Source: a virus (taxonomy: Duplodnaviria; Caudoviricetes). Taken from it: DNA of 64,000 bases. The DNA lies in IMG/VR virus record IMGVR_UViG_3300043748_000050, positions 34,040-98,039 of that record; one strand, given 5' to 3'. The notes beneath the pieces were generated by a model that did no database searches, was not told the origin of the DNA, and saw only the letters and a list, made by a program, of their open reading frames with translations. Made by a program: the position numbers and the translations under genes. Below, one piece after another: positions 1 through 64,000 of this stretch (positions within the stretch are counted from its first letter, which is position 1; the number at the start of each line of letters is the position of its first letter).

Positions 1-11
1 TAATTAAACCA

Positions 12-914
12 TCACGACGACGGCTCCACAACCCCCAACGCGCGACGGATTCCGTCCTCCAACGACACCTTCGGCTCGTAGTACAGGAGCATCCGGGTCG
101 GGTCGCCGACCCGGTACGCGACGCCGGCCGGCTTGTCCTCGAGCGGCTGGACCCACGGTCGGTAGCCGGCGACCGTCGCCATCGTCCCGGCCAGCTCCAG
201 GAACGACGTCGCCCGGCCGGTGCAGAGGTTCACCGGGTCCGTCGTCCCCGACTCCGCCACGGCCAGCGCCCCGGCCACGACGTCGTCCACGTGGATCCAG
301 TCGCGCACCTGCTCGCCGCTGCCCCATACCGTCAGCGGGTCCTCGCGCCGGCGGACCCGCTCGAGGATCGCCCGGAACGGGTACGTGTCGTCCTGGTCCC
401 CGCCGTAGCCGCTGAACGGCCGAACGACGGTCACCGGTCCCCCTGCCTCGCGCAGCCGGCCGGCCAGCAGCTCACCGGTCACCTTGGACCAGCCGTACAC
501 CTGGTCCGGGTCTATCAGCCCGTCGTCGCCCCATACGTCGGCCTCATGCAGCCTGATCCCGCGTACCCGTTGGAGATGCACCGGGTATGCCGCGCTGGAG
601 CTGAAGTACAACACGCGTCCGGGCCGTACGACGGCGGCCCACCGGAACATCTCCGCGTCGATGGACAGGGACTCCGCCGTGGCCAGCGGGTCGCCGTCGA
701 TGGTGGCCCGGCCGCCGACCACGGCGGCACAGTGCACCACCAGGTCCCAGTGCGGCATCGTGCGCAGCCGGACGTCCTCGGCGAACAGTCGCCGGCAGTC
801 CTGGGACCGCGTCACCTTCACATCGCAGCCGACGACGTCGTACCCGCGCGCTCGCAGCTCCGCCGTGAAGTGCTTGCCGAGGAACCCCCGGTCGCCTGTG
901 ATCAAAGCCCGCAT
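12..914 (-). CDS. NAD-dependent epimerase/dehydratase (extended SDR)
   Basis: Starts MRALITGDRGFLG (GxxGxxG), SSSAAY, catalytic YGWSK, VRDWIHVDD; start reassigned to ATG 914. Confidence 0.9.
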   Translation of the reverse strand: MRALITGDRGFLGKHFTAELRARGYDVVGCDVKVTRSQDCRRLFAEDVRLRTMPHWDLVVHCAAVVGGRATIDGDPLATAESLSIDAEMFRWAAVVRPGRVLYFSSSAAYPVHLQRVRGIRLHEADVWGDDGLIDPDQVYGWSKVTGELLAGRLREAGGPVTVVRPFSGYGGDQDDTYPFRAILERVRRREDPLTVWGSGEQVRDWIHVDDVVAGALAVAESGTTDPVNLCTGRATSFLELAGTMATVAGYRPWVQPLEDKPAGVAYRVGDPTRMLLYYEPKVSLEDGIRRALGVVEPSS

Positions 915-1009
915 GACTCGCTCCTCAGGAACAGGAAGACGCAGAAGACGACCGCCAGTCCCGGCAGCCAGATGACCGCCGATTCCTTGACGGCCCGCCA
1001 GACCCTCAC
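902..1009 (-). CDS. small membrane peptide (35 aa)
   Basis: GTGA overlap with upstream stop; MRVWRAVKESAVIWLPGLAVVFCVFLFLRSESCGL; fills the gap in the operon. Confidence 0.45.
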   Translation of the reverse strand: MRVWRAVKESAVIWLPGLAVVFCVFLFLRSESCGL

Positions 1010-1590
1010 CACCGGTCCCGCCTTCCGCTCGTGTTCGCGCCGTGCCAATGCCAGAGCCACGTACGCTGATTGCGGTGCTCGAAACGGGCGCCAGCGTCCA
1101 GCAGCCGCTCCCAGGTCCCCCAGTCGTCGCAGGGGTTGTCCGCAGGACCCTTGGCGTGGAACCCGCCGACGTCCAGCAGCAACTCGGTCCGCACCAGCAC
1201 GGTGATCGGGACGTAGTTGACGGACCGTAGCAACTCACGGTCGAACGGCTCGCCCTCGCGCTCCGGCCACGGGTCGCCCCCGGGGTGCTCGGGAATGGTG
1301 AACCACGGGTAGACGAGGTCGGCGCCGGTCATCTCGGCGTATTCGAGCAGCAGCGCGACGTGGTCCGGCAGCCACTCGTCATCGTCGTCGAGCAGCGCCG
1401 ACCACTCGGTGCGCACCGCCTCGAGCGCCCGGGTCCGGTTCGCGGCCGCGCCGAGCCGTTCGTGGTCCAGACTCACACTGATCGCGTCGACCGGCCGGCT
1501 CTGCGCCAAGACCGAACCGAGCGCGCGACGCAAGTAGGTGTCGGCCCGGGGCGGGATCGACGGGATGACCGCCGTGACGCCGGGCCTCAC
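1006..1590 (-). CDS. glycosyltransferase family 2 (GT-A)
   Basis: VTAVIPSI...RALGSVLAQS, LLDDDDEW (DxD), DDW; GTGA coupling to upstream gene. Confidence 0.85.
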   Translation of the reverse strand: MRPGVTAVIPSIPPRADTYLRRALGSVLAQSRPVDAISVSLDHERLGAAANRTRALEAVRTEWSALLDDDDEWLPDHVALLLEYAEMTGADLVYPWFTIPEHPGGDPWPEREGEPFDRELLRSVNYVPITVLVRTELLLDVGGFHAKGPADNPCDDWGTWERLLDAGARFEHRNQRTWLWHWHGANTSGRRDRW

Positions 1591-2180
1591 CGGGCGAGCA
1601 CCACCTGGAACAGCTCCGTCTGCTCGTGCCGGACGATATCCCAGCCGGCCTCCTCGATCATCGCCGCGTACCCCTCCCGGTCCCAGGCCCACGCGTGGCA
1701 GGCGTCGTGGACCCGGTCGGTCTCGTTGACCGGGCTGGAGCACACCAGGCGCCACGACTTCTGCCGGACCCACCGCAGCACGCCGTGCGGGTCGGCCAGG
1801 TGCTCGAGCACTTCGGTCATCACCCCGACGTCTCCGACCCGGACGCGGGACCGGTCCGCGCCGAACACGTCGGCCAGCTCCGCCGTAACGCCACGCTCGG
1901 CCCAACCGGCCGCGTTGCTGGGCTGGAAGTCGTAGCCCCAGCAGGTCGCGTCCGTGTACGCCTGCACGAGGCTGAGCAGGCCGCCGTCTCCGCACCCGAG
2001 GTCGGACACGGTCGTCGGCGGGTCGAGGTCGCAGACTGCGTCGGTGACGAACTGCGCGGCCAGGCGGAGCCGGCCTTGATGCCACTCCTGCTCGAGGTGC
2101 GGCGCGCGTTCGCGGTCGGCGTGGAACGCTGCCGTGGAGACGTGCGGAACCGATCCTTCGAACAGCTTCCACTCGCTCAC
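1587..2180 (-). CDS. class I SAM-dependent methyltransferase
   Basis: DLGCGDGG motif I, GYD, EVLEHL; GTGA coupling. Confidence 0.85.
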   Translation of the reverse strand: MSEWKLFEGSVPHVSTAAFHADRERAPHLEQEWHQGRLRLAAQFVTDAVCDLDPPTTVSDLGCGDGGLLSLVQAYTDATCWGYDFQPSNAAGWAERGVTAELADVFGADRSRVRVGDVGVMTEVLEHLADPHGVLRWVRQKSWRLVCSSPVNETDRVHDACHAWAWDREGYAAMIEEAGWDIVRHEQTELFQVVLAR

Positions 2181-2875
2181 CGGTGATCCGATCCGTACTC
2201 GGCCCGCACCCGGCGCAGGGCTGTGGCGAATCCCTCGCCGCTTCGGAAGTCCCGCCACACGCGGCAGTCGGTCAGGGTCGCCTCAGCCGCGTTGACCACC
2301 GAATACCGCTCGTCCATCGGCGTCTTGCCCGCCGCCGGGTGGATGTGCTCGATGACGACGTCCGGCAGGTACCGGAGCCCTCCCAGGGCTTGGCCCAGCT
2401 CTAGCCAGAAGTTGTCGACGTACAGATGCCGGAGGCACGGCGGGGCCATGTAGCCCAGCGCCCGTACGAGCCGGGACGGCAGGAAGGCGGCAGTCGGCAA
2501 CGCGGCGCCTTGCAGCAGGTCGTTGCCGTAGACCACGCGGGGCTCGAGGGTGTCGAGGGCACCGAGCACGTGGGCGTCCCAGCCAGCGGTGCGCGGCAGG
2601 TGGTCGTCACCCATGAACCCGAGGTGATCGTAGATGTCCGTGTACAGGCCGGCCGCCCAGTTGAGCGCCGACACCATTCCTTGCCCGCCCTGGCCCCGGT
2701 GGATCAGTAGCCGGGGTGCCGCCGTGTGGTAGGCGGGCAGTTCGGGATCGTCCTGGTCGGCGACGAAGACCAGTTCTGCGTTGAGCGAGTCGGTCTCCTT
2801 GAACGCGTTCACCAGCCGGGCCGCGTTCTGCGGCCGGCCACGCGTCGGGACGATGACCAGCAGTGGTGCGGTCAT
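2177..2875 (-). CDS. glycosyltransferase (GT-A fold)
   Basis: LLVIVPTRGRP, FMGDDH, HLYVDN, IEHIHP; RBS preceded by GACCACGGAA. Confidence 0.8.
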   Translation of the reverse strand: MTAPLLVIVPTRGRPQNAARLVNAFKETDSLNAELVFVADQDDPELPAYHTAAPRLLIHRGQGGQGMVSALNWAAGLYTDIYDHLGFMGDDHLPRTAGWDAHVLGALDTLEPRVVYGNDLLQGAALPTAAFLPSRLVRALGYMAPPCLRHLYVDNFWLELGQALGGLRYLPDVVIEHIHPAAGKTPMDERYSVVNAAEATLTDCRVWRDFRSGEGFATALRRVRAEYGSDHR

Positions 2876-2952
2876 GATTCCTCCGTTCCGTGGTCCGGTG
2901 GAGCGCCGGAAAGGTACCGGGAAATCCCCGAATCACCGCATGGCCGCACGAC

Positions 2953-2984
2953 GAAGCCCCGGGCCGTTGCGGCGCCGGGGCTTT
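2953..2984. terminator. intrinsic terminator hairpin
   Basis: AAGCCCCGG...CCGGGGCTT stem after gene 2994-3266. Confidence 0.7.
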
Positions 2985-2993
2985 GGGTGTTGG

Positions 2994-3266
2994 TCAGCCC
3001 ATCGGCTCCCGTTGACCGGTGAACCGGTTGAGCCGGACCCAAGAGCCGTCCGCGCGGCGGTCGGCCACGGAGTCGCGGTTGCCGTTCCGGCTCCTCTCGT
3101 TCCAGACGGCCACGTGACCGGGGACGTCCAGGCGGTCCAGGAAGTCCTTCGCCTCTCGGAACGTGGTGGACTCCTGCTCCCGGCCAGCGAAGCGGCGTCC
3201 GTCGCGGACCACGGTCTCGGTCGCCATGTAGGTCCGCTTGGCGTTGCGGGGAATTCGTGTGGTCAT
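2994..3266 (-). CDS. hypothetical protein (90 aa)
   Basis: ORF preceded by palindrome and GACCAAGGAG, followed by terminator. Confidence 0.7.
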   Translation of the reverse strand: MTTRIPRNAKRTYMATETVVRDGRRFAGREQESTTFREAKDFLDRLDVPGHVAVWNERSRNGNRDSVADRRADGSWVRLNRFTGQREPMG

Positions 3267-3294
3267 GGTCCGTGCTCCTTGGTCGGCGTCCTGG

Positions 3295-3310
3295 TGAATT
3301 AATTAAACCA
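3295..3310. promoter_or_regulatory. 16-bp conserved inverted repeat (operator-like)
   Basis: TGAATTAATTAAACCA; family member. Confidence 0.75.
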
Positions 3311-3343
3311 TCGACGTGGACGGAACGCAATCCAGGGCACGAC

Positions 3344-3373
3344 AAAGCCCCGGCGCCGCAACGGCCCGGGGCT
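3344..3373. terminator. intrinsic terminator hairpin, exact inverted copy of 2955-2984
   Basis: AAAGCCCCGGCGCCGCAACGGCCCGGGGCT. Confidence 0.7.
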
Positions 3374-3385
3374 CGACGGTCGAGG

Positions 3386-3565
3386 TCAGTCCTCCAATTC
3401 GGCGTAGTGGTAGTCGTGAAGCTCTGCGGCCTCGGCCATGTCCTCGTGGTCGCGTGCGGCGGCCCGGCACTGGCTGGCGCCCGAGGTGTCGGGGTCCTCG
3501 GCGGCGGTCCGGCGGAGGGCGGCGGCCTCTCCCCGGTGGTACCTGATGGCGTCGCTGCGCTTCAT
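3386..3565 (-). CDS. hypothetical protein (59 aa)
   Basis: MKRSDAIRYH...; GAGGAAGG RBS upstream. Confidence 0.65.
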   Translation of the reverse strand: MKRSDAIRYHRGEAAALRRTAAEDPDTSGASQCRAAARDHEDMAEAAELHDYHYAELED

Positions 3566-3618
3566 CGCGCGGTCCTTCCTCGGTGGGGTCGGATAAGAAG
3601 GCTCGTGTGTCGGACGGG

Positions 3619-3918
3619 TCAGCAGGTCTCCAGTTCGCCGACGACCTCCCACAGCGTGCTGTCGACGGTCCGGAGAACGTTCGTCACGCGGGGGCTGTCG
3701 TCGAGCAGGGCGACGGCGTCCAGGTAGCTCGCGGCCTCGTCCAGCGCGTTCAGGTTCGGGTCGAGCGGGCTGAGCCGCGTAGTCGCGTCCCGCAGGAGTC
3801 CGGCGAGGCCTTCGACGGTGGGTGCGTACTTGGTGACGGTGAGCCCGACGGCGTCGGCGATCCGTGCGGCGTAGTCGGCGTGCAGAGTTGCGACGGTGCG
3901 GGCGTTCTTGACCTTCAT
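3619..3918 (-). CDS. hypothetical protein (99 aa)
   Basis: GACCAAGGAATCGAGGAATC-ATG leader, directly downstream of hammerhead copy 1. Confidence 0.75.
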   Translation of the reverse strand: MKVKNARTVATLHADYAARIADAVGLTVTKYAPTVEGLAGLLRDATTRLSPLDPNLNALDEAASYLDAVALLDDSPRVTNVLRTVDSTLWEVVGELETC

Positions 3919-3934
3919 GATTCCTCGATTCCTT

Positions 3935-3995
3935 GGTCTGCCTCGTCAGTACCGGGGGACCGTTCCCGGCAGACGCCCCGCAGGGCGTTTCGGCT
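3935..3995 (-). ncRNA. hammerhead ribozyme, type II (copy 1)
   Basis: GCC-GAAA-CGCCC/GGGCG-UC-UGCCGGG(AACGGUCC)CCCGGUA-CUGACGA-GGC-AGACC: full core, three stems, GUC site (cut between 3972/3971), loop I GGUC can pair with 3' GACC. Confidence 0.88.
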
Positions 3996-4010
3996 ATCCA
4001 TGGTGGCGGA

Positions 4011-4214
4011 CTACCAGTCGCCGAAGGTGCAGACGATGGAGCAGCCGGACGCCCGACAGTCGTGGGCGCGGATCTCGGCGGCGCGCTCTTCGTCCTGCTG
4101 CGCGCGGGACTTCGCCCACCTCACCGGCTCGGCGCCGGCCTTCAGTTCCTCGCAGCGCGGGCAGCCGTCGAACTTCTGGCCGAAGCGCGGGGCGTGGTTG
4201 TGCTTCGTCGTCAT
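4011..4214 (-). CDS. small Cys/His-rich (probably Zn-binding) protein
   Basis: HNH...CPRC and HDC...C...C; GACCAAGGAA leader. Confidence 0.75.
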   Translation of the reverse strand: MTTKHNHAPRFGQKFDGCPRCEELKAGAEPVRWAKSRAQQDEERAAEIRAHDCRASGCSIVCTFGDW

Positions 4215-4257
4215 GGCTTCCTCGGTTCCTTGGTCAGGTGGTGCGTGGACAGGCGGG

Positions 4258-4353
4258 TCAGTTGTCGGTGCCGCGCTTCAACGGGACGAACACGACCCAC
4301 AGGGTGATGACGATCAGCGGGGCAAAGGCGGCGACGGTGATCAGGGCGTACAT
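4258..4353 (-). CDS. small membrane peptide (31 aa)
   Basis: MYALITVAAFAPLIVITLWVVFVPLKRGTDN; GACCAAGGAATGAGGGAG leader. Confidence 0.65.
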   Translation of the reverse strand: MYALITVAAFAPLIVITLWVVFVPLKRGTDN

Positions 4354-4390
4354 GGCTCCCTCATTCCTTGGTCGGTCGTGCGTGAACAGG

Positions 4391-5074
4391 TCAGATGAAG
4401 GTGCAGGTAGCCGAGTGCGTGCCGTTCGGCAGTCCGGTCAGGTCGGCGATCTCGTCACCGGTCAGGCGCAGCCGTTGGGCGAGCACCGCTCCCACGGCGG
4501 TGATTCGGTCCCAGTGCTCGTTCACGAGTTCGTCGGCGAGCTGGTGCACGATCAGGAAGTCGTTGTAGCCGCCCTCGAAGCCGAGGCCGGGGTTCCAGCC
4601 GAGAATCGCGCGGCGATCGCTATACGCTCCGAACTCGACTCCGACGGCGAGTTCGGGGGTCCACAGCCCGGCTTCGTGCAGCCAGCGGTCCTCGGCCCGT
4701 TCGCCGGCGCCCAGGAGGACGACGAAGTCCCGTCCGTCCGAGACGCTGCACGCCGCGACGTTGCCGCCGACCCGGTGACCTTCGATGACCATCCCGGCCG
4801 TGGCCCGCAGGTCTGCGGTGCGCCGGATCCACGCGTGGTGGACGAACCCGCCGGCCGCGAGTGCGGCAACGGCGTGGGCGGCTTCGTGCACTGCGCGCAT
4901 GCTGTCCCGCTGGTCGTCGGTCAAGTCGGCCAAGAGGACGTCACTGTCCACCACCCCGTCGGGAACCCGGTGCCGTGTCGGATACGGAGCACCGTTGATC
5001 ACCGCGTCGTCACGCCAGACGGGGACGGCCGGAGGGGTCCATGTCACGGGCGTGCTCTGCGCGGTGCCGGTCAT
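4391..5074 (-). CDS. HExxH zinc metallopeptidase-like protein (M41/FtsH protease-domain-like)
   Basis: AVHEAAHAVAA, LGAGERAE, SD; directly downstream of hammerhead copy 2. Confidence 0.65.
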   Translation of the reverse strand: MTGTAQSTPVTWTPPAVPVWRDDAVINGAPYPTRHRVPDGVVDSDVLLADLTDDQRDSMRAVHEAAHAVAALAAGGFVHHAWIRRTADLRATAGMVIEGHRVGGNVAACSVSDGRDFVVLLGAGERAEDRWLHEAGLWTPELAVGVEFGAYSDRRAILGWNPGLGFEGGYNDFLIVHQLADELVNEHWDRITAVGAVLAQRLRLTGDEIADLTGLPNGTHSATCTFI

Positions 5075-5094
5075 GGTCGGTTCCTCGTTTCCTT

Positions 5095-5155
5095 GGTCTG
5101 CCTCGTCAGTACCGGGAGACCGTCCCCGGCAGACGCCCCTCGGGGCGTTTCGGCT
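5095..5155 (-). ncRNA. hammerhead ribozyme, type II (copy 2)
   Basis: GCC-GAAA-CGCCC/GGGCG-UC-UGCCGGG(GACGGUCU)CCCGGUA-CUGACGA-GGC-AGACC; differs from copy 1 only in loops; cut between 5132/5131. Confidence 0.88.
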
Positions 5156-5156
5156 G

Positions 5157-5636
5157 TCAGGCGGAGAGTGCCTTCATGTACGAGTACAGGGCGTACACGA
5201 CGTCGTCGGTGCGGCCGGCGTCCAGCGAGGCGTAGAGCTTCGTCAGGCGGGACGGCTGGCGGCTGGCGAGCTTGACGAAGCCGATGGCGACCAGGTCTGA
5301 GAACATCCTGGGCGCCACGCCCTGCGGCGGGGTGATCTCCAGCGCGCGGGCCTGGACGGTCTCGCGGGCTGCTTCGAACCTCTCGTCGGTCGTGTCGTCC
5401 TTGTCGTCCGCCGTGGTGTCGCTCACGAGCGTCCAGCCCCACTTGACCATGTCCCGGACGGCCGTGCGGAAGGTGTGGAGGTCACCGCGCACGGTGTTGC
5501 GGGCGGTGACTCGGCCGTCCACCTTGACGATCTTCTGGCAGCGGTCGCGCCGGGCGGAGTGCAGGACGGTCAGGGTCTCGTTGCCCTTGGTGAGAACGGC
5601 CTTGTCCAGCTTCTCCGAGGTGGCGTTGGCGGTCAT
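5157..5636 (-). CDS. hypothetical protein (159 aa), first gene of accessory operon
   Basis: ORF with high GC3; palindrome and 5' hairpin upstream. Confidence 0.75.
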   Translation of the reverse strand: MTANATSEKLDKAVLTKGNETLTVLHSARRDRCQKIVKVDGRVTARNTVRGDLHTFRTAVRDMVKWGWTLVSDTTADDKDDTTDERFEAARETVQARALEITPPQGVAPRMFSDLVAIGFVKLASRQPSRLTKLYASLDAGRTDDVVYALYSYMKALSA

Positions 5637-5676
5637 GGTCCGCTCCCGTCTGGTCGTGGGTCGGGCTCTTCCCGAC

Positions 5677-5692
5677 TGATTTAATTAAACCA
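5677..5692. promoter_or_regulatory. 16-bp conserved inverted repeat
   Basis: TGATTTAATTAAACCA. Confidence 0.75.
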
Positions 5693-5777
5693 TCCGGGTG
5701 CGGGTCTCCACAAGACCCCGATTCCAAGAAGTTTCGGCCGACTCGCCGATCCGCTCACCTGCGGATACGGTGCCGAC

Positions 5778-6017
5778 ATGCCCGTACCCGACGCACCTCA
5801 CCCCCGACTCGCACCGTCGCCACAACCCTGGTGCATCGCCGTTCCGGACGGCGCCTGCTTCGACGGCGGAGTGGACTTCGTCCTCGGCCCGTACGACAGC
5901 GAGGCCGAGGCATGGGACGTCCACGGTCGGCTCGGCCACGACACGTGCGACTGCATGGCCGTCCCCGCGTTCACGGAGACGCCGAGAGGGGCCCCGGTCG
6001 CCCCGGAGCCCCTCTGA
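5778..6017 (+). CDS. hypothetical protein (79 aa)
   Basis: Fills gap between oppositely oriented genes; protein-like composition. Confidence 0.5.
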   Translation: MPVPDAPHPRLAPSPQPWCIAVPDGACFDGGVDFVLGPYDSEAEAWDVHGRLGHDTCDCMAVPAFTETPRGAPVAPEPL

Positions 6018-6034
6018 TCGGCCGTGCCATGACG

Positions 6035-6442
6035 TCACCGCCTCTTGTGCGCGCCCTTGTCCAGCATCGCCGTGGCCTTGGCCCGCGCCTCGGCCGCGCC
6101 GGCCTGCGAGTTGATGATGTACGCGATCACCAGCCCGAGCAGGGCCAGAGCCGCGAGGACCGCCACGACCACGACCAGTACGGCGGCCAGCACGGTGGCG
6201 CACAGCGTGAGGACGACGCACGCGAACAGCGCGACCCACAGCCACGGCAGGATCTTCTCCGCCACCGACTTCTCGGGGCCCTGACGGACGATGTGTCCGG
6301 CCGGGATCGGTTCTGATGCCGCGTAGTGGTGGTGCACGTGGAACTCCACCTTGCCCTCGGCACCCGGCGGCGGCGTCGGGTTGGCGCGCAGGTAGTGCTC
6401 AAGCTCCGCCGGGACGGTGGCGTACCTCCGCTCAATCTCCAT
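6035..6442 (-). CDS. membrane protein, possibly plasmid spread (Spd)-type
   Basis: Long hydrophobic segment; downstream of traB; GACCAAGGAA leader. Confidence 0.6.
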   Translation of the reverse strand: MEIERRYATVPAELEHYLRANPTPPPGAEGKVEFHVHHHYAASEPIPAGHIVRQGPEKSVAEKILPWLWVALFACVVLTLCATVLAAVLVVVVAVLAALALLGLVIAYIINSQAGAAEARAKATAMLDKGAHKRR

Positions 6443-6530
6443 GGTCGGATTCCTTCGGTTCCTTGGTCAAAGGGCCGCTGATCAGCGGCCCTGAATTAGT
6501 TGTACCACGTCGGCGGCCGGGTCAATCGGC

Positions 6531-6920
6531 TCAGTACGCGAGGGTGTAGCTCGTCCCGTCCGCCGTCTTCTCCTTCACCAGGTCGCCGTCGCCCACTCGC
6601 TCGTCCAGCCACTTGTACACCCACTGCCGCGAGCGTTCCGTGACTCCCATCAGGTCCCGGAAGTCCTGGAACGTGACCCGCTTGGCCCCCTTCCGCCGCA
6701 GCGAGACCAGCCGTTGGTACATCACGTCGTTCGCGTCCTTCGGGCTCATCACGGACTTCGGGGCGGGAAGTTCGATCACTGTGGCGCCGTCGCGCAGCCC
6801 GCCGAAGACGAAGCCCAGCGCCTCCTCGGCGACCGCCAGGCCGCACCGCGCGCACAGCGACACGACCTTCGTCAGCGTTGCCGGGGCGCCGCAGGAGGAG
6901 CAGTTCATTTCCTTGGTCAT
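6531..6920 (-). CDS. Zn-finger plus winged-HTH-like protein
   Basis: CSSC/CARC, then FQDF...ERSRQWVYKWL. Confidence 0.6.
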   Translation of the reverse strand: MTKEMNCSSCGAPATLTKVVSLCARCGLAVAEEALGFVFGGLRDGATVIELPAPKSVMSPKDANDVMYQRLVSLRRKGAKRVTFQDFRDLMGVTERSRQWVYKWLDERVGDGDLVKEKTADGTSYTLAY

Positions 6921-6921
6921 C

Positions 6922-7129
6922 TGTCAGCCTTCCTTGTGTCACGAATCGTTGTCCGCACCGGCCGGGCCGAGCGGGAGAGAACCTGAGGCCGAAAGTTCCC
7001 GACTTTGTCAGAGCCTCTGTCAGGCCCTGGTCACCGCCCGCGCCACCAGACAGCCAAGCCGTGTCTGCGGACGCGTCAGAGGTGCCACCAGGCCTTGTCA
7101 CAAACGTGTCAGGGCGGCCACCCCTGACA
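6922..7129. repeat. cluster of TGTCA(G/C) short repeats downstream of traB (candidate clt)
   Basis: Copies at ~6922, 6937, 7006, 7018, 7096, 7107, variant at 7074, inverted at 7124. Confidence 0.45.
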
Positions 7130-7167
7130 AGGGATGCCCGCCCTGAGGTCGCGTCAACCTCCTGGAC

Positions 7168-9171
7168 TCACCCGGCGGCTGCCTCCGCGTACAGACTGCC
7201 GGCGATCGCGTAGACCGCCCGCTCCGTAGGCGGGGTGAGCCTCTTCAGCACACCGTCCTCGGCCAGTTGCTCCAGCTCGCCGTACACCCAGCCGCGAGGC
7301 TTGCCGGTCAGCTCCGGGATGTCCTCCAGCGCCTCGAACGTCACCTCGGTCTGGTTGCTGCCGGACAGGATGTTGATCCGGTTGAGCAGCTCCGCACGGG
7401 CGTCGTCGTCGGTCATTTGGTCCCGCACCGGAGCTGCGAAGGTGACGCCCCGGCCGCGCGGCGCGGCCAGCGGTTCGCTTACGTCGATTCCGTCCTCACC
7501 TGCCGTGCCCAGGTCGCTGACCTCGGCAAAGTCGTCGTCCACCGTTCCCTCCACGTCTTGCTCCACGGCCGCCGGAGCGGTCTCGTCCACGACCCCGGCC
7601 GCCAGGATGCGGTAGGACCCGGCGTCCATGTCGGCCCAGAACTCCCGGGTGACCTGCTTCATCTGCTCGCGGTCGGCCGCCTTCACGCGCGGCGCCCGTC
7701 CGTCGATCGCCCAGTGGACCTTGTCCGTGCCCGTGACCTCGGCATACAGCGAACCGGGCGCGTTGTTGGCCCACTTGGTCGGGTCGGCACCCGCTTCGAG
7801 CGTCTCCGCCTCCAGCGAGTACCGCGCGTCCTGCATCTCCTTCTGCCCGTGGGCCAGGCTCTGAGCGAACTGACCTCGGGTTTTCCGGTCGATGTTGTTG
7901 TGCGGCATGGTCTGCATCGACGCGCAGAAGTGCACGCCGACCGACCTGAGTTTGCGCAGGGCCTCGTCGGCTTCCTCGTCCACCACCATCATCACGTCGG
8001 CGGCCTCTTCGATGTCCAGGAAGATGGCCGGGATGCCGTGCAGCGTGTACAGCTCAGGCACCCACTGCTTGTACCCGACTTTGCCGTCCGACCTGGTCAG
8101 TTCACCGAACAGACCTGCCCGGTACTCGATGAGCGGGATGAGGTTGCGCACCAGTTGCTCGGTGGCCTCCCTGGTCTTCGCGGCCAGGCCCAGCACTTCC
8201 TCGATGTCACCGAACGACTGCCGGAACTTGGCCGGGTCGCCGACCACGGGCACCACGTCGATGCGCTCGCGCATCTCGAGAATCGCCGTGCAGATGGTCT
8301 CCGTCTTGCCCGAGCCGGTCATGCCGGTGCACTTCGTGTGGGCCAGTGGCCTGGGGTTTTCGTCGTCCTCGGACCCGACGATCCACCAGTTGATGGACGA
8401 TCCGTCGGTGCGGTCCCCGAGCCAGATCGGGAAGTCCGCGATGGACGCCCCGAGGTGACGCGGGCCGGTCCAGCCAACAGGCTTCGCCTTGCCCGCAGCG
8501 CGGGTGAACGCGATGTCCACCTGACCCTCGTGACCTGCGACTTTGAGCACCTTGACCTGGTCGGCGCCGACGCCAGCGACGGCCGCGATCTGCTCCCGGG
8601 CGTGCTGGGCGTCCGCCGCCGTGGTCGGGGCATCCAGGTGGACCCGGGCGCGCAGCTCGTCCGGCTTCTCCGTGACCGTGCCGACCCGGGCGTCCTTGAA
8701 CGCCCGGACCTTGGCCAGCAGACCACCGTCTTTACCCTCGCTGACCTGAGACTTGTCGACGTCACGGACGCCGGACAGGGCCGCGTGACGCACGCACCAG
8801 GAGACGCAGAGGACTAGGCTGCCGATCGCCCAGGCCTCGAACACGTCCGCCTGCCACGGCCGGATGGCGATGGCGAAGATGGACCAGGTCAGCACGGCAA
8901 CGGTGAACACCGTGACCATGGCCCGGGTCTCCTGTCGGCGTACCGCCCAGGACTTCCAGGTGACGTACCCCAGGTACATGAAGCCGGCGGTGAGGAACGC
9001 CATCCACAGGTTGCCGTGCGCGTTGCGGGCGACGACGACGTGGAGTATGGCGGACAGCAGCCAGACGGCCACGACGACGACCCACGGCAGCACGTACGAG
9101 GTGAGGCGTTCAGGCACCCTGAGCAGGGCTGTTGCCCGCAGGCGGGGCGCGTTGTTCGACACTTCCTCCAC
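7168..9171 (-). CDS. traB: FtsK/SpoIIIE-family conjugative DNA translocase (Streptomyces TraB type)
   Basis: N-terminal TM helices, Walker A GMTGSGKT, Walker B IFLDIEE, RSVGVH..SMQ, C-terminal wHTH. Confidence 0.8.
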   Translation of the reverse strand: MEEVSNNAPRLRATALLRVPERLTSYVLPWVVVVAVWLLSAILHVVVARNAHGNLWMAFLTAGFMYLGYVTWKSWAVRRQETRAMVTVFTVAVLTWSIFAIAIRPWQADVFEAWAIGSLVLCVSWCVRHAALSGVRDVDKSQVSEGKDGGLLAKVRAFKDARVGTVTEKPDELRARVHLDAPTTAADAQHAREQIAAVAGVGADQVKVLKVAGHEGQVDIAFTRAAGKAKPVGWTGPRHLGASIADFPIWLGDRTDGSSINWWIVGSEDDENPRPLAHTKCTGMTGSGKTETICTAILEMRERIDVVPVVGDPAKFRQSFGDIEEVLGLAAKTREATEQLVRNLIPLIEYRAGLFGELTRSDGKVGYKQWVPELYTLHGIPAIFLDIEEAADVMMVVDEEADEALRKLRSVGVHFCASMQTMPHNNIDRKTRGQFAQSLAHGQKEMQDARYSLEAETLEAGADPTKWANNAPGSLYAEVTGTDKVHWAIDGRAPRVKAADREQMKQVTREFWADMDAGSYRILAAGVVDETAPAAVEQDVEGTVDDDFAEVSDLGTAGEDGIDVSEPLAAPRGRGVTFAAPVRDQMTDDDARAELLNRINILSGSNQTEVTFEALEDIPELTGKPRGWVYGELEQLAEDGVLKRLTPPTERAVYAIAGSLYAEAAAG

Positions 9172-9176
9172 CCCTC

Positions 9177-9794
9177 TCAGACCGACTCAAGGCGGAATCC
9201 GCCACGACGCCCGGGACGGTTGACCTTGCTGCCCTTCTCGCTGTCCAGATTGGACAGGAATGTGTCGAATCGGCGCCAGGCCTTGGTCGCGCTGACCGCA
9301 CCGGCCACGCACGCCTTGGTCACCCCGTCCAGGTCACGGCTGAGGTCGTGCAGTGCCTTGACCAGCGCGGCCTGCTGAGTCAGCGTCAGCCGCTCGTCGC
9401 TCGCCTGCCTTGCCTGCTGCCTCGCAGCCGCCTTGAGCTGGCCCTTTGCCAGCTCGGTGGAGACAGCGAAGTAGTGCAGCACCTTGCGGATGGCCTCGCA
9501 GTACGCGTGGATGTCGGTCTCGTTGCTCAGCTCCATGTCGCCGATGGACTGCGCGAGTTGAGAGATGCTCTGTCCTCGGGAGCCGCCGAGCCCGGACGAC
9601 GCCCGACGCGGCCCGGCACCCTGGCTGACCTGCCCGTTTCCGTACTGCGCATTGCCTACGCTGGAGTTTTGGGACGGCATCGGGTGGCCGTTGCCCTGGA
9701 GCCCGAGGTTGCGCAGCTCCTCGGCGGACTTGCCGTGCGCCCGGCCTGCCGCCGTGAACGGGGACGGGGGCGCACCTGTGTTGTTACCGCTCAT
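9177..9794 (-). CDS. traA: plasmid transfer protein TraA-like
   Basis: Gly/Ser-rich N-terminus, LSNETDIHAYCE, helical body; immediately upstream of traB. Confidence 0.55.
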   Translation of the reverse strand: MSGNNTGAPPSPFTAAGRAHGKSAEELRNLGLQGNGHPMPSQNSSVGNAQYGNGQVSQGAGPRRASSGLGGSRGQSISQLAQSIGDMELSNETDIHAYCEAIRKVLHYFAVSTELAKGQLKAAARQQARQASDERLTLTQQAALVKALHDLSRDLDGVTKACVAGAVSATKAWRRFDTFLSNLDSEKGSKVNRPGRRGGFRLESV

Positions 9795-9964
9795 TCCTGG
9801 TTCCTCTTCCTTGGTCGAAGGCGAAAGCCTCACCAGGGTCATCCCCAGTGAGGCTTTACCTAAATCAAGCGTCCCGCGATTGGCCGCGATGCGCAATCAG
9901 TTCTTCGGCCCGTCAGGACCGCACGCCGGACGAGAGTCATCCGCTTTCGCCCCGGACCGCCCGT

Positions 9965-10230
9965 AAGGCTTTCGCTGGCGACCCGCAAGCTCGGGCACCG
10001 AGAGCGCAAGGGCGAGAGCCTTGCGGCCGAGCCGAGCGAAAGCCCCGGGGGGCGCAAGACGCAAGCTCTCGGCCCGGGGCGAGAGCGAAAGCCGGCGAGC
10101 CGGGACGCAAGGCGCAAGCGAGAGCGGGACCGAGAGCTTTCGGCGCACGCGGTCCGCACGGCCTGGGCCGAGAGCATCCGTACCGCCGCAAGCCCCGTAC
10201 AGCCGGGGTGAAAACGGCGAGAGCCGCAGC
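9965..10230. repeat. dense CG(A/C)(A/G)AGC heptamer repeat region
   Basis: More than 15 CGAGAGC/CGAAAGC/CGCAAGC copies in both orientations, continuing into the 3' end of 10289-11314. Confidence 0.65.
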
Positions 10231-10288
10231 CGGCGCACGGTTGCTTGCGCCTGGTCTGCGGCTCCCTGAGAGCTGCGGTACGGCCCCG

Positions 10289-11314
10289 CTACGATCCGTT
10301 CGTCGCCAGCTTGCGCAGGGCGGCACGGTGCGCACGGATGCTGTCGCCGGTGACGCTCACACCGACCAGGGACAGCACGTCCGAAAGCTCCCGTGCGGTC
10401 AGGCCCGGGTTCAGGCTGTCGGCTTTCGCCACGGCGTCTCGCTTCGAAAGCTCGGACCAGGCCGGGGGCTCGTGCGAAAGCAGCCCGGCCGCGTACGCCG
10501 TGACGTCGATTGCGGGCTTGCGGTCCAGGCTTTCGGTGCTCTCGCTCTCGGTCTTTCGGTCCTCTCGCGCGAGGCTTTCGGTCCTTGCGCTTTCGGCGAG
10601 AGCGAGAGACGAGGACCAGTCGTGGCGCACGTCGATGCCGGCGAGAGACACGACGGACTTCCTCCGGACGACGCGCGCGACGATGGCCGCCTCAGCCTGG
10701 TCCGCGTCGACGGGGGAGAGGCCATGACGCGCGGCGTCAATCTGTCCAGCGAGCCGCGCCCGCAGCCGGGCATGCCTGTTGCTGCCCGGCTTGGCGGAGG
10801 CGACCCGGTCGGCGAGAGCGACGGCCCGGTCGGCCGCACGGCTGCGTGCGATGGCGGCCGAGTCGATGCCGCGCCGGCCGATGCCGAGGTACGCGGTCAG
10901 CCGCTCACGCAGCTCCCGCAGGGCGGAGGCCACCAGGCCGTCCGACTTCCGGCCGGACATCTTCAGGTCGAGTCCGAGCAGCAAGTGGAGCATGACGGCC
11001 AGCAGAACCGGGCCGAAGATGACGCGGACCGGGCCGCCGACTCCGCCGGAGATCTTGAAGGCGGGGATGGCCTGGGCGAGGACGGCCACGTAGGCCAGGT
11101 ACGCGGGCGCCTTGGTCTTGGTGGCCCACGAGTACACGGTGAGTGCGACGATGGCGGACTCGGCGGTGCCGCACAGCGCGAGACGTTCGCCGTGGCCCGT
11201 GATCTGGAGGGCCTTGCCGAGAAAGCGGTACGAAGTGTCGGCGCTCATGCCGATGCCGAGGGTGGTCGGGACGAGGAGTCCGAAGGCCGCAGCCTTCGTG
11301 CGGTTCAGTTCCAT
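10289..11314 (-). CDS. SpdB/DUF2637-like membrane transfer/spread protein
   Basis: Several N-terminal TM helices, coiled middle, C-terminal HTH-like region; upstream of traA-traB. Confidence 0.6.
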   Translation of the reverse strand: MELNRTKAAAFGLLVPTTLGIGMSADTSYRFLGKALQITGHGERLALCGTAESAIVALTVYSWATKTKAPAYLAYVAVLAQAIPAFKISGGVGGPVRVIFGPVLLAVMLHLLLGLDLKMSGRKSDGLVASALRELRERLTAYLGIGRRGIDSAAIARSRAADRAVALADRVASAKPGSNRHARLRARLAGQIDAARHGLSPVDADQAEAAIVARVVRRKSVVSLAGIDVRHDWSSSLALAESARTESLAREDRKTESESTESLDRKPAIDVTAYAAGLLSHEPPAWSELSKRDAVAKADSLNPGLTARELSDVLSLVGVSVTGDSIRAHRAALRKLATNGS

Positions 11315-11342
11315 GGTCGATTCCTAGATTCCGTGGTCGGGA

Positions 11343-11358
11343 TGATTTCCTTAAATCA
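11343..11358. promoter_or_regulatory. 16-bp conserved inverted repeat overlapping a -10 (TAGGAT on minus strand)
   Basis: TGATTTCCTTAAATCA. Confidence 0.7.
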
Positions 11359-11403
11359 TCCTACACGGACTCCCTGCCCCGGCAACAGTCAGATCATGCC
11401 GAG

Positions 11404-11431
11404 AAGCCCCTACGGGAATCCCGCAGGGGCT
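11404..11431. terminator. terminator hairpin
   Basis: AGCCCCTACGGG/CCCGCAGGGGCT. Confidence 0.6.
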
Positions 11432-11465
11432 GACTGTGAGCTGTTTGTCCGGTTCTGTCGGTAGG

Positions 11466-11708
11466 TCAGATGCCGTCGCCGTTCAGGTCTCGCCACGCAC
11501 GACGGTCACGCATCTCGTAGTCGGACTGCCCCTGCTCGCCGAGACGGTCCAGCTCCTTGGCCCACGCGATGAGCAACGCGCGGTCCCGGAAGGACATCGC
11601 GGCGATGACGCGCCGGGCGTCCTGCGGGCTGTCCGCGATGACAGCGGCGAACGCGTCCTTCGCGGCTGCCTCGGCGTTCGGAGCCTGTACTTCGGTCTGC
11701 TTCTCCAT
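11466..11708 (-). CDS. hypothetical protein (80 aa)
   Basis: Palindrome + GACCAAGGAA + RBS upstream. Confidence 0.7.
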   Translation of the reverse strand: MEKQTEVQAPNAEAAAKDAFAAVIADSPQDARRVIAAMSFRDRALLIAWAKELDRLGEQGQSDYEMRDRRAWRDLNGDGI

Positions 11709-11734
11709 GGGTTTACCTTCCTCGTTCCTTGGTC

Positions 11735-11750
11735 TGATTTCCTTAAATCA
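11735..11750. promoter_or_regulatory. 16-bp conserved inverted repeat
   Basis: TGATTTCCTTAAATCA, with TACGCT -10-like box overlapping its edge. Confidence 0.7.
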
Positions 11751-11778
11751 GCGTACCCGGCGGTGAACCGACGCAACC

Positions 11779-12045
11779 TCAGCCTTGCGTCTTCAGCTGC
11801 GCCCCGATGGCGGCCAGGTCCTCGTCGGGCACCGTTCCGTCGCGCCAGGCAACCTCCCCGTCGACCGCCCCGCGAACAGGGTCTTCGGGAGCAACTGCGA
11901 TCCAGACGTCCGGGTTGGCGGGCCCCCACCCGTGTTCGGCGGCCCACCTCTGGATGTCGTCCGGGATCGCGACACCCAGCGGGCCGGGGTCGGCGACGAG
12001 GGACGTACGGGCCTCACCGCGCATGACAGACCAGGTGACGTTCAC
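11779..12045 (-). CDS. hypothetical protein (88 aa)
   Basis: AAGGAAGG RBS; palindrome upstream. Confidence 0.65.
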   Translation of the reverse strand: MNVTWSVMRGEARTSLVADPGPLGVAIPDDIQRWAAEHGWGPANPDVWIAVAPEDPVRGAVDGEVAWRDGTVPDEDLAAIGAQLKTQG

Positions 12046-12064
12046 GATCGCCCTTCCTTTCCGT

Positions 12065-12080
12065 TGATTTGATTAAATCA
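12065..12080. promoter_or_regulatory. 16-bp conserved inverted repeat
   Basis: TGATTTGATTAAATCA, with TAGGGT -10 on minus strand. Confidence 0.75.
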
Positions 12081-12107
12081 CCCTACACCCAGTCCCGGGT
12101 AGGGAAA

Positions 12108-12133
12108 AGCCCCTGCGGAAGACCGTAGGGGCT
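12108..12133. terminator. terminator hairpin
   Basis: AGCCCCTGCGG/CCGTAGGGGCT. Confidence 0.6.
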
Positions 12134-12157
12134 CATCGTGTCGTGTCTGCACGCCGC

Positions 12158-12466
12158 TCAGGCGTCCCCGGTGCACGGGTGTCCCGGGCTGAACGGGTCA
12201 GGGTGGTCGTCCGCGACACCGTGGGGCCGGAAGGGGTCGACGGTACCGGGGATGTTCGTGGCCATCTCGCTGTACCAGAAGTCGATGATCTCTATCTCGG
12301 CGAGCGGGACCCCTTCGGCCCGTGCGACGTCGTGTGCGGCCGCCGCGCGCAACTTCACCTCGTCACACCGCTCGTCACAGTTCGCGTCCCCGTGGATGTC
12401 CCGCACCCTGCCCCGGTACTCCACGGTGCCGCCGTAGACGTATCCGTACCTCCGACGCCCCGTCAC
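12158..12466 (-). CDS. hypothetical protein
   Basis: GTGA coupling to upstream gene. Confidence 0.55.
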   Translation of the reverse strand: MTGRRRYGYVYGGTVEYRGRVRDIHGDANCDERCDEVKLRAAAAHDVARAEGVPLAEIEIIDFWYSEMATNIPGTVDPFRPHGVADDHPDPFSPGHPCTGDA

Positions 12467-12789
12467 CGCAGGTACTCCGAGCTGGCGCTGATGGTCCACA
12501 CACGCTCACCGGAACGGCTCGCGCAGCGCAGGACGCCGACCCCCTCCAGGACGATCAGGTGATCCCCGACCCAAGGCAGCGGCCGGCCGGCGCGCTTCGC
12601 GGTCTCCTCGAAGTCGGCCAGGGCGAACGTCCGCACGCCCCGGTCGTTCAGTTGGGCGATACGCTCCCGGACGCAGGCGGCCAGGGACGGCCGAGGACCA
12701 GATAGGTGCTGTCGTACGGTCAGTTCCCCCGGCTCGGTGGCCGGAGGGAGTCCGGTCGTGGCGGTGGTGGGCGTCACGACTTCCTCCAT
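12463..12789 (-). CDS. winged-HTH-like hypothetical protein
   Basis: FALADF...GRPLPWV..HL..LE..GVL resembles the TraB C-terminus and 6531-6920. Confidence 0.55.
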   Translation of the reverse strand: MEEVVTPTTATTGLPPATEPGELTVRQHLSGPRPSLAACVRERIAQLNDRGVRTFALADFEETAKRAGRPLPWVGDHLIVLEGVGVLRCASRSGERVWTISASSEYLR

Positions 12790-12795
12790 CCGTGT

Positions 12796-13476
12796 TCAGG
12801 TTGTCATTGGACTAATCAAGCCCTTGCCGCCAGTGTTCCCCGCGTGCACGTTCCACGTCCATGTTTTCGCGTCAAGGTGCTCGAACCGGGCGCCGGCGTC
12901 GAGCAGGCGGACCAGATAGTCCTCGTCCTCCCCACGGTAGCGCCGACCGATACCCTCCGTGGTCACGTCCCGGCCAGGGCGGAAACCGCCGATCCGGCGG
13001 ACCATCTCGGTTCTGACCAGGTGCGTCATCGGGATGAAGCTTCCGAACTTGCGCAAGTGGGCTTCCTGTTCAGGGCCGAAACGCACACCCCACGGCAGCA
13101 CCCACTGGCCCTGCACGGACACGGCCGTCGGATCCTGGCCCCCACGCACCACGGGTGTCGGGTAGACCAGGTCGGGCTTTTCGGGGGACTGCTCCATCAC
13201 GCGCATGCACGCTTTGATATGTCCGCTCAGAAATTGGTCATCGTCGTCTAGCCAGGCCACGACATCCGAAGTGACTCGTTCCAGTGCTCGGTTACGCGCC
13301 TGGTCGGCCCCGGTGCGCAGGCTGTCGCGTTCCACGACGACCTGGTCTGGTCGGCGGGTCTGCGCTCGCACGGACGCCAGAGCACGCTCCAGCATGGCCT
13401 CACGGCCCGGAATTGTAGGTATCACCACGGCGACAGTCAGGCCGCGTCGGTCGTGGTTTCGTTTGTGCTCACCCAT
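12796..13476 (-). CDS. glycosyltransferase family 2
   Basis: VAVVIPTIPGR..LERALASVRAQT, WLDDDD, GEDED; paralog of 1006-1590. Confidence 0.85.
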   Translation of the reverse strand: MGEHKRNHDRRGLTVAVVIPTIPGREAMLERALASVRAQTRRPDQVVVERDSLRTGADQARNRALERVTSDVVAWLDDDDQFLSGHIKACMRVMEQSPEKPDLVYPTPVVRGGQDPTAVSVQGQWVLPWGVRFGPEQEAHLRKFGSFIPMTHLVRTEMVRRIGGFRPGRDVTTEGIGRRYRGEDEDYLVRLLDAGARFEHLDAKTWTWNVHAGNTGGKGLISPMTT

Positions 13477-14078
13477 TTATCGTCCTTGTGCGGGCAAACC
13501 CCGCCGTTGTGGTATCGGCCGTTGTTGCAGTTCCAGCACATGGCTTGGAGAAGATCCGGGAAACCGTTCTCCTCGGCCCAGGCATAGACGCGAGACGACG
13601 CTTTTCCGTGACCAAGCGCCCGTCGGTGTTCCGCTCCGTCCCCGTTCTTGTGGTCAAGGGTCAGCAAACCGAGGTTCCGTTCCCCGCAGCACACGCAAAC
13701 GCCGCCGTATGCGAGCAGGACCCGGATCTTCCGGGCCCTGTGTTTGGTCGAGCAATACTTGCGGATCCTCTCCCGGTTCTCCTCGTAGTACTCCTTCCTC
13801 CTGGAGGCGTAACGCTCCACGTTGTCCTGTAGGTGCTTTTTGCCGTAGTCGCGCTGACACGGCTTGCAGATGTACGAACGTCCGTCAGGAGAGTTGTTCT
13901 GCTTGTGGAACTGGTCGACGGACTTCACCTCGCGGCATCGCACACACTCCTTGGGCTCCCCGAGTTTCGATGAGCACTCTTCGCATATTCTCTTGTGCCG
14001 GTTCCCCTCCCCGCGCGGAAAGGACGAACTTGGCTTCCGTAAGCGGCACCTGACGCACAGAATCGTGTCTCTTGTCAC
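13437..14078 (-). CDS. HNH-type endonuclease with N-terminal Zn-ribbons (probably mobile)
   Basis: CxxC repeats, AYGGVCVCCG, TLDHKNG, LQAMCWNCN; lower GC than neighbours. Confidence 0.75.
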   Translation of the reverse strand: MTRDTILCVRCRLRKPSSSFPRGEGNRHKRICEECSSKLGEPKECVRCREVKSVDQFHKQNNSPDGRSYICKPCQRDYGKKHLQDNVERYASRRKEYYEENRERIRKYCSTKHRARKIRVLLAYGGVCVCCGERNLGLLTLDHKNGDGAEHRRALGHGKASSRVYAWAEENGFPDLLQAMCWNCNNGRYHNGGVCPHKDDKWVSTNETTTDAA

Positions 14079-14113
14079 GTGATTTAACTACCCATTTTGA
14101 ATGGGCAAATCAC

Positions 14114-14398
14114 TTAATGAGAGGTGGCGTCTCTTTCAAATTCCGTCCAAGATTCGCGTAGGCTCATTTCGTACGACCCGTACCCTGCTTCCCGGAACCG
14201 CTTCAAGTGCTCTGCGAACGACACGTTGCGGTAGAGCCCTGCACGCCGGTCTCTGGACCATGCTTTGATGCTCCAGCGCTGGTGCGACTGGAGCCATTCG
14301 GCAAAGGTCACACAGTGGCCACCGGAAACCACGGAGCCCCCACAGGCGTCCCGTGGGGGCTCGTCGTCCCGGGCGGCGTCTCCGGGCTGCTGCATCAT
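14114..14398 (-). CDS. hypothetical protein
   Basis: ATGA coupling to upstream gene. Confidence 0.45.
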   Translation of the reverse strand: MMQQPGDAARDDEPPRDACGGSVVSGGHCVTFAEWLQSHQRWSIKAWSRDRRAGLYRNVSFAEHLKRFREAGYGSYEMSLRESWTEFERDATSH

Positions 14399-14661
14399 GA
14401 CTCCCCGGTGGCGACCCATAGGGTGTCCTTGTCGGCGTCGGAGCCCTCCGGGGAGGTCTTCTCGGCCAAGCCCTGCCGGCGCAGCCGGTCGAGGGACAGG
14501 TAGGTCTTGGACTTGTTCAGGTTCATCGCCTCGGCGATGGCGTTGCGCTCCAGGCCGTCCGGGTGGTCCCGCAGGAGCTGAAGGATCGTCTCGTCCCGAC
14601 GGATGGTCTCGGCGGGCCTCGGGCGTCCGCGCTGCGGGCGCTGCTCGGTCATGGTGGTCAT
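14395..14661 (-). CDS. winged-HTH DNA-binding protein
   Basis: ILQLLRDHPDGLERNAIAEAMNLNKSKTYLSLDRLRRQG; palindrome at 14693-14708 upstream. Confidence 0.75.
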   Translation of the reverse strand: MTTMTEQRPQRGRPRPAETIRRDETILQLLRDHPDGLERNAIAEAMNLNKSKTYLSLDRLRRQGLAEKTSPEGSDADKDTLWVATGES

Positions 14662-14730
14662 GGTTCCTTCCTCGGGGTCAGACAGGGGCCGATGATTTAC
14701 CTTAATCGATATGCCCGCCCCTGTCACCGC

Positions 14731-15009
14731 TCAACCCCCGGCGGAAGTCAGCAATCCCGACTCACGCACCAGCTCGCAGGCCCTTTCCACGTCCATCGCC
14801 TCTCGCGCCGCGCCCCAGGTCGTCTGCCTCTTCGGCCGCCACAGCTCCACTTCCGTCGACGGCTCGGCCGGTACCCGTCGCAGCAGCTCCCGGTGCTCCG
14901 CCTCGAGCCGTCGGTGATCCCGCAGCAGCCGGCCGTACGCGTGCAGCAGCCGGAGGTAGTGGCTGCGCAGGTCCCGGGCTCGCATCTTCTCCGCGCCGTG
15001 CCTGCCCAT
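14731..15009 (-). CDS. hypothetical coiled-coil protein
   Basis: ORF track; RBS AAGGG. Confidence 0.55.
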   Translation of the reverse strand: MGRHGAEKMRARDLRSHYLRLLHAYGRLLRDHRRLEAEHRELLRRVPAEPSTEVELWRPKRQTTWGAAREAMDVERACELVRESGLLTSAGG

Positions 15010-15080
15010 CGGTCCGTCCCTTCGCCGGTCCCCGCCCGGCCGGGGACGGTATCAGCGAGAGACTGTCGTACCGAACGGCC

Positions 15081-15551
15081 TCACTTCACGGCGCGGTGCT
15101 GCCAGGCGTCTCGCATGCCGGGGTCGAACGAGGCCGCCTGGGACGCCGCGCGCGAGGCCGGCGCGGTGAGGAACGCGTCCGTGCCTCGGCGGGTGGTCAA
15201 CTTCTCGAGCACCTCGTCCCCGGTGACCAGGCCCTCCCATTCGATCAGGTCTTTCTCCCCGGGGATGACGGACGCGCCGCGCTTGACCACCAGGTACGGC
15301 AACGGGCGGTCGTTGCCCTTCTCGCTGTCCACGGCGAAGATACGGATCTCGGTCCAGCGGCAGGTCGAGCAGTGCGTGCGCGGCGGGGCGAACTCGGTGC
15401 CCGGGTGATTCTGGTGCCGGGGCCGGAACGAACTGCCGAGGCCCAGCAGCTCGCCGGTGATGGTGATAACGCCCCCGTGCTGGTCGTTGATCGTCCAGGT
15501 GCCTTCGCGGCCGACCTCGCCGAGTCCGGGCAGGGGTGTGGGGCTCGTCAT
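15081..15551 (-). CDS. hypothetical phage protein
   Basis: MTSPTPLPG...; HCSTC; GAGGAG RBS. Confidence 0.7.
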   Translation of the reverse strand: MTSPTPLPGLGEVGREGTWTINDQHGGVITITGELLGLGSSFRPRHQNHPGTEFAPPRTHCSTCRWTEIRIFAVDSEKGNDRPLPYLVVKRGASVIPGEKDLIEWEGLVTGDEVLEKLTTRRGTDAFLTAPASRAASQAASFDPGMRDAWQHRAVK

Positions 15552-15710
15552 TGGTCTCAGTCTCCTCAGTCCGTGGTCCTGCTCCGAGCGTACCCATCGG
15601 ATAAACCCCGACATAGTCGGGTCCAGGACGCGTCAAGGAGCGTGACCAGCCAGCCTAGCGGGTACGTGTGATTTAACGAAATGACCTGGTATGGGGTGGA
15701 GGACCAAGGA

Positions 15711-16280
15711 ATGCGGATCATGGGACTAGACCTGTCGATGACGGCCACCGGCGTGGCCTTCCCGGACGGCAGTACGGCTGTCATCAAGCCCAGCGGCGAG
15801 GGCGACGCCCGGCTGCTCAGCATCGAGGCGTGGACGGACAAGGCCATCGCCGTGGCCCGGCCACAGCTCGCCGTGATCGAGCAGTTCGGGGCGTTCCAGG
15901 GCTCCGCCGCTCGGACGGTCCCGATGGTGCACGCCGTGGTCCGGATGCGCCTCATGCACGCGGGGATCCCGTACGTGCTGTTCACCCCACAGACGCTGAA
16001 GACCTTCGCCACCGGGCGGCACACCGCTGACAAGGCCGCCATGATGCTGGCCGCCTTCAAACGAATGGGCCGCGAGTTCACCGACGACAACGAATGCGAC
16101 GCCGCGTGGCTGCGCGCGGCCGGCCACTACGCCTACGGCGAGCCGGTCGTGGACCTGCCGAAGTCACACACGGAGGCCCTGCACAAGGTGATCTGGCCGC
16201 GCATAGCCGGCGCCGGCGAGCCGATCACCCACGTGGCGGCAAAGAAGCCGACCCGCCGACGGCGAGCCGTGGCGGCCTGA
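15711..16280 (+). CDS. RuvC-like Holliday junction resolvase
   Basis: MRIMGLDLS, VIEQ, LKTFATG..TADK, DDNECDA. Confidence 0.85.
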   Translation: MRIMGLDLSMTATGVAFPDGSTAVIKPSGEGDARLLSIEAWTDKAIAVARPQLAVIEQFGAFQGSAARTVPMVHAVVRMRLMHAGIPYVLFTPQTLKTFATGRHTADKAAMMLAAFKRMGREFTDDNECDAAWLRAAGHYAYGEPVVDLPKSHTEALHKVIWPRIAGAGEPITHVAAKKPTRRRRAVAA

Positions 16281-16297
16281 CATGATGCCGGGCACGG

Positions 16298-16332
16298 GAA
16301 GACCCCCGGGAGCGCCCTTCCCGGGGGTCTTC
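16298..16332. terminator. bidirectional terminator between convergent genes
   Basis: GAAGACCCCCGGG/CCCGGGGGTCTTC. Confidence 0.75.
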
Positions 16333-16358
16333 TCTGGGGCATTGTGCCCCGGATTCGA

Positions 16359-16940
16359 TCAGCCGCCGAACGGGTCCGGGACGTCCTCCGTGGCGTTCGC
16401 GAGGAAGTCGCCGGCCGCCTTGCTGTTCTGGTCGGCCTTCGTGTACTGCGCGGTGTAGCTGTAGCTGGGGTACTTCGCGCCCTCCCGCTTGACGCTCGGC
16501 CCCCGGGTGACCTTCAGGTACCCGCCGATCTCGGGCGCCTGGACGCCGGCCTCCCGCAGCGCCTTGCCGATGGCCGCCTGCATGCCGCCCTTGACGTACA
16601 GGGCGCGCACACCGTCGTCCTCCGGGAGCGCCTTTTCGATGTACTGGTTGGTCTCCCAGGTCTTGCCGGTCGGCTCGCCCTGGATCTCGATGACGAGCTG
16701 GTTGCACGGCTTGGCCGTGGCGGGGAACTTCAGCTCGGACTGCTTGACCTGCTTCTTCCCCTCGAAGAACAGCAGCTCGCCGGTGTCCATGTCGGTCTGC
16801 TGGTCCATCCGGTACGAGAGGATGGAGCCCTCCACGGTGAAGCCGACGGTCGGGAACTTCGCCGCGACGGTGCCTCCGCCGCCGAAGAACTGGGCCGCTG
16901 CTGCGGCTTCGGCGCTGAAGGGGTCGGTGGTGACAGTCAT
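16359..16940 (-). CDS. phage single-stranded DNA-binding protein (putative)
   Basis: Beta-rich body, acidic tail EDVPDPF; lies next to exonuclease and resolvase. Confidence 0.6.
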   Translation of the reverse strand: MTVTTDPFSAEAAAAAQFFGGGGTVAAKFPTVGFTVEGSILSYRMDQQTDMDTGELLFFEGKKQVKQSELKFPATAKPCNQLVIEIQGEPTGKTWETNQYIEKALPEDDGVRALYVKGGMQAAIGKALREAGVQAPEIGGYLKVTRGPSVKREGAKYPSYSYTAQYTKADQNSKAAGDFLANATEDVPDPFGG

Positions 16941-17015
16941 TCCTGTGTCCTGTCTCTTGTGCCCTGTGAACCTCTCGCCGGTGGCGATGAGGGGGAGCCG
17001 GTGGAGCGTGGCTCC

Positions 17016-17115
17016 GGTGCGCGGCCGGGATTCGAACCCGGGATCTTCCTGGACTTACCGGCACGGGGATGACCGGGGTCCTGGGTGCTCTGGCCTGTTG
17101 AGCTACCGCGCGACC
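17016..17115 (-). ncRNA. tRNA-like RNA with elongated anticodon arm
   Basis: GCGCGG-UA-GCUC(AACAGGCCA)GAGC ... CCGGG-UUCGAAU-CCCGG-CCGCGC-A; canonical D and T arms, ~37-nt anticodon arm. Confidence 0.7.
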
Positions 17116-17353
17116 AGCGTTTTACGGCCGCCGCCCGACCATCCACCGACTGCCGGTCTAGGCGCTTCGCCAAGGGCTACTTGCCATCACGGTGTGCGGT
17201 TTAGGTCGATTGCCCCGGAACCGTTGAGGGTCGGTCCCGGGAGTCTTGAGCCTCTGTGGAGGTGTGCTCCGGGCGAGTTGTGACGTTACGTCACATGAGC
17301 GAATCTCGCCCGGAGTTACTGCGTTCCGTCTGCTTTTATGATACCCGGTGTGG

Positions 17354-17369
17354 CGGTTTAATTAAACCC
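17354..17369. promoter_or_regulatory. conserved inverted repeat next to TATCAT -10 of the tRNA-like/SSB transcript
   Basis: CGGTTTAATTAAACCC. Confidence 0.65.
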
Positions 17370-17372
17370 AGA

Positions 17373-20174
17373 TCAGCCGGCCGGTTCGGTCAGTTCCGCG
17401 AGCCGGTTCTGCATGATCCGGACCAGCTCGGCCACCTCGTCCTTGGGCATGCCGGCGTCCGTCGCCTCCTTCCAGACGGCCGACGCCTCACCCTTGGACG
17501 TGATCCGGTTCGCCCGCTCCTTCAGCGTCGGCGGCCGGACCGTGGTCCGCGAGGTCACCGCCGGCTCGGAGGGCTGCGCCCGCCGGGGCTCGAACGTGTC
17601 CGCTGCCTGAGCCACCATCACCGGGGCGGCGAGCTTGCGGACGCTGCGCCAAGTCCGCACCCGCTCGCACAGCACGGCCGCGTTCCAGCCGGACTCCAGG
17701 TCCAGGCCGTAGACGGTCGGCGTCTTCTCGGATTCCTTGTCCACCGGAAGGTGGATGATGACCCCGGCGTCCGTGCGGACCTTGGCGCCGTTCAGCGGGT
17801 CCGGGTGCCACTTCTCCTCGTGGCGGTCCCACACGCCGGACGTGTTGATGCCCTGCGCGTACGTGCTGAGCTGGATCGCGTGCTCCTGCCAGCCGTAGTC
17901 CAGGTCCCGGCCGGTCTTCTTGTCGCCGATCACGTACTCGCCGGGCTGGAACTGGACCGCTCCCCGGCCGATGGTCAGCGTGAGCGGCTTGGTCGTCCGG
18001 TAGCAGTTGTCACTCGTGCCCGCGACGCCGTACTGCTTGACCACCGTCGTGAACTCGATGAGGTTCGACACGGGCTCCAGGCCGGTCTCCTCCAGCAGCC
18101 GGATGTACGTCTCCACCATCTCGCGGCAGTCCGACGGCACCTGGTTCATCACCGAGCGGGGACCGCCGGGGGAGTGCCAGGCCCGGTCCACCATCTCCGT
18201 GAAGGAGTGCATCGCAGTGCCGTCGTTGGCGGCGACCTTGGCGCCGGCGGCGTCCTTCAGCTCCGCCGTCAGCTCGTCCAGCAGTTTCTTGTCCGCCCGG
18301 ACGTGCTTGCCGTGCGCCCGCCGGACGATGTCCGGGCGCTGCGTCGCCCCGAGCAGGCACATCCTCAGCCCCCACTGACCCAGGGCGTAGGTGTCGCTGA
18401 TGGACTTGGCGAACGTCGTCGCCCGGGTCCACGACTGCTCCTTGCCTGTGTCCGGGTGCGGGATCAGGTACCGACCGAACCGGTCGCGCTTGGTCTCCTT
18501 CTCCCCGTGGGAGCCGCCCGCGCCGGCGAGGAACTGCGCGGCCGCGTCCGCCTGGTCAGTCGTGGAGCTTTCAGCCACCGCAGCACTCCTGACCTTCGTA
18601 CCCGCCTTCGCCGTCGGCGCGGATGATGTCACCGACTGCGATTTCGGCGAAACAGCCGGAGCACTCGCCTTCGTAGGCGGCCTCGAACCAGGGGCCGGGG
18701 CCGTCGTCGGCGAGGTCGGAGAAGAAATCCTCGACTCGGTCACGCATTCCTTGATCTCCTGTTCCTTGGTCGGGTCGCAGTACTCGCAACGGTCCTGAAC
18801 GCGGCCGTTCTCCTCGTCCACGTCCTCGTAGTAGCTGTGGCGGCAGTACGTGCGCTCGACTGTCTCGCCGAGGTTCATCAGCTCGCCGGTCCGGCCCTTG
18901 TGCGGGCCCTCCACGACGATCGCCTTCACCACGCCGTTGACCTCGCCGGTGACGCGCATGAGCACGCCGTGCCGGAAAAAGTGCTCATCCGACTCCAGGT
19001 GGCCGAGCAGCACGCGGGCGTCCGGCTTGCACTCGTGGCCTCCGTTGTCGCAGCTGAGAGTCCCGGCGTTCTGAGCCGGCTCGCAGCACCACAACACGGA
19101 CTTGGCCTTGCCGTACAGGTCGAACGCTTCCACCAGCGGCGTCACCGGGTGGCCGCACGCGGCGCAGTTGAGCCGCAGCGCGTCCAGGCCCCTGACGTCC
19201 TCGGGCATCTTCTCCATGAGGTCCAGCGGGGTGCGCCAGCCGTCATCCTCGGGGCAGCCGCAGCCGGCCCGGTGCGTCTCACGGGCGCAGTCGGCGCACG
19301 CTACGGTGCCGTGCTTGACGTCCTCGCCGCAGCCGGGGCAGCGGTGGGTGTTGGTGTTGCACTGCTCGCAGTTCGGGTCGAACCCTTCGGGCAGCGACCG
19401 CCGGTAGCGGGCTTCGGAGCACTCGGGTGTCCGGCACTTGTCCTCCAGGCCGGGGTGCACCCACTGCACACCCGTGGAGTCGGTGTACGCGTGCTCCACA
19501 GTGGTCGCCGGCTGCTCCGGGATCGCGGCGGCCATGAACCGCTCCGCCTCCGCGCGCATGTCTCCGGGCATCACGTCCAGCACGGTTCCGGTGCTGCGCA
19601 CCTCTTTGGTCAGCAGATCGGTGAGCGGCGTCGCCTTGAGCTGGTCGGCCATCGTTTGCCGTGCTTCGGCCGCTCCGCCCCACGTGACGCCTTCGCAGGG
19701 CGTCGTCCTCACGGTCAGGTCTCCTGCCTCCAACGGCTCGCTCAGGGCGGCCTGGCAGGCGTGGCAGGCCCCGACCTCGCAATGGTCACAGTCGAACTCG
19801 AGCGTGGCCACCCGGCCGTCGGTGGTGCCGACGATCTCTGGGTACGTGCCGAGCGGGAAGTCCGAGCCGGCGGGGCACGGTCGGGGCGTGGCCTCGGGGG
19901 TGAGGTGGCTGCGGGCCCGGCCGTTGTCGGTGAGTTGCACCGGGTGCCTGCACAGGCGGCACTGTGGGCCGTCAGCCTCCATGTCTTCAGCGAGGGCCAG
20001 GGGCGCCGCTCCGGCCGGGGGCTCGCCGGCCCCCTTGCACTTGCGGCTGTCCGGGCCGGCCTGGAGGTCGGGGTTCTCGGTCAGGTGGTGGCGGATCGTT
20101 CCGTTCGCCGTCACGGTGTACTCGTTGCCGCACGTCCCGCACGGCTCGCGTCGGACAGTCCTGTCCTCAGTCAT
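17373..20174 (-). CDS. multi-Zn-ribbon protein with C-terminal PD-(D/E)XK (RecE/Cas4-like) exonuclease
   Basis: Many CxxC; GTAMH, VAGTSD, IGDKKTG, QLSTYA. Confidence 0.75.
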   Translation of the reverse strand: MTEDRTVRREPCGTCGNEYTVTANGTIRHHLTENPDLQAGPDSRKCKGAGEPPAGAAPLALAEDMEADGPQCRLCRHPVQLTDNGRARSHLTPEATPRPCPAGSDFPLGTYPEIVGTTDGRVATLEFDCDHCEVGACHACQAALSEPLEAGDLTVRTTPCEGVTWGGAAEARQTMADQLKATPLTDLLTKEVRSTGTVLDVMPGDMRAEAERFMAAAIPEQPATTVEHAYTDSTGVQWVHPGLEDKCRTPECSEARYRRSLPEGFDPNCEQCNTNTHRCPGCGEDVKHGTVACADCARETHRAGCGCPEDDGWRTPLDLMEKMPEDVRGLDALRLNCAACGHPVTPLVEAFDLYGKAKSVLWCCEPAQNAGTLSCDNGGHECKPDARVLLGHLESDEHFFRHGVLMRVTGEVNGVVKAIVVEGPHKGRTGELMNLGETVERTYCRHSYYEDVDEENGRVQDRCEYCDPTKEQEIKECVTESRISSPTSPTTAPAPGSRPPTKASAPAVSPKSQSVTSSAPTAKAGTKVRSAAVAESSTTDQADAAAQFLAGAGGSHGEKETKRDRFGRYLIPHPDTGKEQSWTRATTFAKSISDTYALGQWGLRMCLLGATQRPDIVRRAHGKHVRADKKLLDELTAELKDAAGAKVAANDGTAMHSFTEMVDRAWHSPGGPRSVMNQVPSDCREMVETYIRLLEETGLEPVSNLIEFTTVVKQYGVAGTSDNCYRTTKPLTLTIGRGAVQFQPGEYVIGDKKTGRDLDYGWQEHAIQLSTYAQGINTSGVWDRHEEKWHPDPLNGAKVRTDAGVIIHLPVDKESEKTPTVYGLDLESGWNAAVLCERVRTWRSVRKLAAPVMVAQAADTFEPRRAQPSEPAVTSRTTVRPPTLKERANRITSKGEASAVWKEATDAGMPKDEVAELVRIMQNRLAELTEPAG
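18571..18747 (-). CDS. nested out-of-frame small Zn-binding protein (58 aa)
   Basis: Own GACCAAGGAA...AAGGA-ATG leader; WFEAAYEGECSGC...IAVGDIIR...ECC; high GC3. Confidence 0.55.
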   Translation of the reverse strand: MRDRVEDFFSDLADDGPGPWFEAAYEGECSGCFAEIAVGDIIRADGEGGYEGQECCGG

Positions 20175-20246
20175 GGGCGTACTTTCCTCGTTCCTTGGTC
20201 AATGGCCTAACGGCCAGGTGGGGAGGGGTGTTGGCCCCTCCCGGGG

Positions 20247-20465
20247 CTACGCGTGCGTCATCACGTGTGGCCGGTACAGGTCGCTGCACACGACGCACCG
20301 TTGCTTGCGTCGGTCCGCCGGAACCTTGCCCACGGCGATGACGTGGCCGCACAGGGCCTTCGCGCCAGGACGGACGGGGCCTTGGCATTCCGTGCAGACA
20401 AGGTGCGTCACCAGGACGCCGCCGGACTGACTCGCCGGAACCGCCCGGCGGAGGGTCTCGTCCAT
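20247..20465 (-). CDS. small Zn-finger protein
   Basis: HLVCTEC, ALCG, CVVC; palindrome at 20488-20503 upstream. Confidence 0.6.
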   Translation of the reverse strand: MDETLRRAVPASQSGGVLVTHLVCTECQGPVRPGAKALCGHVIAVGKVPADRRKQRCVVCSDLYRPHVMTHA

Positions 20466-20523
20466 TCCGTGGTCTCCGTTCCTCAGTCGGTTTAGTTAAA
20501 TCATACCCCTGCGAGCGTGACCG

Positions 20524-22194
20524 TCAACCCGACTTCGGCATGAACGGGTCCAGCTTCCGGCTTGCCGTGGCCACGTCGATCAGGTTGGACGCGAGGCCGG
20601 CCCGCAGACCGTCCGGAGCCGGGATCCCCAGGTACCGCAGCACCTTGACCTGCTTCTCCGATGCGGGCTTCTTCCGCCACGCCGCGCTCTTGGTCATGTT
20701 CAGCCCCGAGCGGTCCGTGGCCTCCGTCTCCGCCCACGCCATCGCCATGCCCAGATCCAGCCCCGCGTGCAGTCGCTCCCAACTGGACCGGCCGGCCCGG
20801 ATGTTCTGCACCGTGCCGTCCGGCGGCACGTACGCGACGTCCCACTTCTCCAGCTCCCGGGACGGCCACAGCACGACCTCGCCCTTACCCCCGAGCGGGA
20901 TGAACTGCACACCCGCCCGGGTCCGCAGCCACGAGTACGCCTCCGACCGCCCGAACAGGTCGTGGTCCCGGTGCGTCAGCTCGAACCGCAGCGAGCCGGA
21001 GGGAATCTTCGCGCTCTTCCTCGACTCCTCGCGCTCGTACGCGTCTGCCAGCGTCTCGCCGTCCTTCACCTCCTTGCCCTCGAGACCCGGCTCCAGGTCC
21101 ACCAGCGTGCACAGCGATCCACCCTCGCCTGCGAGGATGAGCACCAGTGCGTCCCGCTTGCCTGTGGTAGGCGACGGCCGCAGGACGCGGCCGGCCATCT
21201 GGACGAACAGAGGCTGGGACTTCGTCGGCCGGGCTATCACCGCGCAGTCCGCCCACGGCGCATCGAACCCGACCGTCAGAACCATGCAGTTCACGAGCGT
21301 GCGGACCTCACCGGTGCGGAACCTCCGGTAGATCTCCAGCCGTTCCGAGCGGGGTGTGCCGCCGTGCACGTAGGCGGCGGACGGCAGGGCCTCCGCCACG
21401 GCCCGCGCCATCTCCACCGTCGGGGTGAAAACGATCGGGCTGCGCCGGTCGGCCGCGTGCTCCTCCAGCACCTTGGCGATGATTTGCGGGCCGCCGGCCT
21501 CCATCATGGCGTCGCCCAGGTCGCTGGCCTGGTAGTCGCCCTTGGACGTCTTCACGCCGCCAAGATGCAGAGCGTCCACGTCCACGATCTTGGACTTCAC
21601 GTCCGTCAGGTATCCGTGGGCCATACCCCACAGCGGGGAGCGCTCGAACACCGCGTCTTCCCACACATCTCCGAGGCCCTGGCCGTCACCCCGGGCGAGG
21701 GTCGCCGTGAAGCCGACGGCCCGCGTGCCCGGCATCCCGCTGTAGCAGCCGAGCGCGGCGAGGATGTTGCGATAGCTGACGGCCGCAGCGAAATGACATT
21801 CGTCCACGATCACCAGGCCGATGGGCCCGCAGACTTTTTGCGAGTCCACCAGCCGGTGCAGCCGGGTCTCCCGGGCCAGGGTCTGCACGGAGCAGACCAT
21901 GACGTCGGCCGCGATGTTGTCGTCCTTGGCCTTCACCTTGCCCATGAACAAGGACGGCTCGGTCTGCTTCAGCTTGTCCAGCGTCTGGTCGGCCAGCTCG
22001 TCGCGGTGCACGAGGATGACGACGCGAGTCTTCTCGGTCGCGACGTGCTCGGCCGCCATCCGGGCAAAGATGCACGTCTTCCCGAGGCCCGTGGCCAGCA
22101 CGGCGGCCGGCCGCTGTATGCCGTCGGCCCACGCCGTCTGCACGGCGTCGATGGCCTCGCGCTGGTACTCGCGAAGCTGAAGAGTCTGGCTCAC
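20524..22194 (-). CDS. SF2 DEAD/DEAH-box helicase
   Basis: LREYQ, ATGLGKT, DECH, GFTAT, LTVGFD, QMAGR. Confidence 0.92.
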   Translation of the reverse strand: MSQTLQLREYQREAIDAVQTAWADGIQRPAAVLATGLGKTCIFARMAAEHVATEKTRVVILVHRDELADQTLDKLKQTEPSLFMGKVKAKDDNIAADVMVCSVQTLARETRLHRLVDSQKVCGPIGLVIVDECHFAAAVSYRNILAALGCYSGMPGTRAVGFTATLARGDGQGLGDVWEDAVFERSPLWGMAHGYLTDVKSKIVDVDALHLGGVKTSKGDYQASDLGDAMMEAGGPQIIAKVLEEHAADRRSPIVFTPTVEMARAVAEALPSAAYVHGGTPRSERLEIYRRFRTGEVRTLVNCMVLTVGFDAPWADCAVIARPTKSQPLFVQMAGRVLRPSPTTGKRDALVLILAGEGGSLCTLVDLEPGLEGKEVKDGETLADAYEREESRKSAKIPSGSLRFELTHRDHDLFGRSEAYSWLRTRAGVQFIPLGGKGEVVLWPSRELEKWDVAYVPPDGTVQNIRAGRSSWERLHAGLDLGMAMAWAETEATDRSGLNMTKSAAWRKKPASEKQVKVLRYLGIPAPDGLRAGLASNLIDVATASRKLDPFMPKSG

Positions 22195-22772
22195 GACGCG
22201 TCGCCCCCTTCGTCGTCCTCCGCTCGCGCCTTGGCCTCTTCGATGTGGCCGAGAACCCAGCCGTCCAGCGCACCGGGCGAACGCAGGAGTTCGCGGGTCA
22301 TCTTCGGCGGCTTCAGTCCGGCGGCGCGGAACCGGCGGCGCAGCTCACGCATCTTGTTGTCCGCCTCGGTCTGGCCGAACGGACCGACGGCCGGGGACGT
22401 GTGGTCGGCGTCCCAGTGGACACGGACCACCCACTGGAAGTCCTTGTACGCCGGTGCGACCGGGTCGCGGTTCGGCTCCGGCGCGCTCCCGTCCAGCGCC
22501 GCGTCCACACCGCGCTTCCACGCCTCGAACACGCTGTGCGGGACGTCGTTGGCCCGCAAGTCCGACGGGATGTCCACGCCCCGGTAGGTCTCGCCGTACC
22601 GGTACTCCATGTACGACTTGGCCGCGTCCTCGGTCATGACGGAACCCACGGTGTAGCCCTGACCGGTCAGGGTCCGCGCGGTGATCTGCGCCATGTTCCA
22701 GGGCTGCGGGCTCGTCAGAACCTCCGCGTCGTTCTCGACGTAAAGGACCCGGTACATCTTGATGCTGCTCAC
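22191..22772 (-). CDS. hypothetical protein
   Basis: GTGA coupling; TYRGVDIP motif shared with 22992-23381. Confidence 0.6.
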   Translation of the reverse strand: MSSIKMYRVLYVENDAEVLTSPQPWNMAQITARTLTGQGYTVGSVMTEDAAKSYMEYRYGETYRGVDIPSDLRANDVPHSVFEAWKRGVDAALDGSAPEPNRDPVAPAYKDFQWVVRVHWDADHTSPAVGPFGQTEADNKMRELRRRFRAAGLKPPKMTRELLRSPGALDGWVLGHIEEAKARAEDDEGGDAS

Positions 22773-22999
22773 TGGTCCACCCCCGGTGTTACGTCTTCCT
22801 CGCGTACGTAGCGCAGGGATTCGTCCCCGCCGCTGCACGTCTCCGTGTTCTCGTCGCTCTCCAGCGGGTCGCCGTGCTCCGGGCAGTCCGGGTGCGCGTA
22901 GGCCACGACCCCGGGCCCGTCGTATTCCGGGAGCCCGACGTCCCCGGGGGTAAGGCATATCCCGTTGCACTTAGCCGTCGATCGGCCGTCGTCACTCAT
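22769..22999 (-). CDS. hypothetical protein (76 aa)
   Basis: Coupled ORF, HPDCPEHG. Confidence 0.55.
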   Translation of the reverse strand: MSDDGRSTAKCNGICLTPGDVGLPEYDGPGVVAYAHPDCPEHGDPLESDENTETCSGGDESLRYVREEDVTPGVDQ

Positions 23000-23381
23000 C
23001 GGTGGCCGGCCTCGCTTCCTTGATGAACTTCCGGGCCTCGCCGTCGGGGCAGGGGATCGCTCCGGGCAGTCCGTGTTCCTGGCAGTAGCCGTGATGGTCC
23101 AGCGAGCACTCGCTGTCGTAGTGCAGGGAGCCCACCAGCGGCACGGCGACCCCCAGCGCGTCCTGGACGCCGAGCCTCCACCAGTGCGCTTCGGGCTGGT
23201 CCCAGTTGGGGCGCAGTCCAGCCTGCACAGGGATACCCCGGTACGTGTCCGGGCCGGTCGCCGGGTCCTTCGTCCCCGGGGCGGTCCTCGCGTCCACGAG
23301 GGCCTTGAGCCGTCGAAGCGTCGCAGGGTCCTGGCTGTTCACGAAGACGACCAGCGCGCGGTCGTTGTCGGCGGCGCTCAT
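22992..23381 (-). CDS. hypothetical protein (129 aa)
   Basis: Coupled ORF; CSLDHHGYCQEH. Confidence 0.6.
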   Translation of the reverse strand: MSAADNDRALVVFVNSQDPATLRRLKALVDARTAPGTKDPATGPDTYRGIPVQAGLRPNWDQPEAHWWRLGVQDALGVAVPLVGSLHYDSECSLDHHGYCQEHGLPGAIPCPDGEARKFIKEARPATDE

Positions 23382-23740
23382 GCGGCACGCCTCCCTTCGA
23401 GCACTTCGGCGGGCAGCGGCCCGCGTTCGAAACGGATCCGGCGGCCGGCGGGAGCCCAGAACCAGCGGTACGGGAACGTCCGGATGCTCAGCTCGATGAG
23501 CGCGACCGCCCGGTGGTGCCCGTCGTTCAGGTACGTCACGAGGTCCCGGCGCCGGACGGCGACCGTCAGCGGTTCCAGGACCCCCTCGTCCGGGATGGAC
23601 TCCATCAGCTCGTCCAGGATCTCCCGCTCGTACCTATCGGTCTTGATCGTGTGACAGGCGGTCGCCCAGTCCGGGAAGTCGCCGCACCCGATCATCCCGT
23701 CGTCCAGCAGACTGACGGGGAGTGTGGGCCAGCGACTCAT
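23378..23740 (-). CDS. ParB/Srx N-terminal domain protein
   Basis: EGVLEPLTV, LNDGHHRAVA. Confidence 0.7.
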   Translation of the reverse strand: MSRWPTLPVSLLDDGMIGCGDFPDWATACHTIKTDRYEREILDELMESIPDEGVLEPLTVAVRRRDLVTYLNDGHHRAVALIELSIRTFPYRWFWAPAGRRIRFERGPLPAEVLEGRRAA

Positions 23741-24057
23741 GCGGCCACCGCTCCCTCGAGCACCGGGCGGTTCCAGGCGCGCTGCGCCGGGTCCTCAGCG
23801 TTGCGGACGTCGTACTTGTGCACCGCGATCAGGTGCTCCCACAGGTCGGCGAAGTGCTCGTTGTCGTCCTGGCCGCCGTACGGCGTCGTCCAATAGCAAT
23901 CCTTGCGGGGGCAGTCGACGCACGGGCCTGTGGAGTGGATGGCCCGTCGGCGCTCGCGACCGAGTGTGTCGGCCAGGTCGCAGTCCTCCACCGGGTCCAG
24001 CACGTCGGAGCCGAGCAGGTTCAGTGTTGCCGCGTACGCGGTCTCTTCCTTGGTCAT
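23737..24057 (-). CDS. hypothetical protein
   Basis: Coupled ORF with CPRKDC...HLIAVH. Confidence 0.55.
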   Translation of the reverse strand: MTKEETAYAATLNLLGSDVLDPVEDCDLADTLGRERRRAIHSTGPCVDCPRKDCYWTTPYGGQDDNEHFADLWEHLIAVHKYDVRNAEDPAQRAWNRPVLEGAVAA

Positions 24058-24285
24058 GGATCCGTGATCCTCCCAGCGGGGTGCACAATCACCGAACCCG
24101 CACGTCACGAGGATCGCGGGACTCGCTGACTTCGCCCCATCTGTGCCCGGCGTCCCGGGTGTTCCTTGGTCTTTGGTCGGCGGGTCCCCGTCGGGCCCCT
24201 CTGTCCGTTATGGTACCCGTCGTGTAAGTGCGTGTAAACACGGGTATCATCGATACGCGTACTTACACATCATCAAGGAGGAAGC

Positions 24286-24510
24286 GTGGAAGGCTATCTG
24301 ACGGTCGCCCAGGTGGCGTCCCGGGCCGAGGTGCACACCGGGTCCGTCTACCGCTGGCTGGACGACCCCGACGTCCCGCTGACCCGTCACAAGGACGGCA
24401 GCGGCCGGGTGTGGATCCCCGAGGCCGAGGCGGACGCCTGGATCGCCACGCGCAACACGCTCACCGTCGTCCCGGCCGCAGCGCCCGCCGCCACGGGTGT
24501 CACGTCGTGA
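24286..24510 (+). CDS. excisionase/MerR-like HTH protein
   Basis: YLTVAQVA...TGSVYRWL...GRVWIPEAEADAWI; AAGGAGG RBS. Confidence 0.75.
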   Translation: MEGYLTVAQVASRAEVHTGSVYRWLDDPDVPLTRHKDGSGRVWIPEAEADAWIATRNTLTVVPAAAPAATGVTS

Positions 24511-25004
24511 AGCCGGCCGAGGCGTACCAGCTCGTCACGCCGTTACCGACGACGTGGCGGGGAATCTCCTACCGGTCACGCACCGAGGCACGGTTCGCCG
24601 TCTTCATGACCGAGGCCCGGATCCCGTTCGAGCACGAGCCGCAGGCGTACCGCGTCGCCGGCCGGGGCTACCTGCCGGACTTCCGCATACGGCCCCATCA
24701 CGGCGCTGACCAGGTGTGGATGGAGATTAAGCCGAGCGTGGATACCTTGGACGACCCACGCTGGCGGGCTCTTGTCCTTCAGACAAGGTCGATGCTGTTC
24801 GTCGTGCGCGGGCTGCACCGCCGGGGAGACACCTGCGGGCGTGATCACAGCGTCCGTGTCTGGCACCCCGACGGCGTGACGGCGGATGTGGACACGATGT
24901 GGACCGGGCCCGAGTACCGACACGCCTGGGACACCGCCCACGCCGCCCGATTCGATGGCGCGCGGTCCGGTCGCCCGGGACGCCGAAAGGGGAGGAGAAC
25001 GTAA
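24507..25004 (+). CDS. PD-(D/E)XK nuclease
   Basis: YRSRTEARFA, EHEP, YLPDF, MEIK; in-frame TTA at 24543. Confidence 0.75.
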   Translation: MKPAEAYQLVTPLPTTWRGISYRSRTEARFAVFMTEARIPFEHEPQAYRVAGRGYLPDFRIRPHHGADQVWMEIKPSVDTLDDPRWRALVLQTRSMLFVVRGLHRRGDTCGRDHSVRVWHPDGVTADVDTMWTGPEYRHAWDTAHAARFDGARSGRPGRRKGRRT

Positions 25005-25063
25005 GTGATCACCCAGCCCCACCAGACCAAGGAAGCACGGACCAAGGAAGCAGGAACAGACCG

Positions 25064-28000
25064 ATGACCACATTCGTGGGCACTGACCAGGGGCGGGTGT
25101 CCGACCACACCCCGCAGGTATCCGACAGTCACGCGGGGGAGCTGGACGCCAGCGAGATCGCACACGACGTGCGGGACGCCCGGGGCTACGAGACCCTCTA
25201 CGGCACCGACGAGGACAAGGCGTTTCTGCGGCAGCAGAAGATTCCGTACTGGGCCTGGAAAGAGGACTCCGCCTTCCCGGGACTGCTCTTGCCGATGTAC
25301 CGGGTGACCGGCGAGAAGATCGGCGTGATGTTCAAGCCCGGCGAACCGCAGGTGCTCAACACGAAGAAGGTGAAGTACGCAACCCAAGTGGGCAAGGCCC
25401 GCTTGGACATCCCGCCGACCGTGGCGCACCTGGTCCGGCCGACCGAGCCCGAGATGCTCCGTGAGTTCCCCCTGTGGATCACGGAAGGGATCAAGAAAGC
25501 TGATGCCCTCGCGTCCAAGGGCATCGCCACAGTCACCTTGTCCGGGGTCTACAACTGGCGGGCGACCCTCGGCACACTCGGGGACTGGGAGGAAGTCCCC
25601 CTCAAGGGTCGCAGGGTCATCATCTGCTTTGACGCCGACGCCCGGCACAAGCCGGACGTCTTGCAGGCCATGCTCCGTCTGGGCCGGTGGCTGGAGACCC
25701 GGCGAGTGGAGAGCGTCTTCTACCTGATCGTTCCCGAGGAAGTGAACGGGGTCGAGGTCAAGGGCGTCGACGATTTCTTCCACGCAGGCGGCACGCTGGG
25801 CGACCTGCGGGACGCGGCCACACAGATCGCCCCGTCGGACAACACCAGGGACGCCGCGTTCAGCGACGCCGTCCTGGTCGAAACCCTGTGCATGGAAACC
25901 CTGGAAGGCCGATACCGGTGGGCATCCGGACTCGGGTGGCTGAACTGGAACGGCAACGTGTGGTCTGAATGCTCCGAGGCCCAGGTTCTGGAAGAGATCC
26001 GGCTATGGGCCCGCGCAGGGTGGGACCGGACCCTGGAGGAGATGCGCGGGGGCAAGGATCTGAGTTCCCAACTGGCCGGATGGAAGGGCGCGATGTCGGC
26101 CAGCAAGCTGGCTAGCCTACTCAAGCTCGCCCGGGGCGTGAGCGGGATCCTGGCCGACGCGACTGATTTCGACTACGACCCGGACGTCATCAACTGTCAG
26201 AACGGCATCCTGGACCTGCGCACAGGGGTTCTGACGCCTCACGACCCCGACCGTCTCATGACGAAGATCACCGGGTGTGACTACGTCCCGGGGGCGACGC
26301 ACCCCGACTGGACCACGGCGCTGGAGGCCGTCCCGGGCGACTCCCGCGACTGGTTCCAGACCCGCAGCGGCCAGGCCCTCACCGGACACACCCCGCCGGA
26401 CGACTTGATCCTCATCCTCCAGGGCGGCGGATCCAACGGGAAGTCGTCGGTGATGGACACCATCGCCAAGGCCGCCGGGAAGAAGGGCGGCTACCACACG
26501 GCCGTGTCCGACAAGGCGCTGCTCGGCAACGCCTCGGAGGGCCACTCCACGGAGATGATGCCGTTCATGGGCGCCCGCCTCGCCGTGCTGGAGGAGACGC
26601 CGGAGGCCAAGCGGCTGGACGTCACCCGGGTCAAGAAGCTCGCCGGCACCGAGCAGATCACCGCGCGCAAGATCCGCCAGGACAACGTCACCTTCATCAC
26701 GACGCACACCCTGATCATCAACACCAACTTCAAGCCGCTGGTGGACGAGACCGACCACGGTACGTGGCGCCGGCTCGCGATGCTGTGCTTCCCGTTCACC
26801 TACCGCAAGCCCGGAGAGGCTTGCACGGGCCCGAACGACAAGCGAGGAGACCAGAACCTGCGCCAGCGTCTGCGGACGGACGACGGCCCCCGTACCGAGG
26901 CCGCGCTGGCGTGGATGGTGGAGGGCGCCCGCAAGTGGTACGGGGACGGCCAGGTCATGTCCGCACCGCCGGAGCGGGTGGAGAGGGACACCCTGGAGTG
27001 GCGCAAGGAATCGGACCTGATCCTGTCCTTCATCGGGGACGTGCTGGCGTTCGACTGGAACAGCCACATCCTCTCCAAGGAGCTGCACGAGGTCTTCAAC
27101 AGGTACCTGGCCGACAAGGGTCACCGGGAGTGGACGGACCGCACGTTCGTCAGCCGATTCGGAAGCCACGACGAGTGCGCACGGAACTCAGTCCAGCGGA
27201 AGAAGATCAGGGTTCGGGACGGCCGGTCGACGCTGGGCGGACCGCCGCCCAAGGGCGTCAACTACCACGCGTGGATCGGGATCAAGTTCCAGAGCCCGGA
27301 CGGAAAAGACGAGGTCAACGAGGGTGAGCCGGAAGGTGTACCCCCTGTACCTTCTTCTCCGGTTAACGCTGAAAATGCTTCTCCTATAGAGGTAACCGAC
27401 GAAGGAGGTACAGCGGGTACACGCCCCGAACCACCTGCTGACGCGGACCCCTTCGGAGAAGATCCTTTCGCGGAAGCGGAATCCGATCACACCCCTTCGG
27501 CCGCCATCCCGGCACCCGCAGCACCCCCGGCCGCCGAGACCGTCCAGCGCGCCGGCGGCGGGGCCATCGGGTTCGACATCGAGTCCCACTCCGTCCTACA
27601 GCTGTTCACCCACACCGACCTCGGCGGGGACCCGTACACCAAGCTGTCCGGCTACGTCATCGAGGACGGCACGGAGGTGGTCGTCAACTCCCCGGCGGAG
27701 CTCATCAAGCGCCTCGAGGACGCGGACGAGATCTACGGCCACAACCTGCTCGGGTTCGACCTGATGGCCCTCGCCCGCCACCACGGCGCCGACTACGACG
27801 CCCTGGCCGCCAAGACGGTGGACACCATGCGGTGGGCCATGACCGTCGACCCGCCCGGCGCCAAGGGCGAGAAGCCGTGGTCCACCAAGGGCTACTACAG
27901 CCTGGACGGCCTCGCCGGCCGGCTCGGCATGCCCGGCAAGACGGACAACCTGCGGGCCCTCGCCATCAAGCACGCGCCCGAGGAGATCGACGGCCGCAAG

Positions 28001-29467
28001 CTGACCGACGACGAGCGGGCCGAGATCGGGTACGGCCGGATCCCCGCCGATGACCCGGAGTACCGCAGCTACTTCAGCGGCGACCTGAAGGCGACCCGGG
28101 GCGTGCGGCGCGCTCTCGGTGAGCCATCGGACTACGTCCGGCGCGAGATGCGCGTGGCCCACCTCCAGCACCGCATGACGTTCAACGGCTGGCGCGTGGA
28201 CGTCCCCGAGCTGACCCGGCTGGTGCAGGCCGAGGAGGACAAGCGGCAGGAATCCCTCCAGTGGCTGCACGAGAACTGCGGCGTGCCGCTCACCGAGACG
28301 GTCGGCACGGGCCGGGGCAAAAACCGCGTCTTCACCGAGGTGCCGAGGAAGGCCCCACTGTCTTCCAATGAGGGTCGAGACGCGCTCATCCGGGCGTTCG
28401 CCGACCGGGGTCTGCCTTACTACCTTCGGACGGCCTCCGGAACGCTCGCCACCAGCAAGGACGCGCTGGGGGACACCGCGTACCTGGTGGGCAAGGGCAA
28501 AGAGACTCGCGAGCTGCCCGCCCTGCTCAACCCCAACCGGCGCGTGCTCCACCCGGACGCGGACTGGGCGGCCATCGAGGAGATGGCGAGTCACATCGGC
28601 CTCGTGACGTCCTCGGTGCAGAAGTACGCGGAAATCCAGAAGCACCTCGTAGGGGACCGGGTGCACCCGAAGGTCGGCGACCTCCAGGCGTCTGGCCGAT
28701 GGGCGTACGTCAACCCGTCGGTGACCAACATGGGCAAGCGCGGCGGCAAGGTCCACCAGCGCCGTCCGATGATCGCGGACGACGGCATGCTGCTGATCGC
28801 GTTCGACCTGGATCAGGTCGACATGCGTGCCGTGGCCGGCCACAGCCAGGACCAGGCGTACATGGCGCTGTTCGAGCCCGGCATGGATGCGCACAGCATG
28901 GTCACCGACGCGGTGTTCGGCCGGGACAACTGCGAGTGCGCCGGGCCGAAGCACACCTGCGAGTGGCGGGACAAGTCCAAGGCGTCCGGCCACGGTTGGA
29001 ACTACGGCATGGGTGTGAACAGCCTGGTGCTGCGCCAGGGTGTCGAGCGGACCGTGGCTCAGCAGTTCGATGATCAGATGAACAGCCAGTTCCCCGGGCT
29101 GTGCGCCTGGAGGACTGAGGTCCGCGACCGGGGCAAGGCCGGCGAGATGCTGGACAACGGGTTCGGACGGCTCATGCGCTGCAACCCCGACCGGGCGTGG
29201 ACGCAGGCGCCCGCGCTGATGGGCCAGGGCGGCGCCCGGGACATCATGTGCGAAGCCCTGCTGCGGCTGGTCGAGCGGGCCCCGGAGGCCACGGAGTGGC
29301 TGCGCTGCGTCGTCCATGACGAGGTGGTCCTGTGCGTCCCCGGGGACCGCGTGGAGGAGATCAGCGCGACGGTGCTGGACGCGTTCAGCTTCGAGTTCAA
29401 GGGCGTGCCGATCACGGCCGGGGCGAGCAAGGCGTCGGTCACGTGGAGCGGTTGCTACGCGAAGTGA
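25064..29467 (+). CDS. primase (TOPRIM/DUF3854)-D5/P4 SF3 helicase-family A DNA polymerase fusion
   Basis: ITEGIKKA and ICFDAD; D5_N; GGSNGKS; FDIES and GHNLLGFD exonuclease motifs; FDLDQVD, RDKSKASGHGWNYG, VHDE. Confidence 0.9.
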   Translation: MTTFVGTDQGRVSDHTPQVSDSHAGELDASEIAHDVRDARGYETLYGTDEDKAFLRQQKIPYWAWKEDSAFPGLLLPMYRVTGEKIGVMFKPGEPQVLNTKKVKYATQVGKARLDIPPTVAHLVRPTEPEMLREFPLWITEGIKKADALASKGIATVTLSGVYNWRATLGTLGDWEEVPLKGRRVIICFDADARHKPDVLQAMLRLGRWLETRRVESVFYLIVPEEVNGVEVKGVDDFFHAGGTLGDLRDAATQIAPSDNTRDAAFSDAVLVETLCMETLEGRYRWASGLGWLNWNGNVWSECSEAQVLEEIRLWARAGWDRTLEEMRGGKDLSSQLAGWKGAMSASKLASLLKLARGVSGILADATDFDYDPDVINCQNGILDLRTGVLTPHDPDRLMTKITGCDYVPGATHPDWTTALEAVPGDSRDWFQTRSGQALTGHTPPDDLILILQGGGSNGKSSVMDTIAKAAGKKGGYHTAVSDKALLGNASEGHSTEMMPFMGARLAVLEETPEAKRLDVTRVKKLAGTEQITARKIRQDNVTFITTHTLIINTNFKPLVDETDHGTWRRLAMLCFPFTYRKPGEACTGPNDKRGDQNLRQRLRTDDGPRTEAALAWMVEGARKWYGDGQVMSAPPERVERDTLEWRKESDLILSFIGDVLAFDWNSHILSKELHEVFNRYLADKGHREWTDRTFVSRFGSHDECARNSVQRKKIRVRDGRSTLGGPPPKGVNYHAWIGIKFQSPDGKDEVNEGEPEGVPPVPSSPVNAENASPIEVTDEGGTAGTRPEPPADADPFGEDPFAEAESDHTPSAAIPAPAAPPAAETVQRAGGGAIGFDIESHSVLQLFTHTDLGGDPYTKLSGYVIEDGTEVVVNSPAELIKRLEDADEIYGHNLLGFDLMALARHHGADYDALAAKTVDTMRWAMTVDPPGAKGEKPWSTKGYYSLDGLAGRLGMPGKTDNLRALAIKHAPEEIDGRKLTDDERAEIGYGRIPADDPEYRSYFSGDLKATRGVRRALGEPSDYVRREMRVAHLQHRMTFNGWRVDVPELTRLVQAEEDKRQESLQWLHENCGVPLTETVGTGRGKNRVFTEVPRKAPLSSNEGRDALIRAFADRGLPYYLRTASGTLATSKDALGDTAYLVGKGKETRELPALLNPNRRVLHPDADWAAIEEMASHIGLVTSSVQKYAEIQKHLVGDRVHPKVGDLQASGRWAYVNPSVTNMGKRGGKVHQRRPMIADDGMLLIAFDLDQVDMRAVAGHSQDQAYMALFEPGMDAHSMVTDAVFGRDNCECAGPKHTCEWRDKSKASGHGWNYGMGVNSLVLRQGVERTVAQQFDDQMNSQFPGLCAWRTEVRDRGKAGEMLDNGFGRLMRCNPDRAWTQAPALMGQGGARDIMCEALLRLVERAPEATEWLRCVVHDEVVLCVPGDRVEEISATVLDAFSFEFKGVPITAGASKASVTWSGCYAK
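27336..27422. repeat. 22-bp inverted repeat around an AT-richer spacer (origin candidate)
   Basis: GTGTACCCCCTGTACCTTCTTC ... GAAGGAGGTACAGCGGGTACAC, 2 mismatches. Confidence 0.6.
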
Positions 29468-29511
29468 GCTGGTCGGGACAGCTCGAGGGGGTTGTCCCGG
29501 CACCGTCCAGA

Positions 29512-29527
29512 TGGTTTAATTAAATCG
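29512..29527. promoter_or_regulatory. 16-bp conserved inverted repeat
   Basis: TGGTTTAATTAAATCG, followed by hairpin and GACCAAGGAA. Confidence 0.75.
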
Positions 29528-29565
29528 AAGGGTTCGACCGAACCCCGACCAAGGAAGGCAGGACC

Positions 29566-30213
29566 ATGACGACCACGCTGGAACGTCTGGCCACCGAGCC
29601 GAAGCACGACCCGTCCATTCTCCTGCCGAACGTGTGGGACGAGACGTTCCGCTGCATCGATGTGCAGTGCCCGTGCGGCAGCACGACGCGGGTCCGCGAC
29701 GGCGTCCTGACCACGCACGAACCGAAGTCGACGTGGGGCCTGAACGGTCAGCGGCACCCCGTGATCCGGGACGCGTACGGCGTCGGAGTCACCTGCCGCT
29801 ACACCGGCCGGACCGTCACCCTCGCCGCCGCCCTGAAGCGCGACAACGTCCTGACCCCGGCCGAGGCGTACATCCGGGACACCACGCGGGCCCGGCTCGA
29901 AGCAGGCATCGCGGATACGGCTCCCGAGGGCTACGCCCTGCCGAAGCCGGTCGCCGCCCTGTTCGCGCTCGCCGAGGCCAACGGCTGGCGGACGCAGCAG
30001 GCATGGGCACCCCGGGACGACGGCTTCGTCCTGAACCTCCGGTTGAGCCGGCCAGGCGGCTGGCAGTACGACCTGAGCTACTTCGTTGCCCCGGGCGTCG
30101 CCCGCCGGACCAAGTTCGGGCTGTGCCACACCCCGGACCGCAGGGGTGTGTACGACACCCCGTCCATCAAGGCCATCACCACGGTGATCCGGGCCAACCC
30201 GGTGGAGGGCTGA
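29566..30213 (+). CDS. hypothetical protein (215 aa)
   Basis: Cassette leader, high GC3. Confidence 0.75.
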   Translation: MTTTLERLATEPKHDPSILLPNVWDETFRCIDVQCPCGSTTRVRDGVLTTHEPKSTWGLNGQRHPVIRDAYGVGVTCRYTGRTVTLAAALKRDNVLTPAEAYIRDTTRARLEAGIADTAPEGYALPKPVAALFALAEANGWRTQQAWAPRDDGFVLNLRLSRPGGWQYDLSYFVAPGVARRTKFGLCHTPDRRGVYDTPSIKAITTVIRANPVEG

Positions 30214-30216
30214 GCT

Positions 30217-30405
30217 GTGAACAAGCGGGAGATCCGCCAGGAGGCCAACTTCCGGGCCGGGCTGATCCTGGACTCCGTCATCGCCGCCGGCTGGTCGATG
30301 GACCCGAGCGTGGTGAGCAAGTACGGCCAGGACGTCGCCGATGCCATCTCGGAGGAGATCGAGGACATCGCGCGGACGCTTCGTAACCGGGGAGGGCGGG
30401 AGTAG
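30217..30405 (+). CDS. hypothetical protein (62 aa)
   Basis: Operon position. Confidence 0.6.
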   Translation: MNKREIRQEANFRAGLILDSVIAAGWSMDPSVVSKYGQDVADAISEEIEDIARTLRNRGGRE

Positions 30406-30749
30406 TGGGCTACGCCAGCCACGGGGGACTTTGCCCGCTGTGCGGTAACTACGCCTCGCGCACTGCCACGGGGAAGCAGTACCGGCACCGTGGCGCAGGC
30501 CGCCTGAACGGGCGTGAGCTGGAGTGCTACGCGTCCGGCGTGATGTTCGAGGTCGCCCGGCAGATGCGGGCCAACAAGGACGCCGGGCGGCACCCGCACC
30601 GCAACGAGGACGGGTCGTGGATCTACGTATGCGCCCGGTGCGGACGGCAGGCGATCCCGCAGCCCGTTCGGTGCGAATCGAAGACAGCGGCACACTGCGT
30701 TCGTCCACCGCTGCAACTGCCCGTCAGGAAGCTGGAGAACGACGGATGA
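30405..30749 (+). CDS. Cys-rich hypothetical protein
   Basis: CPLCG, CARCG; coupled. Confidence 0.5.
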   Translation: MGYASHGGLCPLCGNYASRTATGKQYRHRGAGRLNGRELECYASGVMFEVARQMRANKDAGRHPHRNEDGSWIYVCARCGRQAIPQPVRCESKTAAHCVRPPLQLPVRKLENDG

Positions 30750-31216
30750 ACGAGCGACGCACCCGGCTGGTCGTGGACATCGTCTGGAACGGCCCGGACG
30801 CAGGCGGTCTGGCGAAGACGGAGCACTACCACGACGACAACGAACTGGCCGACGTCGCCGGCGACTGGATAGTCGGCGCGTTCACCGACCGGGACGACTC
30901 GCCACGCGTCCACGTGACTGCCGTCGACGGGGCGTCGGCCGACCGGAGTCGGGATAGCGGAGAGGCGCTTCTAGCCGTGCGTTCGGTGCTCTCCGGCGCC
31001 GAGTCTGCTCTGGAACGGCTGGGGCCGGACGGGACGAAGCTGGAGTGGCCGCCTCGCATTCCGGGTCAGAAGGAGTGGGAGAACTACCGCAAGCGGGCTC
31101 ACGAGATGTTCGAGGACCCCGACGCTCCGGCGATGCGGAACGCCTTGCGGCTGGCCGTGGGGCTGCTGAACCCCTGGCGGAAGACGGGGCGCACCACGCG
31201 GTCCACCTGCCTGTGA
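30746..31216 (+). CDS. hypothetical protein
   Basis: ATGA coupling, MNERRTRL. Confidence 0.55.
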   Translation: MNERRTRLVVDIVWNGPDAGGLAKTEHYHDDNELADVAGDWIVGAFTDRDDSPRVHVTAVDGASADRSRDSGEALLAVRSVLSGAESALERLGPDGTKLEWPPRIPGQKEWENYRKRAHEMFEDPDAPAMRNALRLAVGLLNPWRKTGRTTRSTCL

Positions 31217-31249
31217 CGGGGTACCGACCAAGGAACCGAGGAAGACACG

Positions 31250-31648
31250 ATGAAGGCACTCACCGTAAAACAGCCGTGGGCGGACGCGATCACCCACGGT
31301 ATGAAGCACACCGAGAACCGGACGTGGCTGCCGCCGCAGAACACCGGTGCTCACATCCTGATCCACGCTGGCGCTGCGTACGACCCGATGGGCCGGTTCG
31401 TCATCACCGACTGGACCACCCTCGAGTCCTGGCCCGACACACGAGGCGCGATCGTCGCCGTGGCCGAGATCGGCGGCGTCCACCTCGCCGAGAACGGGTG
31501 TTGCGCGCCGTGGGGTCAGCCGGGCGTGTATCACTGGACGCTAGAAGATGTCATCGCGCTCCCCGAGCCGGTGCCGTGCGGAGGCCGTCAGAAGCTGTGG
31601 ACTCCTGACGACGACGTCCTGGCGGAGGTCCGACGGCAGCTCGCCTGA
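31250..31648 (+). CDS. ASCH domain protein
   Basis: MKALTVKQPWA..I..G.K..ENR, LIHAG, GAIV. Confidence 0.85.
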   Translation: MKALTVKQPWADAITHGMKHTENRTWLPPQNTGAHILIHAGAAYDPMGRFVITDWTTLESWPDTRGAIVAVAEIGGVHLAENGCCAPWGQPGVYHWTLEDVIALPEPVPCGGRQKLWTPDDDVLAEVRRQLA

Positions 31649-31662
31649 CGCAGCGAACCGAC

Positions 31663-31694
31663 GAAGCCCGGGAGCCCTCATGGCCCTGGGCTTC
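31663..31694 (+). terminator. terminator hairpin
   Basis: GAAGCCCGGG/CCTGGGCTTC. Confidence 0.6.
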
Positions 31695-31753
31695 TTCGTG
31701 CTCCGGAACGATCATGGGTCCTTCGGACCTTAACATCGCGGCGACACCAGACC

Positions 31754-32428
31754 ATGGAGGGCGCCGCGATGCTCACGACCGTCGGGACCGAACCGGTCAG
31801 CCTGGAAGACCTTGAGCCCTTTCCGGGCAACGCCCGTCGGGGCGACGTCGACATGATCCTGGGCTCCCTGCGCGCGAACGGCCAGTACAAGCCGCTCACG
31901 GTGCGCCGCAAGGGCGACGCGATGACGATCCTCGCCGGCAACCACACCTTCCTCGCGCTGCTGCGACACGAGGAGGACGACCGGGCCGGCTGCGCCGACT
32001 GGGAGCTGTCCCACGACCGGCCGTGCCAGCTCTGCATCGCCGTCGACAAGGACGACCCGACGGCGCTCGCCCACCTCATCGAGTGCGACGACGCCACGGC
32101 GACGCGGATCAACCTGGTGGACAACCGCGTCGCCGACGTCGGCGACTACGACCAGGCCGCCCTCGCGGCCCTGCTCGCCGTCCTCGAGGACGACCTGGTC
32201 GGTACCGGCTACGCCGTCAGCGAGGCGGACCTGTTCACCGCCGGCGAGGACACGGCGGACGAGCCGCTGCCCGCCGATCGACTCCCCGAGCCGGGCGACG
32301 CCGAGGTCTCTCACGCGGAACCGACCTGGGGTGTCGTCGTCCGGTGTGCGAACGAGACGCAGCAGACCACGCTCCTGGAAAAGCTGATCGCCGAGGGTCT
32401 CGACGTGCGCGCCCTGTCGGTGATGTGA
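31754..32428 (+). CDS. ParB-like N-terminal domain protein
   Basis: PGNARRG, SL..NGQYKPL, ILAGNH, LVDNR. Confidence 0.8.
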   Translation: MEGAAMLTTVGTEPVSLEDLEPFPGNARRGDVDMILGSLRANGQYKPLTVRRKGDAMTILAGNHTFLALLRHEEDDRAGCADWELSHDRPCQLCIAVDKDDPTALAHLIECDDATATRINLVDNRVADVGDYDQAALAALLAVLEDDLVGTGYAVSEADLFTAGEDTADEPLPADRLPEPGDAEVSHAEPTWGVVVRCANETQQTTLLEKLIAEGLDVRALSVM

Positions 32429-32429
32429 C

Positions 32430-33518
32430 GTGGACATCTCAGTCAGGCTCGAAACACCGGTGATGAAGTCGGCCCGCGTTCTTCAGGTCGCGGGAATGTT
32501 CGACGTCCCGCTCGAGCAGCGCCTCACCCACGAGCTGGACGCGGTGCTGCCGCTCGAGGAGCAGCCGTGGACGATCGGTCTCATAACCGGCCCGTCCGGC
32601 GCCGGGAAGTCGACGCTGGCCCGGCAGGTGTGGGGCGACGCGGTGATGAAGGGGTTCGACTGGAGCCCCGACCGGGCGATCGTGGACGACTTCCCCGACG
32701 GGCTGCCGATGAAGGACGTCGTCGGTCTGCTCACGTCGGTGGGTCTCGGTTCCCCGCCGGCGTGGATCCGGCCGCACCGTACGCTGTCCAACGGCGAGGC
32801 GTTCCGCGCCGACATGGCCCGCGCGCTCGCCTCCGCCGGTGATGTGACCGTGGTCGATGAGTTCACGTCGGTGGTGGACCGGCAGGTGGCTCGGATAGTC
32901 AGCCACGCCGTGCAGAAAGCGGTGCGCAAGGCCAAGAGGCCGTTCGTCGCGGTGACGTGCCATTACGACGTGGAGGACTGGCTCCAGCCCGACTGGACGT
33001 TCGACGTCGCCACAGGCCGGTTCGCGTGGAGGTCGGTTCAACCCCACCCACCCGTCCGGCTCGAAATCCACCAGGTGGACCGTACCGCCTGGCCCGCCTT
33101 CCGCCGTCATCACTATCTGAGCGGAAGCATTCAGGGCGCGGCGAAGTGCTTCGGCGGGTTCATCGACGGCGAGCTGATCGCGTTTAGTGCGTACCTGCAC
33201 TTCCCGCACCCGCACGTTCGAAACATCAAGATGGACCACCGGACCGTAGTCCTGCCTGACTATCAGGGTCTCGGCATCAGCGGCCGGATGGTCGAGTGGA
33301 TCGGGCAGACGCTGGCCGGACAGGGGTTCCGTTACCGGCGCACCATCACGCACCCGGCCGTTATCGCGTATTGCGCCCGGTCGCCACGGTGGCGGGAGGT
33401 CACAGCGCGCGTAAGCCTCCGGCCCGGCAAGAAGTCGGAGATGACTGCGCGGTTCTCCGACCCGAGGCGCCTCGCGCTCAGGTCGTTCGAGTATGTACCG
33501 CCCGCCGAAGGAGGATGA
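32430..33518 (+). CDS. ABC ATPase-GNAT acyltransferase fusion
   Basis: GPSGAGKST, LSNGE, VVDEF, TCH; HHYL, VVLPDYQGLGI. Confidence 0.85.
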   Translation: MDISVRLETPVMKSARVLQVAGMFDVPLEQRLTHELDAVLPLEEQPWTIGLITGPSGAGKSTLARQVWGDAVMKGFDWSPDRAIVDDFPDGLPMKDVVGLLTSVGLGSPPAWIRPHRTLSNGEAFRADMARALASAGDVTVVDEFTSVVDRQVARIVSHAVQKAVRKAKRPFVAVTCHYDVEDWLQPDWTFDVATGRFAWRSVQPHPPVRLEIHQVDRTAWPAFRRHHYLSGSIQGAAKCFGGFIDGELIAFSAYLHFPHPHVRNIKMDHRTVVLPDYQGLGISGRMVEWIGQTLAGQGFRYRRTITHPAVIAYCARSPRWREVTARVSLRPGKKSEMTARFSDPRRLALRSFEYVPPAEGG

Positions 33519-33519
33519 C

Positions 33520-34074
33520 ATGGTGAACCTCGGGCCCACGGAGCCCTACCAGCCGAGGCCCGGAGATCTCGGGCTCACGCAGATCAGCGGCTGGGGTGGC
33601 AAGGCGATCCGCCTCGGGCAGTGGCTCAACGGGGACGGATACGCCGACTACGAACACACCTACGTCGTGACCGGGACGGACCCGGACGGCACGGTGTGGA
33701 TCGTGGAGGCGATGCCCGGCGGCGCGCAGCACGTGGGCAACTGGCACGACCCGGCGCGCACCCGCTATCTGGTCTGCCCGGACGAGTACCGGGAGGCCGT
33801 CGCATCGATCGCCGTGCGCCAGGCGGACCGGAAGGTTCCGTACTCCGCCCTGGACTATGAGGCCCTGGCGCTGCACCGGTTCCACGTCCCGGCGCCGGGC
33901 CTGCGCGCGTACATCGAGAGCAGCGGCCACCAGATCTGCTCCCAGCTCGCGGACTACTGCGCGGCGAAGGGCGGCTGGCACCTGTTCAACGACAACCGCT
34001 GGCCGGGCTACGTCACTCCCGGGGACTTGAACCGGCTGTGGGAGCAGCAGAACCGGTCAGAGAACAGTCGTTAA
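33520..34074 (+). CDS. permuted NlpC/P60 papain-like protein
   Basis: PGD, EHTYV, VEA, PY, ICSQL (His before Cys). Confidence 0.65.
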   Translation: MVNLGPTEPYQPRPGDLGLTQISGWGGKAIRLGQWLNGDGYADYEHTYVVTGTDPDGTVWIVEAMPGGAQHVGNWHDPARTRYLVCPDEYREAVASIAVRQADRKVPYSALDYEALALHRFHVPAPGLRAYIESSGHQICSQLADYCAAKGGWHLFNDNRWPGYVTPGDLNRLWEQQNRSENSR

Positions 34075-34093
34075 CTGAAGGTGGTGGTTAAGC

Positions 34094-34738
34094 ATGGCCA
34101 AGGGCGACCCTCCCAACCAGCAGCCCAGCCACCGTGCGCACGTGGCGCAGCGGCGCACCCGCGCCATCGAGCTCAAGAACCGGGGCCTGAGCTGGCAACA
34201 GGTCGCCGAGCAGATGTCCGGCGAGTATCCCGAGTACCTGGACGGCGACGGCAACGTGTCGGCCGCCTACGCGTGCGTGGACGTCTCCCGCGCGCTGAAG
34301 CAGGCCAACAAAGAGTTGAGCATGGGCCTGGAGGAGTACCGCGAGGCGGCGCGGATGCGGCTCGACGGCTTGCGTCGCCAGATCTTCGCCGTCCTCGCCC
34401 GGCCCCACTACGTCCTGCACCAGGGCCAGTTCGTGATCGATGAGCAGGGCAACAAGGTCCGCGACGACGGCCCGGTGCTCGCGGCCGTGGACCGGCTTCT
34501 CAAGATCGAAGAGCGCCAGGCCAAGATCGACGGCACCGACGCCAGCGAGAAGCTGACGATCGCGCTGGACCGGCGCGTGGACGAGGAAACCACGGTAGTG
34601 GTGGAGTCCATTCTGGCTGGGGCGAATGCGGTCGACCTGGAACCGGCTCAGCGTCAGCGCATGCTCGAGGCCGCCGGAGCGCACCTGCGCACGCTGGAGG
34701 GCGAAGTCGTCTCGGAGACGGAGGAACCCGGATCATGA
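34094..34738 (+). CDS. terminase small subunit-like HTH protein
   Basis: RRTRAIELKNRGLSWQQVA, RLD, AVDRLLKIEERQAKIDG. Confidence 0.65.
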   Translation: MAKGDPPNQQPSHRAHVAQRRTRAIELKNRGLSWQQVAEQMSGEYPEYLDGDGNVSAAYACVDVSRALKQANKELSMGLEEYREAARMRLDGLRRQIFAVLARPHYVLHQGQFVIDEQGNKVRDDGPVLAAVDRLLKIEERQAKIDGTDASEKLTIALDRRVDEETTVVVESILAGANAVDLEPAQRQRMLEAAGAHLRTLEGEVVSETEEPGS

Positions 34739-34980
34739 CCCTGACACAGCGCGTCAGCAATCCTCTTCGGGGTGCGCAGGAGTTCACCATCAACTCGGGC
34801 ATGGAGCGCGACGGCATACAGCAGCGGATCTGTCTGCATCCGGACCGCACGCTCACAGCGATAGGCGCCGGGGTGCTACGGGAGTGGATAGTGGAGTGCG
34901 ACTACTGCCCCCAGTACGTCACGATCGCCGAGGGAGCCGGGGTACCCGACCTCGCCGCCTGGTACTGGAGGGTGTCGTGA
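34735..34980 (+). CDS. hypothetical protein
   Basis: ATGA coupling; CDYC. Confidence 0.5.
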   Translation: MTLTQRVSNPLRGAQEFTINSGMERDGIQQRICLHPDRTLTAIGAGVLREWIVECDYCPQYVTIAEGAGVPDLAAWYWRVS

Positions 34981-35291
34981 GTGGAGAACGCCTGCTGGAC
35001 GTCGTCGGCGGAGCCGTTCAGCTCCAACAGTGCGACCTGTACGCGCACCGCGTCCCGATCCTCAACGCCCACCACATCTGCCCGGAATCGTGGTGGCTGG
35101 CGGCTGGGAAGCCGGTGAACAGCCCGCTCAAGAACCTGTGCCCCAACTGCCACGAGTCGGTACATACGGCGATCGATGGCATTCTCAGGCAGCTGGACTT
35201 GGCGGCGCTGCCGCCCCGGTGCGTAGCGCTGGCGCAACAGGCGTTCGTCCTGGCGGATCAGAACGGCCTCACGCCTGCCCCGACCCTCTGA
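34977..35291 (+). CDS. small HNH endonuclease
   Basis: AHHICP...LCPNCHESVH; near terS. Confidence 0.7.
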   Translation: MSGERLLDVVGGAVQLQQCDLYAHRVPILNAHHICPESWWLAAGKPVNSPLKNLCPNCHESVHTAIDGILRQLDLAALPPRCVALAQQAFVLADQNGLTPAPTL

Positions 35292-35305
35292 AGGGAACAC
35301 ACCCC

Positions 35306-36157
35306 ATGACCGTCATCGTCCATCGCTACGACCCGACCGACCCTCGTCTGGGCCGGCACGTCCGTCACGACAGTCGCTCGGCTGCGTACTCCGTGGCGCC
35401 GATGCCCCGCTCAGCCATCAAGTCGGTGACATGGGGGCGCCACATACCGATCCTGGACCAGGGGCAGATCGGGTCGTGTGAGCCGAACACGGGTGTCGAA
35501 CTGCTGGCCACGGACGCGACCGGCTACACCGGCGTCACCTCGGTCACCGTGCCGAAGGCGGACACCCAGGGCGAGTTCACCGCAGGGTCCACGTGGGAGA
35601 TCAACGAGGACTTCGCCCTCCAGCTCTACCGGCTGCTCACCCGCATCGATGGCTACCCCGGTTCGTGGGAGCCGGACGACACCGGATCCGACGGGCTCAC
35701 CATGGCCAAGGCCCTCGTCATGTTGGGTCTGTCGGACGTCTACCGGCACGCCTTCAGCTACAAGTCGGCCGTCACCGCGCTCCAGTCCGGCCCGGTCGCC
35801 TTCGGCACTGTCTGGTACAACAGCATGTTCGACCCGAAGCCGGACGGCGAGATCGTGGTGGACCCGTCTTCCGGCGTAGCAGGCGGCCATGCGTACATGT
35901 CCCGGCAGTTCGACGCCGACAACGACCGCGTGTGGATCGACAACCACTGGGCGGAGTCGTGGGGACTCGACGGCCGCGCGTGGATCCCCGGCAAGTCGAT
36001 GACCGCGCTGCTCAAGGCGCAGGGCGACGTCACCGTGCCGCACCTCGTCGGAGCCGCACCGGTGCCGCCGGCCCCGCCTGCTCCACCGGCCGTGGTTGGT
36101 GACGCGGACCTGTGGGCGTCTGCCAAGGCGTGGGCGGCGGGCAAGGGCTACAGCTGA
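35306..36157 (+). CDS. papain-family (C1A-like) cysteine peptidase
   Basis: LDQGQIGSC, GGHAY, NHWAESWGLDG. Confidence 0.8.
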   Translation: MTVIVHRYDPTDPRLGRHVRHDSRSAAYSVAPMPRSAIKSVTWGRHIPILDQGQIGSCEPNTGVELLATDATGYTGVTSVTVPKADTQGEFTAGSTWEINEDFALQLYRLLTRIDGYPGSWEPDDTGSDGLTMAKALVMLGLSDVYRHAFSYKSAVTALQSGPVAFGTVWYNSMFDPKPDGEIVVDPSSGVAGGHAYMSRQFDADNDRVWIDNHWAESWGLDGRAWIPGKSMTALLKAQGDVTVPHLVGAAPVPPAPPAPPAVVGDADLWASAKAWAAGKGYS

Positions 36158-36179
36158 CACGCGTGGGAAGGCGGAGCCT

Positions 36180-36251
36180 GTGGACGTCTACACGATCCTG
36201 GTCCTGGTGCTGCTCGTCGTATTGATCGTGTTCCTGGTGCGCCGCCTCTGA
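36180..36251 (+). CDS. small membrane peptide (23 aa)
   Basis: MDVYTILVLVLLVVLIVFLVRRL; GGAG upstream. Confidence 0.45.
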   Translation: MDVYTILVLVLLVVLIVFLVRRL

Positions 36252-36322
36252 CGAGGCGTAAGTCGCCCACGCAGCGGGTACGTGACCGGCGGGGATGGAC
36301 AGCACATCGTACCCCGACCCTT

Positions 36323-36353
36323 GGAACCGCCCGGCGCCGCACCGGGCGGTTCC
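36323..36353. terminator. hairpin/terminator
   Basis: GGAACCGCCCGG/CCGGGCGGTTCC. Confidence 0.55.
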
Positions 36354-36435
36354 TCGCGTTTTCCAGGCCGTTCGGTGATTCCCGTACTCCTGGCTACCCT
36401 TCGGCCACGATCAGAGACCAAGGAACGGAGTAGCC

Positions 36436-37512
36436 ATGCGGGTTCTTCTCACCGGGGCCTCGGGGTTCGTCGGAAGCCACGTCCTGCGGCATCTGCTTAC
36501 CCACACGGATTACGCCGTCGTCGCTCCGGTTTCGTTCCGGCACAAGGGTCTGCCCGCGCGGATCGCCTCAGCCGTCTGCGACACCGACTGGAACGAGCGT
36601 GTCAGCGTGGTGCACTGGGACATGCGCGCGCCGGCCGACCCGCTGACGCTGCGTCAGTTCGAGGGCTGTGACGTCATCATGAACGTGGCCTCGGAGAGCC
36701 ACGTCGACCGCTCCATCACTGACCCGTCCGGATTCGTCCAGAACAACGTGGCGCTGATGCTGAACGTGCTCGAGGTCGCGCGGGCGACCGGCCCCCGGCT
36801 GCTGCTCCAGATGTCCACGGACGAGGTGTACGGCCCGGCCTACGGCGAGCACCGGCACGCCGAGTGGGAACCGGCGATCCCGTCCAACCCGTACAGCGCG
36901 AGCAAGGCGGCGCAAGAGGCCATCGCGATCAGCTACTGGCGCACCTACTCGGTGCCGGTTGTACTCACCAACACCATGAACATCCTCGGTGAGATGCAAG
37001 ACAGCGAGAAGTTCTTGCCGATGATCGTTCGGAAGTTGCGGGACCGAGAGCCGGTCACCGTGCACACCGCACCGGACGGAACGCCGGGCTCGCGGTTCTA
37101 CCTGCACGCGCGGAACCTGGCGGATGCTTGGCTGTACCTGACACGCCGATACTGCGAGACGCACGACATACAGACCCTCGCCGGAGACGTCTACCGCGCC
37201 CCGGACCGTCTGGCAATGTACGCCGACGGAGCCGTGCGCCCAGACCGGTTCCACATCGTCGGTGAGCGCGAGGTGGCCAACACCGAGCTGGTCCGCATGG
37301 TCGGCGGCTTCATGGGCCTGGACAAGGACACCGTGGACGGCCTGATCAAACCGGTCTCCTTCCACTCCAGCCGGCCGGGTCACGATCTGCGTTACGCCCT
37401 GGACGGGGCGCGCATGGCGTCCATCGGCTGGGAGCCGCCGGTGCCGCTGGAGAAGTCGCTGGAGACGACGGTCCGCTGGTCTCTCGAGCACCCGGAATGG
37501 CTCGCACTGTGA
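36436..37512 (+). CDS. dTDP-glucose 4,6-dehydratase-like (RmlB family)
   Basis: GASGFVG, ASESHVDRSI, STDEVYG, PYSASKA, RPGHDLRY. Confidence 0.85.
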   Translation: MRVLLTGASGFVGSHVLRHLLTHTDYAVVAPVSFRHKGLPARIASAVCDTDWNERVSVVHWDMRAPADPLTLRQFEGCDVIMNVASESHVDRSITDPSGFVQNNVALMLNVLEVARATGPRLLLQMSTDEVYGPAYGEHRHAEWEPAIPSNPYSASKAAQEAIAISYWRTYSVPVVLTNTMNILGEMQDSEKFLPMIVRKLRDREPVTVHTAPDGTPGSRFYLHARNLADAWLYLTRRYCETHDIQTLAGDVYRAPDRLAMYADGAVRPDRFHIVGEREVANTELVRMVGGFMGLDKDTVDGLIKPVSFHSSRPGHDLRYALDGARMASIGWEPPVPLEKSLETTVRWSLEHPEWLAL

Positions 37513-37652
37513 ACACCGTCCGGCTCGTGTGCGCGCAGTGCGGGGACGTCCACACCGTGCCGAGCGACGGCCTGCACTGCGTGCGGCACTGGTGCTGGCA
37601 GGACGCTGCGACCGGGCTGTGGTGCTCCATGGGCCGGTCGGTGGACGAATGA
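37509..37652 (+). CDS. small Cys-rich protein
   Basis: GTGA coupling; CAQC. Confidence 0.4.
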   Translation: MNTVRLVCAQCGDVHTVPSDGLHCVRHWCWQDAATGLWCSMGRSVDE

Positions 37653-37663
37653 ACCCCGATACA

Positions 37664-37703
37664 TGGTTTAGCTAATCCATAGACCGGGGATTTAACTAAA
37701 TGA
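37664..37703. promoter_or_regulatory. tandem pair of conserved inverted repeats
   Basis: TGGTTTAGCTAATCCA and GGATTTAACTAAATGA, upstream of the multi-HTH regulator. Confidence 0.6.
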
Positions 37704-37813
37704 GAGCAGTCCCGGCCACAACCCGGTGAAGACCCCTGGGGAACCGCCGGTGACAAGGGCCCCGGTCAGTCACAGTGACCGGGGCCCACCCAATCTACGG
37801 GAGGTGTACCCCA

Positions 37814-38632
37814 GTGGAGTCCGAGCCGCAGCCAGTCGTCGTCCTGACCGAGCGCCAGACGCGCGTGCTGTGGCTCGAGTCGATGGGGTACACCCGTGAG
37901 GGCATCGCCCGGGAGACCGGTTGGGCGTTGAGCAACGTCAAGAGCCTGTGCCAGCGGGTTCACCGCAACCTCCGGGCCTCCACAGCGGCGCAGGCCGTCA
38001 GGATAGGCCTGCTGGACGGCCACATCGGACCGTACGAGGATTGCGGGTCCCTGGTCGCCTACCGTCGCCACATCAAGCAGGACGAGCCCACCTGTCCGGC
38101 CTGCAAACGCGGGAACAAGGACCGGATGGACACCGAGGCATTGCTGCGCTCCCAGCAGCAACTCGGGGAGCCGCACATCCGTCTGCTGCGCGCGATGTAC
38201 GCGGGTCGTAGCAACCTCCAGATACGTCACGCCTGGAACATCAACGAGCGCACGCTGACCAAGCTCATCACGTCCACGTACACGCTGCTCGGAGTCATTC
38301 ACTACGCCCCGTCCGTACGCCGTGAGGCGGCCATCAGGGCGGCGGCTCAGCGCGGGCTGCTCGGCACGCAGCGACCGACACCACCGCCCACCGACAAAGC
38401 CCCCGTCAGGCTGTCAGAAACGCACGTGAGGATACTCGCCGAGCTGGCGGGCGGAGCGTCCATAGCCGAGGCCGCACGACACCTGGGGATCGTCCCCGGA
38501 ACCTGCTCGACACGCCTGTCAGAGGCGTACCAGCGTCTAGGTGTGTCCTGGATGGACAAGGCCCAGCGGCGACCGGAGGCCATCCGGCGGGCCCGCGAGA
38601 TGGGCCTGCTGCCCGAGCCCGCGTCGGCGTGA
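37814..38632 (+). CDS. regulator with three LuxR-like HTH repeats and a Zn site
   Basis: LTERQTRVL...GIARE; LLRAMYAGRSNLQI; LSETHVRILAELAGGASIAEAARHLG; CG..AYRRH...CPAC. Confidence 0.7.
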   Translation: MESEPQPVVVLTERQTRVLWLESMGYTREGIARETGWALSNVKSLCQRVHRNLRASTAAQAVRIGLLDGHIGPYEDCGSLVAYRRHIKQDEPTCPACKRGNKDRMDTEALLRSQQQLGEPHIRLLRAMYAGRSNLQIRHAWNINERTLTKLITSTYTLLGVIHYAPSVRREAAIRAAAQRGLLGTQRPTPPPTDKAPVRLSETHVRILAELAGGASIAEAARHLGIVPGTCSTRLSEAYQRLGVSWMDKAQRRPEAIRRAREMGLLPEPASA

Positions 38633-39712
<1,080 letters not shown>

Positions 39713-39753
39713 CATCCCGGGTCACGGCCGCACCCGGGAAGGCCGGTTGACGG

Positions 39754-39791
39754 AGCCCCGCCCTTCTACCCCAGTAGCTGGGGGCGGGGCT
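39754..39791 (+). terminator. terminator hairpin
   Basis: AGCCCCGCCC/GGGCGGGGCT. Confidence 0.6.
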
Positions 39792-39830
39792 TCGCCGTGA
39801 CAGGACGCGCCGCGCATCGTTCAGCTGGGT

Positions 39831-40052
39831 GTGGCTACTGCTGAACAAGTCCTCGCCGGTCTTCTGAAGGTGCCTGGGACTGTCATGGGCGACCTGTTCG
39901 GGTTCATCGGTCGACTGCGCGCTGAGCACGGCGACGACTGGGAAATCGCCTTCCCCGAGGATCTCGTCAAACTGGCTTGGAGTGGAGATGCGCCGTGGGC
40001 CATGGAAATTTTGGGTGGGATGGCGCGCCTGATTGGCGAAGACGACGCCTGA
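39831..40052 (+). CDS. hypothetical protein (73 aa)
   Basis: ORF track only; lower GC. Confidence 0.4.
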   Translation: MATAEQVLAGLLKVPGTVMGDLFGFIGRLRAEHGDDWEIAFPEDLVKLAWSGDAPWAMEILGGMARLIGEDDA

Positions 40053-40097
40053 CCTGCTCCGGAAATCGTCAGCCGTGAACCGCCGCACAATGGCCTG

Positions 40098-41468
40098 ATG
40101 GTGGACGCGAGGCTGAGAAGCAGAGCGGCTGACAAGCTGCTGATGCACGCGCAGACGCTCACCGAGCCGCGCTGGACACCGCTGCCGCACCAGGTCCCGC
40201 CGGAGGGCAGGTGGTCGGGGTGGGCGCTTGTGGCCGGGCGAGGCAGCGGCAAGACGGACGCGTGTGCGAACTACGTTGCCCAGCACGTGGCAGGGCCGCC
40301 GTGTCTGCCCGGTCCGGTCCCGCACTGGATAGGCATCATCGCTCCGACGCTGGGTGACGCGGCGACGTCCTGCTTCGGCGGCCCATCGGGGCTCCGTGCA
40401 CACAGCCCCAAAGCACGCATGATCACTGTTCAGGGCGGAACGGTGGTCCGGTGGCCAAACGGCTCTGAAGCCAAACTGTTCGGTGCGCACAGCCCCGAGG
40501 ATGTAGAGCGTTTGCGATCCGGAGGAAATCGTTGCCTGAACTGGTTGGAGGAACTCGCAGCCTGGAGGTATCTAGAGGACACCTGGGACCAGATGCGTTT
40601 CGGTTTGCGAACTGGTCCGCGCCCGCACTGGGTTGCATCGACCACACCGAAGCCCCGGACCCTGATCAAGAAGCTGACGTCCGGCCAGATGGACAACGTC
40701 GTCGTCACCCGGGGCACCACCTACGACAACCCTCACCTACCGCAGGACATCCGCGATGCACTTGAGGACGCGTACGGCGGGACGCAGATCGGCCGCCAGG
40801 AGCTGTACGCCGAGGTCATCGACCAGGACGAGAACGCGTTGTGGAACAGGGGCATGCTGGACGCCACGCGGGTGCGCCCCGATGCCCTGCCGCCGCTGGT
40901 GAAGAAGTCCGTCGGCGTGGACCCGTCCGGCGGCCGGGGAGAGCAGGGCATCGTCGTGGTGGGCAAGGCAATGGTGGAGCACTTCCGCGAGGTCGCCGGA
41001 CAGCAGCGGCCCGTCAAGCTGGCGGAGGGGTTCGTCCTCGCGGACCGCACCTGCCACCTCTCGCCGGACGGCTGGGGCCGGCGGGCCGTGCAGGCGGCCG
41101 TGGACCACGAGGCGGACGACATCTGCGTGGAGGTCAACTTCGGTGGGGACATGGCGGTGCAGACGATCCGGTCGGCCGCCGACGCCATGGGCATCCACAT
41201 CCCGATCAAGGTGGTGCGCGCGACGCGGGGGAAGAAGGTCCGTGCCGAACCGGTGAGTGCCCTGACCGAGCAGGGCCGTTGGCACCTGGCGGGGAACTTC
41301 CCCGAGCTGGAGGACCAGATGTGCGAGTGGTACGACGAACTCGACTGGTCACCAGATCGTTTGGACGCGATGGTGTGGCCGGCCTGGCACCAGCGGATCG
41401 TGAAGGCAGCGATGACCGGTGTGACGACGGCCGGCGGGCTCGTGGCGGCCAACCGGCAGATCGCGTGA
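40098..41468 (+). CDS. terL: terminase large subunit
   Basis: AGRGSGKT, WLEE, STTP, GVDP, SPDRLDA. Confidence 0.9.
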   Translation: MVDARLRSRAADKLLMHAQTLTEPRWTPLPHQVPPEGRWSGWALVAGRGSGKTDACANYVAQHVAGPPCLPGPVPHWIGIIAPTLGDAATSCFGGPSGLRAHSPKARMITVQGGTVVRWPNGSEAKLFGAHSPEDVERLRSGGNRCLNWLEELAAWRYLEDTWDQMRFGLRTGPRPHWVASTTPKPRTLIKKLTSGQMDNVVVTRGTTYDNPHLPQDIRDALEDAYGGTQIGRQELYAEVIDQDENALWNRGMLDATRVRPDALPPLVKKSVGVDPSGGRGEQGIVVVGKAMVEHFREVAGQQRPVKLAEGFVLADRTCHLSPDGWGRRAVQAAVDHEADDICVEVNFGGDMAVQTIRSAADAMGIHIPIKVVRATRGKKVRAEPVSALTEQGRWHLAGNFPELEDQMCEWYDELDWSPDRLDAMVWPAWHQRIVKAAMTGVTTAGGLVAANRQIA

Positions 41469-41477
41469 GGAGCAACC

Positions 41478-41735
41478 GTGGACGACCCGCTGCTAACCGC
41501 CATGGCCGAGGCCCTGCGCCGCCACGGCGTCACCGACCCGAAGGCCGTCATCGCGGCAGCCGACGCGGCCGTGCTCGTCCTGGGCAAGGACCGGTGCATC
41601 TGCCGCCGGGACGTCCACGCGCAGCACCATCACAGCCCGGTGGACCGCTGTCCCTGGTGCCACCCGGCCGCCGTACCGAAGGCGCGGAAACGGAAGAGTG
41701 GCACGGACACGGTGCCGACGCAGGGTCTGCTGTAG
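41478..41735 (+). CDS. hypothetical protein
   Basis: GAGGAG RBS; CIC...CPWC. Confidence 0.55.
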   Translation: MDDPLLTAMAEALRRHGVTDPKAVIAAADAAVLVLGKDRCICRRDVHAQHHHSPVDRCPWCHPAAVPKARKRKSGTDTVPTQGLL

Positions 41736-41884
41736 GGGTTGCGCGCAAATACACCGCAGGCCGTCGTCCCGCCCATCTGGGTCCTGGTGAAGGGCACGGA
41801 CCTGCGGAGTTGGTGAATCGACGTTCCGGTTGCAGAATCTGCCGCCCGATCGGGTGACGAGGGGTTGCCCTGCAACGCCCCGGT

Positions 41885-41900
41885 TGGTTTAATCAAATCA
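41885..41900. promoter_or_regulatory. 16-bp conserved inverted repeat
   Basis: TGGTTTAATCAAATCA, followed by GACCACGGAA. Confidence 0.75.
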
Positions 41901-41923
41901 ACACGACCACGGAAAGGAAGACC

Positions 41924-42883
41924 ATGGAAACTGCCGCGAAGGCTGACGAGCTGCGCGAGATGGCGGAGGACCCGAACTTGGGACTCCTCTGGAACCAGGG
42001 GCTCGGCTGGCTGTACTGGGACGGCAAGGTCTGGAACGAGGTGCCCGCAACCGACGCACTCCACCGGGTGAACGAGTACCGGGAAGACCGAGGTACCGGC
42101 CCGTGGGCGCCCCGGCGGATGCCCCAGCTACGGGCGGCACGGGAGGTAGAGACAAGTCACCTTGACTCTCATCCGGACCTGCTGAACGTTCAGAACGGCG
42201 TGGTGGACTTCCGCACCGGAGAACTGCGCCCGCATAGCCGATCGCGGCTGATGACCCGCATTGCGGGCGCCGCGTACAACCCCGGGGCGGTGTCGGCTGC
42301 CTGGGACCGCATCCTCTCGTCCCTCACCGAAGAAGTTCAGGAGGCGCTGCAACTCACGGCCGGGCAGGCGGCCACAGGGGCACGGGGTGACTCCGCGACG
42401 CTGCTTCACGGGCCCGGTTGCTCCGGAAAGTCCACGTTCGCTAGGGCCGTGCGTGAGGCTCTGGGCTCGTACGCAGTCCACGCGTCCGACACCCGAGGCT
42501 TGATGGGTATGCGGCGGGACGGCAGCCTGCGCGGGGCACGGTTCGCCGTCGCCGAGGAAGCCGACAGCATCCGGCCGGACGATCTCAAGCTGCTGGTTTC
42601 CCCGGACCTGATTGTTGCCCGGCGCATCCGACGCGACACCTTCACGCACCTGCCCTCGCACAGCCTGCTTCTGGTGGCGAACGTGTGGCCCGCCAAGGTG
42701 CTCGGGGACCAAGGCGCCTACCGGCGCACAGCCGTGGTGGGCCTGTCCTCTCTGGACGCACGCGGCGGGGCCGACCCAACACTGCGGCGAGCCATCGCCG
42801 ACGAGGGCCCTGTGTTCCGCGAGGCCGTCCTACGGTGGATCGTGCGGGGCGCCGTGCGCTGGTACGCCGAGAACGGCGAGTGA
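41924..42883 (+). CDS. stand-alone D5_N/SF3 helicase fragment (paralog of the main helicase)
   Basis: GLGWLYWDGKVW, LLNVQNGVVD, GPGCSGKST, GARFAVAEE. Confidence 0.75.
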   Translation: METAAKADELREMAEDPNLGLLWNQGLGWLYWDGKVWNEVPATDALHRVNEYREDRGTGPWAPRRMPQLRAAREVETSHLDSHPDLLNVQNGVVDFRTGELRPHSRSRLMTRIAGAAYNPGAVSAAWDRILSSLTEEVQEALQLTAGQAATGARGDSATLLHGPGCSGKSTFARAVREALGSYAVHASDTRGLMGMRRDGSLRGARFAVAEEADSIRPDDLKLLVSPDLIVARRIRRDTFTHLPSHSLLLVANVWPAKVLGDQGAYRRTAVVGLSSLDARGGADPTLRRAIADEGPVFREAVLRWIVRGAVRWYAENGE

Positions 42884-42951
42884 CTGAACCCGACCACCCC
42901 GAGCCCCGGAGCCTCCACGGTCCGGGGCTTTTCGGAGGGAGGACTGACGCG

Positions 42952-43524
42952 ATGGCGACCCCTCGCACAGCACCCGAAGTAGCCGTCGCAGAGGTCCGCG
43001 CGGCGGGGTACGAGCCGCTGGAGCCATACCCCGGCCGCACCGTAGACCCCTGGAACGCCCTGTGCCCGGAGTGCGGGTGCCGGTGGGCCCTCACGTTGCA
43101 AAGGATCCGCAGCGGGCACCGTTGCCAGCACACGAGGTACACACAGGACGCCGCACGGAAGAGGCTGGCGGCGCGGGGGTACGAACCGGCGGAGCCCTAC
43201 CCCGGCGACAATCAGCAGCGGTGGCGGGTGCGCTGCGTCAGGTGCAAACGGAGGACGCGCTGCGCACCGATGGTCGTGCTGCGCCGAGCCGTCCCGTGTC
43301 CGTGCGCAGAACATGCCTCTCAGGCGGAGGCAGACATCCGCGCAGCGGGATACATACCGCTGGCTCCCTATCCCGGGAACACCCGAGACCCCTGGTCGGC
43401 CCGGTGCACAACGTGCGGAGTCGAGCGGATGCCGAACGTCGACACCATCCGCAGCGGGAAACGCTGCAAACACCTTGATGCACGGGGCAACCCGATCACT
43501 CCACCCGCTGACGGGGACAACTAA
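42952..43524 (+). CDS. protein with three Zn-ribbon repeats
   Basis: 3x GY(E/I)PxxPYPG...W...CxxC. Confidence 0.7.
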   Translation: MATPRTAPEVAVAEVRAAGYEPLEPYPGRTVDPWNALCPECGCRWALTLQRIRSGHRCQHTRYTQDAARKRLAARGYEPAEPYPGDNQQRWRVRCVRCKRRTRCAPMVVLRRAVPCPCAEHASQAEADIRAAGYIPLAPYPGNTRDPWSARCTTCGVERMPNVDTIRSGKRCKHLDARGNPITPPADGDN

Positions 43525-43598
43525 GCCGGGTCGTTCACCCGAATCGGTGATTTGGCGAATCCGCCCTACCCTGCCCACGGCATCCCCAAGGAGGAACC

Positions 43599-43964
43599 AT
43601 GGGCAAGGTGTTCGGCAGAGAGCCTGCGATGTGGCTCGCTCTCCTCGGCGCGGCGTGGCAGATCGTGTCCGCGTTCGGACTGAACTTCGACGCGCAGACG
43701 CAGTCCGTCGTGACAGCCGTCGTCGCGGCCGTCCTCGGCGTCGTCGTCGCCGTCCGCGTGCACGACGGGATCGTGGCGGCTGTCAACGGGTTCGTCATCG
43801 CGGGTGTCTCGGCCGTGTCGTACTACTGCATGCACTGGACCGCTGAGCACCAGTCGGAACTCGTGGGCGCAATCATGATCGTCTACACGTTCTTCGCCAC
43901 CCGACAGAACGTCACCCCGCCGACTCAGGCGTCCGTCTCCCCGGCCGGAAAACTGGTCGCCTGA
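43599..43964 (+). CDS. holin-like membrane protein
   Basis: 4 short TM segments, FGREPA, RQNVTP; upstream of endolysin. Confidence 0.65.
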   Translation: MGKVFGREPAMWLALLGAAWQIVSAFGLNFDAQTQSVVTAVVAAVLGVVVAVRVHDGIVAAVNGFVIAGVSAVSYYCMHWTAEHQSELVGAIMIVYTFFATRQNVTPPTQASVSPAGKLVA

Positions 43965-44075
43965 CGCAACTTGACGCAACCGGGTCATCAGGCGGAACGT
44001 CTTCCTTACGACGGGGCGCTCGGCCTGGTGACCACCTCCAACCGTTCGCCCGTCAGGGCGTCCCGTCCACAGACC

Positions 44076-44489
44076 ATGGAGCCCGGAATCGTGCCCACCT
44101 GGCTGCTCATCGCCTGCATGGCCCTCGCCAACTACCGCGCCTCGCGGTTGATCACGAAAGACGACTTCCCGCCGGTCCTCTGGCTGCGCGACCGACTCGC
44201 CGGTGGCTGGCGACCGCTGACCCCGAAGGAACTCAGCGCCCCCACGGCCGTGGACTGGAGGCCCCAGACACAAGAGATCGACGGGGTCATGAACCGTTAC
44301 GTGGCTCGCAAAGCGTGGTCGCCGTACTGGCTCGCCGAACTCGTCTCCTGCCCCTGGTGCGTGTCCGGCTGGCTCGCCGCCGCACTCACGGCCGCCGTGG
44401 CGTTCACGGTCGGAGTCCCGGCGCCGGTGCTCGTCTGGGGCGCGGTGTGGGGCGCCTCGGCCCTGCTCGCCTCGCGGGAGTGGGCGTGA
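44076..44489 (+). CDS. DUF1360-like membrane protein
   Basis: YRASRLITKD..PP..LR, ELVSCPWCVSGW. Confidence 0.75.
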   Translation: MEPGIVPTWLLIACMALANYRASRLITKDDFPPVLWLRDRLAGGWRPLTPKELSAPTAVDWRPQTQEIDGVMNRYVARKAWSPYWLAELVSCPWCVSGWLAAALTAAVAFTVGVPAPVLVWGAVWGASALLASREWA

Positions 44490-44689
44490 TAGCCGGCCGG
44501 CCGGCGTTGCCTCGTCGTGCGCAGTGCACGGTCCGTCGCTCGGACGTCATGGCGGAGATGGAGCGCCTGACGAACACAGACGGCATTTGGGGTGTCGAAC
44601 TCGTCCTGGTCGCCGGCGAGGTGGCCCGCATGGTCGTGCACCAGGAGGACGGCGGCAGAGACGAACTGACCGTTACGGAGGACTCATGA
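44486..44689 (+). CDS. hypothetical protein
   Basis: Coupled at both ends. Confidence 0.45.
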   Translation: MIAGRPALPRRAQCTVRRSDVMAEMERLTNTDGIWGVELVLVAGEVARMVVHQEDGGRDELTVTEDS

Positions 44690-46158
44690 CCCTCAAGGGC
44701 ATCGACATATCGTCGTACCAGCCGACGACGTACAGCACATCCGGCCTGGATTTCGTCTTCACCAAGGCCACCGAGGGAACCTCGTACGTCAACTCGCGCA
44801 TGACGGCCCAGGCGGCACGGGCGCGGTCGGCCGGCCTGGTCGTCGGGTTCTACCACTTCCTGCATCCCGGCAGCATTCAGCAGCAGGCGCAGTACTTCGT
44901 GACGCAGGCGGCGAGCCAGGCGGGTGACATCCTCGCCTGCGACTGGGAGCCGACCTCGAGCGGCCTGGCCACCAACGCGGAGAAGGACGCGTTCATCCGC
45001 GCTGTGCAGGCGCTGCGACCGGACCACCGGGTCATCCTCTACTGCGACGTCGCCCGCTGGACCGGCGTCGACACAACGGGGTTCGCGGGCGACGGTCTGT
45101 GGATCGCCGACTACGTCACCCCGGGAAAGCCACGCATCAAAGCGTCGTGGGCGTTCCACCAGTACACGGACGCCGCGCCGCAGGGCGGGGACGGCGATAT
45201 CGCCAACCCGTCGCTGTTCCCCAACGCGGCAGCCCTGCGCGCCTGGGCCGCTAAGTCCCAGCCGACCCCCACGCCCACGCCGACCCCCAAGCCGGTCCCG
45301 ACGCCGGCCACGCCACAGTGGAAGAAGCTCCTCGATCACGTCCTCGCCGTCCCCGAGGGCGTGTACGAGCACTGGAACGCGACGTCCGGCTGGGACAACC
45401 ACACCCCGTGGGGAGTCGAATACGGCGAGGACGGTGTCCCGTACTGCGTGATCGGCGCCTGGGACATGTACCACGACTGCGCCCTGGACAGTGCGGTCCC
45501 GAAGACGGACAACGTCAACGACTTCGCTACCTGGGCGCGGGCGCACGGCGAGTGGTCGCAGTACCCCAGCGTCGGTGCGTGGATGGACCTCGGGGACGGC
45601 GCGCACGCCGAGGTCGTCATCGGCTTCACGGCCACTGACGTCATCAGCAAGGGGTGGAACTCCGTTCAGACCGGGGCCACGGACGCGGGGCAGGGGAACG
45701 GCGTCTGGACGCACACTCTCCCTCGCACCGATCCGCGCATCACCGGCTACCTCGCGCCCCGGTTCCCGGACAGCGTCTGCCCGCCGACCGCCGACCCGCA
45801 CGACCCGCGCGGCGGCACCGCCGTGGCCTCGTACATTCCTCAGGAGGAAGACATGCCCGCATGGAACGACGGCGAGATCACGCCTGGGCCGCAGCCGACG
45901 GTCCGCCTGGTTCCGCACGGCAGCGCCTGGCAGTCGGCCACCAACCGAAAGCTTCACCTCGGCATGGACGAGATCACGACCACTCCGCCGAAAGCGACCG
46001 TGCGCGTGGCCATCCACAACGGCACCGCGTGGCGTGTCTCCACGGTCAACCTGACCGCCGCCGCCGGGACCGTGGACGTGCCGATGACCGCCGACGACCA
46101 GAAGGTCAGCCTCCAGACGACGGCCACCGGCGTGGCCTATGCGATCGAGTCCTGGTGA
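44686..46158 (+). CDS. endolysin: GH25 muramidase + PT linker + CHAP-like domain
   Basis: GIDISSYQ, KATEG, GFYHF, DWE, HQYT; PYC...HAEVV. Confidence 0.85.
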   Translation: MTLKGIDISSYQPTTYSTSGLDFVFTKATEGTSYVNSRMTAQAARARSAGLVVGFYHFLHPGSIQQQAQYFVTQAASQAGDILACDWEPTSSGLATNAEKDAFIRAVQALRPDHRVILYCDVARWTGVDTTGFAGDGLWIADYVTPGKPRIKASWAFHQYTDAAPQGGDGDIANPSLFPNAAALRAWAAKSQPTPTPTPTPKPVPTPATPQWKKLLDHVLAVPEGVYEHWNATSGWDNHTPWGVEYGEDGVPYCVIGAWDMYHDCALDSAVPKTDNVNDFATWARAHGEWSQYPSVGAWMDLGDGAHAEVVIGFTATDVISKGWNSVQTGATDAGQGNGVWTHTLPRTDPRITGYLAPRFPDSVCPPTADPHDPRGGTAVASYIPQEEDMPAWNDGEITPGPQPTVRLVPHGSAWQSATNRKLHLGMDEITTTPPKATVRVAIHNGTAWRVSTVNLTAAAGTVDVPMTADDQKVSLQTTATGVAYAIESW

Positions 46159-46336
46159 CCGGTTGGCTCATCCGCGTCCCAACTGCCCAGCCGGACTGGA
46201 TCCGCTGGGCTCCGAGATCGTAGAGTCGTTCGTGCAGAAGCCTTCCGGGCTACTGGGACCCAACCGCGACGGAGCGCCGCACACGTCAACCCTTTGCCGA
46301 GGGGTGTGCGGCGCTCCGTCGCGTTTTCACCCCTGC

Positions 46337-46358
46337 TGTCCGTGGGCTCCGCTAGCGT
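46337..46358 (+). promoter_or_regulatory. RecA-NDp/PafBC-type promoter, leaderless
   Basis: TGTCCGTG-N8-TAGCGT, 7 nt before GTG. Confidence 0.55.
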
Positions 46359-46365
46359 TCTCCGG

Positions 46366-46617
46366 GTGAACGTCACCAGGAACCCCGATGGCAGCCACGA
46401 CCCGGAGTACAGCGAGTCGTGGCCTCTGCATCTCCAGCTCGAGTGGTCCGCCGGCGTCGTCGCGGCCGACACCGGCCTGCGCGTCCACGTCAGCGATCTC
46501 GGTGAGGACAGGTACTCCGTCCACGTCGGTGGCAACGGCGCGGGCCCGCTGGATCTCGCAGGCGCGCACGCCTTCCTGAACGGTGTGCGCACCGGTGCTA
46601 CGGAGGCCCGGCGGTGA
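46366..46617 (+). CDS. hypothetical protein
   Basis: Leaderless GTG start. Confidence 0.55.
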   Translation: MNVTRNPDGSHDPEYSESWPLHLQLEWSAGVVAADTGLRVHVSDLGEDRYSVHVGGNGAGPLDLAGAHAFLNGVRTGATEARR

Positions 46618-47219
46618 CCATCGACTGGACTGACGGCCGGCTGGTGGACGTGGACGAGCGATACGACCGGGAGCAGGCGAGCAACGGCCACTCCTGGTTC
46701 GGGGAGTACCTGCGGCTGAATGCGAAGCTGTTCCGGGACGCCTGGCAAGACGAACCAGCTCCGGTGAAGGATCCGGCAGAGTTCGCCGTCCACGCCTGGC
46801 ACGTGGCGACGCCCCCGGTGATGGCTCCGGGCTACGTGCGGTGGCGGCCGGACCTGAGCCGCGTCACCCTGCACCGTGACGAATACGACCATTCTCTGTA
46901 CGCCGAGGTCCACGTGCCGCTGCGGCATTCTCACCTGTTCACGGGTCAGAAACGGCTCCCATACTCCTGGCGGGACTGGCAGACGGAATCGGACTACGGC
47001 AACGGCGGTTATGAAAGCCTGCGGGACCCGGGCGAGACCGGTCGGCCGACCGTCCTCGCGTCCGTCGTCGTGCGTGTCCCTGGCCGTGATTGGAGCCTGG
47101 TTACCCCCACGGCGTACGAGGGGCGGACGCTCACGGACGAAGCCCAAGAGGCTGTGAGTGTTGTCGCGAAGCTCATCAACGAAGACGCCGGCCCGATCGT
47201 GGCGCGCGTACTGGAATGA
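46614..47219 (+). CDS. hypothetical protein (201 aa)
   Basis: GTGA coupling. Confidence 0.7.
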   Translation: MTIDWTDGRLVDVDERYDREQASNGHSWFGEYLRLNAKLFRDAWQDEPAPVKDPAEFAVHAWHVATPPVMAPGYVRWRPDLSRVTLHRDEYDHSLYAEVHVPLRHSHLFTGQKRLPYSWRDWQTESDYGNGGYESLRDPGETGRPTVLASVVVRVPGRDWSLVTPTAYEGRTLTDEAQEAVSVVAKLINEDAGPIVARVLE

Positions 47220-47227
47220 CGCCCGGC

Positions 47228-47249
47228 TGTCAGTGGGCACCGATAGCCT
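47228..47249 (+). promoter_or_regulatory. RecA-NDp/PafBC-type promoter, leaderless
   Basis: TGTCAGTG-N8-TAGCCT, 7 nt before ATG. Confidence 0.6.
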
Positions 47250-47256
47250 GCTCCGC

Positions 47257-47805
47257 ATGACGACCGAGGAACCCCGGGGCGCCCGCACCCACGCCATTCC
47301 GCTGCCGCAGGCCCGGCAGGTCAAGCGAGCCATCAACTCCCTCGACACCGGAGTGGAGGCCACCAAGCCGCCCGGCGCACAGCACCCGATGGGGGACCGG
47401 GGCTACGCAGCCCAGTATCTCGGGATGCTGAAGGGTCTCGTCGCGCAGATGGAGGAAGGCCTGCGCGGTGGGCCGCTGGAGACCGACGTGCAGAAAGGCT
47501 GGTTCGGCGTCTACGAGCGGGACATCCCGTCCATGCTAGCCAACACGTCTGCGCAGCTGCGGAGCCTGTCCGAGTTCGCGCAGCAGGGCATCATGCAGGT
47601 GCCGAGGGCCTCGCAGCAGATGTCCGTCGCGGCTGTCGCACTTCGGGCCGCATGCCACGCTTTCGCCGCCGCGTCCGAGATCGCGGTAGGCGTCGGGTCG
47701 CCCGGCTTCGATGAGAACGAGGTGGTCAAGCAGTCGGAGGCGATGTACGAAGCGGCTGACATGCTCACCGACTATGTGGCGAAGAAGCGGGCCGAGTTCG
47801 ATTGA
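47257..47805 (+). CDS. hypothetical helical protein
   Basis: Leaderless ATG. Confidence 0.65.
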   Translation: MTTEEPRGARTHAIPLPQARQVKRAINSLDTGVEATKPPGAQHPMGDRGYAAQYLGMLKGLVAQMEEGLRGGPLETDVQKGWFGVYERDIPSMLANTSAQLRSLSEFAQQGIMQVPRASQQMSVAAVALRAACHAFAAASEIAVGVGSPGFDENEVVKQSEAMYEAADMLTDYVAKKRAEFD

Positions 47806-47830
47806 CGAGGTTGTGAGTCCGATGGAACCG

Positions 47831-47846
47831 TGATTTAATCAAATCA
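47831..47846. promoter_or_regulatory. 16-bp conserved inverted repeat
   Basis: TGATTTAATCAAATCA. Confidence 0.75.
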
Positions 47847-47874
47847 GGAACACAGACCAAGGAACGAGGTAGCC

Positions 47875-48156
47875 ATGGAGACTCGCGCGTACATCACTCA
47901 CGAACCGGACGGCCAGCTTCGTGTCACCGTGCACGAGGGCTGCACCCTCTATAGCGAGGGCGACGTCGACCCGAACCAGTCCTGGGTGTACCCGCGCGTG
48001 AATGACGGGGTGGACCACGTCATGAGTGCGCAACCCGACCAGCCGTTCGCGGACGCCGACAGCATCCTGGCCGAGCACGGATGGACCCGTGAGAGCCCCC
48101 GCTGGCTCGTCGGCGACGTCATCATCGGTACGTACGCGCGGATCACCCGCTCTTGA
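47875..48156 (+). CDS. hypothetical protein (93 aa)
   Basis: Cassette leader. Confidence 0.7.
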   Translation: METRAYITHEPDGQLRVTVHEGCTLYSEGDVDPNQSWVYPRVNDGVDHVMSAQPDQPFADADSILAEHGWTRESPRWLVGDVIIGTYARITRS

Positions 48157-48174
48157 CCAAGGAAGGAATCAACC

Positions 48175-48348
48175 ATGCGACTACCGGCGGGCTGGGGAGC
48201 TGAAAAGGCTTCAGGCTGGTGGGAACTCCACCACCTGACCCACGAGCCGTGCGGCTTCCGCACTGGCATGGCGTACGACCTGATCACCAACGAGTCCGAC
48301 GTCCGCCGGATCGTCTACGGCCATCGATGCGACGGTGACGGGGACTGA
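48175..48348 (+). CDS. hypothetical protein (57 aa)
   Basis: GACCAAGGAAGGA leader; HEPCG...HRC. Confidence 0.6.
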   Translation: MRLPAGWGAEKASGWWELHHLTHEPCGFRTGMAYDLITNESDVRRIVYGHRCDGDGD

Positions 48349-48362
48349 CCCACATCCGCACA

Positions 48363-48395
48363 GAAGCCCCGGCCCCGCGAGGGAACCGGGGCTTC
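48363..48395. terminator. bidirectional terminator
   Basis: GAAGCCCCGG/CCGGGGCTTC between convergent genes. Confidence 0.7.
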
Positions 48396-48401
48396 GCCGT
48401 G

Positions 48402-49502
48402 TCACAGGAACCGGTCCACCAGGCCTTCGTACACCTTCACGGATGCCTCGGCGTGCCTGCGCTTCAGCTCCTCATCGTCACGGCGCCGGATGTACCGCAT
48501 CGTCGTGGCGATGTGGCTGTGGTCGGCGTACCGGCGGATGTCGTCGGGTGTCGGCTTCCCGTCCTTGGACCGCTGACCTTCGTCGTACATGTGAGTCAGC
48601 TTGCTCGCCCGGAGGACGTGCGGGGTCAGGTCACGGCCGGGCAGCACACCGGCTTCGCGACCGAGCCTGTTCAGCAACCGGTCGACGGCATGGCGGTCCA
48701 TGGCGGTGCCGTCGTCGTCCATCAGCAGCGGCCCTGCCGTCTCCCCCTCCCAGCAGACGGCGCCGAGTTCGCACAGCTTCGCCGGCAGCGTGAACTTCCG
48801 GCCCTTGCCGCCCTTGCGGGTCAAGTCCAGCTTGCATTCCCCGCCAACGCTTTGCATATCGTGCAAGCCCGCTTGACAGCACTCCGAGACACGGCCGGCC
48901 AGCGTGTAGATGAGCACCGGCACCAGGGCCTGCCGCGCCGTGGCGGCCTTGGCAACGACGGCCTGGAACTCCTCCACTTCGAGGATCGGCGTCATCGCGG
49001 TCTCGTCGTTCTGGTCGATGACGGGCCGGTCGTACTTGGTGATCGGGTTGATGATGTCCAGCCGGGTGCGGAACCGGGTGTACTCGATCAGTGAGGTCAG
49101 CGACGCGCACAGGCGGTTGACCCGGCGGGACTTCAGCCCGATGTCGTCCGTCCAGGCCCGCCACGCCGGGATCACGTCGGACGTGATGGCACCGAGGTAC
49201 CACGGCTCGGTACCGACCAGCTCCCGGCCGGCGCGCGCCCAGTGCCGGATGTCGTCGGCGTACTCGCGCCGGGTGCCGTCGGACGTGAACCGCTCGGAGG
49301 ACAACCACCCCACGACGTGCTCGAACGTTTGTGCTTCACACAATTCGTGCAACAGGTCGAGTCGGTGCACGCGTGGACCGAGTCGGCGTGTCCTCGGGTC
49401 GCGGGGTGCGACCGTTCCGAGCCGCTCGCGCAGCCGTGTTACGGCGCGCAGCGCGGGGTCGTCGGTGGCGAGTGTTCCGGGTTCCGTGGTCGTGAGCGTC
49501 AC
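48402..49502 (-). CDS. tyrosine recombinase (integrase/Xer-like resolvase)
   Basis: AGRVSE, RKGGK, PHVLR, DHSHIATTMRY; probable leaderless GTG after TAGGCT (ORF extends to 49583). Confidence 0.85.
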   Translation of the reverse strand: MTLTTTEPGTLATDDPALRAVTRLRERLGTVAPRDPRTRRLGPRVHRLDLLHELCEAQTFEHVVGWLSSERFTSDGTRREYADDIRHWARAGRELVGTEPWYLGAITSDVIPAWRAWTDDIGLKSRRVNRLCASLTSLIEYTRFRTRLDIINPITKYDRPVIDQNDETAMTPILEVEEFQAVVAKAATARQALVPVLIYTLAGRVSECCQAGLHDMQSVGGECKLDLTRKGGKGRKFTLPAKLCELGAVCWEGETAGPLLMDDDGTAMDRHAVDRLLNRLGREAGVLPGRDLTPHVLRASKLTHMYDEGQRSKDGKPTPDDIRRYADHSHIATTMRYIRRRDDEELKRRHAEASVKVYEGLVDRFL

Positions 49503-49582
49503 GGCTGATGAGCCTACCGGCCGACGATTTGGTCGTCCGGAGATACGCCGGACAATCGGGGCTTGCGTCATCAACTCCGTCA

Positions 49583-49630
49583 TGGTTTAATTAATTCATC
49601 GGGACGCAAGCCCCGACAGACCAAGGAAAG
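49583..49630 (+). repeat. cassette leader (palindrome + hairpin + GACCAAGGAA), near-identical to 50515-50562
   Basis: TGRTTTAATTAATTCATCGGGRCGSAAGCCCCGACAGACCAAGGAAAG. Confidence 0.8.
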
Positions 49631-49639
49631 CAGGACGCC

Positions 49640-50206
49640 ATGACCGCCTTCACCGCCACCGAGAAAGCTGAAGCCGCCGCCCTCCAGGTCGTCACCTGGG
49701 CTCGCAACGAGAGCCAGCCGATCACGCGTGACATGGTCGACGCAATCCTCTCCCGCGATAAAGACATGTGGTGGGGCGACGCCCACGTCCGCACCGTCCG
49801 CACGCGGGTCCGAAAGATCGCCATTCTGTCCACGGACGTCGTCGCCCTCACCGACCGCGAAGAGGTCCAGATGCACCGGGCCCGGTTCGCCGCGATGACC
49901 CGAGATGAACTCTTCGCCCTCCGAGACCAGATCGCAGATGACGAGCATGACCCGCGTGGCTGGGACAAGAACCTCATCAAGGCTCTGTCGGAAGCAACCG
50001 AGCGGTTCGGCCCGGACACCCGCACCGACGAGGAGCAGGCGATGGACGCGACGGATGTCACGCTTATGGGCGTCGCGGACATGAAAGCTGAGTTCATTCG
50101 CACGATGAGCACACTCGCAGACAACACTGCCCCAAGCAGCAGCGCCGTCCACTTCGTTGCCCGACTGTGGCGCGAGATGACGTGGCGGGGAGTCGAGTTC
50201 CGGTGA
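49640..50206 (+). CDS. hypothetical protein (188 aa)
   Basis: Cassette leader. Confidence 0.7.
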   Translation: MTAFTATEKAEAAALQVVTWARNESQPITRDMVDAILSRDKDMWWGDAHVRTVRTRVRKIAILSTDVVALTDREEVQMHRARFAAMTRDELFALRDQIADDEHDPRGWDKNLIKALSEATERFGPDTRTDEEQAMDATDVTLMGVADMKAEFIRTMSTLADNTAPSSSAVHFVARLWREMTWRGVEFR

Positions 50207-50409
50207 CCCGCCCCAAGTGCGACGGCGGTCCGCGCGGGGACTGCGCAACCTGGCCCACCTGGAAGATCCGCGAGAAGAGCGACACCAGTGACCGGAACTG
50301 GTTTTACGCCTGCGGCCGGCATCTGCACTTCGCGGCCGACGAGATGACTGGCGGGGAGCAGGGCGGTCCCGGTATCGACCTCGTCCGCATCAGGACAGAT
50401 GAGCACTGA
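50203..50409 (+). CDS. small Cys-rich protein
   Basis: GTGA coupling; ACGRHL. Confidence 0.55.
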   Translation: MTRPKCDGGPRGDCATWPTWKIREKSDTSDRNWFYACGRHLHFAADEMTGGEQGGPGIDLVRIRTDEH

Positions 50410-50514
50410 CGACAGCGGGCCCTGATCAAAACACACGTTTTGAGCGTCTCCAGGAGCGATTCTGCGCGGAACGGATTCTGTGCCACCCTGCGCCTTGCGC
50501 GGTGCGCATCTTCA

Positions 50515-50562
50515 TGATTTAATTAATTCATCGGGGCGGAAGCCCCGACAGACCAAGGAAAG
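50515..50562 (+). repeat. cassette leader, second copy
   Basis: Near-identical to 49583-49630. Confidence 0.8.
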
Positions 50563-50571
50563 AAGGACTCG

Positions 50572-50844
50572 ATGACCGAGACGTTCCGCGTACTGATCGA
50601 GATCCGCCACCCGAAGACCGGCGGCCGGATCGGAGCCGGAACCCGCGTGGTCCAGGCGGTCGACAAGGCCGAGGCTGCGCGCGTGGCGGTCGCCGAGACC
50701 GTGAAGTTCCGCAAGGAGAAGAACGCCAAGCAGCGCGCGGAGATGGCGCGCACCGGCGAGACCTGGTCGCTCGACTCCGAGGACCCGAAGGACTACGTCG
50801 TCCAGAGCGTCCGCCGCGCCCCGAAGAAGCGGGCGGCCGTCTGA
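50572..50844 (+). CDS. hypothetical protein (90 aa)
   Basis: Cassette leader. Confidence 0.7.
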   Translation: MTETFRVLIEIRHPKTGGRIGAGTRVVQAVDKAEAARVAVAETVKFRKEKNAKQRAEMARTGETWSLDSEDPKDYVVQSVRRAPKKRAAV

Positions 50845-51368
50845 TGGGCACCAATCCCGAGCGCCGTCGGGCCGACCAGCTCCAGGAGCGCGCTGACCGG
50901 CTCACGGCCGATGCCGAGCAGCGGATGAGGCGAGCGGACAGCATGTACGACCGGTTCGCCGGCGGCCAGCCGCTGCTCGTCGGCCACCACTCCTACCGCT
51001 CCGCCCGGCGCACCAAGGACCGGGCGGACGCGGCCTCCGACCGCGCGCTGTCTGTGTACAAGGAAGCCCAGCAGGCGCAGCTCAATGCGAAGTTTGCCAG
51101 GGCCAAGGCGGACGCGAAGGACGCGATCACTGACATCACGTCCACGCAGTCCCGGCCGTGGCAGCGCTCGGACTTCAAGGTCGGCGACATCGTCACCGTG
51201 CGCACCTTCGAGACCAGCCAGGACACCTACCGGGTCAAGCGGGTCAACGCCAAGACGCTGACGCTGGACGGCGGGGGCGGTGGCTGGGACGACCCGAGGC
51301 GCGAGTATGACCGCGTCCTGTCCCGCACCCGCGACGGCGTCACCATCACCGATCCCGCCGCCGGCTGA
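50844..51368 (+). CDS. DUF3560-like protein
   Basis: GQPLLVGHHS..SARR; FKVGD.V...RVKRVN.KT. Confidence 0.75.
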   Translation: MGTNPERRRADQLQERADRLTADAEQRMRRADSMYDRFAGGQPLLVGHHSYRSARRTKDRADAASDRALSVYKEAQQAQLNAKFARAKADAKDAITDITSTQSRPWQRSDFKVGDIVTVRTFETSQDTYRVKRVNAKTLTLDGGGGGWDDPRREYDRVLSRTRDGVTITDPAAG

Positions 51369-51396
51369 GGGCGACGCCTGTCCCTCAACACCCCTG

Positions 51397-51426
51397 GCCC
51401 CGGAACCAAGACGGTTCCGGGGCTTC
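51397..51426 (+). terminator. terminator hairpin
   Basis: GCCCCGGAACC/GGTTCCGGGGC. Confidence 0.65.
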
Positions 51427-51483
51427 GCCGTGCGCTCCGGCGGGTCTACGGTTCACTCGAACCACACGGACCCAGGGGGAGAG

Positions 51484-52029
51484 ATGCGCGCACGGACGAT
51501 GACGGCCGGAGCGGCCCTGTTGATCGCGGCGCTCGCCGGCTGTAGCACCGGAAGCACCGGCCATACGAGTCCCAAGGCAACCCCGGCCCGCTCATCGGCC
51601 GCCGCTCCGTCGACGCACCTCACCTTCGGCGGCACGTACACCTGGCCGGACGGGGTGAAGGTCTCGGTGACCGGGGCACGGGTGTTCACCGACTTCAACA
51701 CGGCGGACGGGGAGTCGCCCGCGCCGGGCGCGACGGATTTCCGCGTGACGCTGCGGGTCACCAACGGCGGCAAGGCGCCCGTGGATCTCGGCGGGCTGTC
51801 AGTCATCGTGCAGGGCGCGACCAACGGCGGTGCAGCCGCCTCCGGCACGTTCGAGCGCGGATCGGCGCCGCTGGAAGGCCAGTTGGCGCCCGGCGTGACG
51901 GCCGCTAAGAACGACGACGAATCGCTGGCGAAGCAATACGGCCGGCGCGTCGTGGTTCGCATGCAGCGTGTCTCCTACGACCCGTCCGGCGCGATGTGGC
52001 CCGAGTTCACCGGGACGGTCACCGGCTGA
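51484..52029 (+). CDS. lipoprotein with beta-sandwich domain
   Basis: Lipobox LAGC, S/T/P linker, VTLRVTNGG. Confidence 0.7.
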   Translation: MRARTMTAGAALLIAALAGCSTGSTGHTSPKATPARSSAAAPSTHLTFGGTYTWPDGVKVSVTGARVFTDFNTADGESPAPGATDFRVTLRVTNGGKAPVDLGGLSVIVQGATNGGAAASGTFERGSAPLEGQLAPGVTAAKNDDESLAKQYGRRVVVRMQRVSYDPSGAMWPEFTGTVTG

Positions 52030-52678
52030 CCGCCGACACGATCAGCGTGCCCAAGTCATCTGCGGCCGGGCTCGGCAGCACCTCGGCGCGGACGTCCGTG
52101 AAGCCGTGCCGCTTGAGGATGTCGGCCCACTGCTCGGCGGTGTATTGCCACCGGTACACGGTCAGCTCGGACTCACGGCCGTCCAACCATTTCCCACCCA
52201 TCTGCTGCGCCCCGTACTGGTCGTCGGCCGGCTCGCGGTGGGAGAACGCGAACACCCCGCCGGACATCAGTCGTTTGGCGATGCGGGGGAAGAGGTCTTC
52301 GGGGTCGGTGAACCAGACCGCTCCCCATGTCGAGTAGACGGCCTCCCACTGTCGTGCGTCGTCCTCGAGGAACGCGCACGCCTCGGCGAGCACGAACTCA
52401 AGGCCGTCGACGTCTGCCCAGAACCGGCGGGCGCGATCCACCTGTACCTGCGAGAAGTCGACGGCTGTCACGTCCACGCCGCTGCGGGCCAGGAAGGCCG
52501 CGTTCTCGCCCTCCGCCGGGCCGAGATCTAGCACGCTCTGAGGCTCCCCGAGGATCTCCGCTCCGGGCCCGTGCCCGGGGAGGCCCGTCCAGCTGAAGCG
52601 GTCCGCCGCCGGCCGGTCTCGGTGGGGCCTGTACTTGTCCCAGTACTCGGATGCGGTCACAGGGGCTGTGGCGGTCAT
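52019..52678 (-). CDS. class I SAM-dependent methyltransferase
   Basis: VLDLGPAEG, VTAVDFS, LMSGGVFAFS. Confidence 0.8.
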   Translation of the reverse strand: MTATAPVTASEYWDKYRPHRDRPAADRFSWTGLPGHGPGAEILGEPQSVLDLGPAEGENAAFLARSGVDVTAVDFSQVQVDRARRFWADVDGLEFVLAEACAFLEDDARQWEAVYSTWGAVWFTDPEDLFPRIAKRLMSGGVFAFSHREPADDQYGAQQMGGKWLDGRESELTVYRWQYTAEQWADILKRHGFTDVRAEVLPSPAADDLGTLIVSAVSR

Positions 52679-52779
52679 GGGTCCTCCAGTGACGGTGGTG
52701 GGCGTCAGAGGCGCCAACCTACCCATCCGCCACGAGAGGCACTCGGGGTAGATAGAAAATGCCCTAAATGAGCGCAAAA

Positions 52780-52814
52780 GAGCCCGAGACCGTCGTAACG
52801 GTGGTCTCGGGCTC
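52780..52814. terminator. terminator hairpin
   Basis: GAGCCCGAGACC/GGTCTCGGGCTC. Confidence 0.6.
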
Positions 52815-52830
52815 GAGATGACCTATCGGC

Positions 52831-53295
52831 TCAGTGGCAGCTCTGGCCGGGGGCACACGGAGTGCACTTGGAGAAGTCCGCCTCCCACAGCGGCCAGTCC
52901 ACCGGGAACCCGTTGGCGGCGATGACGTGCGCGGTCCTCTCCACGCTGCCGTCGTACTTGAACTCGATCTCCGGGATGTGCTCGAGGAACTTCCCGCCGA
53001 AGTGTTCGGCGCAGAACTCCCGGTAGTTGCGGGTGTCCAGGATGAACACGTGGACGGCGATGTCCACGATCTTTCCGCAGCCGATCTCCAGGCCCCGGCC
53101 GTACTTTTCCATGGCGGTGATCAGGTAGGCGACGGCCTGGCCGAACATCCGCTCGGCCATCACCTTGTCGAACGGATAGTCCCTCATGAGCAGGGTGATC
53201 TCACGGTCCCACACCTCCGGGCTGACGTAGTCGCGCGGGTTGCGGGTCGCCTCGTACTCCTCCGGAGCACGGACGGTGATTGCGGGTATTGCCAT
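52831..53295 (-). CDS. glycine-rich-domain (GRDP)-like conserved actinobacterial protein
   Basis: VDIAVHVFILDTRNYREFC...FLEHIP. Confidence 0.65.
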   Translation of the reverse strand: MAIPAITVRAPEEYEATRNPRDYVSPEVWDREITLLMRDYPFDKVMAERMFGQAVAYLITAMEKYGRGLEIGCGKIVDIAVHVFILDTRNYREFCAEHFGGKFLEHIPEIEFKYDGSVERTAHVIAANGFPVDWPLWEADFSKCTPCAPGQSCH

Positions 53296-53436
53296 GGCGC
53301 CCTCCGATTTTGTCGGGTCGTGGGTCGATCTCGGTCGGCGGGAGCCGAACCGGGTCCCGCACCGGACGGCAGGGTGCCGGGTCCGGTGCGGGAGTCACAA
53401 GGTGCCGCAGGGGGCGGCAAGGAGCACTCGCAGACG

Positions 53437-53820
53437 TCACGCGGGCCAATGCCGGCTGACGGCCGGGCCGAACGCGGCGACGTAGGTCTGGTAGACATAG
53501 CCCCCAGGCTCGAACCGGGCGCCCTCGGTGCCATGCACGACGACGTGACCGGTACGCGCGAGGACCCGGAGCAACTCGGGGAACTGACCTTCCAGCAGGC
53601 GCGCCGTGAGTTCCACCACGGCCGGCGCTGCAAGGTCCGCCGACAGCCGTTCATCGCCGGTCGTCTCGTGCACGGCGGCCCGAACGGCAAGCACCCGTAC
53701 CGCGTCCTCGGCGCAGCCGGCGACGTCGGGCATCTCGGGGTCGGCTGTCCAGGCCGCGAGGATGCCCCGGGCGCGCTCAGCGGTCTCGACGGTGGCGGGC
53801 AGAGCGATGGTGGCGGCCAT
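53437..53820 (-). CDS. hypothetical protein (127 aa)
   Basis: GGAGG RBS; divergent from GntR. Confidence 0.6.
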   Translation of the reverse strand: MAATIALPATVETAERARGILAAWTADPEMPDVAGCAEDAVRVLAVRAAVHETTGDERLSADLAAPAVVELTARLLEGQFPELLRVLARTGHVVVHGTEGARFEPGGYVYQTYVAAFGPAVSRHWPA

Positions 53821-53869
53821 GCGGTCCTCCGTGTGTGATTAAGCGAATCAACGGGCATGCCTCTGTGAT

Positions 53870-53903
53870 ACTTCCTACAGGAAGGCTGCCTCCTGTAGGA
53901 AGT
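53870..53903. promoter_or_regulatory. 13-bp perfect inverted repeat, candidate GntR operator
   Basis: ACTTCCTACAGGA-N8-TCCTGTAGGAAGT. Confidence 0.6.
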
Positions 53904-53961
53904 TAGGACACCCGTCGGGTACCGTCAACCACATCCGATAGGAAGACCCGAGGAGACACTG

Positions 53962-54642
53962 ATGGCCGGCACCGTGGCACGGATGACTGCGTACTTGAAA
54001 GCACGCATTGACCTGGGGACTTTGGAGCCGGGCAGCAAGCTCCCGCCAACTTCCGCCCTGATGAAACAATTTGAGCTGAGCGACGGGGCCGTCTACCGGG
54101 GCATCGGCCTTCTGAAGGCCGAGGGCTACGTCGTCAGCAGGCAGGGCAAGGGCGTCTTCGTCGCCGACCGGCGCAAGCTGATCGTGGGCGAGAAGCGGAT
54201 CCAGGGCATCACCCACCCGAACGAGACGATCCACCACAAGCGCAGCGTCCGAGTGCAGGCCCCGGAGTGGGTCTCGGCGTTCCTCGGTGAGGGCGAGTGC
54301 GTGAACCGTGTCCGGACCGTGGTGAACCGTGCGGGTGTCGTTGTCGAGGCGTCCCAGTCATGGGTTCACACGGCTGTTGCGGAGTTTGTTCCGGAGATCG
54401 ATGAACCCCGGGCCTGCGACCCTTCGTGGCAGTCGCTCTACGCGGACCGATCAGGCAACCTTGTCCACCCGGCCGCCAAGACCGCGAACGTCCGGATCGC
54501 CACGGACACTGACCGCGAGAATCTCGGTCTCGACGCGGGCTCTCCTGTTCTGGTGACCCGTAGCGTCTATGTGACCGGAACCACGGCGATCGGTGTCGGG
54601 GAGGCCGTCTACCCGCCCAGTTGCCCGCTCACCCTTTCTTGA
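53962..54642 (+). CDS. GntR/HutC-family regulator (wHTH + UTRA-like; TraR/KorSA type)
   Basis: LEPGSKLP...L..EGYVVSRQGKGVFV. Confidence 0.85.
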   Translation: MAGTVARMTAYLKARIDLGTLEPGSKLPPTSALMKQFELSDGAVYRGIGLLKAEGYVVSRQGKGVFVADRRKLIVGEKRIQGITHPNETIHHKRSVRVQAPEWVSAFLGEGECVNRVRTVVNRAGVVVEASQSWVHTAVAEFVPEIDEPRACDPSWQSLYADRSGNLVHPAAKTANVRIATDTDRENLGLDAGSPVLVTRSVYVTGTTAIGVGEAVYPPSCPLTLS

Positions 54643-54704
54643 GCCCCGCACCGCTCGGCCCCGGGACTTCGTCGTGCCCGGGGTTGTGCGGATCGCAGCA
54701 CCTA

Positions 54705-54720
54705 TGGTTTAATTAATTCA
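54705..54720. promoter_or_regulatory. 16-bp conserved inverted repeat
   Basis: TGGTTTAATTAATTCA. Confidence 0.75.
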
Positions 54721-54750
54721 TCAAGACGCCGACCAGGGACCGAGGGCACC

Positions 54751-55002
54751 ATGGCTAGCACTCTCACCATCGCCGGACGCGACTACGAGCACGTCACCGA
54801 CCTGCACGCCCTGGCCACCGGCGACCGCCTGCGACAGCACCACGAGAACCACTCCGTGGACCACCTCACCGTGCTGGAGCCTTACGGCAGGCACAGCGAC
54901 CGAACGGGCGTGCTGGTCCACGTGGACCGAAATGACGGGTGGGACTCCGTTCTCACCGACCTGAGCGCGACGTACAGCCCCGTGTGGCGTGAGATCCGCT
55001 GA
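54751..55002 (+). CDS. hypothetical protein (83 aa)
   Basis: Cassette leader. Confidence 0.65.
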   Translation: MASTLTIAGRDYEHVTDLHALATGDRLRQHHENHSVDHLTVLEPYGRHSDRTGVLVHVDRNDGWDSVLTDLSATYSPVWREIR

Positions 55003-55040
55003 ACCCGCCAGAACACCGACCAGGGAACGAGGAACCGACC

Positions 55041-55535
55041 ATGGAGTACATCGTCACCGTCACGCGGCCCGGACAGCCCACCGACGACTCGCCGGTCCGC
55101 TACGACGACGAGACCGCCGCACTCCTGCTGCGCCGTGCGCTGCGTCAAGGTCTCTTCCTGGCCGTCGAGACGGAGACCGGCCGGATCACCCTCTCCGACG
55201 ACGGCCGCCGGATCACGGTTACCCCGGCCGAGCCGCTGCCGAAGCCGACCGTCGCGCAACGCCGCGAGATTCTGGCTCTCTCCGTCAGCCCCGGGCCGGT
55301 CGAGTGGGAGTACGGCCGCCGCAACGTGGTCCAGGTGCGGGACGGTGAGCGCCTGCTCGTGCACCGAACGACGGTGGCGCTCATCGACGGCGGGTATCTC
55401 GGACCGCTCGCCGGGAAGGGCAACCCCGCGCACCTGTCCCTGCTGGCGTACCTGGTCATCGGCAAGGGCGGCAAGGACGACGCCTCGCTGGCGGCCATGC
55501 TCCGCAACGTCTACCGCTCTTCGGCATCCGTCTGA
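55041..55535 (+). CDS. hypothetical protein (164 aa)
   Basis: GACCAGGGAACGAGG leader. Confidence 0.7.
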   Translation: MEYIVTVTRPGQPTDDSPVRYDDETAALLLRRALRQGLFLAVETETGRITLSDDGRRITVTPAEPLPKPTVAQRREILALSVSPGPVEWEYGRRNVVQVRDGERLLVHRTTVALIDGGYLGPLAGKGNPAHLSLLAYLVIGKGGKDDASLAAMLRNVYRSSASV

Positions 55536-55548
55536 CCGACACCGCCCA

Positions 55549-55580
55549 AAGCCCCCGGAGCCTCGTGGTTCCGGGGGCTT
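55549..55580 (+). terminator. terminator hairpin
   Basis: AAGCCCCCGGA/TCCGGGGGCTT. Confidence 0.7.
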
Positions 55581-55723
55581 CTGCGTGAAGTTGGTGCGAA
55601 CCGGTATCGGCCGTACAGTGCGGGACGCATGCCCCACACTTCCTCGGGTCGTGGGTGCGCAGGGGTGCGTGGGTCCCGCCGGTGTGGTGGCTGGCGGGAC
55701 CCACGTGCGAACGGGAGGCTTCG

Positions 55724-56455
55724 ATGCCCCGTGAATGGCTGCTGAGGCAGAACAGTGAGCTGCGCCGTGAAGGGATCTTCAACTGGAGTCTTCCGGCGTG
55801 GGCAGGCAGGCTCCCCGACGGCCGGACGTACAACACCTGTCCTTCGGCCGGGGCCTGCGCCAAAATCTGCTACGCGAGATCGGGCACGTACCGGTTCAGG
55901 GGCGTCCTCGCCGCGCACGAGCGCAACCTCATGATGGTCCTGGACGACCTGCCCGGCTGGGAACGCCGGATGACCGAGGAGCTGACGCACCGGAGGTACT
56001 CCGGGCGGCACGTGCGCGTGCACGACAGCGGAGACTTCCTCAGCTCGGGCTACCTGGACGCCTGGCTGCGCATCATGCGCGCCACGCCGGCGACCTCCTT
56101 CTACGCGTACACCAAGGAAGTTCAGATGTTCCGCGAGCGTGTGGAACCAGACCCGCCCGCGAACTTCCGGTGGTGCTACTCCCTGGGAGGCACGCAGGAC
56201 CACCTCATCGACCGGGACAGCGACCGGCACGCCGACGTCTTCCCGGACGAGGAATCGATGGAAGCCGCAGGCTACTCCTCGCAGGAAGAGTCCGACCTGC
56301 TCGCCGTGTACGGACCGCCGCGCGTAGGCATCCCGGCTAACAACATCCGCCATCTGCGCCGGATCCAGGGGTCGTCCAGCTTCGGTGAGTTGCAGGAGCA
56401 GCGGGACAACCGCCGGCGCGGTCCCGGCAAGCAGTACCCGACGCACCGCCCGTAG
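55724..56455 (+). CDS. phage Gp88-like protein (Cys cluster, radical-SAM-like)
   Basis: TCPSAGACAKICYA, VRVHDSGDF, FYAYTK. Confidence 0.75.
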   Translation: MPREWLLRQNSELRREGIFNWSLPAWAGRLPDGRTYNTCPSAGACAKICYARSGTYRFRGVLAAHERNLMMVLDDLPGWERRMTEELTHRRYSGRHVRVHDSGDFLSSGYLDAWLRIMRATPATSFYAYTKEVQMFRERVEPDPPANFRWCYSLGGTQDHLIDRDSDRHADVFPDEESMEAAGYSSQEESDLLAVYGPPRVGIPANNIRHLRRIQGSSSFGELQEQRDNRRRGPGKQYPTHRP

Positions 56456-56535
56456 CATCCGCGTTCGTCGTGAAAACGGCTATTCGTGTGATCGCGGCTA
56501 CCATGCGCACCGGATCCGATCCGGGGAGGTAGCCC

Positions 56536-58356
56536 GTGCCGTGGTACGACGCATTCCGGCGGCGCAGCGTCGTCGGTCCCGTGATGCCCCCGGCCGTTGA
56601 ACCCGACGCCCTGACAGCCGCAGCCGCGCCGCCCGTCGCCGCCGAGACGCAGTTCCTGCGCCACCCCGAACGCTGGCAGAACGAGGTCTGGGCCTTCCAC
56701 GACACCTTGGGGGAGTTCAACTTCGGCATCGAGTGGTTGTCGAATATGCTCAGCCGGGTCCGGCTGCGGGCCGCCCGGCTCCAGACCGACCAGGACGAGC
56801 CGGAGATCGCGACGACCGGACCGGCCGCCGACCTGATGATGCGGCTGTCCGGCGGCGTCGGCGGTCAGTCCCAGCTCATGAAGCGCCTCGCCGTGCAGCT
56901 CAGCCTTCCCGGCGAGGGCTACCTGATCGGCGAGACCGTGGGCAAGATCGAACAGTGGCAGGTGCGGTCCGTGGACGAGGTCCGCGTGCAGTCCGGCGTC
57001 TACCAGGTGATCGATGAGAACGCCGTCACCACCGGGCAGGACTGGCGCCCGCTCGCCGCCGAGCACCACATCGTCCGTGTGTGGCGCCCGCACAACCGCT
57101 TCTACCACCTGGCCGACTCTCCGGCGCGCTCCGCCCGGGAAGTCATGCGCGAGCTGGAGCTGATCAACCGGAAGATCACGGCCGAGTACCTGTCGCGTCT
57201 GGCGTCCGCCGGCGTCCTCGCCATCCCCGACGAGGTCTCCTTCCCGGTGCGCGAGGAGTTCCAGGACGAACCCAACCCGCTGATGTCCGAGTGGATCGAG
57301 ATCGCGGCCACGGCCATCAAGAACCCCGGCACGGCTAGCTCGGTCATCCCGATCCCGCTGGTCGGTCCAGCCGACGCCATCGACAAGATCAAGCTGATCG
57401 ACTTCACGCTGAAGATCGATGAGAAAACGATCGAACGACGCGACTCGGCGATCCGGCGCATGGCCATGAAGCTGGACATGCCCTCCGAGATCCTCATGGG
57501 TATGGGTAAGTCGAACCACTGGTCGGCGTGGGCCATTGACGAGGGCGCGCTGAAGGCCCACATCGCTCCGCTGGCCGAACTGATCTGCGACTCGCTGACA
57601 CGCGGCTACCTCCAGCCCCGGCTCGAGGCGTCCGGCGAGGACCCGGCCGCGTGGGTCGTCTGGTACGACATGAGCGAACTCGCCATCCGGCCCGACCGCA
57701 GCGCCAACGCGGTCCTTGCCTACGACCGGCAGGAGCTGACCGGCGAGGCGCTGCGTCGGGAGATGGGCTTCGATGAGGACGATTCCCCGGAGCAGACCGA
57801 CTTGGAAGACATCGGCTTGAAGTTCCTGCTGCGGACGGTGCCCAACGCGGCTCCGTCGGCCTTGGACAAGCTGGTCGGGCACAAGGTGCTGGAGGACGCG
57901 GTCACCGGGTCTCCGGCCGCATCCGGCACCGGCGGCCAGGAACCGAAGGAACCTCCGCCGACGGGCGATCAGACCGGGCCGCCGAAGCAGGCGGATCAGT
58001 CACCGGCCGACAACGCGCCGAAGACGCCGCCCAGTCAAGCAGCGGCCGGGGCACGAGCGCAGAGACTGGTGCGGCAGGCCCGGACCCAGCACATGATCCG
58101 TGTCGGCGCGGCCAGCCGGTGGGACCTGCTGCACCCACCGTTGTGCGGGGACCACGAGTACAGCTGCCCATTCACGCACGCCGTGGCCACGTCGGCCCCG
58201 TCGGTCCGGCCCGGATCGTCCGGCACCTACCTGTGCCACCTAGACGCCTTCGGCCGTTTGGTCTTCGACGGCCGCAGCCCCTACGCCGACACCACGGCGA
58301 TGATCACGACGTCCCTGCACCCGAGGGCGGTGAACGGCCATGCTCCAGCGCACTGA
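56536..58356 (+). CDS. portal protein
   Basis: Size and position before head genes; WQNEVW, RVWRPH, SRLASAGVL, NHWSAW. Confidence 0.8.
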   Translation: MPWYDAFRRRSVVGPVMPPAVEPDALTAAAAPPVAAETQFLRHPERWQNEVWAFHDTLGEFNFGIEWLSNMLSRVRLRAARLQTDQDEPEIATTGPAADLMMRLSGGVGGQSQLMKRLAVQLSLPGEGYLIGETVGKIEQWQVRSVDEVRVQSGVYQVIDENAVTTGQDWRPLAAEHHIVRVWRPHNRFYHLADSPARSAREVMRELELINRKITAEYLSRLASAGVLAIPDEVSFPVREEFQDEPNPLMSEWIEIAATAIKNPGTASSVIPIPLVGPADAIDKIKLIDFTLKIDEKTIERRDSAIRRMAMKLDMPSEILMGMGKSNHWSAWAIDEGALKAHIAPLAELICDSLTRGYLQPRLEASGEDPAAWVVWYDMSELAIRPDRSANAVLAYDRQELTGEALRREMGFDEDDSPEQTDLEDIGLKFLLRTVPNAAPSALDKLVGHKVLEDAVTGSPAASGTGGQEPKEPPPTGDQTGPPKQADQSPADNAPKTPPSQAAAGARAQRLVRQARTQHMIRVGAASRWDLLHPPLCGDHEYSCPFTHAVATSAPSVRPGSSGTYLCHLDAFGRLVFDGRSPYADTTAMITTSLHPRAVNGHAPAH

Positions 58357-61300
58357 GCACCGGTGCGGCCTGACGGCCGCCGCGACCGAGCCGGACGACG
58401 ATGACAACACCTCCGGCGGGATGATCGCTCTCATACCGACACCGGAGGATGCGGCGCGCCTGGCCATTCCGGGCGGGGAGCCGCCCGAGGAGTTGCACCT
58501 GACGCTCCAGTACCTCGGGCCGGACGGCAGCGTGTTCTCTTCGGACGACCGCACGGCGCTGGTGGAAGAACTGCGGATGCTCGCCCAGGATCTGCCGCCG
58601 CTCGTGTCGAAAATTTTCGGCATCGCCCACTGGAACGGCGACGGCGACACCCCGTCGTGGGTGTGGAATGTCGGTGATGCGCCTGACGGCGTTGCCCTGG
58701 AAGCCCCGCACGAGATGGCACAAGAGGCGGTGTGGGCCACGGCGCTGGACGTCCCGGATCAGCACTGCCCCTGGGTCGCCCATATCTGCGCCGAGTACAC
58801 CGACGACCTGTCCCTGGCGCCCGAGCTGGAGCAGCGGCTGGGCACAGTGACGTTCGACCGTATCCGGGTGTCCTTCGGGGACGAGGACCACGACATCCCG
58901 CTGACCGGCGACCCGGTAACGGCTGCCGCAGGCCCGCTGCGCCGGGACCCGACGCCGCTCGAGGTGGCGTCCCGCGCCGACTTCGCCGGCGTGCACCACC
59001 AGTGGGAGGCCGCGACGTCCCGCGCGATGAGCGCGCTGCATATGGTGACGGCCGCCTGGCGCCTTGACTTGCGTACGCAGATCACACAGAGACTCGCGGC
59101 CGACGATCCGGGCTCGTTGCCGGACCTGAAGCTGGACACCCGCACCGCCGCTTCCACCCTGCTCCGTTTCATGGATGAGTTCGCGGTAACCGCCGGCCGG
59201 GCCTGCCAGCGCGAGGCCGAGGCGCAGGGCGTGGCGGTGCCCGACTGGCACATCCCCAGCGGTGAGGACGCGGTAACAGCGGCGCTCGGCGGCCGGCGGC
59301 TGCTGTCCACGATCGCCGACTTCTCCTCCGACCTGATCGCCGGGTCCATGCTTCAGGCGGCCAAGCGGATGCTGAGCGGGTTCCTCCGGTCCGGGTCCAG
59401 CCCGGAGGCCGTGGCCGGTGCGATCGACCGGGAGCTGGCCGACGACCGGCCAGGCATGCAGGGCGTCGTAGGCAGCGCGATGACGGCGGCGCAGAACGCG
59501 GGCCGGCTCGCTGTGTTCGAGGCTGCTCCGGCGGCCGAGACCTACGCGGCCAGCGAGATCAACGACCGCAACACCTGCGGGCCGTGCAAGCAGATCGACG
59601 GTACGCAGTTCCCCACGCTGGGCGACGCGATCGACGCGTACCCGGTGATGGGCTACAAGGACTGCACCGGCGCCGCCCACGGCAACTCCTGCCGGGGGTT
59701 TCTGATCGCTCTCTGGCAGGACGTATCCGACCCGTCGGTAACGGCGGGCGCGTCAGAAGGAGGTACAGCTATGACGACGACCGCCGACACGGGGCACTAC
59801 CACCCCCACGACGACGTCACCCACGAAGACCTGGCCTGGGACGGGTCCGCGTCTCGGTTCACCGATCCGCAGTATCAGAAGGCGTGCGCTGCCTGCGACA
59901 CAGGAGACGGGTCGGCCAAGCAGCGCTGTTTCCTGCCGCACCACGAGCCCGGCGGCGGGCTGAACGCCGACGGCGTCCACGCGGCGGCGCAGCGCATCAG
60001 CTCCCTGTCCGGCCACAGCCCGGAAGCTGTCGCCAAGGCCAAGGCGCACCTGCGCGGCCACTACAAGACGCTCGGCGAGAAGCCACCGGACTCCATCGCC
60101 GCCACGGCCCTGGAGCGTGCCACGTTCGGCGTGGAGGAAGGATACGACGACACTGTGTTTGCCAAGCAGCCCGACTGCCCGCCCGGGTGGACGCCCGACC
60201 CCACCGGCGACGGATGCGTGCCCCCGGGAGAAAAGTCCTCCGCCGACTCCGAGGCCCTGGCCAAGGGCAAGCCGTCCAAGGGCACTGCGGCCGACAAGCG
60301 GCTGAAGGAGAACCAGCAGAAGACGGCCATCGACTGCCCGCCCGGCTGGGAACCGGACCCCGACAGCGACGGCTGCGTACCCTCGAAGAAGTCCGCCGGC
60401 CGGGCCGAGGCGCTGGCTCACGGCGCTGCGGCCGACGCGGACGAGGTGGGCGGCAAGCCGCTGGACTCCATGGACGACGGGAAGACGGCGCCGTGGCGCG
60501 GTCCGCTCACGGTGGAGGGCATCGAGACCGGCGACGGCCGCGAGTTCAAGAACGACGCGCTCACGTGGGCCGACCTCCCGCTCCCGCTGCGGTGGAACAA
60601 GGAGGACAGCCACGGCGGGGAGCCTCACACCGTCGCCGTGAACGTCGGCCGTATCGACAAGATCTGGCGGGGCGACAACGGGCTCGTCATGGGCGAGGGC
60701 GTCCTGGACCTCTCCGACGACGACGGTCAGCGCGTCCACGACAAGATCAAGGGCGGGTTCCTGCGCGGCGTGAGCGTCGACGTCGACTCCATCAAGGACG
60801 CCGACATGGAGCTGGTCTGGCCGTCCGACCCGGAAGAGGACGGCGAAGGCCCGAACCCGTTCGACATGCTGTTCGCCAGCCCGGAGAAGGTGGTCTTCAA
60901 CAAAGGCCGGATCAGGGCCGCCACGCTGGTGGACATCCCGGCGTTCGCCGAGGCGTACATCGCGCTTCTCGGCGAGGACGGCGCTGTGATCGCCGGCGGC
61001 GAACCCATCGGATCGGTTCGCGAGACCCGCGTGCCCCGCGCCCGCGTGGCCTCCGTGGAAGCGCCGGTCCGCCCGCCGGCTACGTGGTTCACCGACCCGA
61101 ACCTGTCGGTGCCGACCGGGATCACGGTGACCGCCGACGGTCGGGTGTACGGCCACGCCGCGCTGTGGGGTACCTGCCACATCGGCCAGGCCGGCGTCTG
61201 CGTCACCCCGCCGATGGAAGACGCGCACCCCTATTTCATGACGGGCAACGTCTGGTGCGAGGACCAGTCCTCCGTCCAGGTCGGTCAGATCACCGTCGGC

Positions 61301-61717
61301 ACCGGGCACGCCCCGCTGTCCTACGGCTACCGGGCCGCGTCCGAGCACTACGACAACACCGGAGCCGCCGTGGCCGACGTCGCGGTCGGCAACGATGAGC
61401 ACGGTATCTGGGTAGCTGGGAGCATCCGGCCAGGCTCGGACGAGTCCCGCATCCGGGAGCTGCGCGCGGCCGGGCAGGTGTCCGGCGACTGGCGCCGCAT
61501 CGGCGGGTCGCTGCGCCTGGTCGGCCTGCTCGCGGTGAACGTCCCCGGATTCCCGGTCCCCGCACTGAAGACGCACCTGACGTCTGGCCAGCAGCTCGCG
61601 CTCGTGGCCGCCGGTATCCCGCAGCTCCACGAAGGTCTCTCCGAGGCCGAGCTGGACCAGTGGGCGTACCGGCGCGTCCTCAAGACCCTGTCCACCCGAG
61701 TCCACGGAGAGGAGTGA
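58340..61717 (+). CDS. 2H-phosphoesterase / MuF-like / capsid maturation protease fusion
   Basis: HLTL...HIC; DRNTCGPC...CRG; EGIETGDGR, VGRID, GVSVD; GHAALWGTCH; between portal and capsid. Confidence 0.75.
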   Translation: MLQRTEHRCGLTAAATEPDDDDNTSGGMIALIPTPEDAARLAIPGGEPPEELHLTLQYLGPDGSVFSSDDRTALVEELRMLAQDLPPLVSKIFGIAHWNGDGDTPSWVWNVGDAPDGVALEAPHEMAQEAVWATALDVPDQHCPWVAHICAEYTDDLSLAPELEQRLGTVTFDRIRVSFGDEDHDIPLTGDPVTAAAGPLRRDPTPLEVASRADFAGVHHQWEAATSRAMSALHMVTAAWRLDLRTQITQRLAADDPGSLPDLKLDTRTAASTLLRFMDEFAVTAGRACQREAEAQGVAVPDWHIPSGEDAVTAALGGRRLLSTIADFSSDLIAGSMLQAAKRMLSGFLRSGSSPEAVAGAIDRELADDRPGMQGVVGSAMTAAQNAGRLAVFEAAPAAETYAASEINDRNTCGPCKQIDGTQFPTLGDAIDAYPVMGYKDCTGAAHGNSCRGFLIALWQDVSDPSVTAGASEGGTAMTTTADTGHYHPHDDVTHEDLAWDGSASRFTDPQYQKACAACDTGDGSAKQRCFLPHHEPGGGLNADGVHAAAQRISSLSGHSPEAVAKAKAHLRGHYKTLGEKPPDSIAATALERATFGVEEGYDDTVFAKQPDCPPGWTPDPTGDGCVPPGEKSSADSEALAKGKPSKGTAADKRLKENQQKTAIDCPPGWEPDPDSDGCVPSKKSAGRAEALAHGAAADADEVGGKPLDSMDDGKTAPWRGPLTVEGIETGDGREFKNDALTWADLPLPLRWNKEDSHGGEPHTVAVNVGRIDKIWRGDNGLVMGEGVLDLSDDDGQRVHDKIKGGFLRGVSVDVDSIKDADMELVWPSDPEEDGEGPNPFDMLFASPEKVVFNKGRIRAATLVDIPAFAEAYIALLGEDGAVIAGGEPIGSVRETRVPRARVASVEAPVRPPATWFTDPNLSVPTGITVTADGRVYGHAALWGTCHIGQAGVCVTPPMEDAHPYFMTGNVWCEDQSSVQVGQITVGTGHAPLSYGYRAASEHYDNTGAAVADVAVGNDEHGIWVAGSIRPGSDESRIRELRAAGQVSGDWRRIGGSLRLVGLLAVNVPGFPVPALKTHLTSGQQLALVAAGIPQLHEGLSEAELDQWAYRRVLKTLSTRVHGEE

Positions 61718-61722
61718 CCCCC

Positions 61723-61818
61723 ATGCGTCTCGTCGTAGAGCTGGGTTGCGGATGCATGCAGAAGCCCCCGCCCCCGCCCCCGCCGCAGCCGGCCCCCATC
61801 GGCGGCCAGCAAGGCTGA
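61723..61818 (+). CDS. small Pro-rich GCGC peptide
   Basis: GAGGAG RBS; MRLVVELGCGCMQKPPPP. Confidence 0.4.
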   Translation: MRLVVELGCGCMQKPPPPPPPQPAPIGGQQG

Positions 61819-61927
61819 GCAGCGCAGACGGCCGAATCGTCGGGGTCCTTGTGACTTTTGGCGATTCGGCCTTTTGTATGTACCGTGCGCGCCGACTTGA
61901 TCTCGGCCGCTTCCCACGGAGGTTTCA

Positions 61928-63718
61928 GTGCCGGAGCCGGAGCTTTTCACCGCACCTGACGACCTCTCCCTGGTGGGCGAGGCCGAGCTGCGCGAGCTGG
62001 AGACCAGGGCGGTCGGCGAATTCGACCGCATCGCGGGTCTCGACGCTCTCACCCCCGACCACATCTCGTACTCCCAGCGCCTCACCCGTGACCTGGACCG
62101 CATCCGCGCCGAGCTGCGCGTGCGCGCCGTCCGGGCCGAGGAGATGGCGACCACCGAACAGCAGGAGCGGCTGCGCCAGATGGCACTGCTCCGTCAGTCC
62201 GTCCACGGCCAGGAACCGGCCGGCGAAGGCGCCGAAGGTGAGGGTGCCCCGGCGTCTGTGACCGCCGGCGCCCGCGTCGACATGGCCGCGCTGACCGAGG
62301 CCGCAGCCAAGGGCGTCGCGTCGGTCCTGTACGGCGACCAGGGCCCGGAGGCCGTCCGCAAGCGCGTCGCCTCGCTGTCACAGGTCCGCGAACGCGCCCC
62401 GCAGGCCAGGGTGCCGAGCGCGACCATGTCCGTGACGGCCAGCGTCGACATTCCCGGTGTCGCGGCCGGTCAGTCGATGCCCACCCTCGAGGCTCTCGGC
62501 GAGGCCTTCAGGGCCAAGGCGAAGGCGATCCCCACCACGCAGTACGGCGAGCGTGGCGCCCCGCGTCACCTGGTCGCCTCGGTGCGAAACCAGTTCGACC
62601 ACACCGTCGACGACCGCACGTCACACTCCAAGATCGAGGAACTGTGGCGCAGCATGACCCAGGAGGGCGGCAAGGCCGAGGCCCTGCTGGCCGGTGGTGG
62701 CTGGTGCGCCCCGTCGGAGATCAGCTACGAGTTCTTCAACATCGCCGACACCCCCAGCGGGCTGATCGACCTGCCGACCGTCGGTGTCTCGCGCGGCGGC
62801 ATCCGGTTCCCGGTGAGCCCCGCGATCGGTGACGTGTTCTTCCAGGCCGGCGGCTCCAACCCGGCTTCCGGCATGGGTGGCTTCGCGTTCGCGTTCTCCA
62901 ACGCGTCCGACCCGTGGCTGTGGTCCGAGTCCGACGACATCGCCACCGTCACCGGCTCGGTCAACAAGCCGACGCTGCGGGTGCCCTGCCCGAGCTTCTC
63001 CGAGGAGCGGCTGGAGGCCTACGGCATCAGCCTGACCGCCGGCAACCTGACCGACGACGCGTACCCGGAGAGCACGCAGAACTTCATCCGTCTGCTGCGT
63101 GCCTCGTACGCCCACGTCATCAACGCGCGGAAGATCTCGCTGATGGTGGCCCGGTCAACCAACGCGATCAGCATCGGCGCGGCGAACAAGCCGGCCACGC
63201 AGACCCTGCTCGGATCGGTCGAGCTGGCGGCCATCGACTACCGCCAGAAGTACGCCATGCGCGACGACGCGGTTTTGGAACTCGTCCTGCCGAGCTGGAC
63301 GCTCGCGGTCATCCGGGCGGACCTCGCCTGGAGGACCACGGTCGAGCGCGAGAGCGTGTCAAACGCTCAGATCATGACCTGGTTCGCCGACCGGGGCGTG
63401 CGCGCGCAGTTCGTCTCCGACTGGCAGGTGCGCGGCGGCAGCCAGTTCGGCAACTACTCGGCGAACATGACCGCCTGGCCGACCAGCGTCGACTTCCTCA
63501 TGTACGCGGCCGGGACGTTCCTGCACGGCAACGGTCTCCAGCTGGACCTCGGCGTCATCCGCGACTCGGTGCTGAACGCCGAGAACGACTACACCGCGCT
63601 GTGGGCGGAAGAGGCGCACCTGATCGCCAAGGTCGGCCACGAGTCCCGCCGCTACACCGCGACCTTCGCGGTCAACGGCTCCGGCTCGCTCGGCCAGACC
63701 GTCGGCGCTCAGATCTGA
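61928..63718 (+). CDS. major capsid protein with N-terminal scaffold-like extension
   Basis: Coiled-coil N-terminus; AGGGWCAPSE..Y; LDLGVIRDS.LN..NDY. Confidence 0.8.
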   Translation: MPEPELFTAPDDLSLVGEAELRELETRAVGEFDRIAGLDALTPDHISYSQRLTRDLDRIRAELRVRAVRAEEMATTEQQERLRQMALLRQSVHGQEPAGEGAEGEGAPASVTAGARVDMAALTEAAAKGVASVLYGDQGPEAVRKRVASLSQVRERAPQARVPSATMSVTASVDIPGVAAGQSMPTLEALGEAFRAKAKAIPTTQYGERGAPRHLVASVRNQFDHTVDDRTSHSKIEELWRSMTQEGGKAEALLAGGGWCAPSEISYEFFNIADTPSGLIDLPTVGVSRGGIRFPVSPAIGDVFFQAGGSNPASGMGGFAFAFSNASDPWLWSESDDIATVTGSVNKPTLRVPCPSFSEERLEAYGISLTAGNLTDDAYPESTQNFIRLLRASYAHVINARKISLMVARSTNAISIGAANKPATQTLLGSVELAAIDYRQKYAMRDDAVLELVLPSWTLAVIRADLAWRTTVERESVSNAQIMTWFADRGVRAQFVSDWQVRGGSQFGNYSANMTAWPTSVDFLMYAAGTFLHGNGLQLDLGVIRDSVLNAENDYTALWAEEAHLIAKVGHESRRYTATFAVNGSGSLGQTVGAQI

Positions 63719-63752
63719 TCCGTGACCGCACCGGCAGCGAGGGGAGTGTGAC

Positions 63753-64000
63753 GTGGCCGGTATCCGGGGCATAGTCGACGGCCCGAGTTTCGTCGCGCTC
63801 CCCAACGCGCTGTGGGACGCTGCCCAGCACCCGGACCCGGGCGGTCCCCACTGGCAGCAGGGTGTCACCTGGCAGGAGTGGTGCGGTGGCGGCGCCACGC
63901 TGATGGACGAGTGCATCGCCGTCACGGGCACCGGCGGTTCGCCCGCTGCGCAGACGGCGATGTCCAGCAACGTGGTCCAGCAGAACCGGGGCGCGACCGC
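63753..64000 (+). CDS. second capsid/head protein (partial; pentamer-type candidate)
   Basis: Open to window end; HWQQGVTW..WC; follows major capsid. Confidence 0.5.
   Translation, partial: MAGIRGIVDGPSFVALPNALWDAAQHPDPGGPHWQQGVTWQEWCGGGATLMDECIAVTGTGGSPAAQTAMSSNVVQQNRGAT

Follow-up and report, generated by a model that had tools for sequence, protein, structure and literature searches.

Two type II hammerhead ribozymes lie between the genes of a single predicted minus-strand transcription unit in a Streptomyces phage-plasmid, within the 64,000-nucleotide window analyzed here (positions 34,040 to 98,039 of IMG/VR record IMGVR_UViG_3300043748_000050). We consider it probable that the transcript of this unit, extending from 5713-5684 as far as the closing hairpin (3373-3343), self-cleaves into three mRNAs, with each ribozyme serving as an exchangeable substitute for a terminator plus a new 5' end. 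Sequence comparison and the tools built on it support the family membership, geometry, and placement of the ribozymes, as well as the exchange of the junctions that they occupy.

The record (G000) is a complete virus genome of 98,039 bases with direct terminal repeats and 68% GC, and encodes homologs of portal, capsid, and tape-measure proteins. Its primase shares 69% identity with that of pS1D4-14.2, a plasmid of Streptomyces sp. S1D4-14 whose annotation includes terminase, portal, capsid, tape measure, and ParA, and the alignment to this plasmid covers 69% of the G000 genome at ~77% identity. On the basis of the primase match, the alignment, and this annotation, G000 is a Streptomyces phage-plasmid, the host being assigned from its relatives. 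Contigs covering the window in four soil DNA runs bear out the assembly in the samples that are its likely source. These contigs, which drop rare variants, revealed no deletion joint linking the two ribozyme repeats. Although this is a tailed phage genome, the window also contains FtsK/TraB-like and adjoining transfer-type genes (7168-11314, minus), which fit a conjugative phage-plasmid.

The original prediction described a ~61-nt repeat at 3935-3995 and 5095-5155 that reads on the minus strand as a hammerhead with an intact core, its copies differing in loop regions and each placed after a stop codon. Its coordinates and anatomy were right. The two copies, A and B, form a 78-nt direct repeat with 92% identity, 1160 nt apart, and of the 61 positions only four differ, two in loop III and two at the top of stem I or the edge of loop I. 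Copy A begins 1-2 nt past the TGA at 5159-5157 and copy B 15 nt past a TAG. The Rfam Hammerhead_II model (RF02276), proposed at the outset as a check, matched copy A at 5155-5092(-) with 66.2 bits (E = 1.6e-11) and copy B at 3995-3932(-) with 61.4 bits (E = 2.9e-10), in both cases over the full model (positions 1-66) and against a gathering cut-off of 37 bits. These were exactly the two Hammerhead_II matches in the whole 98,039-base genome, and no other ribozyme class was detected in the window, in the rest of the genome, or in pS1D4-14.2. A full type II descriptor also returned two matches in the genome, compared with none in 100 order-2 Markov genomes of equal size.

Both copies have loop-closed stems I and III and an open stem II. 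The core sequences CUGACGA, GAAA, and GUC are present in each, with canonical core-adjacent G-C, U-A, and A-U pairs (scored as C3 U4 G5 A6 N7 G8 A9, G12 A13 A14 A15, and U16 H17, with pairs 10.1-11.1, 1.1-2.1, and 15.1-16.1). In copy A, GAAA is found at 5151-5148, GUC at 5134-5132, and CUGACGA at 5109-5103, and stem II pairs GCC 5154-5152 with GGC 5102-5100. Stem II comprises 3 bp in both copies, stem III five pairs plus A15.1-U16.1 (the five being G-C in copy A), and stem I 8 bp in copy A and 7 bp in copy B. The anticipated type II form with a loop I pseudoknot was borne out as a predicted pairing of GGUCU 5121-5117 with AGACC 5099-5095 (5 bp) in copy A and of GGUC with GACC (4 bp) in copy B, and this pairing covaries across phage copies. 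Cleavage with Mg2+, giving a 2',3'-cyclic phosphate and a 5'-OH, is predicted at both sites. The predicted 3' products start at 5131 and 3971, the positions first proposed, and lie 57 and 53 nt before their ATGs, close to the ~55 nt first estimated.

For the isolated motifs, the MFE structure is the hammerhead fold (~-27 kcal/mol), and the MFE z-scores of the ribozyme regions were unremarkable for 68% GC. Copy B folded robustly in the fold model. Copy A showed a rival fold between stem I and the start-codon region in a model without the pseudoknot, in which P(stem I) was 0.01-0.36 when 30-45 nt beyond the pseudoknot were added. A stop codon lies no more than 2 nt before copy A, so translation could modulate this copy.

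Table 1. Features of the ribozyme unit and its surroundings (window coordinates unless stated otherwise).
Feature	Position	Strand	Remarks
Strong hairpin ending upstream 135-aa gene	5986..6014	-	-37 kcal/mol, z -3.59; same position in relatives
Promoter/operator-like site heading the unit	5684..5713	-	TTG..17-18 nt..TTTAAT in AT-rich near-palindrome; putative function
159-aa gene, piece 1	5157..5636	-	2 homologs only; no Pfam/PHROG match
Hammerhead A, type II with loop I-tail pseudoknot	5095..5155	-	predicted cut C5132/U5131
Leader GACCAAGGAA	5089..5098	-	first 4 nt serve as 3' pseudoknot strand for ribozyme A
227-aa HExxH metallopeptidase-like gene, first gene of piece 2	4391..5074	-	FtsH protease-domain (M41-like) fold, predicted
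31-aa hydrophobic small ORF, piece 2	4258..4353	-	own leader at 4373; GC3 0.97
67-aa Cys-rich gene, piece 2	4011..4214	-	55-90% identical homologs, same slot in relatives
Hammerhead B, type II with pseudoknot	3935..3995	-	predicted cut C3972/U3971
Leader GACCAAGGAA	3929..3938	-	pseudoknot 3' strand of ribozyme B
99-aa helical gene, first gene of piece 3	3619..3918	-	2 homologs, more in L013 and L036
59-aa gene, piece 3	3386..3565	-	ORF with SD-like sequence; no family match
Terminator-like hairpin closing the unit	3343..3373	-	-28.9 kcal/mol, z -2.65; exact repeat at 2955-2985
Next promoter/operator-like site, opening the following unit	3302..3330	-	motif match
tRNA-like RNA	genome 24332-24430 (L050:833-931)	-	outside the window, 9.6 kb before it

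To this evidence from single copies, an alignment of both copies with 14 phage copies adds covariation, both partners changing in 15 of 20 pairs, among them all four of the pseudoknot. None of 500 shuffles reached the observed level, and slid controls collapsed. Across 22 copies, pairing between loop and tail averaged 4.9 bp versus 3.9 bp in 2000 shuffles, none of which equaled it. The cut-to-ATG distances of 53-57 nt are typical, comparison copies spanning 41-77 nt. The covariation expected in related phages was thus seen across unrelated phages, in which similar ribozymes (75-87% identical) occur, but the orthologous junctions of close relatives proved to have no ribozyme at all.

The unit consists of six minus-strand ORFs (159, 227, 31, 67, 99, and 59 aa), with ribozyme A at the 159/227 junction and ribozyme B at the 67/99 junction, and a hairpin (5986-6014) separates it from the 135-aa gene. 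The promoter/operator-like motif has 17 strict copies in the genome, intergenic and oriented with the downstream genes, and counts of this AT-rich motif range over 17-26 copies. A sigma-70 and terminator scan recognized neither the phage promoter motif nor the GC hairpins. A 79-aa plus-strand ORF (5778-6017) lies between the hairpin at 5986-6014 and the promoter-like site, converging on the hairpin, and is missing from that spacer in relatives. Immediately downstream of the unit are conserved glycosyltransferases, a methyltransferase, and an NAD-dependent epimerase (12-2875, minus), for which a role in virion or DNA glycosylation is possible.

For the HExxH peptidase gene named in the original prediction, profile and structure searches pointed to FtsH. 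Its 227-aa protein yielded 113 homolog matches, the named ones from Streptomyces and Kitasatospora; H63, E64, H67, and D153 are invariant. The profile matched FtsH structure 2di4 (E = 0.003), and with a predicted model of pLDDT 93.6, the top Foldseek matches were all FtsH-family (E = 2e-4, TM ~0.4-0.5). The protein has no Pfam match and no AAA domain, and its homologs match M41/M50B weakly. We describe it as a stand-alone putative metallopeptidase with a predicted FtsH-protease-domain-like (M41-like) fold. A single-sequence search of viral contigs with this protein found nothing, whereas an alignment-based search found 16 viral loci. The other proteins of the unit belong to no known family, and Atlas searches with the 159-aa and 99-aa proteins returned nothing usable.

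Both ribozymes abut a leader, GACCAAGGAA, that recurs throughout the phage. Its 9-mer occurs 42 times in the genome versus ~1 expected, nearly always 9-30 nt before a start codon, and it precedes four of the six genes of the ribozyme unit. All close relatives keep the leader, in 24-50 copies each. Copies in the window include those at 3284, 4235, 4373, 6468, 9816, 25025, 29547, and 49619. Searches with strict DNA patterns for family members carrying ribozyme and leader gave, variously, nothing, a single unrelated 53% GC contig, and one real plus eight chance matches.

Comparison of the orthologous junctions indicated how dispensable the ribozymes are. Hammerhead_II was absent from the close complete relatives G001, G002, G013, G017, and G018, from pS1D4-14.2, and from all 16 virus records with an HExxH homolog, four of which (three distinct phages) belong to the close family. 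No ribozyme was found upstream of HExxH homologs in 23 loci or upstream of 99-aa homologs in three. A conserved, glmS-like cis-regulator of the HExxH gene was rejected for this reason. In L036, homologs of the 159-aa (62%) and HExxH (63%) proteins follow one another as in the window, with a GC hairpin and the phage promoter motif between them, a terminator-promoter swap at an identical junction that was seen in this one relative only. L038 has a plain leader between its homologs of the 67-aa and 99-aa genes, and in both loci similarity to the window resumes at the leader, at GACCAAGG. Elsewhere, the HExxH gene comes first, behind a terminator and promoter (L013, L032, and L033), or is preceded by a plain leader (L016 and L017). 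Since these close relatives do without the ribozyme, the downstream genes do not need it. Judging by its absence from five close relatives and by junction swaps that end at the leader, the ribozyme looks to be a recent and replaceable substitute for transcript punctuation.

G019, a more remote family member that shares synteny (~40-70% protein identity), carries two further type II copies (4593-5046; L092:1501-1954) between different genes, one of them directly before its leader. By position and sequence, these are an independent gain. They are preceded by ~400 nt with no obvious ORF. Among other readings of the G000 repeat, a rolling-circle or retroelement role was rejected, this being a dsDNA tailed phage with only two copies, as was a CRISPR or terminator reading.

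Expression and cleavage of the ribozyme unit are inferences, as is the direction of any effect on mRNA stability. By established chemistry, hammerhead cleavage leaves a 2',3'-cyclic phosphate on the upstream piece and a 5'-OH on the downstream piece. Cuts at 5132/5131 and 3972/3971 would divide the transcript into one mRNA for the 159-aa protein, one for the HExxH, 31-aa, and 67-aa proteins, and one for the 99-aa and 59-aa proteins. The three-piece processing originally proposed thus holds as a prediction, with the correction that the middle piece also contains a 31-aa ORF (4353-4258) with a leader. Each upstream piece would end in stem III just past the stop codon, resembling a terminator hairpin. 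Each downstream piece would begin 53-57 nt before its ATG with the 5'-OH paired in stem I, and may keep the pseudoknot, which can still form because both of its strands lie in the 3' product. A single cut would in this way create a terminator-like end and a protected new start, as the terminator-promoter of L036 does, without a second promoter. The three pieces would be co-induced from one promoter, with separate decay and translation. The ribozyme itself would be a recent spacer module inserted between a stop codon and the standard phage leader.

Several observations weigh against this scheme. The close complete relatives do without the ribozyme and L016 and L017 use a plain leader, so that any selection for punctuation here is only putative, and copy A has the competing fold with the start-codon region noted above (in a model without the pseudoknot). 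Moreover, RNA with a 5'-OH end can be a target of RNase J in B. subtilis, and this enzyme also exists in Streptomyces (PMC4652760), so stability may change in either direction. The RiboJ ribozyme-plus-hairpin, which raises mRNA about twofold, offers a precedent for stabilization (PMC6206723).

Other explanations were weighed against self-cleavage as punctuation. The ribozymes may be tolerated passengers, active elements from another phage that were copied once locally and cut with little effect, since each gene has a strong leader of its own. This would account for the five close relatives without a ribozyme, for the 92% identity of the copies over 78 nt (hence one recent gain followed by duplication or conversion), for the 75-87% identical ribozymes of unrelated phages, and for the copies in the Streptomyces R4-like phages Tefunt (eight) and R4 (nine). 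We regard it as unlikely, given that both copies sit exactly between stop codon and leader, that their loop matches the phage's own leader so as to preserve the pseudoknot, that the differences between copies avoid the core, and that G019 independently gained two in the same type of slot.

Cleavage might also lower expression in a glmS-like manner, the 5'-OH ends feeding RNase J and damping the HExxH peptidase and 99-aa genes. The glmS ribozyme is a precedent (PMC6765202), B. subtilis RNase J acts exonucleolytically on 5'-monophosphate or 5'-OH ends (PMC4652760), damping of a protease is plausible, and the copy A product has an AUG-burying fold. However, stem I (7-8 bp) takes in the new 5' base and leaves no single-stranded overhang, relatives have a promoter, an enhancing element, at the ribozyme position, and the predicted cost of opening the SD/AUG of the 99-aa gene drops from 4.4 to 1.4 kcal/mol after the cut, all of which render lowered expression improbable. 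A purely DNA-level role, in which repeated spacer modules (terminator-promoter, ribozyme, and leader) act as crossover points for accessory-gene swaps and catalysis is incidental, would explain why gene content in the slot is highly mosaic with breakpoints at the leader and why a 78-nt direct repeat flanks a 1.16-kb block. Recombination, however, needs no intact catalytic core, covarying stems, or pseudoknot, and we consider such a role very improbable.

A second phage RNA bears on the same leader. This tRNA-like RNA combines acceptor, D, and T arms and an encoded CCA with a long anticodon arm. In place of the anticodon loop, it carries a 7-bp stem topped by a 16-nt loop, which is antisense to the leader GACCAAGGAA (10 bp). 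The loop also complements the stretch from SD to start codon in five genes, the HExxH gene among them. The RNA is found in G001, G002, G013/G014, G018, and pS1D4-14.2 with compensatory changes and an invariant 14-nt loop, and six close genomes (including G000) have both RNA and leader. A search of 12 phages with no leader in the regions fetched did not detect it, and in G019 it is degenerate, its loop no longer matching the leader. Rfam placed it in no family beyond tRNA, one homolog scoring as tRNA, and a non-exhaustive literature search found nothing relevant on tRNA-like antisense RNAs. Based on its loop and conservation, it is a candidate genome-wide antisense regulator, apparently undescribed, and probably more novel than the hammerheads. 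P1 C4 and P4 CI are structured antisense RNAs of plasmid prophages with a loop complementary to phage leaders. Unlike them, the RNA described here has no such Rfam match and would target ~40 leaders rather than one operon. A second tRNA-like fold with a long anticodon arm is present at 17015-17112 (minus) of the window.

Whether this RNA also controls the ribozymes in trans appears doubtful. It would enter via the unpaired AAGGAA, pair with GACCAAGGAA, displace the 4-5 bp pseudoknot, and slow cleavage; alternatively, the pseudoknot would shield these two leaders from the antisense RNA. These would then be natural hammerheads switched by a second phage RNA, with operon cleavage gated by phage state (plasmid versus lytic), a prospect that we likewise rate as improbable. 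In its favor, the RNA loop complements the leader exactly, and in six leader-bearing close genomes the RNA persists with compensatory changes around an unvarying loop. Its binding at both ribozyme tails is estimated at ~-11 kcal/mol before payment of ~6-7 kcal/mol for the pseudoknot, whose helix is itself estimated at ~-6 to -7 kcal/mol (these values derive from opening energies, as RNAcofold cannot model loop-strand pairing). Loss of the pseudoknot slowed a tested hammerhead 20- to >100-fold (PMC3088659). On the other hand, the RNA is lineage-wide and the ribozymes are confined to one genome, so the two did not co-evolve. Binding is no better at the ribozyme tails than at plain leaders, and cleavage during transcription may be complete before the RNA binds. 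In G019, the pseudoknot pairs through bases lying upstream of the leader, and the RNA loop no longer matches the leader. Finally, pairing with GACC would in any case be possible for about a third (10 of 27) of unrelated type II loops. A simpler reading is that a ribozyme with a GGUC loop was pre-fitted to land before this phage's leader.

Clustered phage hammerheads are already known, and the ribozymes described here are ordinary. Natural type II hammerheads with a pseudoknot were defined by Perreault et al. in 2011, who described prophage hammerheads flanking single genes or short blocks and proposed processing to operon- or gene-length mRNAs (PMC3088659). In that study, ~2-kb native polycistrons were cleaved in vitro, one set also in E. 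coli, and 14 of 18 consensus hammerheads cleaved (PMC3088659). In Desulfovibrio, Olzog et al. demonstrated in vivo cleavage for three type II copies near phage-like genes (PMC8782182). The purpose of phage intergenic self-cleaving ribozymes is listed as unresolved in a 2019 review (PMC6765202). Our non-exhaustive literature search found nothing relevant on hammerheads in Streptomyces phages.

Both copies resemble RF02276 (PMC3088659) in permutation, core, GUC, 3-bp stem II, and 4-5 bp pseudoknot, with no structural difference. The pseudoknot strand is here the opening 4 nt of a start motif found throughout the phage, whereas none of 27 other type II copies, which were not selected for it, has a GACC tail. 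With two sense-strand, intergenic ribozymes flanking genes of one (predicted) unit, the locus is a cluster of the Perreault type. The prophage clusters of the Agrobacterium ardA region, Clostridium scindens, and Azorhizobium (PMC3088659, Fig. 3) and the Desulfovibrio copies (PMC8782182) likewise bracket a small block of accessory genes, also with two ribozymes in one transcription unit and proposed processing to shorter mRNAs. The present case differs in its Streptomyces phage-plasmid host group, in having only two copies, and in the comparison of relatives' junctions (terminator plus promoter, plain leader), which we did not find in the literature examined. The R4/Tefunt arrays (Arquatrovirinae) share the host genus, the type II form between small accessory genes, and a similar cut-to-ATG spacing, but belong to an unrelated 50-kb phage group with 8-9 copies in each genome, which could represent a donor pool. 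In RiboJ, too, the ribozyme cut yields a standard 5' hairpin upstream of the RBS (PMC6206723), but RiboJ is engineered, derived from sTRSV with an added hairpin, and placed after a promoter rather than between cistrons.

What this case adds is a close relative with a terminator plus promoter at one and the same gene junction. This natural swap, with a hammerhead between the two genes here and a terminator and promoter between the same pair there, makes the idea of the ribozyme as punctuation that keeps one promoter directly testable. Such tests are practical because there are cultured systems, namely, Streptomyces sp. S1D4-14, which carries the close relative pS1D4-14.2 as a plasmid, and phages R4 and Tefunt with their 8-9 ribozymes.

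In Tefunt (L003; NC_054665.1, 43509-49008) and R4 (L004; NC_019414.1, 41776-49461), eight and nine Hammerhead_II matches, respectively, lie in the right-arm accessory region. They carry no annotation in the stretches viewed, and some share sequence with annotated ORFs; R4 gp60.1 is possibly spurious, and the start of Tefunt gp79 may be wrong. A 5.5-kb stretch of IMG/VR 3300034980_000253 (L005:5300-10821) holds at least four Rfam type II hammerheads, two more by descriptor, and four twister-P5 ribozymes. The likely source soil sample contains a different, low-depth 4511-nt contig with a similar, apparently tandem hammerhead (seven differences from window 3934-3996), a possible co-occurring donor. 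Two type II hammerheads in another locus (L006:12480-12921, minus) have as their pseudoknot 3' strand the Shine-Dalgarno sequence AGGAG, 9-10 nt before the ATG, so that ribozyme folding and ribosome binding would compete directly.
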